From Barthelona sp. PCE (Eukaryota), in the NCBI GenBank assembly GCA_040285745.1, contig JAUFOR010000003.1, positions 372,001-436,000 on the forward strand: a DNA stretch of 64,000 nucleotides, read 5' to 3'. The translations under genes and the position numbers were made by a program. Positions 1 through 64,000 of this stretch are shown in pieces. Each line of letters opens with the position of its first letter. The first letter of the stretch is position 1. The notes under the pieces were generated by a model. That model worked only from the letters and a program-made list of their open reading frames with translations, did not search any database and was not told where the DNA came from.

Positions 1-504
1 TTCATCGATTGTGATACATCCGCTGAGAAGAATACCTAGAAAACGTCTGCAATAGTCAAAGTTGAAATTACCTGCAATGAACTCTAAGATTTGTTCTGGG
101 ATCTTCTGAGGATCTTCTGCATTGAATGAAAATGGACTTTCTTCACAGTTTGCAAAATAAATGGCAACAGCAAATTGCTTATAATGTCCATCAAATAACC
201 GTTCAAAAAACTGATTTGGGTATAGATCGAGGATGTTGTGATGCTTTAAACGATCAACAATTGCAAGACCTTCCAAGAAATTTTTCTTGAACGTGTTCTC
301 ATTTGGCAGACTTGTAAATTTGATGAGTATGTATTCTTCGATAGGTAAGGTGTCCTTTTCGTCATTGTCAACGAAGAGCTGTGTAAATAACTGAGTTGGA
401 TCGGCTCTCAAAGCTTCTTTGAGCGAATCCTCTTCAATAAAGTTGGAGAGAAACCCTGAAAACGCTTCTTTTTCAAAGTCGCTTAATTTAAAGTGATCAA
501 TCAT
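1..504 (-). CDS. Hypothetical protein, 5' part only (runs off the window start)
   Basis: ATG at 504 opens a frame of 168 codons with no stop down to position 1 (MIDHFKLSDFEKEAFSGFLSNF...). A CCTTTT motif lies upstream at 519-524 on the minus strand. It is absent from the ORF track because it is truncated. Confidence 0.7.
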   Translation of the reverse strand, partial: MIDHFKLSDFEKEAFSGFLSNFIEEDSLKEALRADPTQLFTQLFVDNDEKDTLPIEEYILIKFTSLPNENTFKKNFLEGLAIVDRLKHHNILDLYPNQFFERLFDGHYKQFAVAIYFANCEESPFSFNAEDPQKIPEQILEFIAGNFNFDYCRRFLGILLSGCITIDE

Positions 505-650
505 GTTGTGTGTTTTGTAAAAGGCGAAAAATGGTTTCACACATTTTATCCTTATTGTAGACTGTCAGTTGCTTTTTAAATGGCAGCACGGAGTTCCAAA
601 GAAAGTAAAATGTTTGTTGTTAGATGAAGAAAAAACCTGTTTTCATAAAA

Positions 651-1196
651 ATGACCTATTCATTTCTTTTAGTTTTAATCTATCTGCTACAAGCTGTAAG
701 TGCCTTCAAAGGTGACCTGAGCTATCATATAGTTGTGGTTGTTGGAAAAAATGTGGATTCCTGCGATTGTGAGCTTTCATTGTTCAATGAAACTGACTTC
801 TATATCACTAAGGCTCATTATGTCAACACAATTACCGATGTGCGAGTAGGAGAAACGTATGAAGCATATTTGAGTTGTCTGAAGTGCTCTCTTGTCAAAA
901 ACCAAGCAGTAGTAACGATTTCTGATAAAGTTTATCAGACAGCATTCTTCATTATTGCTCATCCGGCTAGGGCAAGATGTACTCGGACCACAAATCAACT
1001 ATTTTTGCGTGAGTATTTAAACAGTTTTATTCCTGCTCCTCCTCCTCAGTATTATGCCCTATCACATCGTTTTTATCAGAAAAGAATTCCAAAAAACAAA
1101 GTATTTCAAATTAAATCAATAATTTATATTGTTTTGCTTTTTATAGGAGTACTATTTAATGAAAAAACAAATTATTTTCAACGAATTTTACAATAA
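651..1196 (+). CDS. Hypothetical secreted or single-pass membrane protein
   Basis: Part of ORF 624..1196. The second ATG (651) gives a signal-peptide-like MTYSFLLVLIYLLQAVSA, and there is a C-terminal hydrophobic segment IIYIVLLFIGVLF. Confidence 0.55.
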   Translation: MTYSFLLVLIYLLQAVSAFKGDLSYHIVVVVGKNVDSCDCELSLFNETDFYITKAHYVNTITDVRVGETYEAYLSCLKCSLVKNQAVVTISDKVYQTAFFIIAHPARARCTRTTNQLFLREYLNSFIPAPPPQYYALSHRFYQKRIPKNKVFQIKSIIYIVLLFIGVLFNEKTNYFQRILQ

Positions 1197-1204
1197 TTAC
1201 ACTA

Positions 1205-1954
1205 CTATAGACCATCAACCATCTTCCAAACGCATACATCTGTTGGTTGTTTTGTCGCATAATTCTTCTGAGTCTCAACGACGATTTCGTAATCTAAACC
1301 GTATATGTTCTGCAAAGGAGTGTTGTGGATTGAGACACATTGTCCTGTAAAGTGATGATAGAATAAACATCCTTCATTAGGTTGAACGGGGGTTCCTACA
1401 TAGTCTTCCCTGAAGCTAGGGTCAATATGAGTGAATGTGAAAAGAGAGCGTTGATGATCAATGGGTGCAAGATACAAAACTTGTTTCTGACTGACTAAAG
1501 TTTGCAAGTTAAAAGATTTGGTTGCTGAGTGAAGGTACATGGGTTCGGGGAAGATATCAGAGGCCAGTCGCAACCTGAAAAGATCTCCATAGCATAATTC
1601 AACATCTAAATTGTCAACTTTTTCTAACACAAAGACTCCTCTTTTATCGACCTTGGAATTCATTGAGGCATTGACATAGTACTGCTTTGACACAAAATTT
1701 AAAGGGTCAGCGTTATTTACGCTTAAAAAGGAATTAGGATATTTTTCTGAACAGCTTTTAATGATAACTGCATCACCATGTGTCAATTGACCATCGTTGC
1801 TAATCGCTCCATTTGCTTCTGCTACGCTTGAAATGAAGGAACTCATAGTAGATTCCATGTGCATGTCTGTTCCATGCTGTAACGTATCATTTTCTGCTAC
1901 ACGCTGCTCATACCAGTTTCCGAGCAATGTTCGGGCTGAGAATTCAAGTGTCAT
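1205..1954 (-). CDS. CFAP161: Cilia/flagella-associated protein 161 (C15orf26) homologue
   Basis: N-terminal 'LLGNWYEQR' matches the GNWxE motif. 'DPSFREDYVGTPVQPN', 'HHFTGQ', 'YGLDYEIV' and terminal 'WKMV' follow the CFAP161 pattern. Confidence 0.75.
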   Translation of the reverse strand: MTLEFSARTLLGNWYEQRVAENDTLQHGTDMHMESTMSSFISSVAEANGAISNDGQLTHGDAVIIKSCSEKYPNSFLSVNNADPLNFVSKQYYVNASMNSKVDKRGVFVLEKVDNLDVELCYGDLFRLRLASDIFPEPMYLHSATKSFNLQTLVSQKQVLYLAPIDHQRSLFTFTHIDPSFREDYVGTPVQPNEGCLFYHHFTGQCVSIHNTPLQNIYGLDYEIVVETQKNYATKQPTDVCVWKMVDGL

Positions 1955-2347
1955 TCTTGATAGGGGAAAAAATTTGAAAGCTGAGTGTATTGAACGAATC
2001 CAAGGAAGATCTAATATATGTGGGGGGAGAGGGTGATATTTTGCACCAGCTTGTTGACATCTTGACTCGGTTCACATCAAAAACTAAAGACCCCAGTGTT
2101 TTTAAATACTTTTACAACATTTTCTTAGTCAATACACGTGTACCAGGCTATTGTAAATATGAAAAGCATATTTTTAAAGGTTGTTTCACATATAACGCCG
2201 TAAAATTTAATGAGTGTTTTTACACTTTTTATAAGGATGAGTAGGCTTGAAATATTGATGTGCCACAGTTTTATAAATATAAGTAAAAAAAGAATGAACA
2301 AATTTTCTGGAATTTCATTTCTCCACTTTCTCCACAGTTTTAATGTC

Positions 2348-3943
2348 ATGGTACAGGAAAAAGGTAATTTATTTGGGGCTGGAGCAATCCTAAAACACAA
2401 AGCACAGCGAAAACGTCGAGATCGATTTCTTAAACGAAGGGCTAAACTCGATCAGGGACGACAATCAACTGATGTCATATCAGATTGGGTAGATTGGGGG
2501 AATGTGTGCTCAAAGATTGAGAATTCTCAATCTACAGATGAAATTGTTGATATTTTTCGTGTTTCAAGCAAACATGCCATTGAAAAGAATGTGTCTTCTA
2601 TTTTAAATGCCGGATTTGCTGAAGCAGCTTTCAATCATTTGCAATTAGGCAGTGAAAACATTAATGAAACTATTTTTCGTGCAGCATGTCAGTTTCTAAT
2701 TAATTTTGCATCTATTCAATGTGAGGGGATGGAAAATTTAGTCTTCTTAAAAAGTAATATCGATATTCAATCATTCAGAGATTTGTTAGAATCTGATTTT
2801 TCACCGAAAGTCAAAAGTTTAGCAGTTTGGTTGATTGCCAATGTAGTAGGTTCATCCTACGAGTGCTTTCTTGCACTCTGGCAGGAGGATATGGTTTCTT
2901 TTGCTGATTTCCTTGATTGTAAGAGTGTAAGTCTCAGAGCAACACTATACTGGCTTTTTTCAACTTGTGCCATACAGCTTGTAACCAACAAAGATAACAT
3001 CGATCCAGAGGAATATGATGATTGTATGCACATGTTGACAGAGAAACTGATAACGGGTATTTCAGATGATGCCGGTGCTGTTGTAGTTGAATGTTCAAGT
3101 GGATTGAGTGCCCTACTTGCAATGAGCTCCGATAAAACACACGAGGAATATGTATGGTATTCTCTTGAAAATCATAGCTTTTTGGATATGCTCCCAACCA
3201 TATTACAAAGATGCCTTCCACAGCAAATTGCACTATCATCCGTTCTAAAGCTTTTGAGCGATGTGAGCATCATCCTTGATGAGGAAAGCATAATGCAACT
3301 GATTGATAAGGGCTTGTTGGTTAGTATTTACACTTTATTGTTTAGCACAGATGCAGATACGTTGAAGACATGTTTAAATCTTTTGAGCAACTGGACGCTT
3401 AGTGTATCAGGTATGTTTGATAATATGAAAGAGATGGAAATGTTTGAGGCAATTTTTGATCTTGTCTCGGATAGTTCATTATCACCAAAGGTAAATTTTG
3501 AGGCCATACGTTTAGTTGCAGTTGTTGTTCAACAGTCCAACGATGAAGAAATGGCAGAACTAGTAGATTACGGAATATTAGATTGTTTTAGCGAAGCGCT
3601 CAGTATCAGATCAATTGAGATTGCACAATATGTTTTTCATAGTCTTACTCGAATAATTAAGCAATTGTCGTTCCATCCCAACCTAAGTGATAATTGGTTA
3701 TTGGAACAGATCACGTTAACTGAGGATTTATATGAGAACATAGAATATTTTGCACGAACGGAGTTTTTTACCATTGAGCAAATACAATCACTTGCTGAAA
3801 CATGTTTAATGGTTTTACAAAATGTTAATATTAGTCAAACCGATTTGGAGCGTGAATTCAGAATTATTGATGAAGATATTTGTTCAACATTCGTTTATAA
3901 TGATGAATCTGAATCTGAAGAAGATAATGATCTATATCTGTAA
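2348..3943 (+). CDS. ARM-repeat protein, divergent importin-alpha-like
   Basis: Basic IBB-like segment 'HKAQRKRRDRFLKRR' followed by ARM-type helices ('LAVWLIANVVG', 'CLNLLSNWT'). Start placed at the in-frame ATG 2348 of ORF 2210..3943. Confidence 0.6.
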   Translation: MVQEKGNLFGAGAILKHKAQRKRRDRFLKRRAKLDQGRQSTDVISDWVDWGNVCSKIENSQSTDEIVDIFRVSSKHAIEKNVSSILNAGFAEAAFNHLQLGSENINETIFRAACQFLINFASIQCEGMENLVFLKSNIDIQSFRDLLESDFSPKVKSLAVWLIANVVGSSYECFLALWQEDMVSFADFLDCKSVSLRATLYWLFSTCAIQLVTNKDNIDPEEYDDCMHMLTEKLITGISDDAGAVVVECSSGLSALLAMSSDKTHEEYVWYSLENHSFLDMLPTILQRCLPQQIALSSVLKLLSDVSIILDEESIMQLIDKGLLVSIYTLLFSTDADTLKTCLNLLSNWTLSVSGMFDNMKEMEMFEAIFDLVSDSSLSPKVNFEAIRLVAVVVQQSNDEEMAELVDYGILDCFSEALSIRSIEIAQYVFHSLTRIIKQLSFHPNLSDNWLLEQITLTEDLYENIEYFARTEFFTIEQIQSLAETCLMVLQNVNISQTDLEREFRIIDEDICSTFVYNDESESEEDNDLYL

Positions 3944-3948
3944 AGGAA

Positions 3949-5424
3949 TCACTTTAGCTGCAAATCTAGAATGAGTTCACTTGTTCTCCTAACATTCTTT
4001 TCACGTTCATTATACATTTTGCCAAGAACATCACGTTGAGTGGTTGCAATTGATGATACAGCTTTCCGCATTGTATTGAATGTGCTATTAACTTGTGCAC
4101 TAACGGTTTCAAGCTGTCTGATCTCCTGATCATATGACAGTGCTTCACTGTTTATATTATCAAAAGATTGGCTTGCTTCCAATTCAATCTGTTTGAGCTG
4201 ACCTTTCATATCAAGATTGTAACCTGTTTCAACTTCAACCGAACGTGATGTATCTTGAAGATCGCTGCGTACCTTATCGTGCCTATTGCGAAGTAAATTC
4301 AACTTTGAGTCTAACTCTTGAATTGTCTCGTGCGCTATAGAATCTTTCTTGATTATCAAATCAAGGTCACGCTGTTGCAACACCATCTCCTTTTTTTTCT
4401 CTTTTAACTTCTTCAGTTTATCTGTAGCATCCTGGAAGAAGGATGTGAGCACATCGAATCGGGCAAGCTGTTCTTCAAGTTCAGCGTTCTTTGCTTTTAA
4501 ATTACGTAAGTTTGTCTCATATTGACTGTTTTCATCTTCCAACTCTGGAATGCGCTTTAATAAACGATCAATGTCGATGTCTTCCTCCATCCTATACTCT
4601 TTGATGCGCTCTTCATATGTTTGGATTTGACTTTCGTTCATATGAGTTTCCTCACTACAATCTTTGAGGGTTCTATCAAGACTACTCTTCTTCTCTTTCT
4701 CACGCTCGATTAATCTGTTCATCTCATCTAGTTTCTCCTTCAATTCAAGACGTTGCACATTCTTTTCTTGTTCTTCTTTAAGAAATTCATTAAAAACTTG
4801 TTCTTTTTCCTTTTCTTCTATTTTCAATTGATCAATCCTCTGCTGTTGTTCTTCATTGCGGGTTTGCATCTCCACAACCGCATCGTCAGCATCAAAAACA
4901 GGCTTGAAATAGTCTTCCCAGAAACACCCAACTGAGAACACGTTTTTAATAGCACTATCAAGCTGTTTTTTGGAAGGAAATAATACGCTTTTCAATGTCC
5001 ACTTTAGATCAGTTGTAGTTACTTTAGAGAACATGCGTTGAAATAATTCATGGTAGTACAATATTTCAACAGTTTTATCCAACAATTCTTCATTTATATC
5101 ATTCGTAATCATAATGCGATGTATATTGATATCTTTACCATTTTCATCCAGATCGTTCTCACTAAGAGGATGATTGAAAAACTGAAAGAAAGAAAGAAAC
5201 TCACGAAAAATAGTTATGACAGTGTTGGTGTTTGGATAATGTAATTCCTTCATCAGCTTCTTCCTGTTTGCCCTGAGTGCATCAGTTTCTGCTTGACTAA
5301 CACAATCTTCAGGATCTCCGCTTAAAAAACGAAGAATCAATTCTTCTGAGACTTGGTGTTCATGCGGAAGCAAAATATCGGGTGCTCCTTCGAATTCATC
5401 TTCATCAAATGAATGATCGGACAT
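3949..5424 (-). CDS. NUF2: Kinetochore protein Nuf2-like (CH domain plus long coiled coil)
   Basis: 'ELHYPNTNTVITIFREFL' and 'WTLKSVLFPSKKQLDSAIKNVFSVGCFWE' align by eye with the Nuf2 CH-domain motifs (DLxxPxP..IY..L; F...D...P...R....LS..INF..FRE). About 300 aa of coiled coil follow. Confidence 0.6.
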   Translation of the reverse strand: MSDHSFDEDEFEGAPDILLPHEHQVSEELILRFLSGDPEDCVSQAETDALRANRKKLMKELHYPNTNTVITIFREFLSFFQFFNHPLSENDLDENGKDINIHRIMITNDINEELLDKTVEILYYHELFQRMFSKVTTTDLKWTLKSVLFPSKKQLDSAIKNVFSVGCFWEDYFKPVFDADDAVVEMQTRNEEQQQRIDQLKIEEKEKEQVFNEFLKEEQEKNVQRLELKEKLDEMNRLIEREKEKKSSLDRTLKDCSEETHMNESQIQTYEERIKEYRMEEDIDIDRLLKRIPELEDENSQYETNLRNLKAKNAELEEQLARFDVLTSFFQDATDKLKKLKEKKKEMVLQQRDLDLIIKKDSIAHETIQELDSKLNLLRNRHDKVRSDLQDTSRSVEVETGYNLDMKGQLKQIELEASQSFDNINSEALSYDQEIRQLETVSAQVNSTFNTMRKAVSSIATTQRDVLGKMYNEREKNVRRTSELILDLQLK

Positions 5425-5784
5425 TGTCAAAGCCCCAAGAGTGAAGATAAGAGATATGTTTGTGTTTTCAGAATAATGTTTAACTTTTGAAAGTAAACTC
5501 AGGATGTATTGGGTTTGAACAAGTACATGATGAAAATATTAGCAATAACGGTTGAGAGAATTATCATTATTTGCCAGGCTTGTTTTTGGAAGATTTTTGC
5601 ACTTTTTACAACTCTTAACACAGTTCAACCATTCCAGATGTTCTCCTAAATTATATGGGAAGTACATCTGAAGTACATGTGTTGGAATCTATTTTTTTTC
5701 CTCCTTCACGCGTTTTTTTTCGCTTCTTTATACTTATCACAAGTTTATTATTCCCTTTACACACAATTTACAAAATATCTAATC

Positions 5785-6945
5785 ATGTCTGACGCTATTC
5801 AAGCCAAAATTCAGGATATTGATGAAGAAATTGCTCGTACGCAAGTCAACAAACGAACAATGTCCCATCTTTGTTTGCTGAGATCGAGGAGAGCAGAGCT
5901 CACCCGACAAATGATGCAATTGTCTAAGAAAAGTGGCGGTGGTCAATTCGATGGTTTCAGCATTCAGAAAACAGGTAAACCGCGAATCTCACTGGTTGGA
6001 TCTCCGTCAGTGGGAAAAAGTAGTCTTATGAACATTTTCATGGGAGATGAGGAATTTTCTGAAGTTAACGAACGTCAGTTTACAACACTCACAGCTATCC
6101 CTGGTACCGTCGACCTGGGCGAAGATATCCCCACAAAGGGTGCAGGAGCTACAAAAGTCCAAATTGTTGATCTCCCAGGTATTATCGATGGTGCTATTCA
6201 ACTTAACAGAGGTGGTGGTCGTCAAATTCTTTCTACAGCACGTACATCTGACTTGGTTCTCATCCTCCTTGACGGTACTCGTCCTTGGGGAGAGAAAAAG
6301 ATGATTGAACGAGAGTTACATCAATTTGGAATCCGGTTAAACAAGAAACCCAAACATATTATTGTTCGTAAGCTTAGCTCTGGTGGTATTAGATATCGTT
6401 CTACATGTCGTCTGACTAAAATTTCAAAGGAAGAAGTTGAGTCAGCCTGTAAGCAGTTTAAGTTTAACAGTGTTGATATCCTTTTCCGTGAGGATGCTAA
6501 TATGGAAGACTTGCTGGATGCTCTTCATAACACACAATCACCTGGCTTCATTGTTTACATTCCGTGTGTATATGCACTGAACAAGATTGATATGCTCAGT
6601 TTGCAAGAAGTGAATCTGTGGAACAAGTTTGAAAACATGTGTCCTATTAGTGTTAAACAAGGATGGAACATTGATGAACTGAAGGAGATGATGTGGGAGA
6701 GATTGGACTTGATTCGTGTTTATACAAAACCCAGAAGCTCTGATCCAGATTTTGAAGATCCAGTTATCTTGAGAAGAGATAAGTCTACAGTTGAAGATTT
6801 CTGTATGAAGATCCACAAGACTTTGGCTCAAAATATGAGATATGCCTGGGTGTGGGGACGTAGTGTTAAGTTTTCTCCAGGTAGAGCAGGTTTATCACAT
6901 AATTTGGCTGATGAGGATGTCGTACATATCGTAGCAAAGATATAA
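5785..6945 (+). CDS. DRG1: Developmentally regulated GTP-binding protein (OBG family, TGS domain)
   Basis: 'KIQDIDEEIARTQVNK', G1 GSPSVGKS, FTTLT, DLPG, NKID and TGS 'TVEDFCMKIHK...YAWVWGRSVK...EDVVHIV'. Confidence 0.92.
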   Translation: MSDAIQAKIQDIDEEIARTQVNKRTMSHLCLLRSRRAELTRQMMQLSKKSGGGQFDGFSIQKTGKPRISLVGSPSVGKSSLMNIFMGDEEFSEVNERQFTTLTAIPGTVDLGEDIPTKGAGATKVQIVDLPGIIDGAIQLNRGGGRQILSTARTSDLVLILLDGTRPWGEKKMIERELHQFGIRLNKKPKHIIVRKLSSGGIRYRSTCRLTKISKEEVESACKQFKFNSVDILFREDANMEDLLDALHNTQSPGFIVYIPCVYALNKIDMLSLQEVNLWNKFENMCPISVKQGWNIDELKEMMWERLDLIRVYTKPRSSDPDFEDPVILRRDKSTVEDFCMKIHKTLAQNMRYAWVWGRSVKFSPGRAGLSHNLADEDVVHIVAKI

Positions 6946-7123
6946 ACCAGTAAAAAAAGAATATTAACACAAGTGATGTTGTACCTTACACATATTTTGG
7001 TTTCGCTTAGATCTTCCTTTTCCTTTTGGGTTTTTCAATTTGACGATTTACAGCTCCAATTTTTGGAATACGTACCCCCACTGCCCAGCAACTAACATCG
7101 AAATTTTGGATTTTAACTACACA

Positions 7124-7510
7124 ATGATACTTGCTGCTTTTTTGGTAGCAGTAATGTGGAGCACATCTTCTTTTTGTTTGAAATACTCTATGAATTCTGT
7201 TGGAAAACGACGTGTTTTGCCAAAAAATTCTCCAACCAAGAAAAAAATACTGTATTATATGTGGATGTACACAAGATTACCAGTTTTATGCTCTTTATTA
7301 TTGAATGTATGTGGAAGCATATTCTTTTATGTGTTTTTGAGCATGCACTCGTTGCTATTTGCAGTGATCACTAATGCAATGAATTTAATGGTCAGTGCAA
7401 TTGCATCCTTCATTATTGGAGAAACACAGCTATGTTTTTCTATGGTATGTGGCAGTATTTTGAGTATCTTAGGATGTGTATGCATTTCTGCAGCAACACC
7501 ATCTTCTTAA
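7124..7510 (+). CDS. TMEM234: TMEM234-like small DMT-superfamily membrane protein
   Basis: 'LVAVMWSTS', 'LLNVCGSIFFY', 'ITNAMNL' and 'IIGE' match the TMEM234 pattern, with about 4 TM segments. Confidence 0.7.
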   Translation: MILAAFLVAVMWSTSSFCLKYSMNSVGKRRVLPKNSPTKKKILYYMWMYTRLPVLCSLLLNVCGSIFFYVFLSMHSLLFAVITNAMNLMVSAIASFIIGETQLCFSMVCGSILSILGCVCISAATPSS

Positions 7511-7513
7511 TTT

Positions 7514-7990
7514 CTAATTTTTCTTTAAAAATTCTCCATATTGAATGAGTAAAGCTCTATGTTGACCACTGATATCAACGATATGGCGGTATGATGTAAC
7601 ATGATTCACAGCGCTTCGATAATCAAGATTACAATACTTCATTAATAGTGCTGCAATTAAAGTTGCAGAACGTGTGATTCCCAACTGACAATGAACAAAA
7701 ACACTCTCGCCGTTCATGAGCTTATCCCATATTACGGGAAGTACCTCTTCTAAACGGTAGTGTACGTAAGACTGTCCTTTAAAAAATTGTAAGAGGACAT
7801 CCAAACTTTCAAATGTATCGTTATGGCCTACAATGCCTTCATGAGACACATCCGTTGGTGCAACATTGACAACAAATGTAAATGGAGTATCAAGTGATTC
7901 GATATCTTCACGGTTTCGTATAGCCCCAAAAGGACCAAGGTAAAGTTTCGCCTGAGCATTTCCTGGGACTGGAATCTGATCAAATGTCAT
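7514..7990 (-). CDS. Dual-specificity protein phosphatase
   Basis: 'LYLG' plus the intact PTP-loop 'VFVHCQLGITRSATLIAALLM' (HCx5R). Confidence 0.9.
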   Translation of the reverse strand: MTFDQIPVPGNAQAKLYLGPFGAIRNREDIESLDTPFTFVVNVAPTDVSHEGIVGHNDTFESLDVLLQFFKGQSYVHYRLEEVLPVIWDKLMNGESVFVHCQLGITRSATLIAALLMKYCNLDYRSAVNHVTSYRHIVDISGQHRALLIQYGEFLKKN

Positions 7991-8024
7991 AAAATTGAAG
8001 ATGTGTTGCAGAAAAGGTTATAGT

Positions 8025-8261
8025 TTTCGTAGGAGGTTGTAAATTTACTTCGGAGTTAGACACTTGTACGGGAGTTGCGAGCTCCCTCGAGTGCTGTGCT
8101 TGCACTGAGAATTGTTCTAGAGCCCTTTTTTTAAAATAAAAGGGGAGAAAGAAATGATGTAAGTACTCACAGAGTACAAGAGGGAAGACCGCGTGTCTAC
8201 TCCTCAGTAGATTTACTCCTACGAAATAGCGTGTTATTCACAAGCGTGCCATACAGCACGT
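8025..8261 (+). ncRNA. Candidate structured non-coding RNA of unknown family
   Basis: Nested complementary arms: 8025-8035/8216-8226, 8039-8049/8206-8216, 8052-8063/8193-8203, 8063-8069/8174-8180, 8089-8095/8162-8168. Hairpins at 8070-8086, 8123-8144 and 8245-8260. The non-Watson-Crick pairs inside the stems are G-U on the + strand. Confidence 0.6.
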
Positions 8262-8602
8262 ATTATTGCTAATTCTATTGGTGTCAGAGAAGATAAACAC
8301 AAAATTTTCCACATAAATGTTGAGGATATGTTGCTATTAGAACATATAATACTTTATGAGTTTCTACACCTTATACCTTATTATATTGTAATTTGCTTGT
8401 TGCAAGTTCTTTTTTTGTCAGGTTTACTTTAAGTTTTGCATCTTTAGTAAGTAGTATTAATTTTTTTGAGCGCAGGTATTTTTTCTGAAACCAAAATTGG
8501 AGTCAAATCATTGTCTAGGAAGCTAAATGTATCACTGTGATGTAGTGAACACAACTGTATGAAGGTCAATGAATTTTACAGTTTGAAAACTATTTTATCT
8601 CC

Positions 8603-8608
8603 CCTTTT
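8603..8608 (+). promoter_or_regulatory. CCTTTT putative initiator-like core promoter element (representative copy, thiolase)
   Basis: The same motif occurs about 5-45 nt upstream of at least 17 start codons in this window (listed in the findings). Confidence 0.55.
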
Positions 8609-8618
8609 CAACAACTAA

Positions 8619-9800
8619 ATGCAAAAGGTTCACATTGTAGCAGCACGAAGATCAGCGTTGGGTAACTTTTTGGGGTCTCTTTCATCACTGTCCGCAGTCG
8701 AATTGGGCTCATTGGTCATTGATGCATGTATCAAGGATTCTAATCTGAACGTTGAAGATGTGGATGAAGTACTCTTCGGGAACGTCTACTCAACAGGTTT
8801 AGGACAGAATCCTGCTCGTCAAATGGCTTTAGGAGCAAATATTCCCAATACAGTTCCTTGTACCACACTCAACAAGGTATGTTCCAGTGGAATGAAAAGC
8901 GTTATGCTTGGTGCGACCATGATCATGGCATGTCAGGCGGATGTGATTGTTGCTGGTGGATCAGAGAGTATGTCGAATGTACCTCACATGGTATCCGTTC
9001 GTGGTGGCTTAAAATATGGAGACGGGAATATGGTTGATTGCTTGGCTCGCGACGGCCTTAATGACGCATATAGCAAGGATGCTATGGGAGTTTATGGTGA
9101 GCTATGTGCAAACGAACATGAAATTACACGAGAAATGCAAGACGAATTCACAATAAGAACTTATGAGAGGGCAAAAGAGGCTCAGGACAGTGGTAAGTTT
9201 GTGAACGAGATTGTTCCGATCACTGTTAAGGCTAGAAGGACAACAAATATTGTCGACTGTGATGAAGAGCCAACTAAATTCCGTCCTTCTAAGATTCCAA
9301 CACTCAGACCAGTGTTTGATGTCAATGGAACAGTCACGGCTGCGAATGCGAGCTCAATCAGTGATGGTGCTGCATGTATTGTGCTGGTGAGTGAAAGATA
9401 TTTGCGCACACATAATTTGAAGAGTCTCGGTGTTGTAGACACGTTTGCAGACAGCGCAACAGACCCTGCGCACTTTACCATCGCCCCTTCACTCGTTATT
9501 GATAAGATTTTGAAGAGAAAGAGTATGGAAACGGATGATGTTGATCTTTTTGAGATTAATGAGGCTTTTTCTGTTGTTGCTCTTGCTAACATGAAAAAGT
9601 TGAACCTTGATGTCTCAAGAGTTAATGTTAATGGAGGTGCAGTTGCACTTGGACATCCACTTGGATGTTCAGGAGCTCGTATTTTAGTAACTCTTATACA
9701 TGCAATGCACGACAGAAGAAAAGAAATAGGTGTTGCAGCTGTGTGTAATGGCGGCGGCGGAGCTAGCGGTATGATGATTAAGATCGAAAGAGAAGAATAA
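8619..9800 (+). CDS. ACAT: Acetyl-CoA C-acetyltransferase (thiolase II, ERG10/ACAT type), no obvious targeting peptide
   Basis: 'NKVCSSGMKS' (catalytic Cys), 'EINEAF', 'GGAVALGHPLGCSGAR' and 'CNGGGG'. Confidence 0.95.
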   Translation: MQKVHIVAARRSALGNFLGSLSSLSAVELGSLVIDACIKDSNLNVEDVDEVLFGNVYSTGLGQNPARQMALGANIPNTVPCTTLNKVCSSGMKSVMLGATMIMACQADVIVAGGSESMSNVPHMVSVRGGLKYGDGNMVDCLARDGLNDAYSKDAMGVYGELCANEHEITREMQDEFTIRTYERAKEAQDSGKFVNEIVPITVKARRTTNIVDCDEEPTKFRPSKIPTLRPVFDVNGTVTAANASSISDGAACIVLVSERYLRTHNLKSLGVVDTFADSATDPAHFTIAPSLVIDKILKRKSMETDDVDLFEINEAFSVVALANMKKLNLDVSRVNVNGGAVALGHPLGCSGARILVTLIHAMHDRRKEIGVAAVCNGGGGASGMMIKIEREE

Positions 9801-10081
9801 ATAGTGTAGTGAATTTTGGTGAATTGTGCAGTTGAGTGAATATCACAAATGGATTTAGTTAATTTTATGGATTAAAAGTCCATTTTAGAACTCGAAACAA
9901 TAGGTAGAGGTGATAAATGAAAGGTACAAAATTACTCAATATTTCAGTATGAAACACGATAATAAAGTGAGAACTCGGGTTTAAACAGAGTAAATTAAAC
10001 ATGTAGCCCAGCCCGTTCACTAATTTGTGTTACAAAGAAAAAATTGCCTCACTGCCCATTTTATCTCCCATTTCAACACAA

Positions 10082-11647
10082 ATGACGGTAACAAAGAAGC
10101 CGTTCAACCTTCACAAGGCCAGTGTGATTGTCAAACTGGGCATGCTGTCTCTTGTTCTCATTATTTTTGCAATTTTTGCAACAACCGCAAACCCGGCACC
10201 TACAAATGATGCAGTGGAGACTGCATCGAAAATACCGAAGATTATTCTTTCCATTCTTGGTATTATCTACTGTTTCATTGCAATTTCTATTGTATGTGAT
10301 GGATATTTCGTTGCTGCAGCAGAAACATGCGTTGAGGTACTCAAAATTCCACCATCAGTTGGTGGAGCAACAATTACAGCCATTGGATCCAGTGCTCCAG
10401 AATTATTTACCTCAATTGCGGCATTAATTCAAGGTTCAGATAGTGGTGACAGTGATCTTGGTCTTGCCACCATTGTTGGTTCCGCTATGGTGAATTTATT
10501 AGTAATTATCGGTCTATCATCAATTTTTGCAGGAAAAGTATTAAACCTTGATTACAGACCTTTGCTTCGTGATTCTTTTTTCTATGTACTGTCTATCATT
10601 ATATTGGGCGTCGCTTTACATGATGGTCGTATTGTTTTATGGGAAGCTGTTGGTTTCGTTCTCATTTATGTTAGTTATGTTGTGTTTATGACTCAAAATG
10701 ATAAGATTCTGAACAGATTGCCTGAGCCAAAGCATTTGTCGGATGAGAACTTCCAGAAGAACTTGTCTGCTGTTGATGATGGTAAGACTACCTCTTTACT
10801 TGATGATTATCAAGAAGATGCAAGTTTAACAGAAGAGGGTGAAGGAAATAAGCGTAAATCTATGGATTTTGCTGACGTTGTTCGCTCCAACTATCACAAA
10901 CAGAAATTAAAGGTTGCTGAAACACCTCGTGAACGAGTTAAACATGCTCTTATGGCTGCATATTTCCTCAGTGGCCACACATTTAAGGAAGCAGATAATG
11001 ATATCACAGACGAACACGTTGACGGAGAATCTCAGGATGAAGAAATTGCTCCTTGGTTCAAACCTCCTCCAGGTGGTCTTGCCAAAATTCATTGGTTTAT
11101 ATGTCTTCCAATTAGTTGCGCTTTTGCTTTTACCATTCCTGACTGTCGTAAGAAGCACCTTGAGAAGTGGTGGATGGTGACATTCACTATGTCCATTGCT
11201 TGGGTCGGTTTCATTTCTTATTGTATGGTTGAACTTACATATGGTTTTGGTGCTTTGCTACAGATTGATCCAGTTTATCTGGGTATTCCACTTGCCATCG
11301 GTACTAGTATCCCAGATACACTGTCTAGTGTTCTTATTGCACGCAGTGGTCGTGATGGAGCTGCTAATATGGCAGTATCAAACGGAATGGGTTCTAACGT
11401 CTTTAACATTCTTGTGGGTTGTGGTGCACCTTGGTTGGTTACAATCATTGTCTCTGGTAAGTATGTAGATGTTGATTCCAACGAACTGATTTTTGCAGTC
11501 ATTGTATTAATGACTGTTATGATTTTGATTCTTTTTATTTTCCTTTTGAACGGTTTCCGCCTGACTCCAAAGATTGGTACACTTTTTGTTATTATGTACA
11601 TTTTATATCTGTGTTATCAATTGGGTAACATGTTTGGTTTCTGGTAG
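10082..11647 (+). CDS. SLC24: K+-dependent Na+/Ca2+ exchanger (NCKX, CaCA superfamily)
   Basis: Alpha-1 repeat 'GATITAIGSSAPELFTS...IVGSAMVN' and alpha-2 repeat 'AIGTSIPD...AVSNGMGSNVFNI'. 'FTIPDCRKK' is typical of NCKX. Confidence 0.9.
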   Translation: MTVTKKPFNLHKASVIVKLGMLSLVLIIFAIFATTANPAPTNDAVETASKIPKIILSILGIIYCFIAISIVCDGYFVAAAETCVEVLKIPPSVGGATITAIGSSAPELFTSIAALIQGSDSGDSDLGLATIVGSAMVNLLVIIGLSSIFAGKVLNLDYRPLLRDSFFYVLSIIILGVALHDGRIVLWEAVGFVLIYVSYVVFMTQNDKILNRLPEPKHLSDENFQKNLSAVDDGKTTSLLDDYQEDASLTEEGEGNKRKSMDFADVVRSNYHKQKLKVAETPRERVKHALMAAYFLSGHTFKEADNDITDEHVDGESQDEEIAPWFKPPPGGLAKIHWFICLPISCAFAFTIPDCRKKHLEKWWMVTFTMSIAWVGFISYCMVELTYGFGALLQIDPVYLGIPLAIGTSIPDTLSSVLIARSGRDGAANMAVSNGMGSNVFNILVGCGAPWLVTIIVSGKYVDVDSNELIFAVIVLMTVMILILFIFLLNGFRLTPKIGTLFVIMYILYLCYQLGNMFGFW

Positions 11648-11677
11648 TAAACAATAATCTTTTTTTTATGTTTTACA

Positions 11678-14600
11678 TTACACAATGATACCATATTTTA
11701 GATCGTTCTTAATTGCATAACTACCTTCATTGTGACTAATTATACATGTTTGAATTTTATGTAATCCTTTTTTGAAGGTAGATTTGACTGCGTTAGTAAA
11801 ATTCTGAAGTGCAATTTCTCCAATACTATTCTCGCTCAAATTTAAAGTTTGTAGTCTGGGGAATGCACCACGTAGTAATGCACTTGTTAAAATATTGCAC
11901 CCTTCATCACCCAGTTCACATCTAGCAAGTCTAAAATCTGTTATGTATTTGGTGCTTTCCATTCCAGTAAGCAAATTAAGCTCAAGTGGATCGAGTATGT
12001 GGTTGGATAGATCAATTGTGCTTACAGGTCGTACGTTACATGTGAGAAGTAACTCCGACACACGTGAGTGCGTTGATGATGCAAATTTGCTAATAAGTAT
12101 GGGGATTAAATTCATTTGTACCTCATCAACAGGGTGTTGGAACCATTGAAGAGATGGTTTGATAGTAAGTTCACTGACCACAATGTTGAAAATATCTTCC
12201 GTCATATAGTTGCCTTCAAAGTTGATATTTTGAATTGTATGTGGGACAGCACCCAGTAACTCCGCACACATCTTATCAGTGACGCAACAGTGCTTCATGG
12301 ATAGGGAATATAAATTATTACATGTTCCAAGATAGTGAAGAACTTCTTTCCACACAGAGGTAAGATCTACGTTGCAAATTGTTATGCGCTGAATGTCTGA
12401 GCTGATCAGCTGTAATACACGTACTACAAACGCAATGATAGTTCGATCCTCCATATTAAGGTTGACAATCTCTATTCCAGTGTTTATATGCGATACGCTG
12501 CCGAGTACAGCAAGGTACCATGCATGATTTATGTCGATGGTGTGATGTTCAGAACCATCAATGCGCCACAAACCTCCTTTTTCAAACTGAGATCGAAGTA
12601 AAGAGTATGAATCCCCTTCACCAACAACGCTGAAGAGTGTTCCCTTAAATTCTGGAGCATAGAACCCCTCAACTCCTCTTTTATGTGGAGAAACAAAGTT
12701 ATAACTCAACCTTGTCATTATATGTGCCATTTCAGGATCTTTCACAAGATCAACAACAGCATCACTAAGAGAATTTCTTGCAACATGTAATTCCTGCAGG
12801 GATGGAGGTGCATTCGTGAAGATACGCTCGAATACGCTGTCAGATATAATATTATCATCCAGAACAAGAGTGTCAATTACGGATTCATTAAAAAGCTTCA
12901 AACCAACATCGCTAAATCTACCTGCACCGCATTTTGTGAGTGCTAATCTCTTCAGGAAGTTCATATTCCTGGAGAATAACAATGTTATATCATGTACAGA
13001 AGCAATACGAATATGGACTTCTTCTACAGTTGCACAAATATACTGCAGTGCTTTGAGAGACTTTCGTGTGAGTGAGCTCCCGAACACATGTACTGCGCTA
13101 GGAGTTTCACCTCTTGCTATACGTGTCTTCAGTACCTCAACAAATGAGCAAAACGCCATGTCATTAATACCATCAAGTCGAACTATGTCTTCAAGTGGCC
13201 TGTCAATCATATCTGTGATGTTATGGAGAGGATGCATGATTCTAAATAAGTCAGGGATCTCTTTGTTGGGTATATTGTTGATATTGAACAAACCATGATC
13301 CATACTGAGACATTCTGTGAGAATGGGTGTCTCACAATATACATGCGTTAAGTGAGGAGCAGCATTAAGCAGATCAGAAAGCTCTCCCTGATCAGGTGCG
13401 TATCTTTCCAACCAAATAACACTGAGAGATTCATGCTTAAACAAGTCAAGCATCACACGATGATCGATTGCTGGTGAAATCCGATATGGAATATCACATC
13501 CAATGATGTATATGCGTTCCAAGCGCTTGAGTTTCATAACAGACTCGATAAATTCGTTCAATCCACACTTGAATGATTGGCTGACTAAAACTAATACTTC
13601 AAGTGTTTCTGGGAGCACACGTCCAAGTATATCCATGTCTTCGATGTTGTTATGTACAAGCACAAGACGTCGAATGCATTTATCTTCAAAAGCTTCATTG
13701 AAGAGCATAAGATCAGTGGATTTCAAATCATCACCCATGTAAACAACTTCACTGCTCCCCTTTTGAATTGATCTTGCAGTTTTGGTCAGTGGACTGTCGG
13801 GATTTTGTACAAGAAAGCGTGCCAAATGAGATTTTGGAGCAAAATGTGCATCACTAATAGTCTTTTTGGGAACTTTTTTCTTTAGGGTAAAGTCAGATTT
13901 TGATAACATATATCCTCCTAGTTTTGAAAGTAAACGAACACCAGTCTCAGAAAATCGATTTGCATAGAGCGCAAGCTCCTCAATGGGAAACTTCATCAAG
14001 AAACACGATAGTTGATATGCAGAAACATCCGTGAGCCCGTTACGGTTAAGCATTACTCTCTCCAGCTTTGAGTCTAACTTACGCAGTCGCTGCAGGAATG
14101 TTGGGAAAAGTCGGTCTGTAAGCATAGGTACTGTCCAATTCAGATGGGTAGTTGCGTTCAGTTGTTTGGGTAAAGGGGGATAATGCATATCAAGACAAGG
14201 GAACTCCATACGGATACTGAAAAGATACTTAAGAACATGGGTGTAAATAGAAGAAGACAGTCGATTGTTAGAAACATCAACGTAAAAAATTCTTCTTGAT
14301 TCAATATTTTGAGTTTTTTTCATCCAATTAACAAACTTCTTTCCTGCTGCATCTCTGACATAGTTACCGTGGAGATCTAAATAGAGTAAACTATTAAAAT
14401 CATTATGGAGTGCTGGAACGAGAGTTCTTCCAACTATTCTATTGTTTTCAAGACAAAGATAACGCAGCGTTTTTAATTGGGCAAGGTGAACAAGACCATG
14501 ATCTGTGATACTATTGTTCGGCAATGAGATCTCCTGAATACGATCAACACCGAAAATGCTGTCAACAAGAATATGCACGTGTTCATCTCCGATACCACAT

Positions 14601-15331
14601 TCGTTGAAAACAAGCGCAGTGATAGATAAGTTGTTTGCAACGCCAGCACATAGGGCAGGCATCACTGATAGTGGAATATGGCAGTTAATAGATAGTACTG
14701 GGATATCTTCATGACTTGCGATCCTTTGCAGCAAAACTGATAGAGGTGAGCTTGGGTTGTCTACAATGAAATTTCTAATAACTACGTAGTCCATCTGTGG
14801 AAGTTCAAAAACAACTTCTTCTTCAGATACATTCTCATCCTGTTCGATCACTTCCTTTTCCTCATCAATAATGGTATCATCATCTTGTTCCGATACTACA
14901 TCATCTTCTAAAGGAGCAATATCATCAATTGGAGATGTGGTGATAATATCTGGTGTGTTAGCAGATTTTATGGTATGCTCAGTAATAACAATGTCTGATT
15001 CGGGAACTATTGTATCACTCTCCAAATCTGAAGAAGATACAACGTTTTCAGAAACGAGATCTGTGTGTGCGAACTCGTCAACTGGCTCTGTTATGGGTTC
15101 TTGAATGATTTCATCCACGATTTCTGTATTAGCATCTTCCACAACATCAATATCAGTAGAAAGAGTTGGTTCAAAGCTTAACTCATTGTTTTCCGGCTCA
15201 TTTACGGGTGCTTCGTTCTGTGATTGCGCTCTAGCCCTCATTGAAAGTAAGGGATTCGTTAAAGAAACTTCACTTGTTGAGATCGGCCCCATATCATCGT
15301 CTGACGACAAGACATCAAGAATACTTGTCAT
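11678..15331 (-). CDS. Large RNI-like leucine-rich repeat protein with acidic disordered N-terminus
   Basis: Several LRR blocks ('LCLENNRI', 'LDLHGNYV', 'VMLNRNGLTD', 'LNLSENSIGE') in a 1217-aa ORF. Confidence 0.8.
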   Translation of the reverse strand: MTSILDVLSSDDDMGPISTSEVSLTNPLLSMRARAQSQNEAPVNEPENNELSFEPTLSTDIDVVEDANTEIVDEIIQEPITEPVDEFAHTDLVSENVVSSSDLESDTIVPESDIVITEHTIKSANTPDIITTSPIDDIAPLEDDVVSEQDDDTIIDEEKEVIEQDENVSEEEVVFELPQMDYVVIRNFIVDNPSSPLSVLLQRIASHEDIPVLSINCHIPLSVMPALCAGVANNLSITALVFNECGIGDEHVHILVDSIFGVDRIQEISLPNNSITDHGLVHLAQLKTLRYLCLENNRIVGRTLVPALHNDFNSLLYLDLHGNYVRDAAGKKFVNWMKKTQNIESRRIFYVDVSNNRLSSSIYTHVLKYLFSIRMEFPCLDMHYPPLPKQLNATTHLNWTVPMLTDRLFPTFLQRLRKLDSKLERVMLNRNGLTDVSAYQLSCFLMKFPIEELALYANRFSETGVRLLSKLGGYMLSKSDFTLKKKVPKKTISDAHFAPKSHLARFLVQNPDSPLTKTARSIQKGSSEVVYMGDDLKSTDLMLFNEAFEDKCIRRLVLVHNNIEDMDILGRVLPETLEVLVLVSQSFKCGLNEFIESVMKLKRLERIYIIGCDIPYRISPAIDHRVMLDLFKHESLSVIWLERYAPDQGELSDLLNAAPHLTHVYCETPILTECLSMDHGLFNINNIPNKEIPDLFRIMHPLHNITDMIDRPLEDIVRLDGINDMAFCSFVEVLKTRIARGETPSAVHVFGSSLTRKSLKALQYICATVEEVHIRIASVHDITLLFSRNMNFLKRLALTKCGAGRFSDVGLKLFNESVIDTLVLDDNIISDSVFERIFTNAPPSLQELHVARNSLSDAVVDLVKDPEMAHIMTRLSYNFVSPHKRGVEGFYAPEFKGTLFSVVGEGDSYSLLRSQFEKGGLWRIDGSEHHTIDINHAWYLAVLGSVSHINTGIEIVNLNMEDRTIIAFVVRVLQLISSDIQRITICNVDLTSVWKEVLHYLGTCNNLYSLSMKHCCVTDKMCAELLGAVPHTIQNINFEGNYMTEDIFNIVVSELTIKPSLQWFQHPVDEVQMNLIPILISKFASSTHSRVSELLLTCNVRPVSTIDLSNHILDPLELNLLTGMESTKYITDFRLARCELGDEGCNILTSALLRGAFPRLQTLNLSENSIGEIALQNFTNAVKSTFKKGLHKIQTCIISHNEGSYAIKNDLKYGIIV

Positions 15332-15396
15332 GATATGAATAGAATGGGATTAAAAAAGGAAACAAGTTCAAAACTTGCAGATACTCAATTTACAAT

Positions 15397-16155
15397 TTAA
15401 AAGGTAGGAACCCACTGTACTTGGGGAAGAGGCTTAGCTCTAGGACTCTTAGGACGCTTGAAAGGATCTTTTTCTTCATCTTCATCCTCACTCTCGTAAT
15501 CATCCTCTTCTTCTTCATCTTCGTCCTCATCTTCGTTTTTAATAACGATGTATGTACCCTTTTGGACGCAACCGTTAGGGAAAATGAAAGCTCCATCACC
15601 CTTTGGCTCAATAGCAAGACCGCTCATCATGAATGCACCTTCATAGATGACACCAGAGGGGAAGATACGCTTGCCCTTGACAAATTTACCCTCAACCCAT
15701 TCACCTTCGAGGATCTCACCAGTGAGTTTGAATGTGTATTTGCCAAAACCTTGGCGTTTGTCTTCATGCCATTCACCATCGTAAACGTCACCGGAAGCGT
15801 ATGTGTAAACACCAACACCATGCTTGTTGTTGTCCTTCCATTCTCCAACAAATTTGGAACCATCTGGGCAAGTTAATTCACCTTGGCCATTGCGCAGATT
15901 GTTCTCGTAATTGCCTTTGTACACGGCACCATTTGACCATTTGTAAAAACCTTGGCCGTGGCGTTTGCCAGCTGAGTAAGCTCCCTCAAAGATTGCTCCA
16001 GAAGGAAACTCATTGCGGCCTTGACCGTGTCTGCGACCTAATTCATCACGTTCACCCGTGAATGTCTAAATATTAGCTTCTACATTAAGAAAAAAAAATA
16101 TCTTGAAACATACTCCAATAGAAGGAATTTCGGCGTCTGATTCGTAATCGCTCAT
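15397..16155 (-). CDS. RSPH1: Radial spoke head 1 homologue (MORN repeats), two exons 16155-16114 and 16065-15397
   Basis: Spliced N-terminus MSDYESDAEIPSIG|TFTGERDELGRRHGQGRNEFPSGAIFEG..., followed by MORN repeats (YxGxWxxxKxHGxG) and an acidic tail. The splice keeps the frame of ORF 15397..15924. Confidence 0.85.
16066..16113 (-). other. 48-nt spliceosomal intron in RSPH1
   Basis: GTATGT...GCTAATATTTAG, phase 0. It contains in-frame stops, so it must be removed. Confidence 0.85.
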
Positions 16156-16400
16156 GATACTAACTGTTTAAGAAGAAATAAAATACAAGGAAAAGCGGAG
16201 AAAGAGCTGTAACAGTCATGTAGTTTTTTAAAGTTGTTCTTTCATTTTACACCTATTTTAATTCATGAACTGAGTCAATGCAGATGTAGAGGTGCTAAAT
16301 TGTATTCCCATATGTCGTTGACACACATGTACACGGTTTTTTTTGAGTGACCCTGAATTACTTTTCATTTCCGTTTTTCATCCTTTTACACTGCTTAAAT

Positions 16401-17273
16401 ATGAAGAAAGATTCTTTTGGCCCCACGGAACACCACCATTCTCACAGTTCTCACGTTTGTGTACGCATAAAGATGAAATCTATGCCAGCTCCTTACATTC
16501 CTTGCCCTTTGCCCATCAAAAAGCAGCGTGTATCTGGCGAGGTTCCCGTAGAGGAGCATCCGATCCACAAACCTGAGCGTCCAGTTCCTCGAGTTTCTGC
16601 CACTCATTCTCCAACAACCGTTGAGAACACAATTTATGCTTTATGTAGTGTTGTGGGCCAGGTGGTACGTGAGAATGAGACACATATGCTCTCAGGACAT
16701 CGTTGTTCAGGAAAACCAGAATTCGAAAGGTTTCTTAAAGCTTTTCATTCAGCATCTCTGAACACATCAGTGGTTCAGAAGAGCAGCTTTTCGACACAAA
16801 AGGTGTTTAAGTTCGTCAAGAACTTTTTGTATCGTACCCGTTTCAAGGTTGAAGGTGCTGTCGCTTTACTCATTTATTTGGATCGAATCATCAGCGATAC
16901 AAGCCTTGTGCTCACACGTGGAAACTGGAAACTAGTAATTTTCATGCTACTGGTCCTTAGTCAGAAGATGCATGATGATTACTGTTACGACAACGCAGAA
17001 TACGTTAAATTATACCCTCAGATGTCTGTAGATCTGATGAATAAGTATGAACGCCTGTTGCTTCGAGTTTTACACTACAATTTGAGCCTACCTGCCTTTT
17101 TATACAACAAGTACTTTTTGCATTTGCAGAATCTGTATAAGAACGAACTTCGTCTTAATTTACCACTGACTCCATCTACTAAGCGTAAGACATTATCATA
17201 CAGTCGTCTAAACATAAAGGACAGAGCAATTGCCAGAGTACGTGGTCGTATAAGTAACGCAAGACATTCTTAG
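16401..17273 (+). CDS. Cyclin Y / PHO80-like cyclin
   Basis: 'ALLIYLDRI...NWKLVIFMLLVLSQKMHDD...N...MNKYERLLLRVLHYNL...YNKYF' matches the cyclin-Y box. Confidence 0.85.
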   Translation: MKKDSFGPTEHHHSHSSHVCVRIKMKSMPAPYIPCPLPIKKQRVSGEVPVEEHPIHKPERPVPRVSATHSPTTVENTIYALCSVVGQVVRENETHMLSGHRCSGKPEFERFLKAFHSASLNTSVVQKSSFSTQKVFKFVKNFLYRTRFKVEGAVALLIYLDRIISDTSLVLTRGNWKLVIFMLLVLSQKMHDDYCYDNAEYVKLYPQMSVDLMNKYERLLLRVLHYNLSLPAFLYNKYFLHLQNLYKNELRLNLPLTPSTKRKTLSYSRLNIKDRAIARVRGRISNARHS

Positions 17274-17318
17274 ACTCTAGGTTTTATTTATGATCTACAA
17301 AACATTCAATAAAGAAGC

Positions 17319-18843
17319 TTAGGCACTTCTCCTTTCACGTTCAATTTGTTCAACAGCTGTGTAAATGTTGCTAACAGCCATCAAAATACCTGTACCAGAA
17401 CCAATGGCACCAAGCAGATCGGCAGAAATGGAAAGAAGACCAATGATGATACCACCAAAGGAAGCGGCAATAGGAATATAACGGTTGAGCTCCTTCTCCA
17501 TAGAGTTGTCGTGTCCCTTAATGACGTAACCTTCTCTCTTTAAGTTGTTGGCAACTTCCTTAGCGTTGTTACCAGAGACATCAAGCCAGGTGTGAGAGAA
17601 GAAACCGCAAGTACCGAGAATAAGTGCAAGGTAAATGACAAAGTGAACAGGGTTACGGACAGCACCAGCAAGAGAAGTGGGGGCAGTGAAGTAGTAAGCA
17701 AGACCACCAGTGGGGAACTTACGTTGACCATCAGACTCCCAACGACCGAGCATGCGAATAATAATGTTACCACCGAAGCGACCGTACATCATTTGAGAAA
17801 TGAAGAAGAGGTTAGAGACAAGAGCCTGCTGAAGCATAACAGGCATGGTACCAGTGTAGAACAGACGGATGGGGTAAGGCTGAGAAGCACCCTTAACGTG
17901 ACGAGGCTTAATGTTGTACTCGACTCTCCAGCACTGTAACCATACAACAACGAGGAAGATGAGGAGAGTAGCAATGAGGTTGGAAAGGTTAGGAAGGTGA
18001 GAACGATAGAAGGCGAGTTTAAGAGCTTCGAGCTTGTTAGACTTGGAGAACAAGTAGTGGAAGAAAGCAATAATGGCACCTTCGAATTCAGTTCCCTTAC
18101 CTTCGTAGTTAGTAGTGGCAGGGCTGAAAGCCTTCCAGACAATCTGCTCACAGATGTTAGTGGCAATGAAAACGGAGACACCATCACCAAGACCGTATCC
18201 CTTTGACATAATTTCATCGAGCATCAGAACTAGAATAGCGGCAGCGGTCAATTGAAGTACAATCAAAAAGCCGTTAAACCATCCCAGAATTGAAATATCA
18301 CCATACATACCGGAAGTAACGAAAACAATACCCTCAACAATAGTAATAATGATACCAACAAGTTTTTGGGCACCTTTATAAAGAGCACGAGAGTTAGGAT
18401 CGCTGTGATCAACCTTAAGGATCTTAGCGCCCGAAAGCAGTTGCATAACAAGGGAAGAAGTCATAATGGGAGACAAACCAAGTTCCAATAAAGAACCACG
18501 GCTGGAAGCCATCAGAATACGTTGGTGGTAGAAAGGATCGCTGCTCTTGTTGAGTTTGACACCGTAAAGAGGGATATGAGAGCACGTAAGATAAACTAAA
18601 AGACAAATAATAGTCCAAACAATCTTCTCGCGGTAGTGAGTCTAGGTGTTAGTGATCTTAATGGTACATAACTTGGGCGTGTTGTTAGCTAAAGTGTTTT
18701 ATCATGCTGAATCTTCGTAAAATACAAAAAGCTCAAAAGAAACACATCTCAAGTCCATAGTGTAAACAAACCTTCTTCTCAGGAGCCTCGACCTCCGGGA
18801 CGATGAACATAAACGGTTTTAACAAGTCTAAAATACCTGCCAT
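17319..18843 (-). CDS. SEC61A: Protein translocon Sec61 alpha subunit, two exons 18843-18772 and 18641-17319
   Basis: Spliced N-terminus MAGILDLLKPFMFIVPEVEAPEKK|THYREKIVWTIICL...IPLYG...DPFY...MASSRGSLLELG. C-terminal 'GAIGSGTGILMAV'. Confidence 0.95.
18642..18771 (-). other. 130-nt spliceosomal intron in SEC61A
   Basis: AAG|GTTTGT...CACTAACACCTAG, phase 0. Removing it restores the conserved Sec61a N-terminus. Confidence 0.85.
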
Positions 18844-19241
18844 GATCGAAAAAGGGTAAAAAAACAATAAGTAAAGATCCAGTTGTTTGGATCAATGTAG
18901 CTGGTTGAAAAAGAGGAGAAGCGTGTTGCTGAAGGCTTTGAAAATTTGTATTGAGTGTTGCTGATGTTAAGCAAAACCTTACTCTGTATTCATTTATTTT
19001 ATAGTTTATTAATACAATTAAAACACATGCCCCGTAGTTTTAAATATTTTTAATGTGCTTAATGTCAACAAATAGCTGCTGTATGTGTCAATTAAAAATT
19101 CAAGCCTCTGTATTGTAAATTAGGTCTTACCTCTAGCACACAGGACAAAATTACTAATTCATTGTTATTAATATTCTTCAAATGTCTTAAATCTGAAAAA
19201 CACTAAATGACCTGCTTTCAAAAAGTATTCCTCTTTCAAGA

Positions 19242-19886
19242 ATGATAGCACGTAAAAAATCACGTTTGTTGATTGCACTGTATTTATTGCATCGCAAACC
19301 GTCTCATATTTCGGTACAAACATTTGTTCAACAATTGAAAAATACAATCAACGATACTACTCCAAAAGAAACACTTCTACGATTGTTAATGCAAGAAAAA
19401 ACATCCGAGGAAGAGCCACTTATTAATATAAATTCACGAACAGATGTCATATCGCAGTTATCATCAAATATCACTAAGCAACTTCCTCTCCCACAACAGC
19501 AGTATATTTTAAACAATGAAGTGATTGATATGTGCATGGGAAAACGTCATACCATTCCAATACTTGATGCCTTCGAACAAAATAGTTCCATAACAACAAA
19601 AATATCGAAGGGTATCTGTTGGGATCCACAACAGCCCTTAAATATTCAGAAAATACTTTTTAAACGGACAAAACTCATGGAAAAGATGCTCAAAATGAAT
19701 ATAGAATGTGAAATTGAACATAAACAAAGTCCCGTAACTGCACACTTATTTAATAATAATTTCAAGCCCGAAACACTGTCAGAATGGTTAAAAAAGCGTC
19801 AAAAATATCCCGAAAATCAAACAATTCCCCCTATATTAAGAGAATTTTTACAAAAGCAGAAATCAGAAATGTTAAAGAAGCTTTGA
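19242..19886 (+). CDS. Hypothetical protein
   Basis: 214-aa ATG-initiated ORF filling the gap between Sec61a and the large membrane protein. No recognisable motif. Confidence 0.5.
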   Translation: MIARKKSRLLIALYLLHRKPSHISVQTFVQQLKNTINDTTPKETLLRLLMQEKTSEEEPLININSRTDVISQLSSNITKQLPLPQQQYILNNEVIDMCMGKRHTIPILDAFEQNSSITTKISKGICWDPQQPLNIQKILFKRTKLMEKMLKMNIECEIEHKQSPVTAHLFNNNFKPETLSEWLKKRQKYPENQTIPPILREFLQKQKSEMLKKL

Positions 19887-22800
19887 AGTAGAATCTGTGG
19901 CTCGGATGGAGTTAGGTGTGTGTGGACCTGGATCAAAATCGCAATCTGAAAATTCATCAATGGTTCCTGAAATTCTATCAGAATACCTATTTAGAGCCTG
20001 CAAATTCCTCATGACTCCTGGGTCCATATCTTCATTGGATCCAAATAATGTTCGTGGGGAATCAAACTTGGATTGCGTGCGAGAAACGTCTATATCAACG
20101 CTTCCTTCGACATCTACATCAGATTCGATTGCACCAACATTGTACACTTCCACACCATCATCAAGAACATGTCTTTCATCCTCTACTTCGATACTATCGA
20201 GATCTTGTATGGGCATAGTTGCAAATGAACGGGTAGCTCGAAGTTTCATACCGTTATTACCGTGATCATGAACCTTTTTCTTACTTTGAAGAGCAGCTTC
20301 TGCAATAGCATAAATACCTCCAACTATGATTGCAATAATAATAAATATGACAACCCAGTTGAGGAACACAATAGAGAAATCATCAGAAGGAAGAAGAGAA
20401 TGTAAGAAATGTACAGTAATAGCAACTAACAAGCCGAAAATCGCACTTAATGTCAAATAATGTTCCTTCTTTTTGACAAATGGACTTGCTGAACCAATGA
20501 AAAACATGAAAATAAGTGCAAAGAACAGAGACATTGTAAACTGAATCTGTTCAATATGTCTAACATAAACATAAATGAGGCCAAGGAGCAGATCTAGAGC
20601 AAAGAACATAACAATAGACCATCCTTTACCCTTAACAAAAGAATCAAAGAAAGTAGATAGACGTAGAACCCATCTTTGCGTTTTAGCAGTTGGATTCTTC
20701 ATGTTTCTGTTATAAAGCACAACCAAGTATATAGGTACACCGATGACAGCAGCTACAATGATAATTGCAAAGAAAACAATTAATAAATGTGATCCCTCGA
20801 AGCACATCATATGTGCGTCAGCGTCTAGTCTCAGACCGTCCTCAAATGACTTACAGTTCAGTGCCTGGAGACATAGTAATGCAAGGTTTGGGTAGATCGA
20901 AGTGAAAACAACTGATGCAGCATAGATGGAACGCTCAATCCATTCAATATATTGAGTTTGATCATTTTCCTTCTTTTTAGCACGTGCAATTCCCAGCATT
21001 ATCAAAATTGGAACAATACCAAGTAAGAAAATGATGAAAAGAGAGCCATAAAAATATGTACTGAATGAAAAATCACCAGCGTTACATTTTTCTTGCACGA
21101 ACTGGTATTCCATAGAGAATGATGATAGGATGGTGAAGACAATCTTAAACAAACCATCAGAATCTTCAAGGATATCACGTGCACCACCAGTAAGGAACTG
21201 AAGATTCAAGAGCACCATAATAATTTCATCTGTGAATGATCGGTTACCATAGATAAGAAGTAGATACAGTGAGCAGAAGAAAATAAGAGCCGTGGCAATT
21301 GTCATATATAGCTCCAGAGATCCACCAGAGCATGATTCACACTCAGAATTGTGTAAGAAATATCCAATCTCACATGATGCGCACATATCTCCTGCGTAAC
21401 CCATAGCACACTGACTGCTTACATTGCCACCAGTACACGCATGTACCAATGGGCAAGCCTTAACGATAGCTGTACCAGGCACAACGTAATATCCAGCATT
21501 TGGTTTGACTACATTACCCTCACACGATGCTCCTGAAGGACACTTAACACAATTATCACCAACCTCGACGTATCCCTCAAGGTTACATTTATCTGTGTAA
21601 TAAATGTATGGGATGAGATCATCAGCAATTCCAAACAGTGAGTTGGATGTATCAGGGTTGACAATTTGAATAGCGTAATTGCCAATCTCGTCCATGGGTG
21701 GTAAAGTACCGTTGATAACAGTTGTGTTACTGTTTACGATGTCAAGAGCGCTGTCGCCAATATAAACACGAACACCTGGTGAAAAGTGCTCTCCCCAAAT
21801 GACAAGAGGATCTGAGCCATTAATATGTGATTTTGTGACACTTGTCCTGTCGATAATGGGCCAGTTTAGATGTTGCAACGAGAAACTTAATGATATACTT
21901 TGTACTGCAGCATAGAAACTGTCGTCACTTTCAGTTACACGAATAGAAACTTGGAAAGCAACATCTCCTGAGTACAAAGTGTCTTTCTGTCCTTGAACAG
22001 CAATAACATAGGGTACATCCCAGTTTGTGTTATCAAATATAATTTCAGAAACATTAACACGGCCAGCATTGGTGTTGTCACTTTCGATAACAACATGTAC
22101 GTCATGGAAAGGCTCAGATGTAAGATGTATTGTGAAAGTGGCCGAAGATCCATATTCCGTGGGACGACCAATGGGCTCAGAATAAATAAATCCAGCAGAA
22201 TCGTCATCAATGATCTTGATATCAACGAATTTCTCAATGGGAGGATCTAATGAATCAGAATAAATTGTAACATTAGAAATGATATCTCCTGTCGTCTTAT
22301 TATTAGGTAGAGCTGTAACATCCACAACTGAACAAAGATTACCACCTGGTGAGAAAGTTACGTTGTCTGGCGAGAAAGAAACATATTCTGCCATATTCGT
22401 TTGCACAAGGAAATTTATGTCACCTGAAGGTGGTGTGTTAATACATAAAGCGATAACTGAGGATATACCAACCTCGCTAACAACACCCTCAGTTGCAATA
22501 TCCACAAATTCACTGGATGTTGAAGGACGAATAACAAGATTCAGCGATGCCTCCAACTGATTAAACTGATTGTCTGTTGAATAAGCAGCCATGCTGATAT
22601 CGTGCTGCTCAAGAGATGTGAGCACCAAATCAGTACTAAGGAAAATGCTGAAGTTATGATAAACGTTCCAGTTCTCGGGATAAATTTCCAATAGAGAAGG
22701 TGCTGTTTGTAAATGAGTTGCCTCAATGACTGGGAAAACAAACACTGTTGCTTTTGGTTTGGCCTTCAGTTTCAAAGAAATTTTGCCACGTTCACTGGGG

Positions 22801-25800
22801 AGAATAAATACATTTTTCGTTGCAATATCAACACCAGCAGCATCATCTTCCTCAACGAAGAAGTTATAAACTTCAGTGACATTTGTGTTAACGGTAGGGT
22901 GCTTGGTGATAAATGTTGTTGTGACTGCGGTACCTAACGAAGGATAATCATCATCAATAATGGTGAATTCAACGTTAACTGCACTTCTAACTGTAGCAGT
23001 TGATGCAACTGTCATTTTTTCATCAGAACTGCTGATATGTACAATTGTATCAACTGTAGGTGCTGGATCGATAGTTAGAGAACATGTAAATGTACCAATA
23101 TGCTCCTTAACTCTAAACTGTCCGTCTACCTTGTTTAATCCATCGCATAACAAAATAATATCAGGGGAATCGTTATCTTTGACAGTTGTATCAACAGCCA
23201 AAGTAAGTCCATCGAAAAATGTATCAGCAGAAAGAGTTGTAATGGTAAGACGAGTCACCAAATCACCAGTAATACTGGAATCTGCAAGACCCCAAACTGT
23301 AAGCGGTATGGTGGTGATGTCTGTACCCTTTGTGATGATTTGAGATGCAGCAGACCAAGAAAATCCAAGAATTCCCAATGAATCTGTAACATGAAGTGAC
23401 ACATCATCGTTTGGTTGTTTAGACAATATAATTCCGATGACAGCATGTGTTCCATCATCATCAGTAACAATGGTAGAAACATTTGCTCGCATGTTAGCTT
23501 CGAAAGCTCCACTGAAAGAATATAATGTCGATGTTAGGTAAGACAATGTAAATGAACAAGATCCGTCCTTGATAGCACGGAAGTGACTGTCCATAACACC
23601 GTTTGTTACTATAACAGACGATGTTCCGACTAAGGCACCACATGTTGTCTTCAGACTGAGAACTCCTGTGAAATCGTTGTCATATATATCATGAATTGTA
23701 CCCGTTAAGTCACATAGACGACCAGCAAGGGAACAACTTGTATCATGTGCAAAAGTTGATGTGGCCACGAAGGGGGTACCACTGGTTACAAGAACAGTCT
23801 TTGTACTAATCTCAGTATTTTGATACTTGAATATAATATCAGTAGATTCAGCATTTTCAAATACAATCTTAAGCTTTAAATCACCCTCTTGAGAGTATTT
23901 TTGCAAAAGAACTCCATCAGAATCTATACTATAGTCATCAGCTTCATAATCTGAGGTAGGGTTATCAAATTCATCATAGAAAGACAAAGAACAAACGATT
24001 TCATCACCAGCAGGAACTGTCGTAGGACAATCAATGACTGTTTTAGAATAATCAGCTCCAGCAGGAACAACAGTCCATTCAATATTACCCAATTTAACGT
24101 TCGATACATACAGCTCAGCGTTATATGAACCAATCTTTGTTCCAACGACACTAAAGTATTGCGTGTTTGTTGATTTGGTACTGTAAGTGTATGAGAAACT
24201 CGCGTCGTTACAGTTAACTGGACAATTAACATTTGATGCGTTAAATTCCAAATTGACAGTTGTTCCACCGCTCACGAGAACATCTCCGACGGCAGTCAGA
24301 AGACCAGCACTGACTTTTGCGGCAGGATACGATGTGATAGCACCTTGACAACCCTTACTAACATCAACACGACGTACAGAGCATGAATCACCATCCCAAC
24401 ATGTGTCACAATCGCACGTTCCACCATCACAAACACCACGTTCGTATTCGCTAAGACAATCACTGGGACAGCCAACGAATTCAAACTTGTGTCTTTCAGA
24501 GTAGAATGTAGCATTTCCAACTTGTAAAATTACCAAACAATAACCTGCAGAAGGAACGTAGAAACCACTATCAAGTGATCCATCTTCTTCAGATGTATAA
24601 CTCATTGACCATGTTGCATCAGAGCAAATAACATTCATACTCATAGTAGCTTGAATTGTGTTATTGAGTTCGTTCCTGAACACACAATCAACATCGTGTG
24701 TTAAAAAGGCTGTTGAACCAACGTTGACATCACATACAGAAGTGTTTGTGTAAACAACATCAGTACCACGATATGGTTGTGGGATATCATACTCAAGAAC
24801 GTTATCGTACAGACACAAACTCATTGTAGTGTTGTAATAACAACCAACGAGTGTGTTACAAGCACTTTCATCAGTCTCAGTTGGACAATCATGGTAAAGA
24901 ACTGGACTAGTTGGACAACTGGCATCAACACTTTGGAACACGAGATTCGACTCAGTCGGATATCGTACGACTCCACCATCGCCCTTTGTCATGTAAATGG
25001 CAAAATGTGAGCAAGTATAACCGTGACTGTCATCAACAACAACCTTGTATACATAACCAGTTGTTGCATCACCATATAATTGTGTAATGTCTTCGATTTT
25101 GTAAAAGTTACCAATATCATCGTACAGTAAAACATAAACTTCCAAAGCGTCAACAATATTGGTAACAAAGAAAATATTCTTGGGTACTGTTGTATGATAG
25201 ACACCAAAAATACCCTTGGGAACTGCACCATCTGCGGAGCCTACGAACGTTGGAATAGCACTACCTTCATATTGACCACCAAATGAGAAATATCCTCGAT
25301 CAACAGAATAAAGGTAATCACGGTAGCTCTCCATCAAAGATGAATCAAAACCACTATCTAAGAATACATTATATATAAACTGCTCACCGGATGTCGCAGC
25401 TACGTTTACGGCAGTGATATTATAAGTTCCAGCAACACCAGACACTTTTTCAACAAAATAATCTGCTTCAAACCCTGAAACTTTGATATCTGTGGGATTC
25501 AGACCAGTGAAATGATCAAACCCTTCATCTGTAAGCCTTTTGCCAGCAATATCAGTGGCCAGTTTCAAAGATGAATCAAAATACATTGGTTCTCTGTTAA
25601 CGTCAGGAAATGATAATGAACTAATTGTACTTGTACTCTCAAAATTAACAACGTACTTTTGATTATTGAGCCTAAAAGCGTTTAAGAAAAACTGACCTTC
25701 CAACTCTTTCTTGGTAGCAATAGCATCAACATCACTTGAAAGAGCGTTGGGGTGAATGAAATTATTCGCCACATCAGAACCTTCAATAGTGTATTCGCTA

Positions 25801-27002
25801 ATGACAACCAGGCGCGGGTCACGTGCAAATTGGGCATGACTCTTATCAGAAACAGTACCTGCGATCAACATAGTGCTTAAATCAGTAACACTCCACTTCT
25901 CGTTTTGTACATATACATCAGGTGTTTTCTGTGCTTCATCACGCCATGTTACAGTTAAAGTGTTTGATGAACCTATTGTAGCCAATGTAGAAACACTGGT
26001 AATCTCAGTAATGAAATCAATATATTCATTCGTACTGGGTGTGTCACGATCAATACATGTTGAAGTATCATGATTGAACATACAAAACGGGTATCTAAGA
26101 CATAACTCCATTGATGCATCATTGTTTGTTCCAACTAAAAGAGAACAATCCTTTTCGAACAACCAAGAGTTAGATGTAGAAAGAGATGATGGTAGCTTAA
26201 GTTTGCCACCAGGTGGAAAATAATGCAACTCTGGGTAAGTGTATGATGCATGAAGATACACTGTACCTGAAAAGTCTGGACGATCACTGTCATATACAAC
26301 AGATTTAGGAGCATCTGACAGTGACAAAGTGGTCAAGGCTGTGCCAAAAGCAGAACCATCAACAAATAATGTTCCTGTTGAAGCATCAGCTTGTGAACCA
26401 AGATTCACTTTAATATCATTACCATCACCTACAACAATGAATCCATAAAGATCATTGTAAGTTGTGTCAAATGGCCAATCAGTCTTTCCAACTATAACAG
26501 TTATTTGAACATTTGATGCGTCCACAACATGGAATTTTGCACCAATGTAAATTTCATCAGTTCCTGTTATATACGACTTGAATGTTACATCTCCGCATAT
26601 AGCAGCGAATAAATCTGGCATGAAATCTGAAGTTGTACCGAATTGATACTCTGTGGCTGTGGTTGTTATCTGAATTGTAACCAAATCAGTGAATGCATCC
26701 AAATTTGTACAACTTGTATGTGAAGCATACCTTTTATGGGCACATTTCGTTAATTCGATATGTGGTATGAATGGATAATCCAGAAAATCATTGTGACATG
26801 CTGAAATGTCAGAATATACTTCTTGAACAACGAAACTTAAAGTTCGTGTTCCTGCAAGCACATGTGTGAGAAGATACGACTCAATATCGCCATTAAAGAT
26901 CTCTCCTCGATAACTTTCATAGTCTTTTAAAGGATATGTGATACAATGTGCTGTGACAGTAGAAACTATCAAAAACAGCAATATTTTTGACCAAGAGTTC
27001 AT
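19872..27002 (-). CDS. Very large cell-surface multi-pass protein (signal peptide, EGF-like, Ig/filamin-like, Calx-beta-like and IPT/TIG repeats, Cys-rich stalk, about 9 TM segments)
   Basis: Signal peptide MNSWSKILLFLIVSTVTA. EGF 'CPSDC...GVCDGGTCDCDTCWDGDSCS'. 'DEFDN/DIYDN' Ig-like units, 'IIDDD' Calx-beta-like ends, IPT 'IWGEHFSPGVRVYIG', Cys-rich 'CAMGYAGDMCASCEIGYF', then a hydrophobic TM bundle. Confidence 0.75.
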   Translation of the reverse strand: MNSWSKILLFLIVSTVTAHCITYPLKDYESYRGEIFNGDIESYLLTHVLAGTRTLSFVVQEVYSDISACHNDFLDYPFIPHIELTKCAHKRYASHTSCTNLDAFTDLVTIQITTTATEYQFGTTSDFMPDLFAAICGDVTFKSYITGTDEIYIGAKFHVVDASNVQITVIVGKTDWPFDTTYNDLYGFIVVGDGNDIKVNLGSQADASTGTLFVDGSAFGTALTTLSLSDAPKSVVYDSDRPDFSGTVYLHASYTYPELHYFPPGGKLKLPSSLSTSNSWLFEKDCSLLVGTNNDASMELCLRYPFCMFNHDTSTCIDRDTPSTNEYIDFITEITSVSTLATIGSSNTLTVTWRDEAQKTPDVYVQNEKWSVTDLSTMLIAGTVSDKSHAQFARDPRLVVISEYTIEGSDVANNFIHPNALSSDVDAIATKKELEGQFFLNAFRLNNQKYVVNFESTSTISSLSFPDVNREPMYFDSSLKLATDIAGKRLTDEGFDHFTGLNPTDIKVSGFEADYFVEKVSGVAGTYNITAVNVAATSGEQFIYNVFLDSGFDSSLMESYRDYLYSVDRGYFSFGGQYEGSAIPTFVGSADGAVPKGIFGVYHTTVPKNIFFVTNIVDALEVYVLLYDDIGNFYKIEDITQLYGDATTGYVYKVVVDDSHGYTCSHFAIYMTKGDGGVVRYPTESNLVFQSVDASCPTSPVLYHDCPTETDESACNTLVGCYYNTTMSLCLYDNVLEYDIPQPYRGTDVVYTNTSVCDVNVGSTAFLTHDVDCVFRNELNNTIQATMSMNVICSDATWSMSYTSEEDGSLDSGFYVPSAGYCLVILQVGNATFYSERHKFEFVGCPSDCLSEYERGVCDGGTCDCDTCWDGDSCSVRRVDVSKGCQGAITSYPAAKVSAGLLTAVGDVLVSGGTTVNLEFNASNVNCPVNCNDASFSYTYSTKSTNTQYFSVVGTKIGSYNAELYVSNVKLGNIEWTVVPAGADYSKTVIDCPTTVPAGDEIVCSLSFYDEFDNPTSDYEADDYSIDSDGVLLQKYSQEGDLKLKIVFENAESTDIIFKYQNTEISTKTVLVTSGTPFVATSTFAHDTSCSLAGRLCDLTGTIHDIYDNDFTGVLSLKTTCGALVGTSSVIVTNGVMDSHFRAIKDGSCSFTLSYLTSTLYSFSGAFEANMRANVSTIVTDDDGTHAVIGIILSKQPNDDVSLHVTDSLGILGFSWSAASQIITKGTDITTIPLTVWGLADSSITGDLVTRLTITTLSADTFFDGLTLAVDTTVKDNDSPDIILLCDGLNKVDGQFRVKEHIGTFTCSLTIDPAPTVDTIVHISSSDEKMTVASTATVRSAVNVEFTIIDDDYPSLGTAVTTTFITKHPTVNTNVTEVYNFFVEEDDAAGVDIATKNVFILPSERGKISLKLKAKPKATVFVFPVIEATHLQTAPSLLEIYPENWNVYHNFSIFLSTDLVLTSLEQHDISMAAYSTDNQFNQLEASLNLVIRPSTSSEFVDIATEGVVSEVGISSVIALCINTPPSGDINFLVQTNMAEYVSFSPDNVTFSPGGNLCSVVDVTALPNNKTTGDIISNVTIYSDSLDPPIEKFVDIKIIDDDSAGFIYSEPIGRPTEYGSSATFTIHLTSEPFHDVHVVIESDNTNAGRVNVSEIIFDNTNWDVPYVIAVQGQKDTLYSGDVAFQVSIRVTESDDSFYAAVQSISLSFSLQHLNWPIIDRTSVTKSHINGSDPLVIWGEHFSPGVRVYIGDSALDIVNSNTTVINGTLPPMDEIGNYAIQIVNPDTSNSLFGIADDLIPYIYYTDKCNLEGYVEVGDNCVKCPSGASCEGNVVKPNAGYYVVPGTAIVKACPLVHACTGGNVSSQCAMGYAGDMCASCEIGYFLHNSECESCSGGSLELYMTIATALIFFCSLYLLLIYGNRSFTDEIIMVLLNLQFLTGGARDILEDSDGLFKIVFTILSSFSMEYQFVQEKCNAGDFSFSTYFYGSLFIIFLLGIVPILIMLGIARAKKKENDQTQYIEWIERSIYAASVVFTSIYPNLALLCLQALNCKSFEDGLRLDADAHMMCFEGSHLLIVFFAIIIVAAVIGVPIYLVVLYNRNMKNPTAKTQRWVLRLSTFFDSFVKGKGWSIVMFFALDLLLGLIYVYVRHIEQIQFTMSLFFALIFMFFIGSASPFVKKKEHYLTLSAIFGLLVAITVHFLHSLLPSDDFSIVFLNWVVIFIIIAIIVGGIYAIAEAALQSKKKVHDHGNNGMKLRATRSFATMPIQDLDSIEVEDERHVLDDGVEVYNVGAIESDVDVEGSVDIDVSRTQSKFDSPRTLFGSNEDMDPGVMRNLQALNRYSDRISGTIDEFSDCDFDPGPHTPNSIRATDSTSKLL

Positions 27003-27605
27003 AAGAGAGGAATAAACACTCAATTAAAGAAAAGAAAGGTGTAAAAAAAGTTTTACAAGATTTGTGTAGTACTACAAGGATTTCCTCTACATTATTGGCA
27101 CTTTGATCCACCGCGACTTCATTACAGGAGAAGAATACGATGATCAGATATAGCACCTGACATTAGAAAAGAGCTAAATAACAGAGTTATGTATGTTGAA
27201 TACTGCTTGATATGCACGGTGACCTATTAAAACAATAATAAAGTATAATAAGTGATTTATAGCTTGGTTACTTTTAACGGGGGTATGTTTCTTTGCACTT
27301 TTTTAAACATTTTATTTTGTACACAGATGCAATTACCCAATATAAAGTGTTTTATATTATTAAAACAAATATTATAGTGTAAAAAATGTCGATACAAAAC
27401 TATACACCAATTATTCACAACTTCTCAATATTTTCAACAATAAAAGTTGCTTAGCTGTATATTTTATTGTGTTTTGAAAAACTATAGACCAAATATTTTA
27501 TGTTGAAACATTATTCACCATTTGCACATATTTGTGCGACAGTAGGCCATAAACTTTTAAATAACTGACGAATTATTTCCTGTTTTCTACATTTTACAAG
27601 CGTAA

Positions 27606-28007
27606 ATGGGCAAATCTTCAAAGAAAAACAAGAAAACACCTCAAATAGCACCATATTTGGATCAAGCAGCCCAAAGAATACAATATTTGGACAGAATATC
27701 CAGAATGGTAGCCAATTTACCAACATTATCACAGTTTTATGGAAGCAGCCTGTACAAAATTCGAAACAAGCATTCAATTCGCCTTCCCAATCAAATGAAG
27801 GCATTGAACTGCAAGCAATGCGGACTTAGCTTGTCGCACATGGGTAATTGTAGCGTAAAATACGATTTCTCAACAGAAACACCAATTGTTCGTTTTAAAT
27901 GCAAAGTCTGTAGTTTTTCTAATATTCTACAGACAAAAAAACTATTTACTGAGAGCAAGGCACACAATACCGATAAGCATAAGAACAACACTGAAGAAAA
28001 AGATTAG
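27606..28007 (+). CDS. RPP21: RNase P/MRP subunit Rpr2/RPP21/SNM1 family
   Basis: 'QRIQYL', 'LSQFYG...KIRNKHSIRL...MKALNCKQCG' and a second CxxC 'FKCKVC'. Confidence 0.8.
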   Translation: MGKSSKKNKKTPQIAPYLDQAAQRIQYLDRISRMVANLPTLSQFYGSSLYKIRNKHSIRLPNQMKALNCKQCGLSLSHMGNCSVKYDFSTETPIVRFKCKVCSFSNILQTKKLFTESKAHNTDKHKNNTEEKD

Positions 28008-28916
28008 AATAGGCTTCAATTTCGTATACTCCTTGAAATATATCATAGACCATAATGTTGTGATAATAATAGGTCCAACACATACCATCTGATAACCGAC
28101 GGTGTTACCTAAAGTGTATGTACTGATGAACCAAAATACACATGCAATAGCCCATCCAATACCGCTATAAAAAGCTGGCATTGCTAATTCTTTTTGAAGT
28201 AACATCTTTTCTTTACGTACAATTGAATATATGACAAAAACAACCATGTTAAATAAAAGGATACCAGAAAATTGTGAAAAGGCATATTCGTAAACAGGTC
28301 TGTCAGAATTTGCTGACCAATGAACAAATGGAATTAGACAAACAGAATAAAAGATACCAGCGATAAATGCAAGGACATTGCCAAGTAGACGAACTGAAGC
28401 AGGTTTCTTTTCCTTTTCTTCAAGGTCTTCAATGAGCTTGAATTCTTCTTCCTTTAGAGCACTATCGGGTTTCACAAAGATAAAAACAATAAGACTGGCT
28501 ACAAGGAATAGGAATCCAGTTACATTAAGAGAAAAAGAAGTTAAAACTGGTTTGACTAACCCAAAAAACCCAAAAGTTCCGTAAATCCATGATCCAATGA
28601 GGTTGGCTGCGCTCCACAGGAAGAAAGCAGATCCGATTCCCGCCCATCGAATTGCGAAAATCGCGAGAAAATTACCACATGCCCAAAAAGATCCTCCAAG
28701 TAACCCAGTTGCGCTAAAAAGTATGGTATCTTCGTTGTACTGCATCAGGAGAGATACAAAACCAACAAGAGCAATACCCATTGACATGAACAGATTGGAG
28801 AAAAATCCATCATCCTTACCTGTGTATCCCAATTGAGCAATTTTAAGAGGCACATAGTTCGATCCGAAAAATATTGAGGCACCTAGCACACTCAAATAAC
28901 CTAATGTGGTTGACAT
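27942..28916 (-). CDS. TMEM144: TMEM144-like (DMT superfamily, sugar-transporter-like) membrane protein
   Basis: 'FFGSNYVPLK', 'DGFF', 'LLGGSFWACGN', 'GTFGFFG', 'SGIGWAIA' and 'GPIIITTLWSMIYFKE', with about 10 TM segments. Confidence 0.8.
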   Translation of the reverse strand: MSTTLGYLSVLGASIFFGSNYVPLKIAQLGYTGKDDGFFSNLFMSMGIALVGFVSLLMQYNEDTILFSATGLLGGSFWACGNFLAIFAIRWAGIGSAFFLWSAANLIGSWIYGTFGFFGLVKPVLTSFSLNVTGFLFLVASLIVFIFVKPDSALKEEEFKLIEDLEEKEKKPASVRLLGNVLAFIAGIFYSVCLIPFVHWSANSDRPVYEYAFSQFSGILLFNMVVFVIYSIVRKEKMLLQKELAMPAFYSGIGWAIACVFWFISTYTLGNTVGYQMVCVGPIIITTLWSMIYFKEYTKLKPILIFFFSVVLMLIGIVCLALSK

Positions 28917-28979
28917 ATTGTTGAAAAAAATTATACACACAAATACAGGATTATGTACTGAATACAATTTATTTATCAT

Positions 28980-30856
28980 TTACTCGCCTTTTTGAATGAA
29001 AAGTTCCAGATCAATGGATACCACAGTAACAACCATGCTATTATTAAGGTTGAAGTTTTTAAGAACTTCAGGATGCAGGGTACCAATTTCACCAATGTGT
29101 ACTTCTTCACCTTCATACTTAACAATGACATGTCCAGAACGACCAGGGAAGAACATAGGATCAGAATGAGGACGAATATAATAATCATTCAAATCAACAC
29201 CAACAGCAATCATAATTCTGTCTAAGAAACCGTGGACTGTTTCGAATCCAGAAGTTAAACCACCAAAAGCAGCGGCAACTTGACGATGATTTCTAGCACC
29301 AGTCTCGTGAGTCTCATCAAGATAGACAACATCACTTACCTCAAATAACTTAACAGGTTTGGGTTTGCTTGAATTGTTTTCAAGTGTCTTGAGCAATCCT
29401 GGCAGAAGGCTGTTACGAACTGTGGCCATATCTTTCTTCTTGAAATCTTTGGTTTTAACGTATAATTGATCTGATTTGATGTTAGTTGAAATATCTTCCT
29501 CACTCAACAGAGAAAATGTTAGAATTTCATTGAATCCTGTGCCAACAAGCTCATAACGGAGCGCTTCACTGAACTGATTGCGATACTGTTGACTACCAGG
29601 AACACCAAGCTTGGGAACCCTCTTGGGGAAGTTATCATACCCATATGAGATAGCTACATCTTCCATAACATCAACAGGATGCAGGATATCAGACCTCCAA
29701 GCGGGAGCAGATACATGCATTGTGTCATTATCATCATCAACTGTAGCAACAATCATCATTTTCTTTAAGAATTCAGCCTGTTCTTGAGCTGAAACCTCGA
29801 ATCCCATCATAGTAGATACGTACTTAGCACTGACATCAAGTGTGACAGGTTTCATATCGGGGTAGTATAGCTCATTATTACCAGTGAAATTCTTAATCTC
29901 ATCAGGAATGACGACTTCTCCAGCTTCATTCTCGTATTCGACCTTCACTCTTTCGAATGTGAAAGGTTCATCACAGTGCATAGAGAAAGCAGAGATGATA
30001 ACGTTCATTACAATACAAGCCTTGGTGTGATCCATAGCAGTACTCTCGATGAAGACATCACGGGTTTCTAATTTGATCTTGGAATGATCACCGTTGATGA
30101 TTGGGGGTAAGCTCAATAAAACACCATTTGAATCATAGATAGATGGATAACGCTCCATTCCTTCGATAATCTCCAGGTAGGGAGCAAGGTATGTTTCCTT
30201 GTAGAAGTCCATCATGGTGACACCAGTAATCTCAACTTCTTGGTTGAGAGGAACGAACTGAATATCCTCAGGCTTACGTGCTTCATAAACGAAGGGTGCT
30301 TTAATTGTAGATAGATCGTGTGTACCAATGGCAACAAGTTTTCTGTCACGACAGATGTTGGCGTGAAGTTTGTCTTGTAAAGCAATGAAAGATGCATAGC
30401 TTTCAGGTGTGAAAGTGACACCACGAAGGATACCACATACAACATAAGGACGTACGTTCTTGACTGTGTGTTTGACACGCATAACTGTGCGTTCTTCAGG
30501 TTCAAGAGCACGTAAAACTGGAGTTTCACTGTTTAAATATGCTTTAAGTGCTAATGCAAGGCCCTCTGTACATAAACAATCATAACGGTTAGCAGGAATC
30601 TCGACTCGATAGATAATACGATCCTCTTGACCGGGTAAAACTTCAATTTCTTCCTCACTCATGCAGGTCTAAATGTAAGCGTCTATCAAATAAATAACTC
30701 ACCTCACGCGCAGCATGTAGCGGTATGGACAGTAGGACATACAACTTTATCAACTTCAAAACCGAAGCAGATAATCAGATCGGAGAATTCATCGTCTGTG
30801 AACTGAACCCCAAGCAGTTCGAAAATATCGTCTTTGTAGACACTAATGGTAGGCAT
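28980..30856 (-). CDS. FARSB: Phenylalanine--tRNA ligase beta subunit (eukaryotic cytosolic type), two exons 30856-30743 and 30668-28980
   Basis: Spliced MPTISVYKDDIFELLG...FGFEVDKV|TCMSEEE...EIPANRYDCLCTEGL. Also 'LQDKLHANICRDRKLVAIGTHD', 'RSDILHPVDVMEDVAISYGY' and 'VRNSLLPGLLKT'. Confidence 0.95.
30669..30742 (-). other. 74-nt spliceosomal intron in FARSB, with an internal second donor
   Basis: GTATGT...GAG/GTGAGT...GCTTACATTTAG, phase 0. Removal restores the conserved N-terminus. Confidence 0.85.
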
Positions 30857-31292
30857 CTGTCTTAGTGAATATGTTGAAAAGGAACAGAATAGAAAAACGA
30901 GAAAATCTAATGATATTGAAGAAATTTGGGTTATCCTATGTTGTTAAACTCGTTAATAAGGGCTTATATAGTGATTTGCAATGTATGAATTCGCTTGAAA
31001 TGTGCATATTTACATGAAACACATTCTTGTTCTCATGATCAGCTCAACAAACCATTAAGGTTTTTACTACGCTCATATGGAACATGCTTTAGTTTTTCAA
31101 CAGTGAAAACAAGATAACATTGACTAGAATGAATGTGCAGGGTTTCTACTACAGATATAAGATTGCATTTTCTATTAATGTACATCACATTTCTCTCTAA
31201 TAAATGCTTTTGTGATATTTATAAGTGTTAAACAGACAATCACAACACAACCCAACTCGTTTCAGAATTTTCAATCCTTTTCTTCAGATAAT

Positions 31293-32375
31293 ATGCAAGA
31301 TAAATTTGTCTCATTCGCTCTGATTGATGCGAACACACAGGGTCTTGGTACATACACTGTTAAAGATCATTACATACTGTTTATTGCCGATTCAGAAGAT
31401 GGTCTGGGCAAAACAATATACAAAGTGGAGATTAACTCCCAAGAAAAGGAGTTGATCCCCGTCCCTATTGTACATTTAGGCAATGTAGCATGGGGAATTG
31501 TTTTTCCGGATTTCCGTTTTGTAATAACGCTGCACGATAAAGACACAATGAGATGTCATATATATTACTTCAATGGTAACATATTAGAGCAGTTCTCGCA
31601 GCCTGTGAACCTTGCAGACGATAATTATCAGCACGAGTTATTTGAAACACTCTTGGATGAGTATGATTGTCCTCTTAGTTGGATCCCCGTTGCACCCTTC
31701 TCTCCGCAGAAGGATAGGTTCCTATTTTTGCGTACAAATAGATTTAGGCAAATTATTGCAAGCACCATTACTGTCATCAATCCAGTTGTCGAGGATTTAT
31801 CATGTGATTTCCCACCAACAAGGTGGATTGGTAAGCATACCCTGTTTTGTTCATCAGCAGAGCATGGATATGTTGTGGGTTTGGACGGTAGTGTTCGAAT
31901 TTTTCCAATGAGCAAAGATTTGGAAAATGTTGAGTTACGTTTTGTTGATAAATTTCTGGAAGCACCTGGTTGCATGTATTATGTAGATGGTACTACAAAC
32001 ATGCTGAATCATATCACATTGACTGAGGAAAACGAGGGTGATTTTTTGCTGCAAGCTGAGCATACAGAAACATCAATAATTATTGACCCTGTCAGTGAAC
32101 GCTTTTTGGGATTATGTGCTAACGTTTTAGTTGTTCATAATCAACAAACAGATGCCCTATTACTCACGAATATAATTTCGGCAAATAGGAAGAGAGTTAA
32201 TCCAGCTATGCGTCATGAAAATATATTAAAGATTCGATCAGGTTTTATTCCATCTAATATTCATGCTTGTCGTTTCATAGCAAGCGAAAAATTAAAGATT
32301 ATGGTGGGATATACACAAGATGATGGAACAAATAAGCTGTTTGTTGGGACTTTCTCTGGTGGTAGCACAATGTAA
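31293..32375 (+). CDS. Hypothetical protein, beta-strand-rich (possibly a propeller)
   Basis: Long ORF 31212..32375. The ATG at 31293 is preceded by CCTTTT at 31276-31281. Confidence 0.6.
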   Translation: MQDKFVSFALIDANTQGLGTYTVKDHYILFIADSEDGLGKTIYKVEINSQEKELIPVPIVHLGNVAWGIVFPDFRFVITLHDKDTMRCHIYYFNGNILEQFSQPVNLADDNYQHELFETLLDEYDCPLSWIPVAPFSPQKDRFLFLRTNRFRQIIASTITVINPVVEDLSCDFPPTRWIGKHTLFCSSAEHGYVVGLDGSVRIFPMSKDLENVELRFVDKFLEAPGCMYYVDGTTNMLNHITLTEENEGDFLLQAEHTETSIIIDPVSERFLGLCANVLVVHNQQTDALLLTNIISANRKRVNPAMRHENILKIRSGFIPSNIHACRFIASEKLKIMVGYTQDDGTNKLFVGTFSGGSTM

Positions 32376-32377
32376 TA

Positions 32378-35300
32378 CTATATTTTTACTTCTAACAACA
32401 GACCTTTGCATGTCACGCAAACTGCTCTCTTATCAATAAGTTTCTGTATCCGTAATGGGGAGTCCTCTATCAATAGATCAACACTGGATGATACAATATC
32501 AATATTGTGATTGAGTCGTGTTGATGTGGCAACCTTGTGAATGGATGATGCCAGTGGTGGTGTGAGAATAGGTGATGTCATACTTCTCAATTTAGTTTCT
32601 GCATTGACCACAATATCTGGAATTTGTGATGTTGAAGGACAAACAGTGGTTATGAATTCTAATGAGCGGCCAATAAAGTGCTTTTTCAATCTAAATATAT
32701 GTATGGGACCTGCCTCATCATCATTGAAATCTTGTTCTTTCATAGCAATGTACTGTCCACATAAAGATATGGCAATTCCATCAAAAAAAGCATCTATTTC
32801 ATTTAACGATGATTTTAAATCACAGTTAACGCGATCGAATGTTTTCAGATCGTAGTATATAAGCTCTGTTTTGCTGTTTCCGCTGTAATATATATGATCA
32901 TCTAATGAGCTTTGCTTAATGCAACAAACAGACTGACCTGAAAAAGTAAAATCACATAAATATCTCCGTTTAATATCCACCAAGAGATTAATAGATCGAT
33001 TGTGAATGAACTCTGTTGCAAATTTACCAAATGATAAAGTTAAAATGTTGAGTACTGTAACTAACAAAACCTCAAGGTTACTACAAAAAACTGGTAGATC
33101 CTCTCTAATCAGCATATGAAGAACATCAATAATGATTATACGATGACTCAATGAATGATCCGTCTTGAATCTTAAGAATAAACTCTCTAAAGATTTGAAG
33201 CAAAAATTTGAAAAAATATCAATAATTTGTTGTTTTAATTGAGGCTTATATTCATAGAAAAACGATGAAGAATGACTTAATACCAGTCCCCATAGATATT
33301 CAATAAATTTAAGATCATCAAAATTTTGCAGATTTGATTTTGTTGTCAGAAAGTAATTGAAAAAATTTAAAAGTTTCATTTTAAATTTAATTACATTGCT
33401 GAAAAAGAAAACATAACTTTCATTAAACAACTTCATCTGTTGCCTGGGTGTACCAAACAAAACCGTCGATGAACGATCATTGCTTTGTAGCAGGTGTAAC
33501 AAAACCATAATATTCTCTCTATACGTTATTTCAAACTGTTTACGTTCAATTTCAATTGTAAATTCTGTGAATAACAAGTCAATGACGTCGCTGAAATACT
33601 CTTCAATTGTTAATAAATCATATAAGTCATTACCTAATTCTATATGATTGACAAAGTAGTCATGTAACAAATCAAACATTCTTAAAACTGCTTTTGAAGC
33701 AATGACACGTGTTTCTGTTCTTTTAGAAACATGTTTACGAGCTGTTTTGTTGCGAAAATCATCAGAAAACCATAAAACAAAAGGAAGATGACGTAATATC
33801 ATCGGAGTGATAGAAAAAAGAAATTCTGCAAAAATAACAAGTACATCAACGTTGATTTGGATGTTATAACGTCCAACAATAACTATAACACAACAAAGCA
33901 AGAAAAATTGTTCAAAATTTGCGTAACCAGTGCTCTGAGGTTTGTAATATGATAAAAATAATTTTTTGATCATTCTTTTGGATGGTAAATCCTCAGAAAA
34001 TAACAATTTAAAGCACTCGTCAACCAAAGGAAAACTGGGAATCATTAGCGGAATCACAATACGACGGAATAAAAGTATTATATCATCATGCTGAAGAGTT
34101 TTTGAAATTGATACTTCTACATCTGGAAAACTATCTTGGTTTCCATCCATATAATCCTCAATGATAAACTTACTTAAAGATGAGGTTGTCATATAAATAT
34201 TTGCAAATTCCTTCATGTCCTTAATGAACGATGATTGAAATATCGAGCAAAGAATATCCAAAACGCTGAATAAATCCAATACATAGTTGTACCTGGTTTC
34301 AAAGATGAATAAAGGGTTGACATCAGGTTTCTTTTGTCGAACAGGAAGTAATTCTGGAAGTGGAGTTAAATTAAAACTGATTAAATCAAAAGAAAAAATT
34401 CGTCTAGTTGTTTCAGAAACTAAAAATAATGAAGGAAACTTCAGTTGTGCACGTAAAATAGTCCCGTTAAAATCAAGAACACGCTTAACACTAAATACAC
34501 TATTGTATAATTGCAACACAATAAGAGCATTAGAGTAGCTAACTACAAACAAATATGACATATTGACATAGTCTTTTGTGTTTGGTAGTGTAAATTCTGA
34601 TGATACGAATGAATTCAGATCGAAAAAAGCAAACGGGAAAATGCAATAGGTGAAAAAGTGAGATTCTCGATTACTCACTGGAACCGGTAATACAACAGAA
34701 AAGATACTATCTATATCCTCTAATATATCTAATTTAACTGAAAAACGTAAAATGTCACGTTCTGATATGATATTCATTAACACACCTCGACAGCACTCTT
34801 TCACATACTTATTATCTTGTTGATATCGACTGAACAACAGGTTTCCGTCGAAATTTTGATGAAGTCGCGGTATGACGCCTAGCTCCTTTACCACAGAATA
34901 CGTTGATTGATACTCAGTAACGAGTGGAACGCTAATGTTTGGCATTTCAAGTGAGTCATCCAGTTTCTGAAGATCATTGACAAGCGAAGATTCTACCACA
35001 TCAACTGATACTCGTGTTTCATACATTCCATATTTTGTTCTCGAAAATTGTGAATAAAAAAATACACATTTTTCTTTCAAATCCACATGCAACAAACATG
35101 CAACGTTATTATTAATAACCTTGTATGCTGCAATATTATCCTTGACGTCTAATAATGGAAATTCATCTGAAACTATTAGGATAGGTTCACCATCAATTCC
35201 CAATACACAGTCCAAACCTTGGTGCAAATCAAATTCATCCAATATTTGATTTTCAAAGTCCATCATTGAGAAAACATATTCATTACGATCATTGATTCGT

Positions 35301-35917
35301 GAACAATACATTTCATTTACGAAAACAAAAGGATTACCAATATCAAAAAAATTTGTGTTCTCATTATCACCCAAAAACAAAACCCTTGTACTGGGTATCT
35401 GCCCATCGTCAGTAATTTGTGAACCTTGAAGAAGACAAACACCATAATCCATATGGTGACCTAATGCTTGAATAGACTCATAAAAATATTTGTGTAATGG
35501 CATCCTACGAGGTTTTTCAAAGTCAAAGGCTTTGTAAACACGCAAAGTGTGACTTGAAAGTACAACAAAAAAATCCTCAACAAAACAAAAATCAAGACAA
35601 TTCTCAATTTTGAAACTTTTTAACATGAGTCCATTATCCATTGTATAGATACGAATCTCGTCACTGGAACCAAAAAACGCAATCATTGGTGTCCCATCAA
35701 CCACTATAGATACCATTTTGGAAACCAACCAGTTCTTAATGACGCATGTCTGAATAGGTCCCTCTTCTATTGCCGCATTGAAGAATAGTAACAGTGTTGA
35801 TGTAAGATCGTGCTGGAATGCAACGCAAAAATGTGATTCCTCACATTGTGCACATAAAAGCTGATTAAATCGATTTGTTGCTCCTACATCAGGCCCTAAA
35901 AGATTATTTAAGTACAT
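32378..35917 (-). CDS. Large protein, possibly a highly divergent WDR7/WDR72 (rabconnectin-3 beta)-like protein
   Basis: N-terminal propeller-like strands and a helical middle. The C-terminal 'IIDVLHMLIREDLPVFCSNLEVLLVTVLNIL' and 'IYYDLKT...IAISLCGQYIA' resemble the WDR7 C-terminus by eye. The ORF is solid, the name is tentative. Confidence 0.5.
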   Translation of the reverse strand: MYLNNLLGPDVGATNRFNQLLCAQCEESHFCVAFQHDLTSTLLLFFNAAIEEGPIQTCVIKNWLVSKMVSIVVDGTPMIAFFGSSDEIRIYTMDNGLMLKSFKIENCLDFCFVEDFFVVLSSHTLRVYKAFDFEKPRRMPLHKYFYESIQALGHHMDYGVCLLQGSQITDDGQIPSTRVLFLGDNENTNFFDIGNPFVFVNEMYCSRINDRNEYVFSMMDFENQILDEFDLHQGLDCVLGIDGEPILIVSDEFPLLDVKDNIAAYKVINNNVACLLHVDLKEKCVFFYSQFSRTKYGMYETRVSVDVVESSLVNDLQKLDDSLEMPNISVPLVTEYQSTYSVVKELGVIPRLHQNFDGNLLFSRYQQDNKYVKECCRGVLMNIISERDILRFSVKLDILEDIDSIFSVVLPVPVSNRESHFFTYCIFPFAFFDLNSFVSSEFTLPNTKDYVNMSYLFVVSYSNALIVLQLYNSVFSVKRVLDFNGTILRAQLKFPSLFLVSETTRRIFSFDLISFNLTPLPELLPVRQKKPDVNPLFIFETRYNYVLDLFSVLDILCSIFQSSFIKDMKEFANIYMTTSSLSKFIIEDYMDGNQDSFPDVEVSISKTLQHDDIILLFRRIVIPLMIPSFPLVDECFKLLFSEDLPSKRMIKKLFLSYYKPQSTGYANFEQFFLLCCVIVIVGRYNIQINVDVLVIFAEFLFSITPMILRHLPFVLWFSDDFRNKTARKHVSKRTETRVIASKAVLRMFDLLHDYFVNHIELGNDLYDLLTIEEYFSDVIDLLFTEFTIEIERKQFEITYRENIMVLLHLLQSNDRSSTVLFGTPRQQMKLFNESYVFFFSNVIKFKMKLLNFFNYFLTTKSNLQNFDDLKFIEYLWGLVLSHSSSFFYEYKPQLKQQIIDIFSNFCFKSLESLFLRFKTDHSLSHRIIIIDVLHMLIREDLPVFCSNLEVLLVTVLNILTLSFGKFATEFIHNRSINLLVDIKRRYLCDFTFSGQSVCCIKQSSLDDHIYYSGNSKTELIYYDLKTFDRVNCDLKSSLNEIDAFFDGIAISLCGQYIAMKEQDFNDDEAGPIHIFRLKKHFIGRSLEFITTVCPSTSQIPDIVVNAETKLRSMTSPILTPPLASSIHKVATSTRLNHNIDIVSSSVDLLIEDSPLRIQKLIDKRAVCVTCKGLLLEVKI

Positions 35918-35986
35918 CACATGTGCAATGCTTTTCTGTATCGAGTTCGAAAAGGTAAAAAAATCTAATACTTTTTACTATAATCA

Positions 35987-37717
35987 TCAAAGCGCATCTT
36001 TGTATCTTGAATTAGCTGACTTATCATCTTCTTCAACATCTTCGTTGTATTTCCACTGATGTAAATCCAACTGATTAATTTTTCGAGGTCTGGTTGGTTG
36101 AGAACGTTTCAGTTTTTTTAAAGGAGTGCTGAACACTGTGAAGTTGTCAAATGTGACTTTCAACTTATTCATATCAAAATTGCTGAACAAAGAATGATCA
36201 AGCATACCATCATCGAAAACTACAATCTCTGATGCGCTACTGGAACAAAAAACAACCAGTTTGATCAACAATGGTTTAATTCTTTCAGATGATTTTGTGT
36301 CAAAGTATTCTTCGATCTCAACAATATAGTCAACTAAAAAACCATCCTTATTCCACACACTACTATACTTATCATCTCCCCACAGTGCTGGGTTTAGCTC
36401 AATACAACACGCTAACTTTAAAAGAAATATAAAAATTTTGACACTAATCAAAAAATGATTAAATGTTTGATAATATGCGTTGATATCCTTCATCAAAAGC
36501 AAAGCGATCTCGTATCCGAACTCTATCAGGTTGTGACTCTTAAACAAATGTAACAATCGCTTATAATTGAAAATTTGATAATCATCATTCTCCAGCATGT
36601 GATTATAACGATCTTTGTAACTTAAAAAAAAGACAAAATCTCTAATTACGCAATAGATCTGATCGTTAAAATAACAAAAATGAATCAATTGATGATAAGT
36701 TTCATAATGACTGAAAAGTTGAAATTGCCTAAATAAAATATCAACAGAATTAACTCTATATATATCAAAATCCAACTCTAATGTGATAAAGCATTCATTC
36801 TTCACGTATATTTCCCTTGTCATATGACATTCATCAATTAAAACTCTTAACATGCTCTCAAATTCTCTTATATTATGATGTTCGAATTTCAAAACCATTA
36901 AAAGACACGACTGTAACAATTGCACACGATCCCCAGCGTCTATTTTATCGCTAAAATTACAAACTACATTGTCGAAAATTACCAAAGAAATTAATACCAA
37001 TCGTGTTGATAACGCATACCGTCTGCGTAATTCATTAAGCCATATCCAACAGTCATCGCGGGACAAAGCATCAATATCCGATGGCATCTGTCTAAGCTGT
37101 AAAGTAAATGATTGCATTACATTCTTGACTGCCAATGTATGTTGCAATTTAATACAATACTTTTGAAAAACAGTTATAACTTTCCAAAGTTCAATCATGT
37201 CACCAAAAACTTTCCTGTAAAAATGATTTTCATTCGGAATACCCAATCTAAAAGTCAAAAACCCAGTACTAGCTGCTTCATCAGCAAAAACAACACAATA
37301 AAACTGATTGTGAAGACGGAAAACATCGTACACAAGTAACTGGTGCTTCTCATAAAGCAAATATATCTGTCTTTCTTGATTTTTAAACAAGAATAAATCC
37401 ACTGCTGGAACTAAAAATCCATCTAAATCTACAATTCGATAATCGTTGATCGGAGACGATATCCACTTGTTAGTTACACCGAAAACTTCATCGATAGGTA
37501 ACTTCTTGCCCGTAAAAAAATTTAACAAATGCGATGTGTTGCGTATGTATCGAAAAATGTCTGAATTTGTCCTGAAAGTCACTGGCTTGGTCTGCGTTAG
37601 TGGACAGTCAGTTGTATAACCCAATGGACCAGCATCAGAAAGGAAGTTAGCATTAGAGAAGCTAAATACGTCACCAACTCCCATATTCTCTTCTTCCTCG
37701 AGAGATAATGTGTCCAT
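35987..37717 (-). CDS. Divergent cyclin-box protein with a long unique N-terminal region
   Basis: 'RDDCWIWLNELRRRYALS...SLVIFDNVV...VQLLQSCLLMVLKFEH...KNECFITLELDFDI' follows the cyclin-N consensus (R..L.dWL.ev...L...D......LQL....l..K.Ee...ME..il..L.f.l). Confidence 0.6.
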   Translation of the reverse strand: MDTLSLEEEENMGVGDVFSFSNANFLSDAGPLGYTTDCPLTQTKPVTFRTNSDIFRYIRNTSHLLNFFTGKKLPIDEVFGVTNKWISSPINDYRIVDLDGFLVPAVDLFLFKNQERQIYLLYEKHQLLVYDVFRLHNQFYCVVFADEAASTGFLTFRLGIPNENHFYRKVFGDMIELWKVITVFQKYCIKLQHTLAVKNVMQSFTLQLRQMPSDIDALSRDDCWIWLNELRRRYALSTRLVLISLVIFDNVVCNFSDKIDAGDRVQLLQSCLLMVLKFEHHNIREFESMLRVLIDECHMTREIYVKNECFITLELDFDIYRVNSVDILFRQFQLFSHYETYHQLIHFCYFNDQIYCVIRDFVFFLSYKDRYNHMLENDDYQIFNYKRLLHLFKSHNLIEFGYEIALLLMKDINAYYQTFNHFLISVKIFIFLLKLACCIELNPALWGDDKYSSVWNKDGFLVDYIVEIEEYFDTKSSERIKPLLIKLVVFCSSSASEIVVFDDGMLDHSLFSNFDMNKLKVTFDNFTVFSTPLKKLKRSQPTRPRKINQLDLHQWKYNEDVEEDDKSANSRYKDAL

Positions 37718-37833
37718 TTATTGCCCTACCGTTGTGTAACCAACATCAAATATGTGATAAAAAGGAATAATAAGTTTTAACTTGTTATCGCTTATTTTCC
37801 CTATTTTTTGACTCCCCCAACTTGTATTCTCAC

Positions 37834-39546
37834 ATGGGTTTCGTGGTAAACATCAAGCTTTTGCCGAACGATGTTAGCGATATTTATACGCTTGAAATCG
37901 ATGAAAATAAGTCGCTACAAGACGTAGCTATCGCTTTTTCCAAAGTAGTATTTCAGAGCAACCGAAGGATGACGTTTTTTTTAACGAATTCGCTTTTTGA
38001 TATCAATCCAGATGCAACTGGTTTGGAAAACTCTCTTTCACTTCAAGAATTGACTTTAAACGAGACTCCTGATCAGGTTTTCCTGTTTGCTAGGGTGGAA
38101 GAAGAAGATACTGACGTAACACCTCGATTAGAAGCGGAAGAGGAAGATCCAATTAAGTCTCAACAAATTAACTGTACCATCTTTTTCTATCCTGAGGGCT
38201 GGAGCCACACCGTTGTAATGTGGCGTGGCCAGCAAATTAAACATATGAAACGTGATTTAAATGAAAATTTGAATATTGATACTAAGAATGTCCGTCTCAT
38301 GCATGAAGGTATCATTGTAGAAGATGATGCGTTTATTGAAATATACGGAGATGATCCTATCTTTACATTCCACATGATATTTGATCAGGAATTTAAGGAG
38401 GATAAGGAAGTTGAAGTTGAAGAAGTACCAATGGACCATGCACCTTTTGAACTTGATTTATATAAGAAACCATTCTTAGGCGGATATAGAGATAAGCGTA
38501 ATGGTAAGGAATATCATCATGCTTTTACTCAAACATTCAAAAAAATCAATATGGTACAGAAATTTCATAGAGATACACAAACAGTTCATGTGGTTGATGT
38601 GAAGCAACAATGCCCACGTGAAATGTCAACACAGACCATCCGTAGAGATTTGTGTATGGAGGGTAACTACCGTGTTGTTGAAAGTGGTGAGTACGAAACA
38701 GCTGACGTGTATGAAGCGAAAAGAAATGCAGCAGCTGTCACGATTCAGAGAGTTGTACGTGGTTATCTGGCTCGCAAACAGTATGGCGGATTACTAATGG
38801 ATAGAAGCAAAGAAGAAGAAGCTATTTTGGAAATGGCTAGAAAGAAGGATGAATATGAGGCGTTCATTAATGAGAAGAGGCGAAAGGCTCGTCTTTCACC
38901 CAGATCTAACAGAGATTTTAAACAGATCCATGACGAGGTTGCAAAATGGCATCAGCGTGAAGTTGATCGTATTAACATGATGTTCCCTGATAAGGAAGAC
39001 GAAGATCAGAACAAAGAACGCCAAGAGCGCATGAAGGCTCTTCTGTCAAAGGAGACGCAGATGCTTCAGGCAATTGGAAAGCTGAAGATTAAAGCAAATA
39101 AGGAGAATCGCAAGAATGCTGTAACCAAGACATTAAAGCTAATGAGTGCTCCCAAACTGTGGGCAATGTCTGACGGATCAGTATGCGAGGTATCTACACC
39201 ACTATGTGTTCGTGCAGAAGAGCTCAAGACATTGTATGAAGGTTTAACGTCCAACATTCCTCTTGATGAAAGACTAGATGTCTTGTTGCATGTGAAATGC
39301 ACCGTAAAGGAGTTCGATTGTGCCTTAACCAGAGATATTGTAGATCTCATTGATAGAGAAGCTGATTTGATTAGTAGGAATAGGCCTGTTAAGACAATGA
39401 AGGGTCTAAGACAAAGAATTTCGAATTTATTCCTCAGATTCATTGAGACACCAGAGTTTAACCCTGAAGCTGCACGCTTCCAAAGAGTTCCTGTCGATTT
39501 CCGTGTTTCTAAGGATCATGTTCCTATTGTTCCCTTCTCCAGATAA
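37834..39546 (+). CDS. IQUB: IQ and ubiquitin-like domain-containing protein (flagellar radial spoke associated)
   Basis: 'KKPFLGGYRDKRNGKEYHHAFTQT', IQ motif 'AAVTIQRVVRGYLARK', 'ERLDVLLHVKCTVKEFDC..T.DIVDLIDREADL' and 'PEFNPEA'. Confidence 0.92.
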   Translation: MGFVVNIKLLPNDVSDIYTLEIDENKSLQDVAIAFSKVVFQSNRRMTFFLTNSLFDINPDATGLENSLSLQELTLNETPDQVFLFARVEEEDTDVTPRLEAEEEDPIKSQQINCTIFFYPEGWSHTVVMWRGQQIKHMKRDLNENLNIDTKNVRLMHEGIIVEDDAFIEIYGDDPIFTFHMIFDQEFKEDKEVEVEEVPMDHAPFELDLYKKPFLGGYRDKRNGKEYHHAFTQTFKKINMVQKFHRDTQTVHVVDVKQQCPREMSTQTIRRDLCMEGNYRVVESGEYETADVYEAKRNAAAVTIQRVVRGYLARKQYGGLLMDRSKEEEAILEMARKKDEYEAFINEKRRKARLSPRSNRDFKQIHDEVAKWHQREVDRINMMFPDKEDEDQNKERQERMKALLSKETQMLQAIGKLKIKANKENRKNAVTKTLKLMSAPKLWAMSDGSVCEVSTPLCVRAEELKTLYEGLTSNIPLDERLDVLLHVKCTVKEFDCALTRDIVDLIDREADLISRNRPVKTMKGLRQRISNLFLRFIETPEFNPEAARFQRVPVDFRVSKDHVPIVPFSR

Positions 39547-39549
39547 TGA

Positions 39550-41241
39550 TTAGTCGCTTAATGTAAAAAGATCATTGTATTCAGGACTCCACAACCCAAC
39601 TCCACTGATATAACTGTGATTCTTAACAGTGTTCTCTCCTTGTTGCGATAAAAAATCATTTTCTTCCTTCATTGAATTTTCTGGTTCTGTAAATACCATG
39701 GCAACCATTGGTTCCGGCTCTCGGGGCTCATTTGCTTCTCCTAAGTTCGAAAAAAAAACTACAGCATCCGAAAAATTTTCAATATCAGATCTTTCTTCAT
39801 GTTTCTCTTCTTCAATACTCTTCATTCCAATCAGCTTGCGGACAGCCATGTACGGTGTTAGGTTATACTTTGAACGAAATGAAAGACACTTAAAACACAT
39901 ACAATTCTGACCATGATGAATAATTGGTTTAACATCATTGAATGATATCTCTGAATAAATCTTTTCTTCGAAATCACTGCTTCCCATAACAAACTGTTGA
40001 GGAGAGGGTGGTCTGATCTTTGGTGTCTTTGGCATTGGAATCTTGTTCCGAACCGGTACGCTGTGCAATTTTTTTCTTTTATGGGTTATCTTCCTCTTTA
40101 CCTGTGGTGTGTAGAACATATTTTTGTTCGGAACCTCCCAGCGCCCATGTTCTACTACATGTTCGTGACGTGGTAGATCCATCATATACTCCACTGGGTT
40201 CTTAAGACCGTATGACAAATGGAAAACTTCTGCATCTTCATCATCATCTGCATCCATAACCATAAAACTGTTAAAGAACATTGAATTGCGCATTTTAATG
40301 TTATTTCGGGTTGTTACAATAAATGGAAGACAACCTAGGAAACCTACAACTCTAACAATAAATATATCATCTCGATCTCTTCTAAAATGCACTGATATGA
40401 AGCGCACATTCGAGCTGAGCGTCTCAGGTGTGAATGGAAGTGTACCAATGACGGAGAAAGTATCGCATGTACATTCCACACATGTCTTCTCTGTCAAGTC
40501 GCATAAAACTATTGTTTCATATGTTAAAGGAATATGAGCTGTACTTGCAATTAAAGGCACATCATATACTACCTCTTCAACAAAAGCAATAGTAAGTGGA
40601 ACGATCAAGCAATGTGAAGTATGCATTGCAAAGTGACCGTGATCATATACACCGCCACAACAATAGCAGAAGTGTATACCGCACAAATTGCAGCAACAGT
40701 GGAACGAAGAGTCGAGATTCAACTCTAGCAAGGAATAGTGACCGTTTGGACACGGTTTAGCGTTGTTACGAAGGAATATCTCTGTCCTTCTTTCACTTTC
40801 CTTACAATTCTGAAGATATTGATGCTCAAAATCGATACATGTAATGTTTTCATCATGCTGCTTTTTGCATTTAGCACAGATACATGAAAAACAAAGTGGA
40901 CAAGTCCAAAACGCTTGATTTTCAAGAAGTAAACCATGCCCTACGCAATCAACGGTATTACATTCGATGTACAGAGGATCAGATAAACGTTTAGAGCGCT
41001 GTAATCTGTTAACAACGGTAGATAAACGTCTTGAACCTAAAATACCCTTTAAATGCCGTACACTTTGTGCTTTGAAACACCCATGTATGGGGCAAACAAG
41101 CCCTGGTAGTTTATGAACATGATTAACAAAGAAACTGTAAAGACAGTCAACACATATAAAATGACCACAACTAAGACGCCCAGAGCCCCAAATGGTCAGC
41201 TTTTGTTGCATACAAATCTGACAAACCTTTAATAACCCCAT
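39550..41241 (-). CDS. RBR-type (RING1-IBR-RING2) E3 ubiquitin ligase-like protein
   Basis: RING1 'CQIC...CGHFICVDC...CPIHGC', IBR 'CNTVDC...CPLC..CICAKCKKQH...C', degenerate RING2 'CPNGH...HCCCNLCGIHFCYCC'. Confidence 0.8.
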   Translation of the reverse strand: MGLLKVCQICMQQKLTIWGSGRLSCGHFICVDCLYSFFVNHVHKLPGLVCPIHGCFKAQSVRHLKGILGSRRLSTVVNRLQRSKRLSDPLYIECNTVDCVGHGLLLENQAFWTCPLCFSCICAKCKKQHDENITCIDFEHQYLQNCKESERRTEIFLRNNAKPCPNGHYSLLELNLDSSFHCCCNLCGIHFCYCCGGVYDHGHFAMHTSHCLIVPLTIAFVEEVVYDVPLIASTAHIPLTYETIVLCDLTEKTCVECTCDTFSVIGTLPFTPETLSSNVRFISVHFRRDRDDIFIVRVVGFLGCLPFIVTTRNNIKMRNSMFFNSFMVMDADDDEDAEVFHLSYGLKNPVEYMMDLPRHEHVVEHGRWEVPNKNMFYTPQVKRKITHKRKKLHSVPVRNKIPMPKTPKIRPPSPQQFVMGSSDFEEKIYSEISFNDVKPIIHHGQNCMCFKCLSFRSKYNLTPYMAVRKLIGMKSIEEEKHEERSDIENFSDAVVFFSNLGEANEPREPEPMVAMVFTEPENSMKEENDFLSQQGENTVKNHSYISGVGLWSPEYNDLFTLSD

Positions 41242-41460
41242 TCATTCCTTAAAAAGAGAAATATTTTTGACTTCATTCCATTGCGTTAATGCTCAACTAA
41301 AGTAATCATAAATGTGGGAATGGCACTCACGCTACAAATAAACTATAGATATTTAATGTATCTGATGCAATAAACGATCCTTACAAAACACTTTACTACT
41401 ACTAATTATTAAAGTTATGCACGTTTGCTCAGTGTTTGGTTTGGTCTAATATGCCGAAAA

Positions 41461-42387
41461 TCATTTCTCAATTCGTTCTTCCAACATGCTTTTGGTGACA
41501 TTGATCAATTGCTTCAAATTATTCAGGTCAAAACTGAGATCATGACTAATAATATTTCGCAATCGTGCAATATTCTTCACTTTCTCCTCATTAATATCAA
41601 CGCTACCATCTTGTTTCACCATCTGCATTCGATCATTCAACCTCAAGATATGTTCGTACTGTTTCCTGACATGAGCCACTTCTTCTGACTTCTTCTGGTA
41701 TAATACACAAACTTCTGGCACGCTATCCACCAGATCCAATAATACTGGTTCTACGTTCTCACGCATAGCACGAGAAATATCCTTCAGTTCTTCACTAATG
41801 CTCTTCACGCATTTGGTGGCTCTGATGTTGGGCAACAACGTTTCTGCTAGGTTTCCAGCAGAACTCCACTGCCCCATTTCCATATGTGCAATAACTTTCT
41901 CAACTGCAATATCAGGAAAATGACTCAACAAACTTTCTACCACTGTAATAAGTCCCTTATTAACATCTCGCAGCTCTTTGTTCTCAGTCATATTCTCCTT
42001 CAACTTATCCATGATAATTTCATTTGCTGCAAGGCTATCCTTTAATCCTCTTTTTAGTTCACGTTGGCGTTTAACCTCTTTATCGTATAGCCTAACTTGC
42101 GTGTTTAAATTGCCCGTCAACTGCTCCTTTACGTTCTGAAGTTCTCTGAGTTTATGATTCTGTTCTGCAAGTAATTGCTGCAAGTTCTCAAATCGACGTT
42201 GAGTTATAAACGAACCCGGTGATGCCGTGTTGACATGTTCATCTGAATAAAAATACTGAGAATGCCCGTTGTTTGAATCTTGAGAGGTGTTATCCAACTG
42301 AATCGGTCGGATTGGTGTATATGGAGAGCGCATGACCGACAAAAGCGGCGATGACTCCAATTGTGGGGTTTCAAAACCCGAAGACAT
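41461..42387 (-). CDS. Hypothetical coiled-coil protein
   Basis: S/P-rich N-terminus followed by heptad-rich segments. First ATG of ORF 41461..42411. Confidence 0.6.
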   Translation of the reverse strand: MSSGFETPQLESSPLLSVMRSPYTPIRPIQLDNTSQDSNNGHSQYFYSDEHVNTASPGSFITQRRFENLQQLLAEQNHKLRELQNVKEQLTGNLNTQVRLYDKEVKRQRELKRGLKDSLAANEIIMDKLKENMTENKELRDVNKGLITVVESLLSHFPDIAVEKVIAHMEMGQWSSAGNLAETLLPNIRATKCVKSISEELKDISRAMRENVEPVLLDLVDSVPEVCVLYQKKSEEVAHVRKQYEHILRLNDRMQMVKQDGSVDINEEKVKNIARLRNIISHDLSFDLNNLKQLINVTKSMLEERIEK

Positions 42388-42448
42388 AGTGTATGGGGAA
42401 TTCTTTTCCAAAACGCATTACATCCTTTTTCAGCTCTGACAAACAAAT

Positions 42449-44509
42449 ATGCCGAGAAGGGTTGAACCAACAATCACAATAGATGCATCAGATGCTTTCG
42501 AAACAGAAGATTCATTCATTCTTAATTTTTCAGAGTCAGGATTTAAAATTGAGGGTGCAAATCCACCTGACATGTCAATTGAATCAGGGTGGAAGGGAAT
42601 TAAGACTTTTGCAATTGATTTGAAGATGGAACAAGAGCTTGATCATATTTCAGACATAAGAGTTCTGGGTAGTCGTTTGAAACGCTGTGCATGGGATCAT
42701 TCTCTGTACTACACAGGGACACAGATTGCCTGGGAGGATAAAGAGGATGTTGGGGTTGCTTTTTATCGTTTTTTTAATGAAAAATTTGAATTTGATGAGC
42801 TTAGGATCTATCACTCCAAAGACGGATTCAAAACTGATGTCCACATGTTGGATAAGAATAATACCTTTGCATTTAACAAAGGAAAATGTACATTGTTAGT
42901 GTGGGATACAGAGGGAAACGTCATTGAATCAAAAATTTTTGAAAATAATGCTGTATTCAACGAAAATCTCAGTATCACGGTAAGTATATCTGGAGATTCT
43001 TATGTTATTTCGGAGAATAATGTGAAGGATGAAGATTTTCGATTGCTTCAAATGCCTCATAATCCACACAGTTTTATTTCATGCGAAAATGTTGACTGTA
43101 CTGTACATAATCATTTCAAAGAGAATGGATGTGATTTAACAATTTACTACTGGAATAATGATGAGTTGATGACTTATCCTCTCTCTGATGAGTTTCCAAT
43201 ATTTCAATCATTGAATCAGAAGATGAGTAATGTTTACATCTGGAAACTATCTCACTCGACGAAGGAGTTAGTCATATCATGTACGTTTAACAATGTTCAC
43301 AAGATGTACAAGATTGGTCAAGAAAATATATTCACTACGATCGATATAGCTCATTCCTTTGTTCCAATGAGGAAATTCTCGCTTGAATTTGACCACATAC
43401 AGTACTTTTTTGAGCGCTTCACATTCAATAATCGAACTTTATTCAAACAAACGCGGTTTGTTCCAACAAATAACATTTACCTAGAATGCAAGGATATGAA
43501 AAAGAATATTAGGAACGTGTATAGGAATGCCATGCTCATCACTTCAAATAATACGTTGTTCATGTTAGACTTTGAAAGGAACACGCTGTTCTTCCTGCAA
43601 GATATTTTAGTTGACGCCAAAACACAACGAAGAATATTCATTGAAAAGATTCCTTCGTCTTCTGGACGTTATTTTTCTATTATAAGAGAAGAAAACAATA
43701 GATTTGTGCATCACATTTATAATTTGGATTGTTTTAATGAAGAAAACAAAAATATAAGTGTCAACAAACTTATTTCAAGTCGCGACAGTGTTATAGCGTG
43801 TGCAACATCAAGAGGATTGGTATTTTTGAAGAAAACGTTGGTATCCCATGAGATGCAAAAAGTTTTTGAACTTAAATGGACAGGAGACAGACAACTATTA
43901 TATGAAGGCAATGTTCATACATTCCAATCTGTCACCGATGATTCATTAGTGCTCACGTCTATATTTGATTCATCAATTATAATGAAGGATGAAGATGATA
44001 CTTGGAAAATTGAATCAACTAATGATGATTATTGTGTTTACTCCAATCCTTATTCGGATAGATACTACATTCAAGCGATGAATGCGAAAGGTAGTTACCT
44101 GCTTGTTGATAGAGAAACAGAAGAAACAAAAGTTTGGGAAGATCTAGATAATTTTAAAAAATATCTTTCACCCAATCTTGTATTGTTTAACAATGGTATT
44201 TACAAATTGGGGGAGGGTTGTGTGCTTGATTGCCTTTGCGATTTTAAGGAAAAGAGCAAAAATGATTTTTTTTATATTGAAAGAATGAGTAGTTCAAGTG
44301 AAAATGAGCTAATTTTGTATGATATGAGTATGGATACTATAGAAATCAAAACATACACGTTTGATCATGATGGATTGCAGAACATTATTGAAAATAATAT
44401 TTCTTTGGTTGATTGGTTAGCATCATGTAAGTATGTTAACTTGAAAGATTTATGTATTGATTCTAGTGGTATTTCAAAAATTATTCCAACAAATGAATGG
44501 CAAATCTAA
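42449..44509 (+). CDS. Hypothetical protein (686 aa, beta-rich)
   Basis: Long uninterrupted ORF with CCTTTT at 42424-42429 upstream. No motif recognised. Confidence 0.7.
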   Translation: MPRRVEPTITIDASDAFETEDSFILNFSESGFKIEGANPPDMSIESGWKGIKTFAIDLKMEQELDHISDIRVLGSRLKRCAWDHSLYYTGTQIAWEDKEDVGVAFYRFFNEKFEFDELRIYHSKDGFKTDVHMLDKNNTFAFNKGKCTLLVWDTEGNVIESKIFENNAVFNENLSITVSISGDSYVISENNVKDEDFRLLQMPHNPHSFISCENVDCTVHNHFKENGCDLTIYYWNNDELMTYPLSDEFPIFQSLNQKMSNVYIWKLSHSTKELVISCTFNNVHKMYKIGQENIFTTIDIAHSFVPMRKFSLEFDHIQYFFERFTFNNRTLFKQTRFVPTNNIYLECKDMKKNIRNVYRNAMLITSNNTLFMLDFERNTLFFLQDILVDAKTQRRIFIEKIPSSSGRYFSIIREENNRFVHHIYNLDCFNEENKNISVNKLISSRDSVIACATSRGLVFLKKTLVSHEMQKVFELKWTGDRQLLYEGNVHTFQSVTDDSLVLTSIFDSSIIMKDEDDTWKIESTNDDYCVYSNPYSDRYYIQAMNAKGSYLLVDRETEETKVWEDLDNFKKYLSPNLVLFNNGIYKLGEGCVLDCLCDFKEKSKNDFFYIERMSSSSENELILYDMSMDTIEIKTYTFDHDGLQNIIENNISLVDWLASCKYVNLKDLCIDSSGISKIIPTNEWQI

Positions 44510-44521
44510 ATTATTTGCAAT

Positions 44522-46099
44522 TTATTGTTCAGTTTTCTTTTTTTCATACATGATTTTAAAATAGTTAATGTCTAAATTCATATGATTTTTAAGTTTCAGT
44601 AGTAAAAATACACCAATGAATAATGTAATTGATGATGCAATAAATGGAATAGCCTTGTTAACATCATAAAGTGCACTGAAAATGAGTGGAAAAACTAATC
44701 GAGATAACCAAACTGATGATTGATTGAAACCCAAAATTTTTCCTGTATCCACTGTTGTAGTGTAATTAGTCAGTAGTGTCATCAGAGGACCGCTGCACAA
44801 AGACATTGAGAATCCTATAAAGAAAGAAATGATACCATGAGTAACAATTGATGTCGAGAAAATAAATATAAATAAGGCAATACCGATTGCACTCAAGCCA
44901 ATAGTTGATGATCTGATGAGTCCTATGCGTTTTATCACACGTTTCTGAAAGAAAGCCTGTGATAATACCTGCCCAACAGCGGAACATAATATAACATACG
45001 AAATATGGTCAGGTTCGTATCCCATGATATCTAAATCATATGGAATCACAACAATATATGTTTGAAATGCAGACCATAATAAAAACTGAATGCCAACTAT
45101 ATATCTCATGGGAATATGATACCTCAAATAGTCAAAGAAACCGTGTGTTTCCAGTTCGTATACGACATGCATTTCTTCACTGATATCAATATCATCATGA
45201 TCAACATCAGCACCTGTCAAAAAGCTATCATTTCTTTCCCGTCCTTCTTCTGCTTCACTTTCCACAATTTTTAATGTAGGTCTGGGAGATGGAGATCGAC
45301 GAAGAGCATTGAGATCGGCGAGGTCTTCTCTTGACACACTATAATCGAATTCATAACAGGCCTTCTTCGGTGGTTCCAGATGATTGCTAAATATAAACAT
45401 TGAGATAAAAACATTGGCCACGTGGAATGCACAGCCAATAAGCATTGTGTCCCTGAAGGATTGAGTGAATGTAAAAATGAAGCCTGACATAAATGTACCT
45501 ATTACTGATGCGGCAGACATTGAAGTAGCAACCCAAGATATAAGTTGAACACGAATACTACTGCCCCTCTCTGTAATGTCAGAAATGTATCCGTTGATAA
45601 TAGCCGTTAAACTAGCAAATACACCACAAAGTAACCGAGATAATGCGTGTGTAAGTACACTTGTAGCAAACGTTTGTGCAATAAGTGAGACACAAAGTCC
45701 TGTAACGCAGATCATCAAACCGAATTTTCTACCGTATTGATCACTAATTTTTCCAAAAATACTGCAAAATATAAAAGCTGTCAATGAAAAAACGGTGTTA
45801 ACCAGCGTATATTCTAAAGATGAAGCATTAAATCGACCCAACTCTTTAGGAAGAAGCGGTCCAAGCATACTAAAACCAACAAAAGTTGCAAATAATGCAA
45901 AAAAACTTGGAAAAATGTGAGAAAATGCAACTTTTGGATATCGTTTTTTTGTTAAAATAGCAAGCTGGTCGGTGTTTAATGCCATATTTGACACTGTTGT
46001 TGCTTGCCATTCATCGATTTCAAATTCAGAAGAATTTCCCTGCTCTTCATCAGTGCTAACTATGCTTTCAACTGTTTTAAATTCGCCCTCCTCGCTCAT
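44522..46099 (-). CDS. MFS transporter, TetA/DHA1 (MFSD14-like) family
   Basis: MFS motif A 'FGKISDQYGRK', 'SRLLCGVF', 'GYISDIT' and 'GKILGFNQS...LSRLVFP', with 12 TM segments and a large central loop. Confidence 0.88.
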   Translation of the reverse strand: MSEEGEFKTVESIVSTDEEQGNSSEFEIDEWQATTVSNMALNTDQLAILTKKRYPKVAFSHIFPSFFALFATFVGFSMLGPLLPKELGRFNASSLEYTLVNTVFSLTAFIFCSIFGKISDQYGRKFGLMICVTGLCVSLIAQTFATSVLTHALSRLLCGVFASLTAIINGYISDITERGSSIRVQLISWVATSMSAASVIGTFMSGFIFTFTQSFRDTMLIGCAFHVANVFISMFIFSNHLEPPKKACYEFDYSVSREDLADLNALRRSPSPRPTLKIVESEAEEGRERNDSFLTGADVDHDDIDISEEMHVVYELETHGFFDYLRYHIPMRYIVGIQFLLWSAFQTYIVVIPYDLDIMGYEPDHISYVILCSAVGQVLSQAFFQKRVIKRIGLIRSSTIGLSAIGIALFIFIFSTSIVTHGIISFFIGFSMSLCSGPLMTLLTNYTTTVDTGKILGFNQSSVWLSRLVFPLIFSALYDVNKAIPFIASSITLFIGVFLLLKLKNHMNLDINYFKIMYEKKKTEQ

Positions 46100-46311
46100 T
46101 GATGCCCGTATTCAAAAAATTATTTGGAAAAAGTTCAAGAAATGAGGAAGTAGAGAAAACTATCGTTCAAACTATCTTTGACTGGTGTAATGTGGAACGT
46201 GTCTTGGATGTGTTGAAATATTCAGTTCAATCAGAAGATAAAAGTCTGCAATTGGCATTTCAATCCCATTCGCAAATATTTTTTCTTATTTAACACACAT
46301 ACACACATTCT

Positions 46312-46989
46312 ATGAGTTTACCTAAGAGACAGGCACCACGTGTCGCAAAAACAAAAGCTCAAATGGCAAGGGGGCAAAGATTATTTGTTGTAATCGAGGC
46401 TGCATGCATTGAAACTGTAAGAACTGAGAGAGGCTACGAGCTTCTTTCTGTAGACCGCCACAGGAATATTTTACACAAAGCAGGACGCGATCCTGCTGAG
46501 GCACGTCCTGATGTCGTACATCGTCTTCTTCTTGCACTGTTAGATTCACCTCTAAACAAAGCAGGCAAGCTGCAGGTATTTATCCACACACAGAGGAATG
46601 TTTTGATCTACATTAATCCAGTAACACGTATTCCTCGTACTTTCAACAGATTTGCTTCATTAATGGTCCAGTGTCTGGACAAGATGAAGATCAGGTCACC
46701 TGACGGTGATGAATTAATGAGAGTCATTAAGAACCCTATCACAGATCACTTACCTCCAGGTTGCATGAAAATTGGAACCAGTCACAGAGCAGACACCGTT
46801 GATGTTCAGGATTTCGTCATGGAGTTGCCGGATGAGTCTGTAGCATTCATCATAGGTGGTTTAGCAAAGGGTAAGGTGGAAGTTGATTATTTAGATACTG
46901 AGATCTCAATCTCAGAATATCCACTTAGTGCAAGTATTGTTAGTGCACGCATTACCGGTGCTTTTGAAAGGAAATTTGGCATCTTATAA
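46312..46989 (+). CDS. EMG1: 18S rRNA pseudouridine-N1 methyltransferase Nep1/EMG1 (SPOUT)
   Basis: 'ARPDVVHRLLLALLDSPLNKAGKLQVFIHT', 'RIPRTFNRF' and 'ISISEYPLSA'. Confidence 0.95.
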   Translation: MSLPKRQAPRVAKTKAQMARGQRLFVVIEAACIETVRTERGYELLSVDRHRNILHKAGRDPAEARPDVVHRLLLALLDSPLNKAGKLQVFIHTQRNVLIYINPVTRIPRTFNRFASLMVQCLDKMKIRSPDGDELMRVIKNPITDHLPPGCMKIGTSHRADTVDVQDFVMELPDESVAFIIGGLAKGKVEVDYLDTEISISEYPLSASIVSARITGAFERKFGIL

Positions 46990-47044
46990 TGATTTTTGAC
47001 AATAAACAATTGTTTTTCTTTTTGTATCCTTAACTATTTTAATT

Positions 47045-47608
47045 ATGAGCGAATCTTTTGGCGCTTCTGAGGCCTTTGAAATGTTTAAAGGGGAGCTGTT
47101 CTTTGCAAAACAATTCAATGACGATTTACTTTGCGGTGTTCATTGCTTGAACAATATGATGCAAGAGAATTTGTATTCGCTGGATGATTTCATCACTGTG
47201 GCAGATAAGATGGATAAAGAACTGGCACGCATAGCAGATAATAATAATGCTGTTCAATCTGTATCTTTAAGCGGAAATTTTAACGTTGGTGTTATCGAAG
47301 GGCTCTTAAACAATTTCAGCGTTTCATTAAAGTACGTTTCAAACCCATACGATATCAATTTTAATGAGTATTGCTCATATGTTATTAACCAAAATGCTCA
47401 CTGGTTCTCAATTAGAAAATTTTCAGACTTTTACGTTAAGTTTGACTCGTTAGCAGAAAGACCTGAGTTTGTAAGTGAAACTTACTTATCAATGCTCATT
47501 GAAGCAGAGCTTAATTCCGGATATACTGTATTTGGTTGTAGTGGAGCACTTCCAAACAGCGATTTTGATACTTTATTAACACAAAGTGGGTATGGATTAA
47601 CTAATTAG
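47045..47608 (+). CDS. Josephin-domain deubiquitinase (ataxin-3/JOSD family), catalytic domain only
   Basis: 'KQ...LCGVHCLNNMMQ', 'SGNFNVGVI', 'HWFSIRK' and 'FDS', giving a Cys-His-Asp triad. No UIM or polyQ tail. Confidence 0.88.
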   Translation: MSESFGASEAFEMFKGELFFAKQFNDDLLCGVHCLNNMMQENLYSLDDFITVADKMDKELARIADNNNAVQSVSLSGNFNVGVIEGLLNNFSVSLKYVSNPYDINFNEYCSYVINQNAHWFSIRKFSDFYVKFDSLAERPEFVSETYLSMLIEAELNSGYTVFGCSGALPNSDFDTLLTQSGYGLTN

Positions 47609-49554
47609 TGTGCCTTGACATTCTTGTATAGTCTATTCACAAAGATTCTTGCAGAGTAATAACCTGTAACACCAAATGCTAAACCTATGCACAAACAACC
47701 TAGGAAACCCCAATGGATCATGAGGAATGTAGCAACAGCGCTGCTATCCAAGCTATTAATTTCATACAATAAGTAAAGGAAGCAATACATACCGGCAAAG
47801 AAACTATCAAAGAATGAAGTCCATTGCCATCGATAATCCTCCCTTTGCAATCGAATATAACATGTGATTGTACTGGTTAAAATACAAACGATTAAAGAAA
47901 GTAAGAAAATCACACCGATCAATCCAAAAATATAGACAACATGATTTGAGGTGATAGAGAAGAAAACAAACTTAATGCCAAGAGCTGTGGAAGCAAAAGG
48001 TAGCGTGGATACAATTAAACTTAATGAATATGTGCCTGGGAATCCTGTCCTGGGTATCTCTCGGGGGAGAGCGTCTGGTACGATAAGTGGCGGCTTGATC
48101 TTACTATTTTTGGACATAAATATTCCAATAACAGCCGTCAATGACACAAACACAAAGAAAACCAAACCATATTGAATGAAGGCCAGAAAAGGCATTGCAT
48201 ATGATGTATCACTCTGTTGCACAACTAGCCATATATAGATGTAGTAAGCAAGAAGACCAAGAGGAATGAATATACAAACCCAAAGAAAAATACTGCGGTA
48301 TGACTTTTTGTTCTTGAACTCTCGAAGCTTGCGGGATGTGACATATGAGCATCTGACCCATAATAGAATAACTGAAAACATAAGAACAGTACCAACTGCG
48401 TTACGGCGGGCTGGAGAAAACAGACCAACCCATGCACATGCAATGAGCACAATAGTAACCCATAACATCATGTCGCCCAGACCAACAAATAGTGAAAGGA
48501 GGCCGGAGAACCTAGGAGTCCTGTATACATTTGTTGCGATTAACTTCCAGCCATTTGACTCTAAAATCTCATCAAGGGTATCACGATCTTCAATATCTGG
48601 CATCTCTAACTCACTCAGAAGACTTTTCTTGACCACGCGACGGAACATATTACTTGCTACAACACCCAGCAAAACAACAATAAGAGTGCTGTACCCAATT
48701 GTCTGCGTCATATTACCGTCAGTTAATCTAACGAGATACTTATCCCAACGACTGACCCAAGACAGTTTGCTGGGCAACCATGTTACTGAGTATGTATAGG
48801 GAATTTCACCATGCTTTTCAAGACTGTAATGACCACATGACTGAACGTTATGAATATCACAATTGCTACTGGTCCAATTCACACTGTATGGGACCGCTTC
48901 GAATCCCACAATGTGAAATATATTATCACCATCACCTTCATGAGGTAAAATATGGTAAAAAACACGGATATCAAAATGATTATTGACGTAGTATACGTTT
49001 GAGTTGTCAGTAACGCCAAGGAAGCCGATAGGGAAACCCTGCTTGTAAAGTCCATCAGGACGAGGTTCAAACATATCCAAATTGTCAAGTAAGAAATTCA
49101 TTCGATATCCTTCAATAATAGAGCTTCTTACGAAGTTATACTGTGTGCCGGACACTGTATAGTTGCAGAAAGATTTAATTGTTTGATTGTTTAGCGAACT
49201 GAACCTGAAAGGTGCATCATACCTGCGGAAACCAAAGAATAAATCACCAATACTAAGATTATAAGAGACAAACGGATCGGGTTTGCAGATTGGCATGTCG
49301 TAAAAATCGTATGGAAGGTTGGTTCGATCAGAATCAAGAATTGTTGCATACACATCCAAATCATGCACAGATGAATTATCTGCCTTGATATATGCTCGCA
49401 TGTTGGTTCCTGGCAACCAGAAATCCCATCTAGAAAGTAGAACAAGCAAAAAACAAACCAATACAAATAGGATACCTAATGCAACGATATAAAACAGTCC
49501 TTTCTTTGATCTTTTATGCCGATTCTCAAATGCAAAAGTCCCTGCCTCACGCAT
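47605..49554 (-). CDS. TM9SF: Transmembrane 9 superfamily (nonaspanin/EMP70)
   Basis: 'LPYDFYDMPICKP', 'YRMNFLLDNL', 'NNHFDIRVFYH', 'WVSRWDKYL', 'GWKLIATNVYRTP' and 'EDYRWQWTSF'. Confidence 0.92.
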   Translation of the reverse strand: MREAGTFAFENRHKRSKKGLFYIVALGILFVLVCFLLVLLSRWDFWLPGTNMRAYIKADNSSVHDLDVYATILDSDRTNLPYDFYDMPICKPDPFVSYNLSIGDLFFGFRRYDAPFRFSSLNNQTIKSFCNYTVSGTQYNFVRSSIIEGYRMNFLLDNLDMFEPRPDGLYKQGFPIGFLGVTDNSNVYYVNNHFDIRVFYHILPHEGDGDNIFHIVGFEAVPYSVNWTSSNCDIHNVQSCGHYSLEKHGEIPYTYSVTWLPSKLSWVSRWDKYLVRLTDGNMTQTIGYSTLIVVLLGVVASNMFRRVVKKSLLSELEMPDIEDRDTLDEILESNGWKLIATNVYRTPRFSGLLSLFVGLGDMMLWVTIVLIACAWVGLFSPARRNAVGTVLMFSVILLWVRCSYVTSRKLREFKNKKSYRSIFLWVCIFIPLGLLAYYIYIWLVVQQSDTSYAMPFLAFIQYGLVFFVFVSLTAVIGIFMSKNSKIKPPLIVPDALPREIPRTGFPGTYSLSLIVSTLPFASTALGIKFVFFSITSNHVVYIFGLIGVIFLLSLIVCILTSTITCYIRLQREDYRWQWTSFFDSFFAGMYCFLYLLYEINSLDSSAVATFLMIHWGFLGCLCIGLAFGVTGYYSARIFVNRLYKNVKAH

Positions 49555-49621
49555 TTTAATAAAAAAGGTGTAAAATAGTGGAGATTCTAAAAAACAACCC
49601 AATGAATGTTTTGCAAAATAT

Positions 49622-50194
49622 TTACATTAGAAATGAATATGGAAAAGTATCATATTCTGACGCATGTGAGGAAGATAAGAACGATAACTCAGTTGCATGA
49701 ACATCATCTTCAGTCTTCAACGTGTTTTGATTCGAATCAATGCTGATCGGGTATTTCTCCTCGATCATGCGCTTCAGTTCCAATGCACGCTGTGTAGATA
49801 ATGATTTTTTGACTGCTTTTTGATGCAGAGAATGAGTTGGATCAAGGTGAGCTGGATCCAATCGACAATAAGTTGTTGGAGTGCTTTTTGCCATCGTAGC
49901 CAGTGAAAGAACCTCGAATGCTTGGTTAAATGCAGGGTTCTCACTGTTTGTAATGGCTGAAAACTCGTAAGGTTGCACTGGTTCATTTGCTGACATAAAA
50001 ATATCTCTCTTAACATCAACTGTAGATTGTATTTTTGTTGGTGGAGTACTGACCACACGCTTTCGTGTCTTTAATTCACGGTGACTAGGCATCTCATTTC
50101 TTGAATTCGGTGAAAAAGCTTGATTGTCTTGGAAAATTGGTCTTGGAGCCGCAACTTTATCCTTATTCACATTCAAAACACGTGGGCGCACCAT
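49622..50194 (-). CDS. Hypothetical low-complexity protein
   Basis: 190-aa ORF from the ATG at 50194, in tandem upstream of TM9SF. Confidence 0.5.
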   Translation of the reverse strand: MVRPRVLNVNKDKVAAPRPIFQDNQAFSPNSRNEMPSHRELKTRKRVVSTPPTKIQSTVDVKRDIFMSANEPVQPYEFSAITNSENPAFNQAFEVLSLATMAKSTPTTYCRLDPAHLDPTHSLHQKAVKKSLSTQRALELKRMIEEKYPISIDSNQNTLKTEDDVHATELSFLSSSHASEYDTFPYSFLM

Positions 50195-50719
50195 GTAGAA
50201 ATTCAATTATGATTAAAGATGCAGAAAAACGTGTGAAACTTTAAAACATAATAACAGTTATCTACCCTTGCGCTTACTTGGTAAAAAGCTAAAATATTCT
50301 AAATAGTGACCCATTGTGCAATTTATTATATCCCAAACCATCAACAAAAAAAAGACCAAAAAAAAACTCTTCACAAATTAGTGTTCTGAAATTTCATGCT
50401 TTCTTAACTGCATTGTATGCATATTTGAATTTGATCCAATCTTTGGATAATGGACGATCTTTGAGCGTTTCCCGAAAACAAGATTACAACAATGTAAACA
50501 GTTTGAAAACGTGCTTAAAATCAGCAAAAGCTTAACCAGCTCACGATTACCAAACCTAGGATCAAGAACAAAATTGAAGAAATGCATTTTGTCTGCATTA
50601 TCTACTAATTTTACCGTACAAATTGCCCTTGCAGTTATTCCCCATCGGTTTGCATCATAATAAATAACACGAACCACATAAGAAGTATATATTTGTTTTC
50701 AACCTTTTTATTAACAGAA

Positions 50720-51916
50720 ATGTCAGAACACAAAGAAGAAATCACTGTACCGGACACAGAAATCGAACAGTCTGAAGAGCCTATCCCCACAAAGACTGAG
50801 AAGAAGGCTATTGATTGGGAAAACTTTAAGGAGGAGGAAGATTACGAGGATCCTATGATCAATGGACTCACCCTCATGGAACGCTTTAACTTATGCAGAT
50901 CAGTTGGTGAAGAAATCACTGAAGAATTAGAACTTTTCAATTTGCTTAAGCATAAGCCCGAACCCATTGCTTACGATGGTTTCGAGCCAAGTGGTCGCAT
51001 CCACATTGCACAGGGCCTTATGAAAGTTCTCAACGTCAACAAGCTCACAAAGGCTGGTTGTCGGTTCGTTTTCTACGTTGCTGATTGGTTTGCTCTTATG
51101 AACAACAAGTGTGGTGGTGACCTGAAAAAGATCCAGAAGGTCGGACAGTACTTTATTGAAGTTTGGAAGAGTCTTGGAATGGATATGGAGCGTGTAGATT
51201 TCGTTTGGGCTTCCGATTTTATTAACGATAATTCTAATGAATACTGGCTACGCGTCATGGACATTGCCCGTGGCAACACACTTGCTCGTGTGAAGCGCTG
51301 TTCTACTATTATGGGTAGACAAGCTGCTGATTCTATGCCTGCTGCTCAAATTATGTACCCATGCATGCAAGCCGCTGATATCTTCGAGCTCAAGGCCGAT
51401 ATCTGCCAACTTGGTATGGATCAACGTAAGGTTAACATGCTTGCCAGAGACTACTGCGATTCAGCAAAGATCCGTTTCAAGCCCGTAATCATTTCCCATC
51501 ACATGCTTTTGGGTCTGGGTGGTGAGACCAAGGCCTCCAAGTCTGTCCCCGATAGCGCAATCTTCATGGATGATGATGAAGCCACAGTGAACCGTAAGGT
51601 ACGTAGAGCTTTCTGTGAGATTGGTAACGTAACAGTTAACCCTGTTCTTGATTACATGCAACACATTATCTTCCCTTACTTCCCTGACGGTGTGATGGTT
51701 GAGCGCAAGGAACGTGATGGCGGTGATATCTTCTTCAGCACTTACGAAGAAATGCACGCTGCTTACGTCAGTGAAGAGCTTCACCCTGGTGATCTCAAGC
51801 CTGCTCTTTCTAAGCACCTTAACCAACTTTTGCAGCCTGTTCGTGATCACTTCAGAAGTGAGAAGAAGCTGAAGAAACTTCTTGGATTTGTGAAGAAAGT
51901 GCGTTCCACCCGTTAG
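50720..51916 (+). CDS. YARS: Tyrosine--tRNA ligase, cytosolic, plant/protist (HIAQ) type
   Basis: 'AYDGFEPSGRIHIAQG', 'YPCMQAADIF', 'QLGMDQRKVNMLARDY', KMSKS-like 'KASKS' and 'LHPGDLK'. Confidence 0.95.
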   Translation: MSEHKEEITVPDTEIEQSEEPIPTKTEKKAIDWENFKEEEDYEDPMINGLTLMERFNLCRSVGEEITEELELFNLLKHKPEPIAYDGFEPSGRIHIAQGLMKVLNVNKLTKAGCRFVFYVADWFALMNNKCGGDLKKIQKVGQYFIEVWKSLGMDMERVDFVWASDFINDNSNEYWLRVMDIARGNTLARVKRCSTIMGRQAADSMPAAQIMYPCMQAADIFELKADICQLGMDQRKVNMLARDYCDSAKIRFKPVIISHHMLLGLGGETKASKSVPDSAIFMDDDEATVNRKVRRAFCEIGNVTVNPVLDYMQHIIFPYFPDGVMVERKERDGGDIFFSTYEEMHAAYVSEELHPGDLKPALSKHLNQLLQPVRDHFRSEKKLKKLLGFVKKVRSTR

Positions 51917-51931
51917 TTAATATAATAAACT

Positions 51932-54900
51932 TTACTCAATTTGTGTAAGATCGTGCTCATCAGTATTTGATGCTCCACTGAATGATGTTCTCATTGTCAT
52001 CATTGTGTTTTCAAACTTGGACATAAACTTCTCCAGCATGCGATCGCTGAGATTCTCCAGCAACTTCTCCTCTTTTGAAGGCTCGGGTCTGCTGATAACC
52101 TGACTACGGCTTAACTCCGTGGATAAATGAAGCATTTCATCTTGAACATAACTAAAAACGTTCGTAAACTGTTCAATTATCTCTCTATCCATGGCCTCTG
52201 ATCCAGTAGCGATGGATTTCATTCCACTCACGAATCCTCCGAATACATTCTTGAAATCATTAAGCGACTGCTTATACACATCAACAGATTGGTTAACATC
52301 AATACTACTGAGACTGCGTGTAAGATAACTGGGATCAACGTGAATGCTCTCCTCCATGATTGGTTCGGGTTCGGGTTCATCAAGCACAATAACTTCTTCT
52401 GTTTCTTCTCGGATGATTGGAGGTGTGACACCGTTAAATATCAAATCTGGTTCATTTGTTAGCACAACCATATCATCATTGTCAACACTCACGTCCAGTG
52501 TGCGGCTCGATGTGTTTCCGAACTGGGGAACAGTGTCATCGATCGTGGGCGTCTTTTCTGGTTCAGGTGTTGGAATACTCTCTTTAGCTTGTTCAGATAA
52601 CTCATCAACAACCTCACTAACGATTGTGTCTACCATTTCACCAATGTTATCCTCAAAATCACTGGGATCTTTAACAGAAACTTCTGAGATATCCTCCTTC
52701 TCGTCATCATTGTCATCATCCGGGATATCTTCAAGCTGCCTGAAGAATTTTTGACTGTCGTTCATAGACTGTGCCATTAGTGGTGGTAGTGTATCATCAA
52801 GATCACTGTAGCTCTCATCGTCAACATTAAGAAGATTATCGATTGTACTTAACATTTCTGATGTCTTCTTCAGCTCAACACTGATATCAATATCGCTTGT
52901 GTGCTCTGAATCTTCTGCAATTTCTTCTGTCACAACTGGTTCTTCAATTTCATCAACTTCAACAACTGGTTCTATGGATTCCTCAACTTCAACGACTGGT
53001 TCTATGGGTTCATCAACTTCTATGACTGGTTCTGTAGGTTCATCAACCTCAATAACAGGATCCACAGGCTCTTCGATCTCTACATTGGGTTCACTATCCT
53101 GTTCTAAAGGTTCAACCTCGCTGTGACCACTGTGAATATCTGACAAATCGTCGTTTTCATCAACAAGTTCTGGATTATTTATGAGGAGTTCTGTGATGGG
53201 CTGTGGCATGCTAATGGGTTCAATAGGCTCCTCAATATCTCTCTCCAGCTCGCTAACCGTGTCTATCTTATCTGTCTTCAAAGCACTATCTGAAAGTATT
53301 GACATCTGTGCCAATATGTTACCATGTACCTTTGTATTTGACGGTGACTCAATCATGGACTTTTCATTCAGGTTCCCGATCACGGTTGCTGATGGGGCTT
53401 TCCACTTGTCGTCTACCTTCTTCTTGTCAACTGGTTCAGAAACGTTCAAATCTTCAAGGGTAAGTGCAATATCAACGGGCTTCGATGGAGACTGTTCCTG
53501 CTCAGCCATGCGTCGCCTCATATCGCCTTCAATGCGTGCACGGACAGGACCAAGAGCAATCTGCATTTTTTCCGGTGTGATGATTTTTTCGTTGTTCTTG
53601 CTAGGAATACCGTACAATACATCATCGTTGGTGATCCCTGTGTTCTCCTGCGCGATACCCATGGCGGCACTGATTGTCTTGAACGCCTTGCTTGATTCAA
53701 GCAATCGGTTAAATTGAACTACACTTGAATTACATGATACAGACACGACAAAGAACTGCGTCTCGCCCTCATTAGTCTGCTGTATAAGCAAACATGCTGA
53801 CTGAATACCACCGCTGTGTCCACTAATCTTACACAGCACCTGCCCTGTTTGAATATCAAACACACGTACATAACTGTCTGAACCACATATAACTGCGAAA
53901 TCGTTGAAGAGAGACACGTTCAATGGCGCACCAGGCTTGGCTTTATCGGGTGAAAATGACTTCTCAACGTTCTGCTTCATAACATCAAGTACAATAAGCT
54001 TACCGTTCCCTGCAACAGCAAACGCCCGGTTGCGGAACATGTCCATTGCAATAACAGGGCTCTCAAAATCATGAGCGACGATATCGTTTGTTATCAAATT
54101 CAAGAATGAAACGTTGCCGTCCAAAGAACTGGAGACAAGACAGTCAGTAAATTCACCGACTGCGTCCCAAATATGACAGGCTGTAACACGATCTGAATGG
54201 ATGGGAAAAACTAACGCCTCCAACATGTGTGTCATCACGGCTACAGAACCGTTTGCGAAACCTGCAACAATATTGGAGTGATGCAGCTTGATGACGGTAA
54301 TCTCCGAATCAAGCAGCTTATCAGAACGCACGTACACAAACCTACCATTCTTTCGCTCATAGAGTGTGATCTCACCTTTCTTGTTACCCGTCACGAGGTA
54401 ACCCTCCCCACTGTGAAAGACAACCGGCTCGTTGTCTTTGATCTTGAGGACACTGGATAACATCGGATCGTACCTCCTCCTACTGATTGCTATAGACTCG
54501 ACCGTCTCCACTTCACTGTTCTCTTGACTTGAAATAGTACTGTTCATATCAGCAAGGCTCCATGTGTACACCGTATTCGCTGTGTCTAGCGTTGTCAACC
54601 TCCTATTATCGGTACACATATGCTGAATATTGTTCTCATGACCTCTATAACTCGCCACAAGATTGTTTTCATCGTCAAACATCATGATGGAGCAGTCTGA
54701 ATAAGCCACGATGATGCGCTTCGAGTCATTTGACACCGCCAAAGCCGTGACATCCGGAAAGAGCTCCTTATCCTCCGTCGAAAATAGAGAGGAGGTACAG
54801 TTCAAGTACGAGTCGTTTGGTGGTGGCAGCGGAAGACTTCTTAGAAAGATATGTGATTGACCATTGAAAACCCTAACAATTCCATTAGCACCTCCCACAA

Positions 54901-55669
54901 CGACTAACTCATCATTGACTGCCATACACGACATATCATCGATACGGCACTCCATCCAGTGATAAAGCATACGCAAATTGTTGAGGCAACATAGATCACC
55001 GCTGTCTGAGATGAAAAGGAGACCATTCGGCTCAAAACGTGATGGTACAACAGCGTTCATGTTTTTCCTTCCTTGCCCGATCATTGCCAGTCTAAAACCT
55101 ACGCTTTCGTCAGTACAGTTCCAATATCGCACTGTCCTGTCTCCGCCAGTGACCACAGTAGAGTCATCGATCCAGCATGCGGAAAGTATAGTGTCATTAG
55201 CTGTACCTACAATGGGCTTACCTGTTGCCATATCATAGACCATCAGAATGTTCTCTCCTTCATCAGAAATACCACCGATACAAAGCTTTGAATTTGATGA
55301 ATTCATTGCAATGCATGAAATTTCACCAATTGAGCTAATTACCCAACAATCCATTGCTTTATGTGTTGTCAAATCAAAAGTTGTGCATACAAAGCAGCGT
55401 TTGGTGTTTGGGCCCTGGACTACAATCAAAAAATTACCATCTGAGGAAACAGACATGGCAACGATAGGTGTGTGCTGATTATGTGATAAAAATCGCTTCT
55501 GTACACCTGTATCTGGATCGATACAGACCACTTTAGACCCCGCAGCGTAGAATATCTCATTTGTTATAGGATCTATACAAAACTGAGCATTGCTCAAAAC
55601 TGAATGCCCCAATACAAATTGCAATGCATATTTAGGTGTTCTCTTCGACTTAGATTTCTTAGATCCCAT
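51932..55669 (-). CDS. WD40-repeat protein with long acidic tail, WDR62/MAPKBP1/WDR90-like
   Basis: 'LQFVLG...IFYAAGSKVV...QKRFL' N-terminus, many WD blades, 'LPLPPP', 'FPDVTALAV...IIVAYSDCSI' and 'DSYVRVFDIQTGQVLCKISGH'. Confidence 0.75.
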   Translation of the reverse strand: MGSKKSKSKRTPKYALQFVLGHSVLSNAQFCIDPITNEIFYAAGSKVVCIDPDTGVQKRFLSHNQHTPIVAMSVSSDGNFLIVVQGPNTKRCFVCTTFDLTTHKAMDCWVISSIGEISCIAMNSSNSKLCIGGISDEGENILMVYDMATGKPIVGTANDTILSACWIDDSTVVTGGDRTVRYWNCTDESVGFRLAMIGQGRKNMNAVVPSRFEPNGLLFISDSGDLCCLNNLRMLYHWMECRIDDMSCMAVNDELVVVGGANGIVRVFNGQSHIFLRSLPLPPPNDSYLNCTSSLFSTEDKELFPDVTALAVSNDSKRIIVAYSDCSIMMFDDENNLVASYRGHENNIQHMCTDNRRLTTLDTANTVYTWSLADMNSTISSQENSEVETVESIAISRRRYDPMLSSVLKIKDNEPVVFHSGEGYLVTGNKKGEITLYERKNGRFVYVRSDKLLDSEITVIKLHHSNIVAGFANGSVAVMTHMLEALVFPIHSDRVTACHIWDAVGEFTDCLVSSSLDGNVSFLNLITNDIVAHDFESPVIAMDMFRNRAFAVAGNGKLIVLDVMKQNVEKSFSPDKAKPGAPLNVSLFNDFAVICGSDSYVRVFDIQTGQVLCKISGHSGGIQSACLLIQQTNEGETQFFVVSVSCNSSVVQFNRLLESSKAFKTISAAMGIAQENTGITNDDVLYGIPSKNNEKIITPEKMQIALGPVRARIEGDMRRRMAEQEQSPSKPVDIALTLEDLNVSEPVDKKKVDDKWKAPSATVIGNLNEKSMIESPSNTKVHGNILAQMSILSDSALKTDKIDTVSELERDIEEPIEPISMPQPITELLINNPELVDENDDLSDIHSGHSEVEPLEQDSEPNVEIEEPVDPVIEVDEPTEPVIEVDEPIEPVVEVEESIEPVVEVDEIEEPVVTEEIAEDSEHTSDIDISVELKKTSEMLSTIDNLLNVDDESYSDLDDTLPPLMAQSMNDSQKFFRQLEDIPDDDNDDEKEDISEVSVKDPSDFEDNIGEMVDTIVSEVVDELSEQAKESIPTPEPEKTPTIDDTVPQFGNTSSRTLDVSVDNDDMVVLTNEPDLIFNGVTPPIIREETEEVIVLDEPEPEPIMEESIHVDPSYLTRSLSSIDVNQSVDVYKQSLNDFKNVFGGFVSGMKSIATGSEAMDREIIEQFTNVFSYVQDEMLHLSTELSRSQVISRPEPSKEEKLLENLSDRMLEKFMSKFENTMMTMRTSFSGASNTDEHDLTQIE
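52931..53092 (-). repeat. Coding minisatellite, about 5.5 degenerate copies of a 30-nt unit (EPV(I/V)EV(D/E)EP(T/I))
   Basis: The plus strand repeats 'actggttct..g.ttcatcaacttc' at a 30-nt period inside the WD40 gene tail. Confidence 0.85.
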
Positions 55670-55897
55670 CGTTTGGTTCTGCAACAGTCCCTGAAAAAGA
55701 TCTTAAAAATGTTAAACGCTTTTTTTCCTGTAAATATGTTTTGCGTTAATTTAAACCTGTATATTCAGTATAATGACATAATTTACACCCTATAACCAGG
55801 TTAAAATTTCATTAATATGCAGATACAACTATATTTTTTAGTCCGGTGTCTTTCATTTTCTCACCCTTTTACACCTGCAAATAGCACACTCAAGAGA

Positions 55898-56863
55898 ATG
55901 TGTTTTAGATCTATGAAACGAAGCATTCTTAAGCGATACCGCTGTGCTTATTTCACGCTTTTATTTTTGGAATTTATTTTACTGATTCTAGCACTCGTAA
56001 TCTTCTTTGTTCGACTTCCTACTGAGAACAACAATATAATATTTGAATTTAACGAACAAGTGGATTTGTTTAATTCAAGAAAACACCTTATCAACGATAT
56101 TGGGAATGTAACGCTCAATTACAAGATCGTCGCTGATGAACACTCTGCAAATATCAGTGTGCCTCTCATACACAGTCATTACAGTGATTTAGATTTTCTA
56201 AACTTTAATTACATTAACTGGTACAATGCTTCCAAACTGTTTTCTTTTTTTTCACTCCCTGAAATAACACCCCCATTCACCAAATCTGAAGCTACCTTCA
56301 GATTTTCTATTAAAGATGAAGAAAAATCTATCACTGCTCCACTAATTTACACAACCGTTAATAATGATCACATGATAAAGTGTACTCGCAATCATGGATA
56401 CTTCTCCCACATAGACAACACATGCACATACGGAAATCGCCTTCATAAGTTATGTATAAGTTACGATCCAACTGAAGGCAGTTATGGTGGGTGTTTTTAT
56501 GATAACGGTACACTGGTATCGCATAAACTAATCCGATTCAACCCATATGTATCACCTCTGGATATGGATAATCTTCAGGTATACGTTCGTCTCCCTTCTG
56601 ACCCATATATTAAGGTTCAACAATTATTGCATGGATCGCATTTTTTTCCCAGCCCTTCAAATCAACTAATACTGTCACTTTTATGTATTTTATTAGCATT
56701 CTTTTGTTATATCGCAACATTTATCATAAAAACAAACAGTCAACATGAAATTAATGAAGCTTTTAATCAACATGTCCAAATTACTTCAAAGTTCAGTGTA
56801 AGTCCCAAAAATTTTAAAAAATATGCTTATAATAAGGAAAAAATTCAATTTAACATTCAATAA
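55898..56863 (+). CDS. Hypothetical two-TM membrane protein with a Cys-containing luminal loop
   Basis: TM segments 'AYFTLLFLEFILLILALVIFFV' and 'LILSLLCILLAFFCYIATFII'. CCTTTT at 55865-55870 upstream. The start may be 55898 or 55913. Confidence 0.6.
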   Translation: MCFRSMKRSILKRYRCAYFTLLFLEFILLILALVIFFVRLPTENNNIIFEFNEQVDLFNSRKHLINDIGNVTLNYKIVADEHSANISVPLIHSHYSDLDFLNFNYINWYNASKLFSFFSLPEITPPFTKSEATFRFSIKDEEKSITAPLIYTTVNNDHMIKCTRNHGYFSHIDNTCTYGNRLHKLCISYDPTEGSYGGCFYDNGTLVSHKLIRFNPYVSPLDMDNLQVYVRLPSDPYIKVQQLLHGSHFFPSPSNQLILSLLCILLAFFCYIATFIIKTNSQHEINEAFNQHVQITSKFSVSPKNFKKYAYNKEKIQFNIQ

Positions 56864-56868
56864 TAAGA

Positions 56869-58641
56869 TTATTTAATCCAATCTTTTTCAAATACGGTCT
56901 CATACAAGAATTTGCAATAAAGTCCGTTAGTCCATCCGAAACCAGTGACTACATTATACTCACCAGCACCGCCTGGTTCTCCAAGATTCTCACAATCATA
57001 TTTCTCATAGATAGTATCATACTTCTCAACACTATCCTCGACCATTGCCATATATTTTGCTTTGATAGACTCTGCCTCATCAGTTGCGTTAAGCGCCTTG
57101 AAAGCACGGTATGTCATATCGACAAGTGGCGCCCAAACGTTAGGGAAATCCCACTGCTGCCCTGTTTCCTTCAACATGCTGGCTGGAATACCTCCAGGCT
57201 GTGACATGAACGAATCAAGACTTGCGTTTAGCTGTTCAACTGTTGTGTTGGAGATCATATGCTGACAGTATTCGACATCAGGGAAGTATGACGCAACAAA
57301 GAGCGGGCTTACTGCTGCAGGTGTAACGACACGACCATGATCCTTTCTACCGTCAAACCACAAACCAACATCACTGTCGAACATGGTGTTTAAAGCGCGT
57401 TGGACAAACTCCAAATGCTCGTCGTACAAAACGTTGGCGCCATCATCTTCGTCGTTTGTAAACAACTGTTGCATTTCTTTCATTGCGAGGACATCAGCCA
57501 AGAAGAACGCGTGCAACTCAACCGGTGCAATATCGTCTGTTCGAAGCGCAAATGTTGTACAGCGTTCGTGAGATGGATTCTCCAGACACTCAATACTCAT
57601 CCAACGTGCGCTGAAATCCCAACCACTTTCAGCCGTTGCGCGAATGGATTTCATTGAGCCTCCCTCATTAAGGATCTTCAAATCCTCTTTGTACGACTCG
57701 GGACGAGGGCGATCACTCGATGTTGAATATCTCAACATACCATCTTTCATTCTTTGCAGATAAAAAAACTCAATTTCTTTCGCTAGAGCTGGTAGTAACT
57801 CAAGTTTAAAAACCTGTTTGCAGTGCTCTGTTTCAAGGAATTCCTGAACACCTGGGTACCTCACAAACGTCTTCAACATGAGACCAAAGACCGGAGGTTG
57901 ACTGCGATCTGTATAATAAGTTCTTGCACCATTCGGTACGAATCCATACTTATTAATGAGTGTTGCCATGTTTCTCAACATTCCAAACGATGTTTGATGC
58001 ATATCACTTACAAGAAGACCTGATAAAATCCACAACGAGTCCCAGTAGTAGAATTCTCTAAAACGACCACCTGGAACAACAAAAGGATACGGTAAGTTAA
58101 TGTGCGAGAATGTTTGGAGAGACTTTCCCATGTATTCTTGTCTAAAAACCTTTGTCATGGTCTTCCACAATTGATTAATATGATTGAATGTCTTATTCTG
58201 ACTTTGGTTCTCTATATTCTCAAGAATATCAGGTTCTTCTGACCAGTCATCAACGCGGATGGTGTGGATATCGGTTGCAGGATCGAGAAAATTACTTTCA
58301 AAAAAGTCATACACAATTTGGCTATGTTTAAGGTTAAGGTTATTCCACAACTGCAATAAACTATTAGGTGACATGTAGCTTGGCATGTCAACAAAGTGTT
58401 TTGAGTCGTTTATACCACGTGCTTGCATCCATGATGCAGCATGAACTAAAATATGTTCATTGAGATAAATATCGCTCATTGGTACAACTTCTTCTTGCCC
58501 TTTGTATAAAAACAATATTAATACGGTGGAAATAACAGCGACACTTACAACTAAAAACAATCTTATGCGTTTGGAACTTGTATCAGTACGAACGTTGATA
58601 TCAAGAAAAGGTGCGTTTATAGAAGTGGGTGAATCCCTCAT
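56869..58641 (-). CDS. TREH: Alpha,alpha-trehalase (GH37) with N-terminal type II membrane anchor
   Basis: 'DSKHFVDM', 'PGGRFREFYYWDS', 'NGARTYYTDRSQPP', 'RPESY', 'AESGWDFSARW', 'QWDFPNVWAP' and 'GEYNVVTGFGWTNG'. Confidence 0.95.
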   Translation of the reverse strand: MRDSPTSINAPFLDINVRTDTSSKRIRLFLVVSVAVISTVLILFLYKGQEEVVPMSDIYLNEHILVHAASWMQARGINDSKHFVDMPSYMSPNSLLQLWNNLNLKHSQIVYDFFESNFLDPATDIHTIRVDDWSEEPDILENIENQSQNKTFNHINQLWKTMTKVFRQEYMGKSLQTFSHINLPYPFVVPGGRFREFYYWDSLWILSGLLVSDMHQTSFGMLRNMATLINKYGFVPNGARTYYTDRSQPPVFGLMLKTFVRYPGVQEFLETEHCKQVFKLELLPALAKEIEFFYLQRMKDGMLRYSTSSDRPRPESYKEDLKILNEGGSMKSIRATAESGWDFSARWMSIECLENPSHERCTTFALRTDDIAPVELHAFFLADVLAMKEMQQLFTNDEDDGANVLYDEHLEFVQRALNTMFDSDVGLWFDGRKDHGRVVTPAAVSPLFVASYFPDVEYCQHMISNTTVEQLNASLDSFMSQPGGIPASMLKETGQQWDFPNVWAPLVDMTYRAFKALNATDEAESIKAKYMAMVEDSVEKYDTIYEKYDCENLGEPGGAGEYNVVTGFGWTNGLYCKFLYETVFEKDWIK

Positions 58642-58879
58642 ACAATTCGATATTGTCCTCACGAAACGGAGGAAAATTTGTTTAGCAACTTGAGAAAAAA
58701 TCAATGTTTTCAGACTCTATTAAAACTGTATTTACAATGTAACATGGTTCAAACTGCGTATTGTACCAAACTTTTGGGTTAAATTAAATGTGATAAATGT
58801 AAAAGAATGATGTTAATCAGACATTTCCTTACTGAGTTAAATATTAATGAAATAGCGTTTGAACCAAAATACAGCACTT

Positions 58880-59425
58880 TTAGATATAACGGCGCACCTT
58901 TGACTTATATTCACGATAATCATCACCATGACTAGATTCCAAATAAATTTCTTCACTTTTTATCATCAAATGGATAAAAACAAATATCATCAGAAACCCT
59001 ACTGCGAGATATACGGAACGAAGAGCCACAGCATAGCCAATAGAATAAAGAATTATGGAAAAAAAGTAAGGATTTCTGGAAAAGCGGTATACACCATGTG
59101 TGATGAGATCTGTATCTTGATTCTCAAGAACTCCAACCCTCCATGATGCACCAATATCGTACAGTGCACTGAAACAGAAAAAATAAGATAAAATACACAA
59201 CACAATGAATGTTACAAACGTATATAACTCAAAAACTGGTTCTTGGAAGAATGACAATGCCAGGGAACCAGCAATGTATATGATAATGGATACAATACTG
59301 CATACTGCCTGCCAATTCTTGGAACTAATAGACTCACCTGTTTCTTTCCTAGTTTTGATATTTTTTGTGAACCATGCCCCTTGAAATACAAGCTGATGCA
59401 CCAAAAAACTGATTAACTACAACAT
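58880..59425 (-). pseudogene. Isoprenylcysteine carboxyl methyltransferase / PEMT-family membrane methyltransferase with unresolved 5' end (in-frame TAG at codon 3)
   Basis: 'IGASWRVGV...LITHGVYRFSRNPYF...EEIYL..HGDDYREYKSKVRRYI' is the ICMT/PEMT signature. The only in-frame ATG upstream (59425) is followed by TTG TAG. Confidence 0.55.
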
Positions 59426-59969
59426 TATCTGTGAAATAGGATAGAAAAGTAAAACAAAAGCATCACAAAAAGTATCTCACGAAGCGTTACTTATACCACA
59501 ATTGCTCATTGAATACAAAAAGCACAATCATAATCAATAAAACTTACTTCAAAAGCCTTTAAGAAAGATAAGAACATACTCATTAATGTTTACGTGGATC
59601 GAGAAAAAAAATAGTTACAACATCGCACTGTGTTACATTACCATCATTTATGGAGCTTAAATAATAGTATAATGGCAGGAAAAAAACCTTCACTTTAGTA
59701 ACATTCCCTATTAACATAGATTGAAAAATCTTTGAGTTTAGGTCAGATATTTCTGATGTATGAGATAACTTATGCTTTGAAAATATGCAGAACAACAGTA
59801 TGTGAAGAGAAAAATGAAAACTTCTTCATTGGAGCTTGAAAGCCATCAGAAAACACGTGACAGTACATTTACTCTGACAAACTAAATTGTATCCCTCTCA
59901 CAACATTGAATTCTAATGTTATTTCACTTTAATCCCTTTCAAAAACATATATAGTAGGGCGTTTTAACG

Positions 59970-61121
59970 ATGAGCAGCAATCCTATATCCGAAATAAGGC
60001 TTAGAATCGACGCAATTAAAGAGCTATATTACACAAAATGCTCCGTCTTCACAGTAAGCCCCAATCAAGCTTTCTTGAGACTCCTTGACGATTGCATTAC
60101 AAATCAAAACCTCCCAAGGAAAATTGTTATTAGAGGAAACGATCCAGAGAACTTTAATTCTAGATTAACAAGCTCAGATTTCATTGCTCTGGTTTACACT
60201 TTAACAGAAGTGGAAGGGCTTGATCTTGAGCAGTTGGAGATCATTAATCACCGTCTCAATGATCCTCATGGTGGTGGTCCGTTTGTTAACCTACTAACAA
60301 CTTTCCCTAACTCACTCACACATCTTAGTTTTGCGCATAACGACCTTTGCACATCGGCATTGCCCCTCACAGACGCACTCCGTGGCTGCCAGCTCCGTTC
60401 ACTCGATATCAGTCATAATCCACTAGGTCCCACGTTTGGTATTCAACTTGTCCCTAGTCTCCGTATCATGGACACGTTGGAGTACATTGACCTCAGTCAC
60501 ACACAGCAGAACGAGGCCTCCCTTGTGTCTCTTATCGATGTGTTACTGCATTCCCCGAATCTAAAAGTGTTGAAGATGGACGATCCCGAGTGGATGCGTG
60601 ATAAGATGGCTGTTGTATACCGTCTTGGCCTGCTATTGGAAAAGGCAAAGAACCTGACACACGTCTCTCTTAAGAACTGGAAATTAAACGATGATGAGGT
60701 TGAGCATCTGGCGTTTTCATTACAAAAATCTTCTGTTACCCATCTTGATCTCTCCAAGAACAGACTGGGTGAAATTGGATTCAGAAACATGCATGGAAAA
60801 TGGCCTGAGAAGCTACACACCCTTATCTTACACACTAATCGAATCAATGATCGTTCAATTGCATATCTTCCACTAAACGTTCCGGAGCTTGACATTGCTA
60901 ACAACACCAGGATCACAAAGATAGGTACGACAATGCTGACGATGCGCATCGACAGTGAGCCAAACAACCTAGCTGTCTTAACTCTATGGGGTGCTGAATT
61001 TGTACCAAAGAGTGCCTTTGCTCTGCGTGATTCACAGAACCGTAACGGATTTGAGTGTGATATATATGTATGTGAAGATGGTAGCGTAGCCCTTCAATCT
61101 GCTCCATCTATTCACTTGTAA
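59970..61121 (+). CDS. RNI-like LRR protein, LRRC34-like
   Basis: N-terminal 'Y...C......PN..FL..L...IRGN...RLT..D' followed by LRRs ('LSFAHNDL', 'LDISHNPLG', 'LDLSKNRLGE') and 'LTLWG'. Confidence 0.75.
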   Translation: MSSNPISEIRLRIDAIKELYYTKCSVFTVSPNQAFLRLLDDCITNQNLPRKIVIRGNDPENFNSRLTSSDFIALVYTLTEVEGLDLEQLEIINHRLNDPHGGGPFVNLLTTFPNSLTHLSFAHNDLCTSALPLTDALRGCQLRSLDISHNPLGPTFGIQLVPSLRIMDTLEYIDLSHTQQNEASLVSLIDVLLHSPNLKVLKMDDPEWMRDKMAVVYRLGLLLEKAKNLTHVSLKNWKLNDDEVEHLAFSLQKSSVTHLDLSKNRLGEIGFRNMHGKWPEKLHTLILHTNRINDRSIAYLPLNVPELDIANNTRITKIGTTMLTMRIDSEPNNLAVLTLWGAEFVPKSAFALRDSQNRNGFECDIYVCEDGSVALQSAPSIHL

Positions 61122-61142
61122 ATGTACAATAATAAACAATTT

Positions 61143-62054
61143 TTATTCTTCATCAGAATCCTCCTCAACTGCGTTAGGATCAAATATCATATCACAGTGA
61201 CCATGGAATCTATTGACAAATGAGTTCTTGAACTCTTCAATTTCAGGATAAAATTCTTCCTCCTCCTCAGGTTTCTCCAATGTAGGGTAGAATTTGACAA
61301 CGTACATATCCTCAAGGTCTGATCTTCTCTTTTCACCCTGGTTGGTGAAGTATTCGACTTGAGCCTCATAGTTGGACTGGTTACGCTCATTATGTGCTAC
61401 AGTTCCTTTGTTAATAGCTTCAAGGATAATTTCCATGTTTTCTTCGTTAACTTCAACTTTTGCTTCTTTAAGTGTATCTTTAGCAATATCGTAAAGCTCT
61501 TCCTCTGAGATCTCCTCATCACCAACGAAATGATTGAAAGAGTGTGTGTTTTCATCAATTTCATAAGAACATTGGAAGCTGTCTTGTGGTTTGAACTCAA
61601 AATTATGTGCATATACCTGATAAGGAAGGGCGTATTCCCAGCGCAGCTTGTCTACTTCAGATAAACGCTTCAGTGCAGGAATTCTTTGAGTGCAGTTGAG
61701 AGAATAAAGTCCTTTACGATCCTCCAAAATACTCCATCGCATCTTGAGCTTCTTCAAAGGAAGAATCGACTCCTCCTCGGCCTGAACAGATGTTAGTATA
61801 ATATCCTCAAAAGGTGATGACTTGCAAACTGCAACAAAAACAGTGGGAATATAAACTAGATGTTCGTCAATATACTGAGGTTCCGTTGCTCCCCACATCC
61901 ACACTTTGTGACCATTGAACATACCTTCTTCCTCAAGAAGATGGTAGTAAAGATCGCTAAAGTCCCAATCATATTGGAAAATATTATGATAATCATCGAA
62001 TGAGGTCCCAAGGAAGTAAATAACTTCAGACCAACTATCTTCGGTTAGAGACAT
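61143..62054 (-). CDS. HIT4: HEAT-INTOLERANT 4 (HIT4)-family protein
   Basis: 'FLGTSFD...DWDFSDL...EEEG...KVWMWGATEPQ', 'TSVQAEEESILPLKKLKMRW', 'CTQRIPALK...EYALPY', 'KFYP' and 'SFVNRFHG' parallel the Arabidopsis HIT4 conserved region. Confidence 0.8.
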   Translation of the reverse strand: MSLTEDSWSEVIYFLGTSFDDYHNIFQYDWDFSDLYYHLLEEEGMFNGHKVWMWGATEPQYIDEHLVYIPTVFVAVCKSSPFEDIILTSVQAEEESILPLKKLKMRWSILEDRKGLYSLNCTQRIPALKRLSEVDKLRWEYALPYQVYAHNFEFKPQDSFQCSYEIDENTHSFNHFVGDEEISEEELYDIAKDTLKEAKVEVNEENMEIILEAINKGTVAHNERNQSNYEAQVEYFTNQGEKRRSDLEDMYVVKFYPTLEKPEEEEEFYPEIEEFKNSFVNRFHGHCDMIFDPNAVEEDSDEE

Positions 62055-62169
62055 CGGTATAAGTTTGTAAAATGAGTTGAAAGAGTGTTTAAATGAGATA
62101 ATGCGCGTATTTTTGAAACTCACCCTTTTCTTAAGCTACATTAATTTACCCGGGCGATTTTGCTGCATA

Positions 62170-63822
62170 ATGGTATCGGAGCTCGATAAACTGCGTAGAG
62201 CTCAAAATGAACTTGTTAGTGAACTTTTAAATTCACAGAACGAAAATATGAACATTCAGCAACAATTGGGTAGGATGCAGGAACAAATGACACAACTTGA
62301 ACTGACAATAGACAACAAAGATAAGGAGATTGATAATTTGAGGGAAGAAAAAAGCAAACTAACTGAAGATCTCAAAATCCAACCTCTTGGGAAAATTGAG
62401 GAGATCAATAATCTAAAGAACACAGTTGAGCGCCTTGAGTTACAAAACAGTCTTCTTGTAACTAGAATAGAGAAAGAAGAAGAATTAAATCATGATTACA
62501 AAATGGAGAACAACAATCTTCGCACAAAGCTTGATGGTTTGAAAGATACAGTCACTAGAGGTGATATTGAACGTGAAACTTTGATGCAGGCTGCTGAAAA
62601 CACAGAAGACCTGCTTCTTCAGTTGAAAAACACACAAATTTCTTTGGCAGACAAAGAACTCGATCTTGAAACGATGAAGATGAATCTTGATGAGTTAAGG
62701 CGCAAGAACGCTGCCCTCATGCACGATTGTGATGAATACAAGAGGTCTTTTATGAATCGTGAAGAAGAAGTAACTTCATCAATGAGAAAGAACGAAAATT
62801 TGTTGAAAGATAATTTCACGCTACAGGAAAAACAAAGTGTAATGGAAAAAAGTATTGCGAGTTTAAGCACAGAGATAGAGCCTTTTAAAAGGCTTAATGA
62901 TGTATATTTATCTTTTATTCGAGTCAATACAAGTGTTAATTTATCTATAAATGGGAAGAACCCACCTGCAAAGATATCAGATCATGCAAACTTCGGTGAA
63001 TGGCTGAATGAAATGGTGAGATACGTACAGAAAGCAAGAGTAATCGAAGGTACTATAAAGCAAAATCAAGCATTATTGGCGAGTGCACAATCTGAGATAG
63101 AGAAGAACCGTGGGTTTGAAGAGTTAGCAAATGAATTTCAGCAGCGCAACGAAGAATTATTGAGAGAAAATGCACTTTTAGCTAAAGAAAATTCACATTT
63201 TGTGAATGAAGTTGAAAGTTTTGAATCTCGATTAATACATGAGCGTATGAAGCTTGAGGAACAGTACAAGGTCGATGACAGGAGTCATATAAGTGAGGAT
63301 CGAATTTTAGAGTTGGAAGAAGAAAAACTAAATCTTGAAGAACGTTTACGTTCATTGAATATGAGATTTGAGAACAATATAAGATCTCATGAGAAGGAGA
63401 TATTCGATAAAATTACTGATATTACTAAAGAAAACAAAAAATTAAGAACAAAGAATGCAAAGTTACTTGAGAAATTGCAGTCAGTGACTCAATCCATGAA
63501 GAACGAGAAGAAACAGTTTTTCTCAACCATAAAAATGCTTAAAAATCAGCAAAAGAGACTTACTGCACAGATGGAGAACAATAGATTGGTCTTAACAACA
63601 CTTAATTCCAAATTTTTGGAGGTTGAAGAAAATTATAATGCAGAGAAGGCTTTATTTGTTTCACAGAGGCGAGCAATGGACATTATGAAGAAGCAGCATA
63701 CTCCTAAGCTACCACTTCCTGTTGTTGAGGATGATGTTTCTCTACCTAATTTATTCCAGTCCAGTGTAACGAATCTTGACAAATTAACAGAGCCGTTTAC
63801 AACTGTACGGCTCCACTTGTAG
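62170..63822 (+). CDS. Hypothetical long coiled-coil protein
   Basis: About 550 aa, E/K/L/N-rich heptads. CCTTTT at 62124-62129 precedes the ATG at 62170. Confidence 0.7.
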   Translation: MVSELDKLRRAQNELVSELLNSQNENMNIQQQLGRMQEQMTQLELTIDNKDKEIDNLREEKSKLTEDLKIQPLGKIEEINNLKNTVERLELQNSLLVTRIEKEEELNHDYKMENNNLRTKLDGLKDTVTRGDIERETLMQAAENTEDLLLQLKNTQISLADKELDLETMKMNLDELRRKNAALMHDCDEYKRSFMNREEEVTSSMRKNENLLKDNFTLQEKQSVMEKSIASLSTEIEPFKRLNDVYLSFIRVNTSVNLSINGKNPPAKISDHANFGEWLNEMVRYVQKARVIEGTIKQNQALLASAQSEIEKNRGFEELANEFQQRNEELLRENALLAKENSHFVNEVESFESRLIHERMKLEEQYKVDDRSHISEDRILELEEEKLNLEERLRSLNMRFENNIRSHEKEIFDKITDITKENKKLRTKNAKLLEKLQSVTQSMKNEKKQFFSTIKMLKNQQKRLTAQMENNRLVLTTLNSKFLEVEENYNAEKALFVSQRRAMDIMKKQHTPKLPLPVVEDDVSLPNLFQSSVTNLDKLTEPFTTVRLHL

Positions 63823-64000
63823 TAGTTTGTTTGTTAAACTTGTGTAAATATGATTGAAATTCTCACCTGATCTATGAATTTCTTTTTGTTAATATAAAAT
63901 GCAAAAAATTCTTTATTTGTGGTAACTTATGATATTTACAGCTCAAAATAACCACCTTAACAAATGAAAAACTCGTATTAAAACAACATACCTTTTTCTT

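Follow-up and report, generated by a model that had tools for sequence, protein, structure and literature searches.

Passages of PMC6679479 report that diplomonad snRNAs escape Rfam-based searches, and parts of PMC4605306 describe how the SRP RNAs of the basidiomycetes, those of a whole phylum, were missed by computational searches. For Giardia, passages of PMC3510501 describe a 12-nt motif for the 3' processing of non-coding RNAs which, by the account given in parts of PMC6679479, is not conserved even in Spironucleus. The same account describes long introns of Giardia, Spironucleus and Trichomonas in which stems bring the splice sites together, and a U5 snRNA in which loop I, UGCCUUUUACY, caps the 6-bp stem Ic at the far end of an extended stem-loop. 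In Trichomonas vaginalis, CCTTT is the signature of the m5 core promoter, as stated in a passage of PMC7370421 that cites Smith et al. (2011).

Here we describe a ~200-base inverted repeat, far from random, that lies in the spacer separating two divergently transcribed genes. It was found within a window of 64 kb, by which we mean the whole stretch of DNA that was analysed. Our preferred, still tentative reading, to which we assign a probability of roughly 0.4, is that the element is a DNA-level foldback made of two diverged inverted copies of one ~85-100 bp unit.

The window is very compact, with long ORFs on alternating strands and convergent stop codons only 3-46 nt apart. Its genes include those for a DRG GTPase, Sec61-alpha, PheRS-beta, TMEM144, TMEM234, an IQUB-domain protein and a MORN-repeat protein, a content that points to a eukaryotic flagellate, and the host is probably a fast-evolving, metamonad-like flagellated protist. 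In a collection of 5.8 billion proteins, the thiolase encoded on one side of the element is at most 56% identical to anything, and the DRG GTPase at most 51%, its best named matches (47-48%) coming from Carpediemonas and from isolates named 'Eukaryota sp.' The phosphatase encoded on the other side matches only itself, the database protein from this contig having the same 158 aa as the ORF. Through the relatives of the thiolase, the DRG GTPase and the phosphatase, no orthologous locus was found that could be used for covariation.

Anatomy and folding of the inverted repeat

The spacer (7991-8618, 628 nt) runs between a dual-specificity phosphatase gene and a thiolase gene. The initial annotation, made from the sequence alone, had called it unusually long; it is indeed among the longest in the window, but it is not unique, as gaps of 630 and 525 nt also occur, the 630-nt gap holding an exon and an intron of the PheRS-beta gene. 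The stretches from which a nested RNA fold had been drawn up are all present where they had been placed. The outer left arm (8025-8063) is composed of three helix strands (8025-8034, 8039-8049 and 8052-8063) that pair with the outer right arm (8193-8226). Both ends of the element are formed by the exact 11-mer TTTCGTAGGAG, in inverted orientation, and this 11-mer occurs nowhere else in the 64-kb window even when one mismatch is allowed. Further in, the left arm (8064-8122) contains local hairpins at 8070-8086 and, as AGTGC/GCACT, at 8090-8106; its pairing to the right arm is ambiguous (pair probabilities of 0.0 to 0.7), yet the two can be aligned. The apex (8123-8144) reads GAGCCCTTTTTTTAAAA and holds CCCTTTT on the + strand (8123) and again on the - strand (8144), each copy pointing across the apex, with the C/T run paired rather than looped. 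The inner right arm (8145-8192) comprises the near-palindrome GTAAGTACTCAC (8160-8171), a local hairpin at 8163-8177 and a stretch of 12 nt (8181-8192) that had been described as a one-sided bulge. A run of seven T lies in the middle of the element on the + strand, and the GC content of the element is 43%, compared with 33% for the non-coding and 38% for the coding DNA of the same window.

A flanking hairpin on the + strand, CGTGC-CATACA-GCACG (8245-8260), had also been counted as part of the structure. The hairpin is present, but it is an ordinary stem of 5-6 bp, a terminator-like scan finding one such site where 0.6 would be expected, and its membership in the element is doubtful. For a eukaryote, the scan for bacterial-type promoters and terminators is uninformative.

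The fold itself is real and non-random. When the 202-nt core and a 251-nt stretch were each shuffled 200 times per sequence and strand, none of the shuffles was as good as the native sequence. The core reached a minimum free energy (MFE) of -77.3 kcal/mol on the + strand (z -6.08; 0/200) and of -71.7 kcal/mol on the - strand (z -7.45; 0/200), and the corresponding values for the longer stretch were -88.5 kcal/mol (z -5.57; 0/200) and -82.2 kcal/mol (z -6.73; 0/200). The unusual stability that had been anticipated for this element was thereby borne out on + and - alike. In a fold scan of the whole window, which used 220-nt frames at a step of 40 with the MFE regressed on GC and whose frames clip the element, the frame at 8001 took rank 1 on the + strand (z -3.73) and rank 12 among the best 12 listed on the - strand (z -2.34).

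The pairing model of the initial annotation used C8216 and C8063 in two helices each; with these two positions resolved, it could be written in dot-bracket form with 62 pairs, none of them non-canonical and four of them G-U (8045/8210, 8075/8081, 8093/8164 and 8102/8160). Its energy is -65.7 kcal/mol, and the MFE structure (-77.3) is better by 11.6 kcal/mol. What is robust in the nested fold is the outer rod of ~32 bp (8025-8063/8193-8226), with mean pair probabilities of 0.90-1.0 in each of its four helices; the remainder is thermodynamically not robust. The three-way junction that had been placed on top of the rod is unsupported, with pair probabilities of 0.17 (8064/8179), 0.32 (hairpin 8070-8086) and 0.00 (8089/8168), and the stem at 8101/8161 has a mean of 0.70. 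The pairs of the proposed apical hairpin (8123-8144) are canonical, but their mean probability is only 0.32. The supposed bulge at 8181-8192 turns out to be paired in the MFE structure, in which AGGGA(A)G joins CUCCCU (8081-8086) and replaces the small hairpin, competing with 8070-8074 for 8081-8086. As modelled here, the inner architecture is thermodynamically undefined.

From the G-U pairs within the stems, it had been concluded that selection acts on a + strand RNA rather than on a DNA palindrome. We find this conclusion unsupported. The + strand MFE structure has 70 pairs, 5 of them G-U and 65 Watson-Crick (93%), and the - strand structure has 64 pairs, 2 of them G-U and 62 Watson-Crick, a difference (5/70 versus 2/64) that is statistically empty. 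The inference of + strand selection fails because G-U pairs are too few to carry it and because the - strand is the larger outlier when each strand is compared with its own shuffles. The case for a novel structured RNA is accordingly unproven, its main argument having failed.

The fold signal is purely one of arm against arm, since neither arm is structured alone: the left arm by itself (8025-8122) has a z of -0.41, and single arms on either strand, with z values of -0.27 to -1.89, are unremarkable. Aligned with the reverse complement of the right arm, the left arm shows 63 identities over 110 columns, and 31 of these fall in the first 39. Because the arms can be aligned and are unstructured when taken singly, the element looks like two inverted copies of a unit of ~85-100 bp that are related by descent, and the bulges and internal loops of the fold are, to judge from the alignment, indels and substitutions between the two copies.

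Comparison with known RNA families and introns

At gathering scores, Rfam 15 yielded no match in the 64 kb. With the threshold relaxed to E<=10, a search of 1.2 kb returned two weak matches to snoRNA models (8479-8581), both outside the element, and a search of 281 nt returned DUF2693 alone, at 11.8 bits against a gathering score of 81.3, which is noise. The element therefore has no family match at E<=10, in agreement with the initial annotation, which found no convincing signature of the RNA classes that it considered. A relaxed scan of the whole window gave six weak and implausible matches, all away from the element, and ARAGORN found no tRNA gene in the 64-kb window. Such negatives are weaker than usual here, because the diplomonad snRNAs and the basidiomycete SRP RNAs escaped similar searches.

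SRP (7SL) RNA resembles the element in its rod shape, in the pairing of its 5' and 3' parts and in the possible three-way junction at the far end. The features that we compared, as set out in passages of PMC4605306, are the symmetric and asymmetric internal loops of helix 8, its conserved apical loop and its position next to helix 6. By eye as well as by Rfam, no helix with symmetric and asymmetric loops was found on either strand, and the earlier statement that the element has no convincing SRP helix 8 holds. In the + strand fold, CCCUUUU/AAAAGGG closes an A/U-rich loop at the end of the long branch, and the short branch has 6 bp and a loop of UGCGA; in the - strand fold, the second branch is a hairpin of 5 bp. 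Neither strand has branches whose order and sizes would suit helices 6 and 8 of SRP RNA, none of the Rfam models for SRP is matched, and the junction is thermodynamically unsupported. The - strand has a small 5' hairpin (8260-8245) followed by UGUGA ahead of the rod, which loosely recalls the SRP Alu domain and resembles the position of UGUNR as far as the quoted passages describe it. In the MFE structure, GUG is paired, and the second hairpin has 3 bp.

The comparison with RNase P and RNase MRP was likewise negative. The conserved regions of these RNAs form the P4 pseudoknot, and a P3 hairpin follows P2. In the element, the three outer helices follow one another without an intervening P3-type hairpin, and Rfam reports neither an RNaseP_nuc nor an RNase_MRP match, in line with the lack of an RNase P/MRP signature recorded at the outset. 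The window does contain a gene for an Rpr2/Rpp21 RNase P/MRP protein (27606-28004), which means that the genome must encode at least one RNA of this kind.

Several other candidates were considered and set aside. The apex GAGCCCTTTTTTTAAAA does not fit loop I of U5 snRNA within two mismatches when inspected by eye, and its C/T run is paired. Resemblances to a telomerase template, to the snRNAs U1, U2, U3 and U6 and to snoRNAs of the box C/D or H/ACA type failed on inspection or in Rfam. Two convergent paralogous small RNA genes make a weak candidate, with single-arm z values of -0.27 to -1.89 and 1 of 12 pairs compensatory in a two-sequence consensus fold. The + strand 12-mer at 8123-8134 fits the Giardia 3'-processing consensus at 12/12 positions and, like the motif in Giardia non-coding RNA genes, follows a GC-richer unit of ~100 nt. 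This consensus has six matches in the 128 kb of window strands, and the - strand copy at the apex misfits. Unlike in Giardia, neither arm is structured alone, and the related motif in this host marks gene starts, not RNA ends.

Three introns in the window provided us with the splice signals of the host. They lie in the genes for Sec61-alpha (18771-18642, 130 nt; 5' GTTTGT, 3' CTAAC ACCT AG), the MORN-repeat protein (16113-16066, 48 nt; 5' GTATGT, 3' CTAAT ATTT AG) and PheRS-beta (30742-30669, 74 nt; 5' GTATGT, 3' CTTAC ATTT AG), and the consensus drawn from them (n=3) is GTWTGT at the 5' site and CTWAY, 4 nt and AG at the 3' site. The extended 5' site and the branch point fused to the 3' site are like those of the diplomonad and parabasalid introns described in parts of PMC6679479, and a stable internal stem would bring flanking sites close, as in the structured long introns of that account. 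The hairpin might be such a stem, within a long spliceosomal intron that belongs to the phosphatase gene, the thiolase gene or an unannotated small gene, a reading for which one can cite the stems known from long introns of Giardia, Spironucleus and Trichomonas, the Giardia/Trichomonas-type introns of the host genome, a GT (8017) and an AG (8229) that bracket the hairpin on the + strand, and an ATG at 8001 that would join in frame to the open frame 8230-8432. We consider this reading very improbable. Both consensus splice signals are absent from either strand of 7991-8618, where none of the 121 window matches to GTWTGT and none of the 20 to CTWAY plus 4 nt plus AG is found, and the supposed branch site falls within the terminal helix. 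The N-termini of the phosphatase and the thiolase are complete, and the database phosphatase is the plain 158-aa ORF. Unlike the introns described in those passages, the hairpin is without flanking host splice signals and interrupts no gene.

The specific gene models built on an intron were rejected as well. A - strand phosphatase intron (exon 1 at about 8313-8256, GTATGG) has no consensus signals, and the phosphatase gene's own CCTTT motif between the hairpin and the ATG and the 158-aa database protein also speak against it. A 5' exon of the thiolase gene meets an N-terminus that is already complete, with a Pfam match from residue 4 and a stop codon directly before the ATG. A small + strand gene, starting at ATG 8155 or 8001 and spliced to the frame that ends at 8432, has no splice signals; its 47-aa part (8289-8429) has no match, not even to itself, among 1.84 billion representatives, and neither that part nor 8211-8429 has a Pfam match. 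Of the open frames that cross the hairpin, neither the one of 85 aa on the - strand nor those of 46 and 45 aa on the + strand gave a hit in Pfam.

CCTTT-type motifs and the flanking promoters

CCTTT occurs in 12 of the 33 50-nt regions upstream of ATGs, where 1.65 would be expected (a 7-fold enrichment), at distances of -14 to -48. Judged by the passages of PMC7370421 on the T. vaginalis m5 element, the host motif is like m5 in lying 14-48 nt upstream of the ATGs of these 12/33 genes. Two further copies form the apex of the hairpin and, unlike m5, have no gene-sized ORF downstream. The spacer contains four CCTTT sites in all, one in the phosphatase promoter, one in the thiolase promoter and one per strand at the apex. 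The phosphatase site, CCTTTTC (8011-8017, - strand), lies 27 nt before the ATG, in the 34 nt between the hairpin and the gene, and is a candidate proximal core promoter. The thiolase site, CCCTTTTC (8602-8609, + strand), lies 17 nt before the ATG and is part of a module common to the promoter of the next gene.

The promoters of the phosphatase and thiolase genes repeat a single module in inverted orientation, 8005-8017 corresponding to 8603-8615 and 8020-8028 to 8585-8593. At the apex, 8138-8153 inversely matches 8593-8608, and the - strand apex has CTCCCCTTTT in common with the thiolase promoter. Upstream of the whole hairpin, no CCTTT-type motif was found in the spacer on either strand, nor, on the + strand, further upstream in the phosphatase ORF when inspected by eye. 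Because the phosphatase motif lies between the hairpin and the ATG, the hairpin need not be contained in the phosphatase mRNA. The proposal that the element acts as a leader for the thiolase gene is unlikely, since that gene has its own CCTTT-type motif 17 nt before the ATG and since a + strand transcript beginning at the hairpin's left base would contain nine ATGs ahead of the thiolase start codon.

Origin and possible function of the hairpin

According to the foldback reading that we favour, the two unit copies would be the left arm (8025-8122) and the right arm (8146-8226), each ending centrally in a CCYTTTT motif. Their likeliest origin would be a local inverted duplication or the insertion of a small non-autonomous MITE-like foldback element, and the hairpin would be a by-product of this descent, not a structure held by selection on RNA. 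The inverted-repeat anatomy, its statistical reality, the dominance of Watson-Crick pairs and the equal foldability of both strands are direct observations, and what we weighed in favour of a foldback is that both strands fold, that 93% of the pairs are Watson-Crick, that the arms can be aligned, that the inner fold is undefined and that no family matches. Like MITEs and foldback elements, the element is ~200 bp long, has terminal inverted repeats (the exact 11-mer) with subterminal inverted similarity, forms a long hairpin on both strands and lies in a promoter region. Unlike them, it shows no convincing target-site duplication, has no second copy in the 64 kb and has a GC content above, not below, the local background. 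TAG is present at both flanks only if the left end is set at 8024, which leaves an unpaired T, and allowing for such offsets we estimate the chance of this at ~0.1; there is no clean target-site duplication at the element ends. Within the 64-kb window, BLASTN finds the element itself and its own inverted match, and neither a second copy nor truncated copies nor a sequence from which the unit could have been duplicated. When metagenomes were scanned for the arm pattern, four loci emerged, none of which continues into the element, all being chance matches that end after the pattern. Structured RNA genes in AT-rich genomes are often GC-richer than their background, and the GC content of 43% hints against a foldback. 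The + strand excess of G-U pairs (5 versus 2) counts slightly against it, and the retention of a diverged 200-bp repeat by a compact genome that would be expected to delete useless DNA hints at a function.

The element might instead be a stand-alone structured non-coding RNA gene, whose promoter would lie beyond the hairpin and whose transcript would span both arms, a reading that we regard as possible though on the unlikely side. Its product might be lineage-specific, a known RNP RNA (of the SRP, RNase P/MRP or snRNA class) so divergent that covariance models miss it, or a Dicer-processed hairpin RNA. Such a gene would accommodate the exceptional stability of the fold, the GC content of 43% on a non-coding background of 33%, the location in a spacer that ranks among the longest of this very compact genome and the survival of a diverged repeat where almost no DNA is wasted; the host is a long-branch member of a lineage with divergent RNAs, it must possess an RNase P/MRP RNA, and the small hairpin and UGUGA before the rod on the - strand offer a loose SRP parallel. 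Against this stand the absence of any Rfam match at E<=10 even with 281 nt searched, the absence of the defining SRP features on either strand and of the U5 loop I motif at the apex (within two mismatches, by eye), a pairing that is 93% Watson-Crick and can form on both strands, and an inner architecture that is thermodynamically undefined in our models. The seven-T run in the middle of the element also counts against it on the + strand, as a T-run of seven would stop RNA polymerase III in most eukaryotes. We judge it unlikely that the element is a true RNA gene of a long-branch, metamonad-like protist, whether for an aberrant form of a universal RNP RNA that covariance models overlook, as happened with the basidiomycete SRP RNAs, or for a lineage-specific hairpin RNA born from an inverted duplication and fed to RNase III or Dicer. 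It shares with inverted-duplication hairpin-RNA loci and young miRNA-type loci the two inverted, diverged copies and the mostly Watson-Crick pairing, and its outer rod of ~32 bp suffices for RNase III-type enzymes. With a foldback of the kind we prefer, any read-through transcript of either strand would form this rod, and the rod might hinder scanning or serve as a substrate for RNase III or Dicer. That the element is a cis-acting module of a promoter or leader, in which the two central CCTTT-type motifs would be real start sites, strikes us as rather unlikely. In this scenario, the leftward motif would give the phosphatase a second leader of ~150 nt that consists of the left arm; or else the whole hairpin would be part of a longer transcript and act as a brake on translation, 34 nt ahead of the phosphatase AUG. 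The 7-fold enrichment of the motif class upstream of ATGs, the CTCCCCTTTT common to the - strand apex and the thiolase promoter and the inverted-module relationship of the two flanking promoters all speak for it, as does the scarcity of ATGs on the - strand, with none in the 202-nt hairpin (2.9 expected; P about 0.06) and one from 8290 to the phosphatase start (4.2 expected); a leftward apex start would meet no AUG ahead of the phosphatase start. However, a motif at -27, well within the usual range, is already available to the phosphatase gene, the + strand apex motif is followed only by the two-codon ORF ATGATGTAA, and the motif pattern has 192 matches on both strands of the window, which makes any one match a poor predictor, with an estimated probability of ~0.06 for a chance match in the ~20-nt apex. 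The 5' leaders of T. vaginalis, as described in passages of PMC7370421, are very short. The remaining probability falls to chance or to a reading that we have not considered.

Even if the element originated as a foldback, its central motifs, which are of the same kind as the start-proximal promoter motif, might start transcripts of half the hairpin, and one of these would give the phosphatase a longer, AUG-free leader. Both the apex as a promoter and the apex as a 3'-processing motif are leads only.

Should the element be transcribed as a unit, it would be among the first non-coding RNAs to be reported from a branch of the eukaryotes that has hardly been sampled. Should it be a foldback relic, it would mean little beyond annotation, namely that a compact genome tolerates a diverged 200-bp palindrome in a promoter. 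Two by-products of the analysis are perhaps more useful than the hairpin itself: the intron signals of the host and the CCTTT-type start-proximal motif that it shares with Trichomonas, which together can guide the annotation of genes and RNAs across the whole genome.

Three intron-bearing genes

The GC-rich interval at 15332-16400, which had appeared as a gap, is occupied by a previously unlisted gene for a MORN-repeat protein (15397-16155, - strand; Pfam MORN, E 2.5e-32). Its first exon (16155-16114) is followed by a 48-nt intron (16113-16066) that starts with GTATGTTT and ends with CTAATATTTAG, and its second exon is an open frame ending at 15397. The Sec61-alpha gene (18843-17319, - strand) is likewise split, with a first exon of 24 codons (18843-18772) and a 130-nt intron (18771-18642) running from GTTTGTTT to CACTAACACCTAG. 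In the PheRS-beta gene (30855-28980, - strand), exon 1 (30855-30743) codes for the B1-domain N terminus and precedes a 74-nt intron (30742-30669) with GTATGTCC at its start and CTTACATTTAG at its end.

Further introns may be present. An ICMT/PEMT methyltransferase domain (E 6e-11) is encoded on the - strand at 58883-59416 by an open frame of 178 codons; this frame lacks an early ATG and probably depends on an upstream exon. On the + strand, CTTACCTCTAG at 19126 matches the branch/3' splice pattern; it is located in the gap that immediately precedes the ORF with its start at 19242, and may mark another intron.

Start-proximal motifs and inverted repeats

Across the whole window, the motif CCTTT is about 7-fold enriched before start codons, being found within 50 nt upstream of 12 of the 33 ORF ATGs against 1.65 expected; among these 33 upstream regions, its distance to the ATG is typically 14-48 nt. 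The motif lies about 15 nt before the Sec61-alpha ATG on the - strand, the PheRS-beta ATG is preceded by CCTTTTCAAC, which is also found in the thiolase promoter, and thiolase and the next gene (start at 10082) have in common a module of about 20 nt, TTTTATCTCCC(C/A)TTT(T)CAACA.

The proximal promoter regions of the phosphatase (8005-8028) and thiolase (8585-8615) genes are inverted copies of each other, reading GAAAACTAT ... CCTTTTC ... CAAC, so that an inverted repeat encloses the entire spacer of 628 nt.

Gene density and RNA-related genes

Compaction in the window is extreme, with 3-46 nt between convergent ORFs and one such pair overlapping, at 19872-19886. Within these 64 kb, no Rfam family was found at gathering score and no tRNA gene was found by ARAGORN. 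A 133-aa ORF at 27606-28004 (+ strand), overlapping the 3' end of the opposite-strand TMEM144 ORF, carries an Rpr2/Rpp21/SNM1 domain (E 1.4e-10) and encodes a protein subunit of RNase P/MRP, from which an RNase P RNA, an MRP RNA or both are to be expected in this organism.

The longest inverted repeat of the window (22987-23014 and 23180-23207; 28 nt, 82% complementary, 165 nt apart) is located within a 2376-aa ORF, and its region ranks third in the + strand folding-stability scan.
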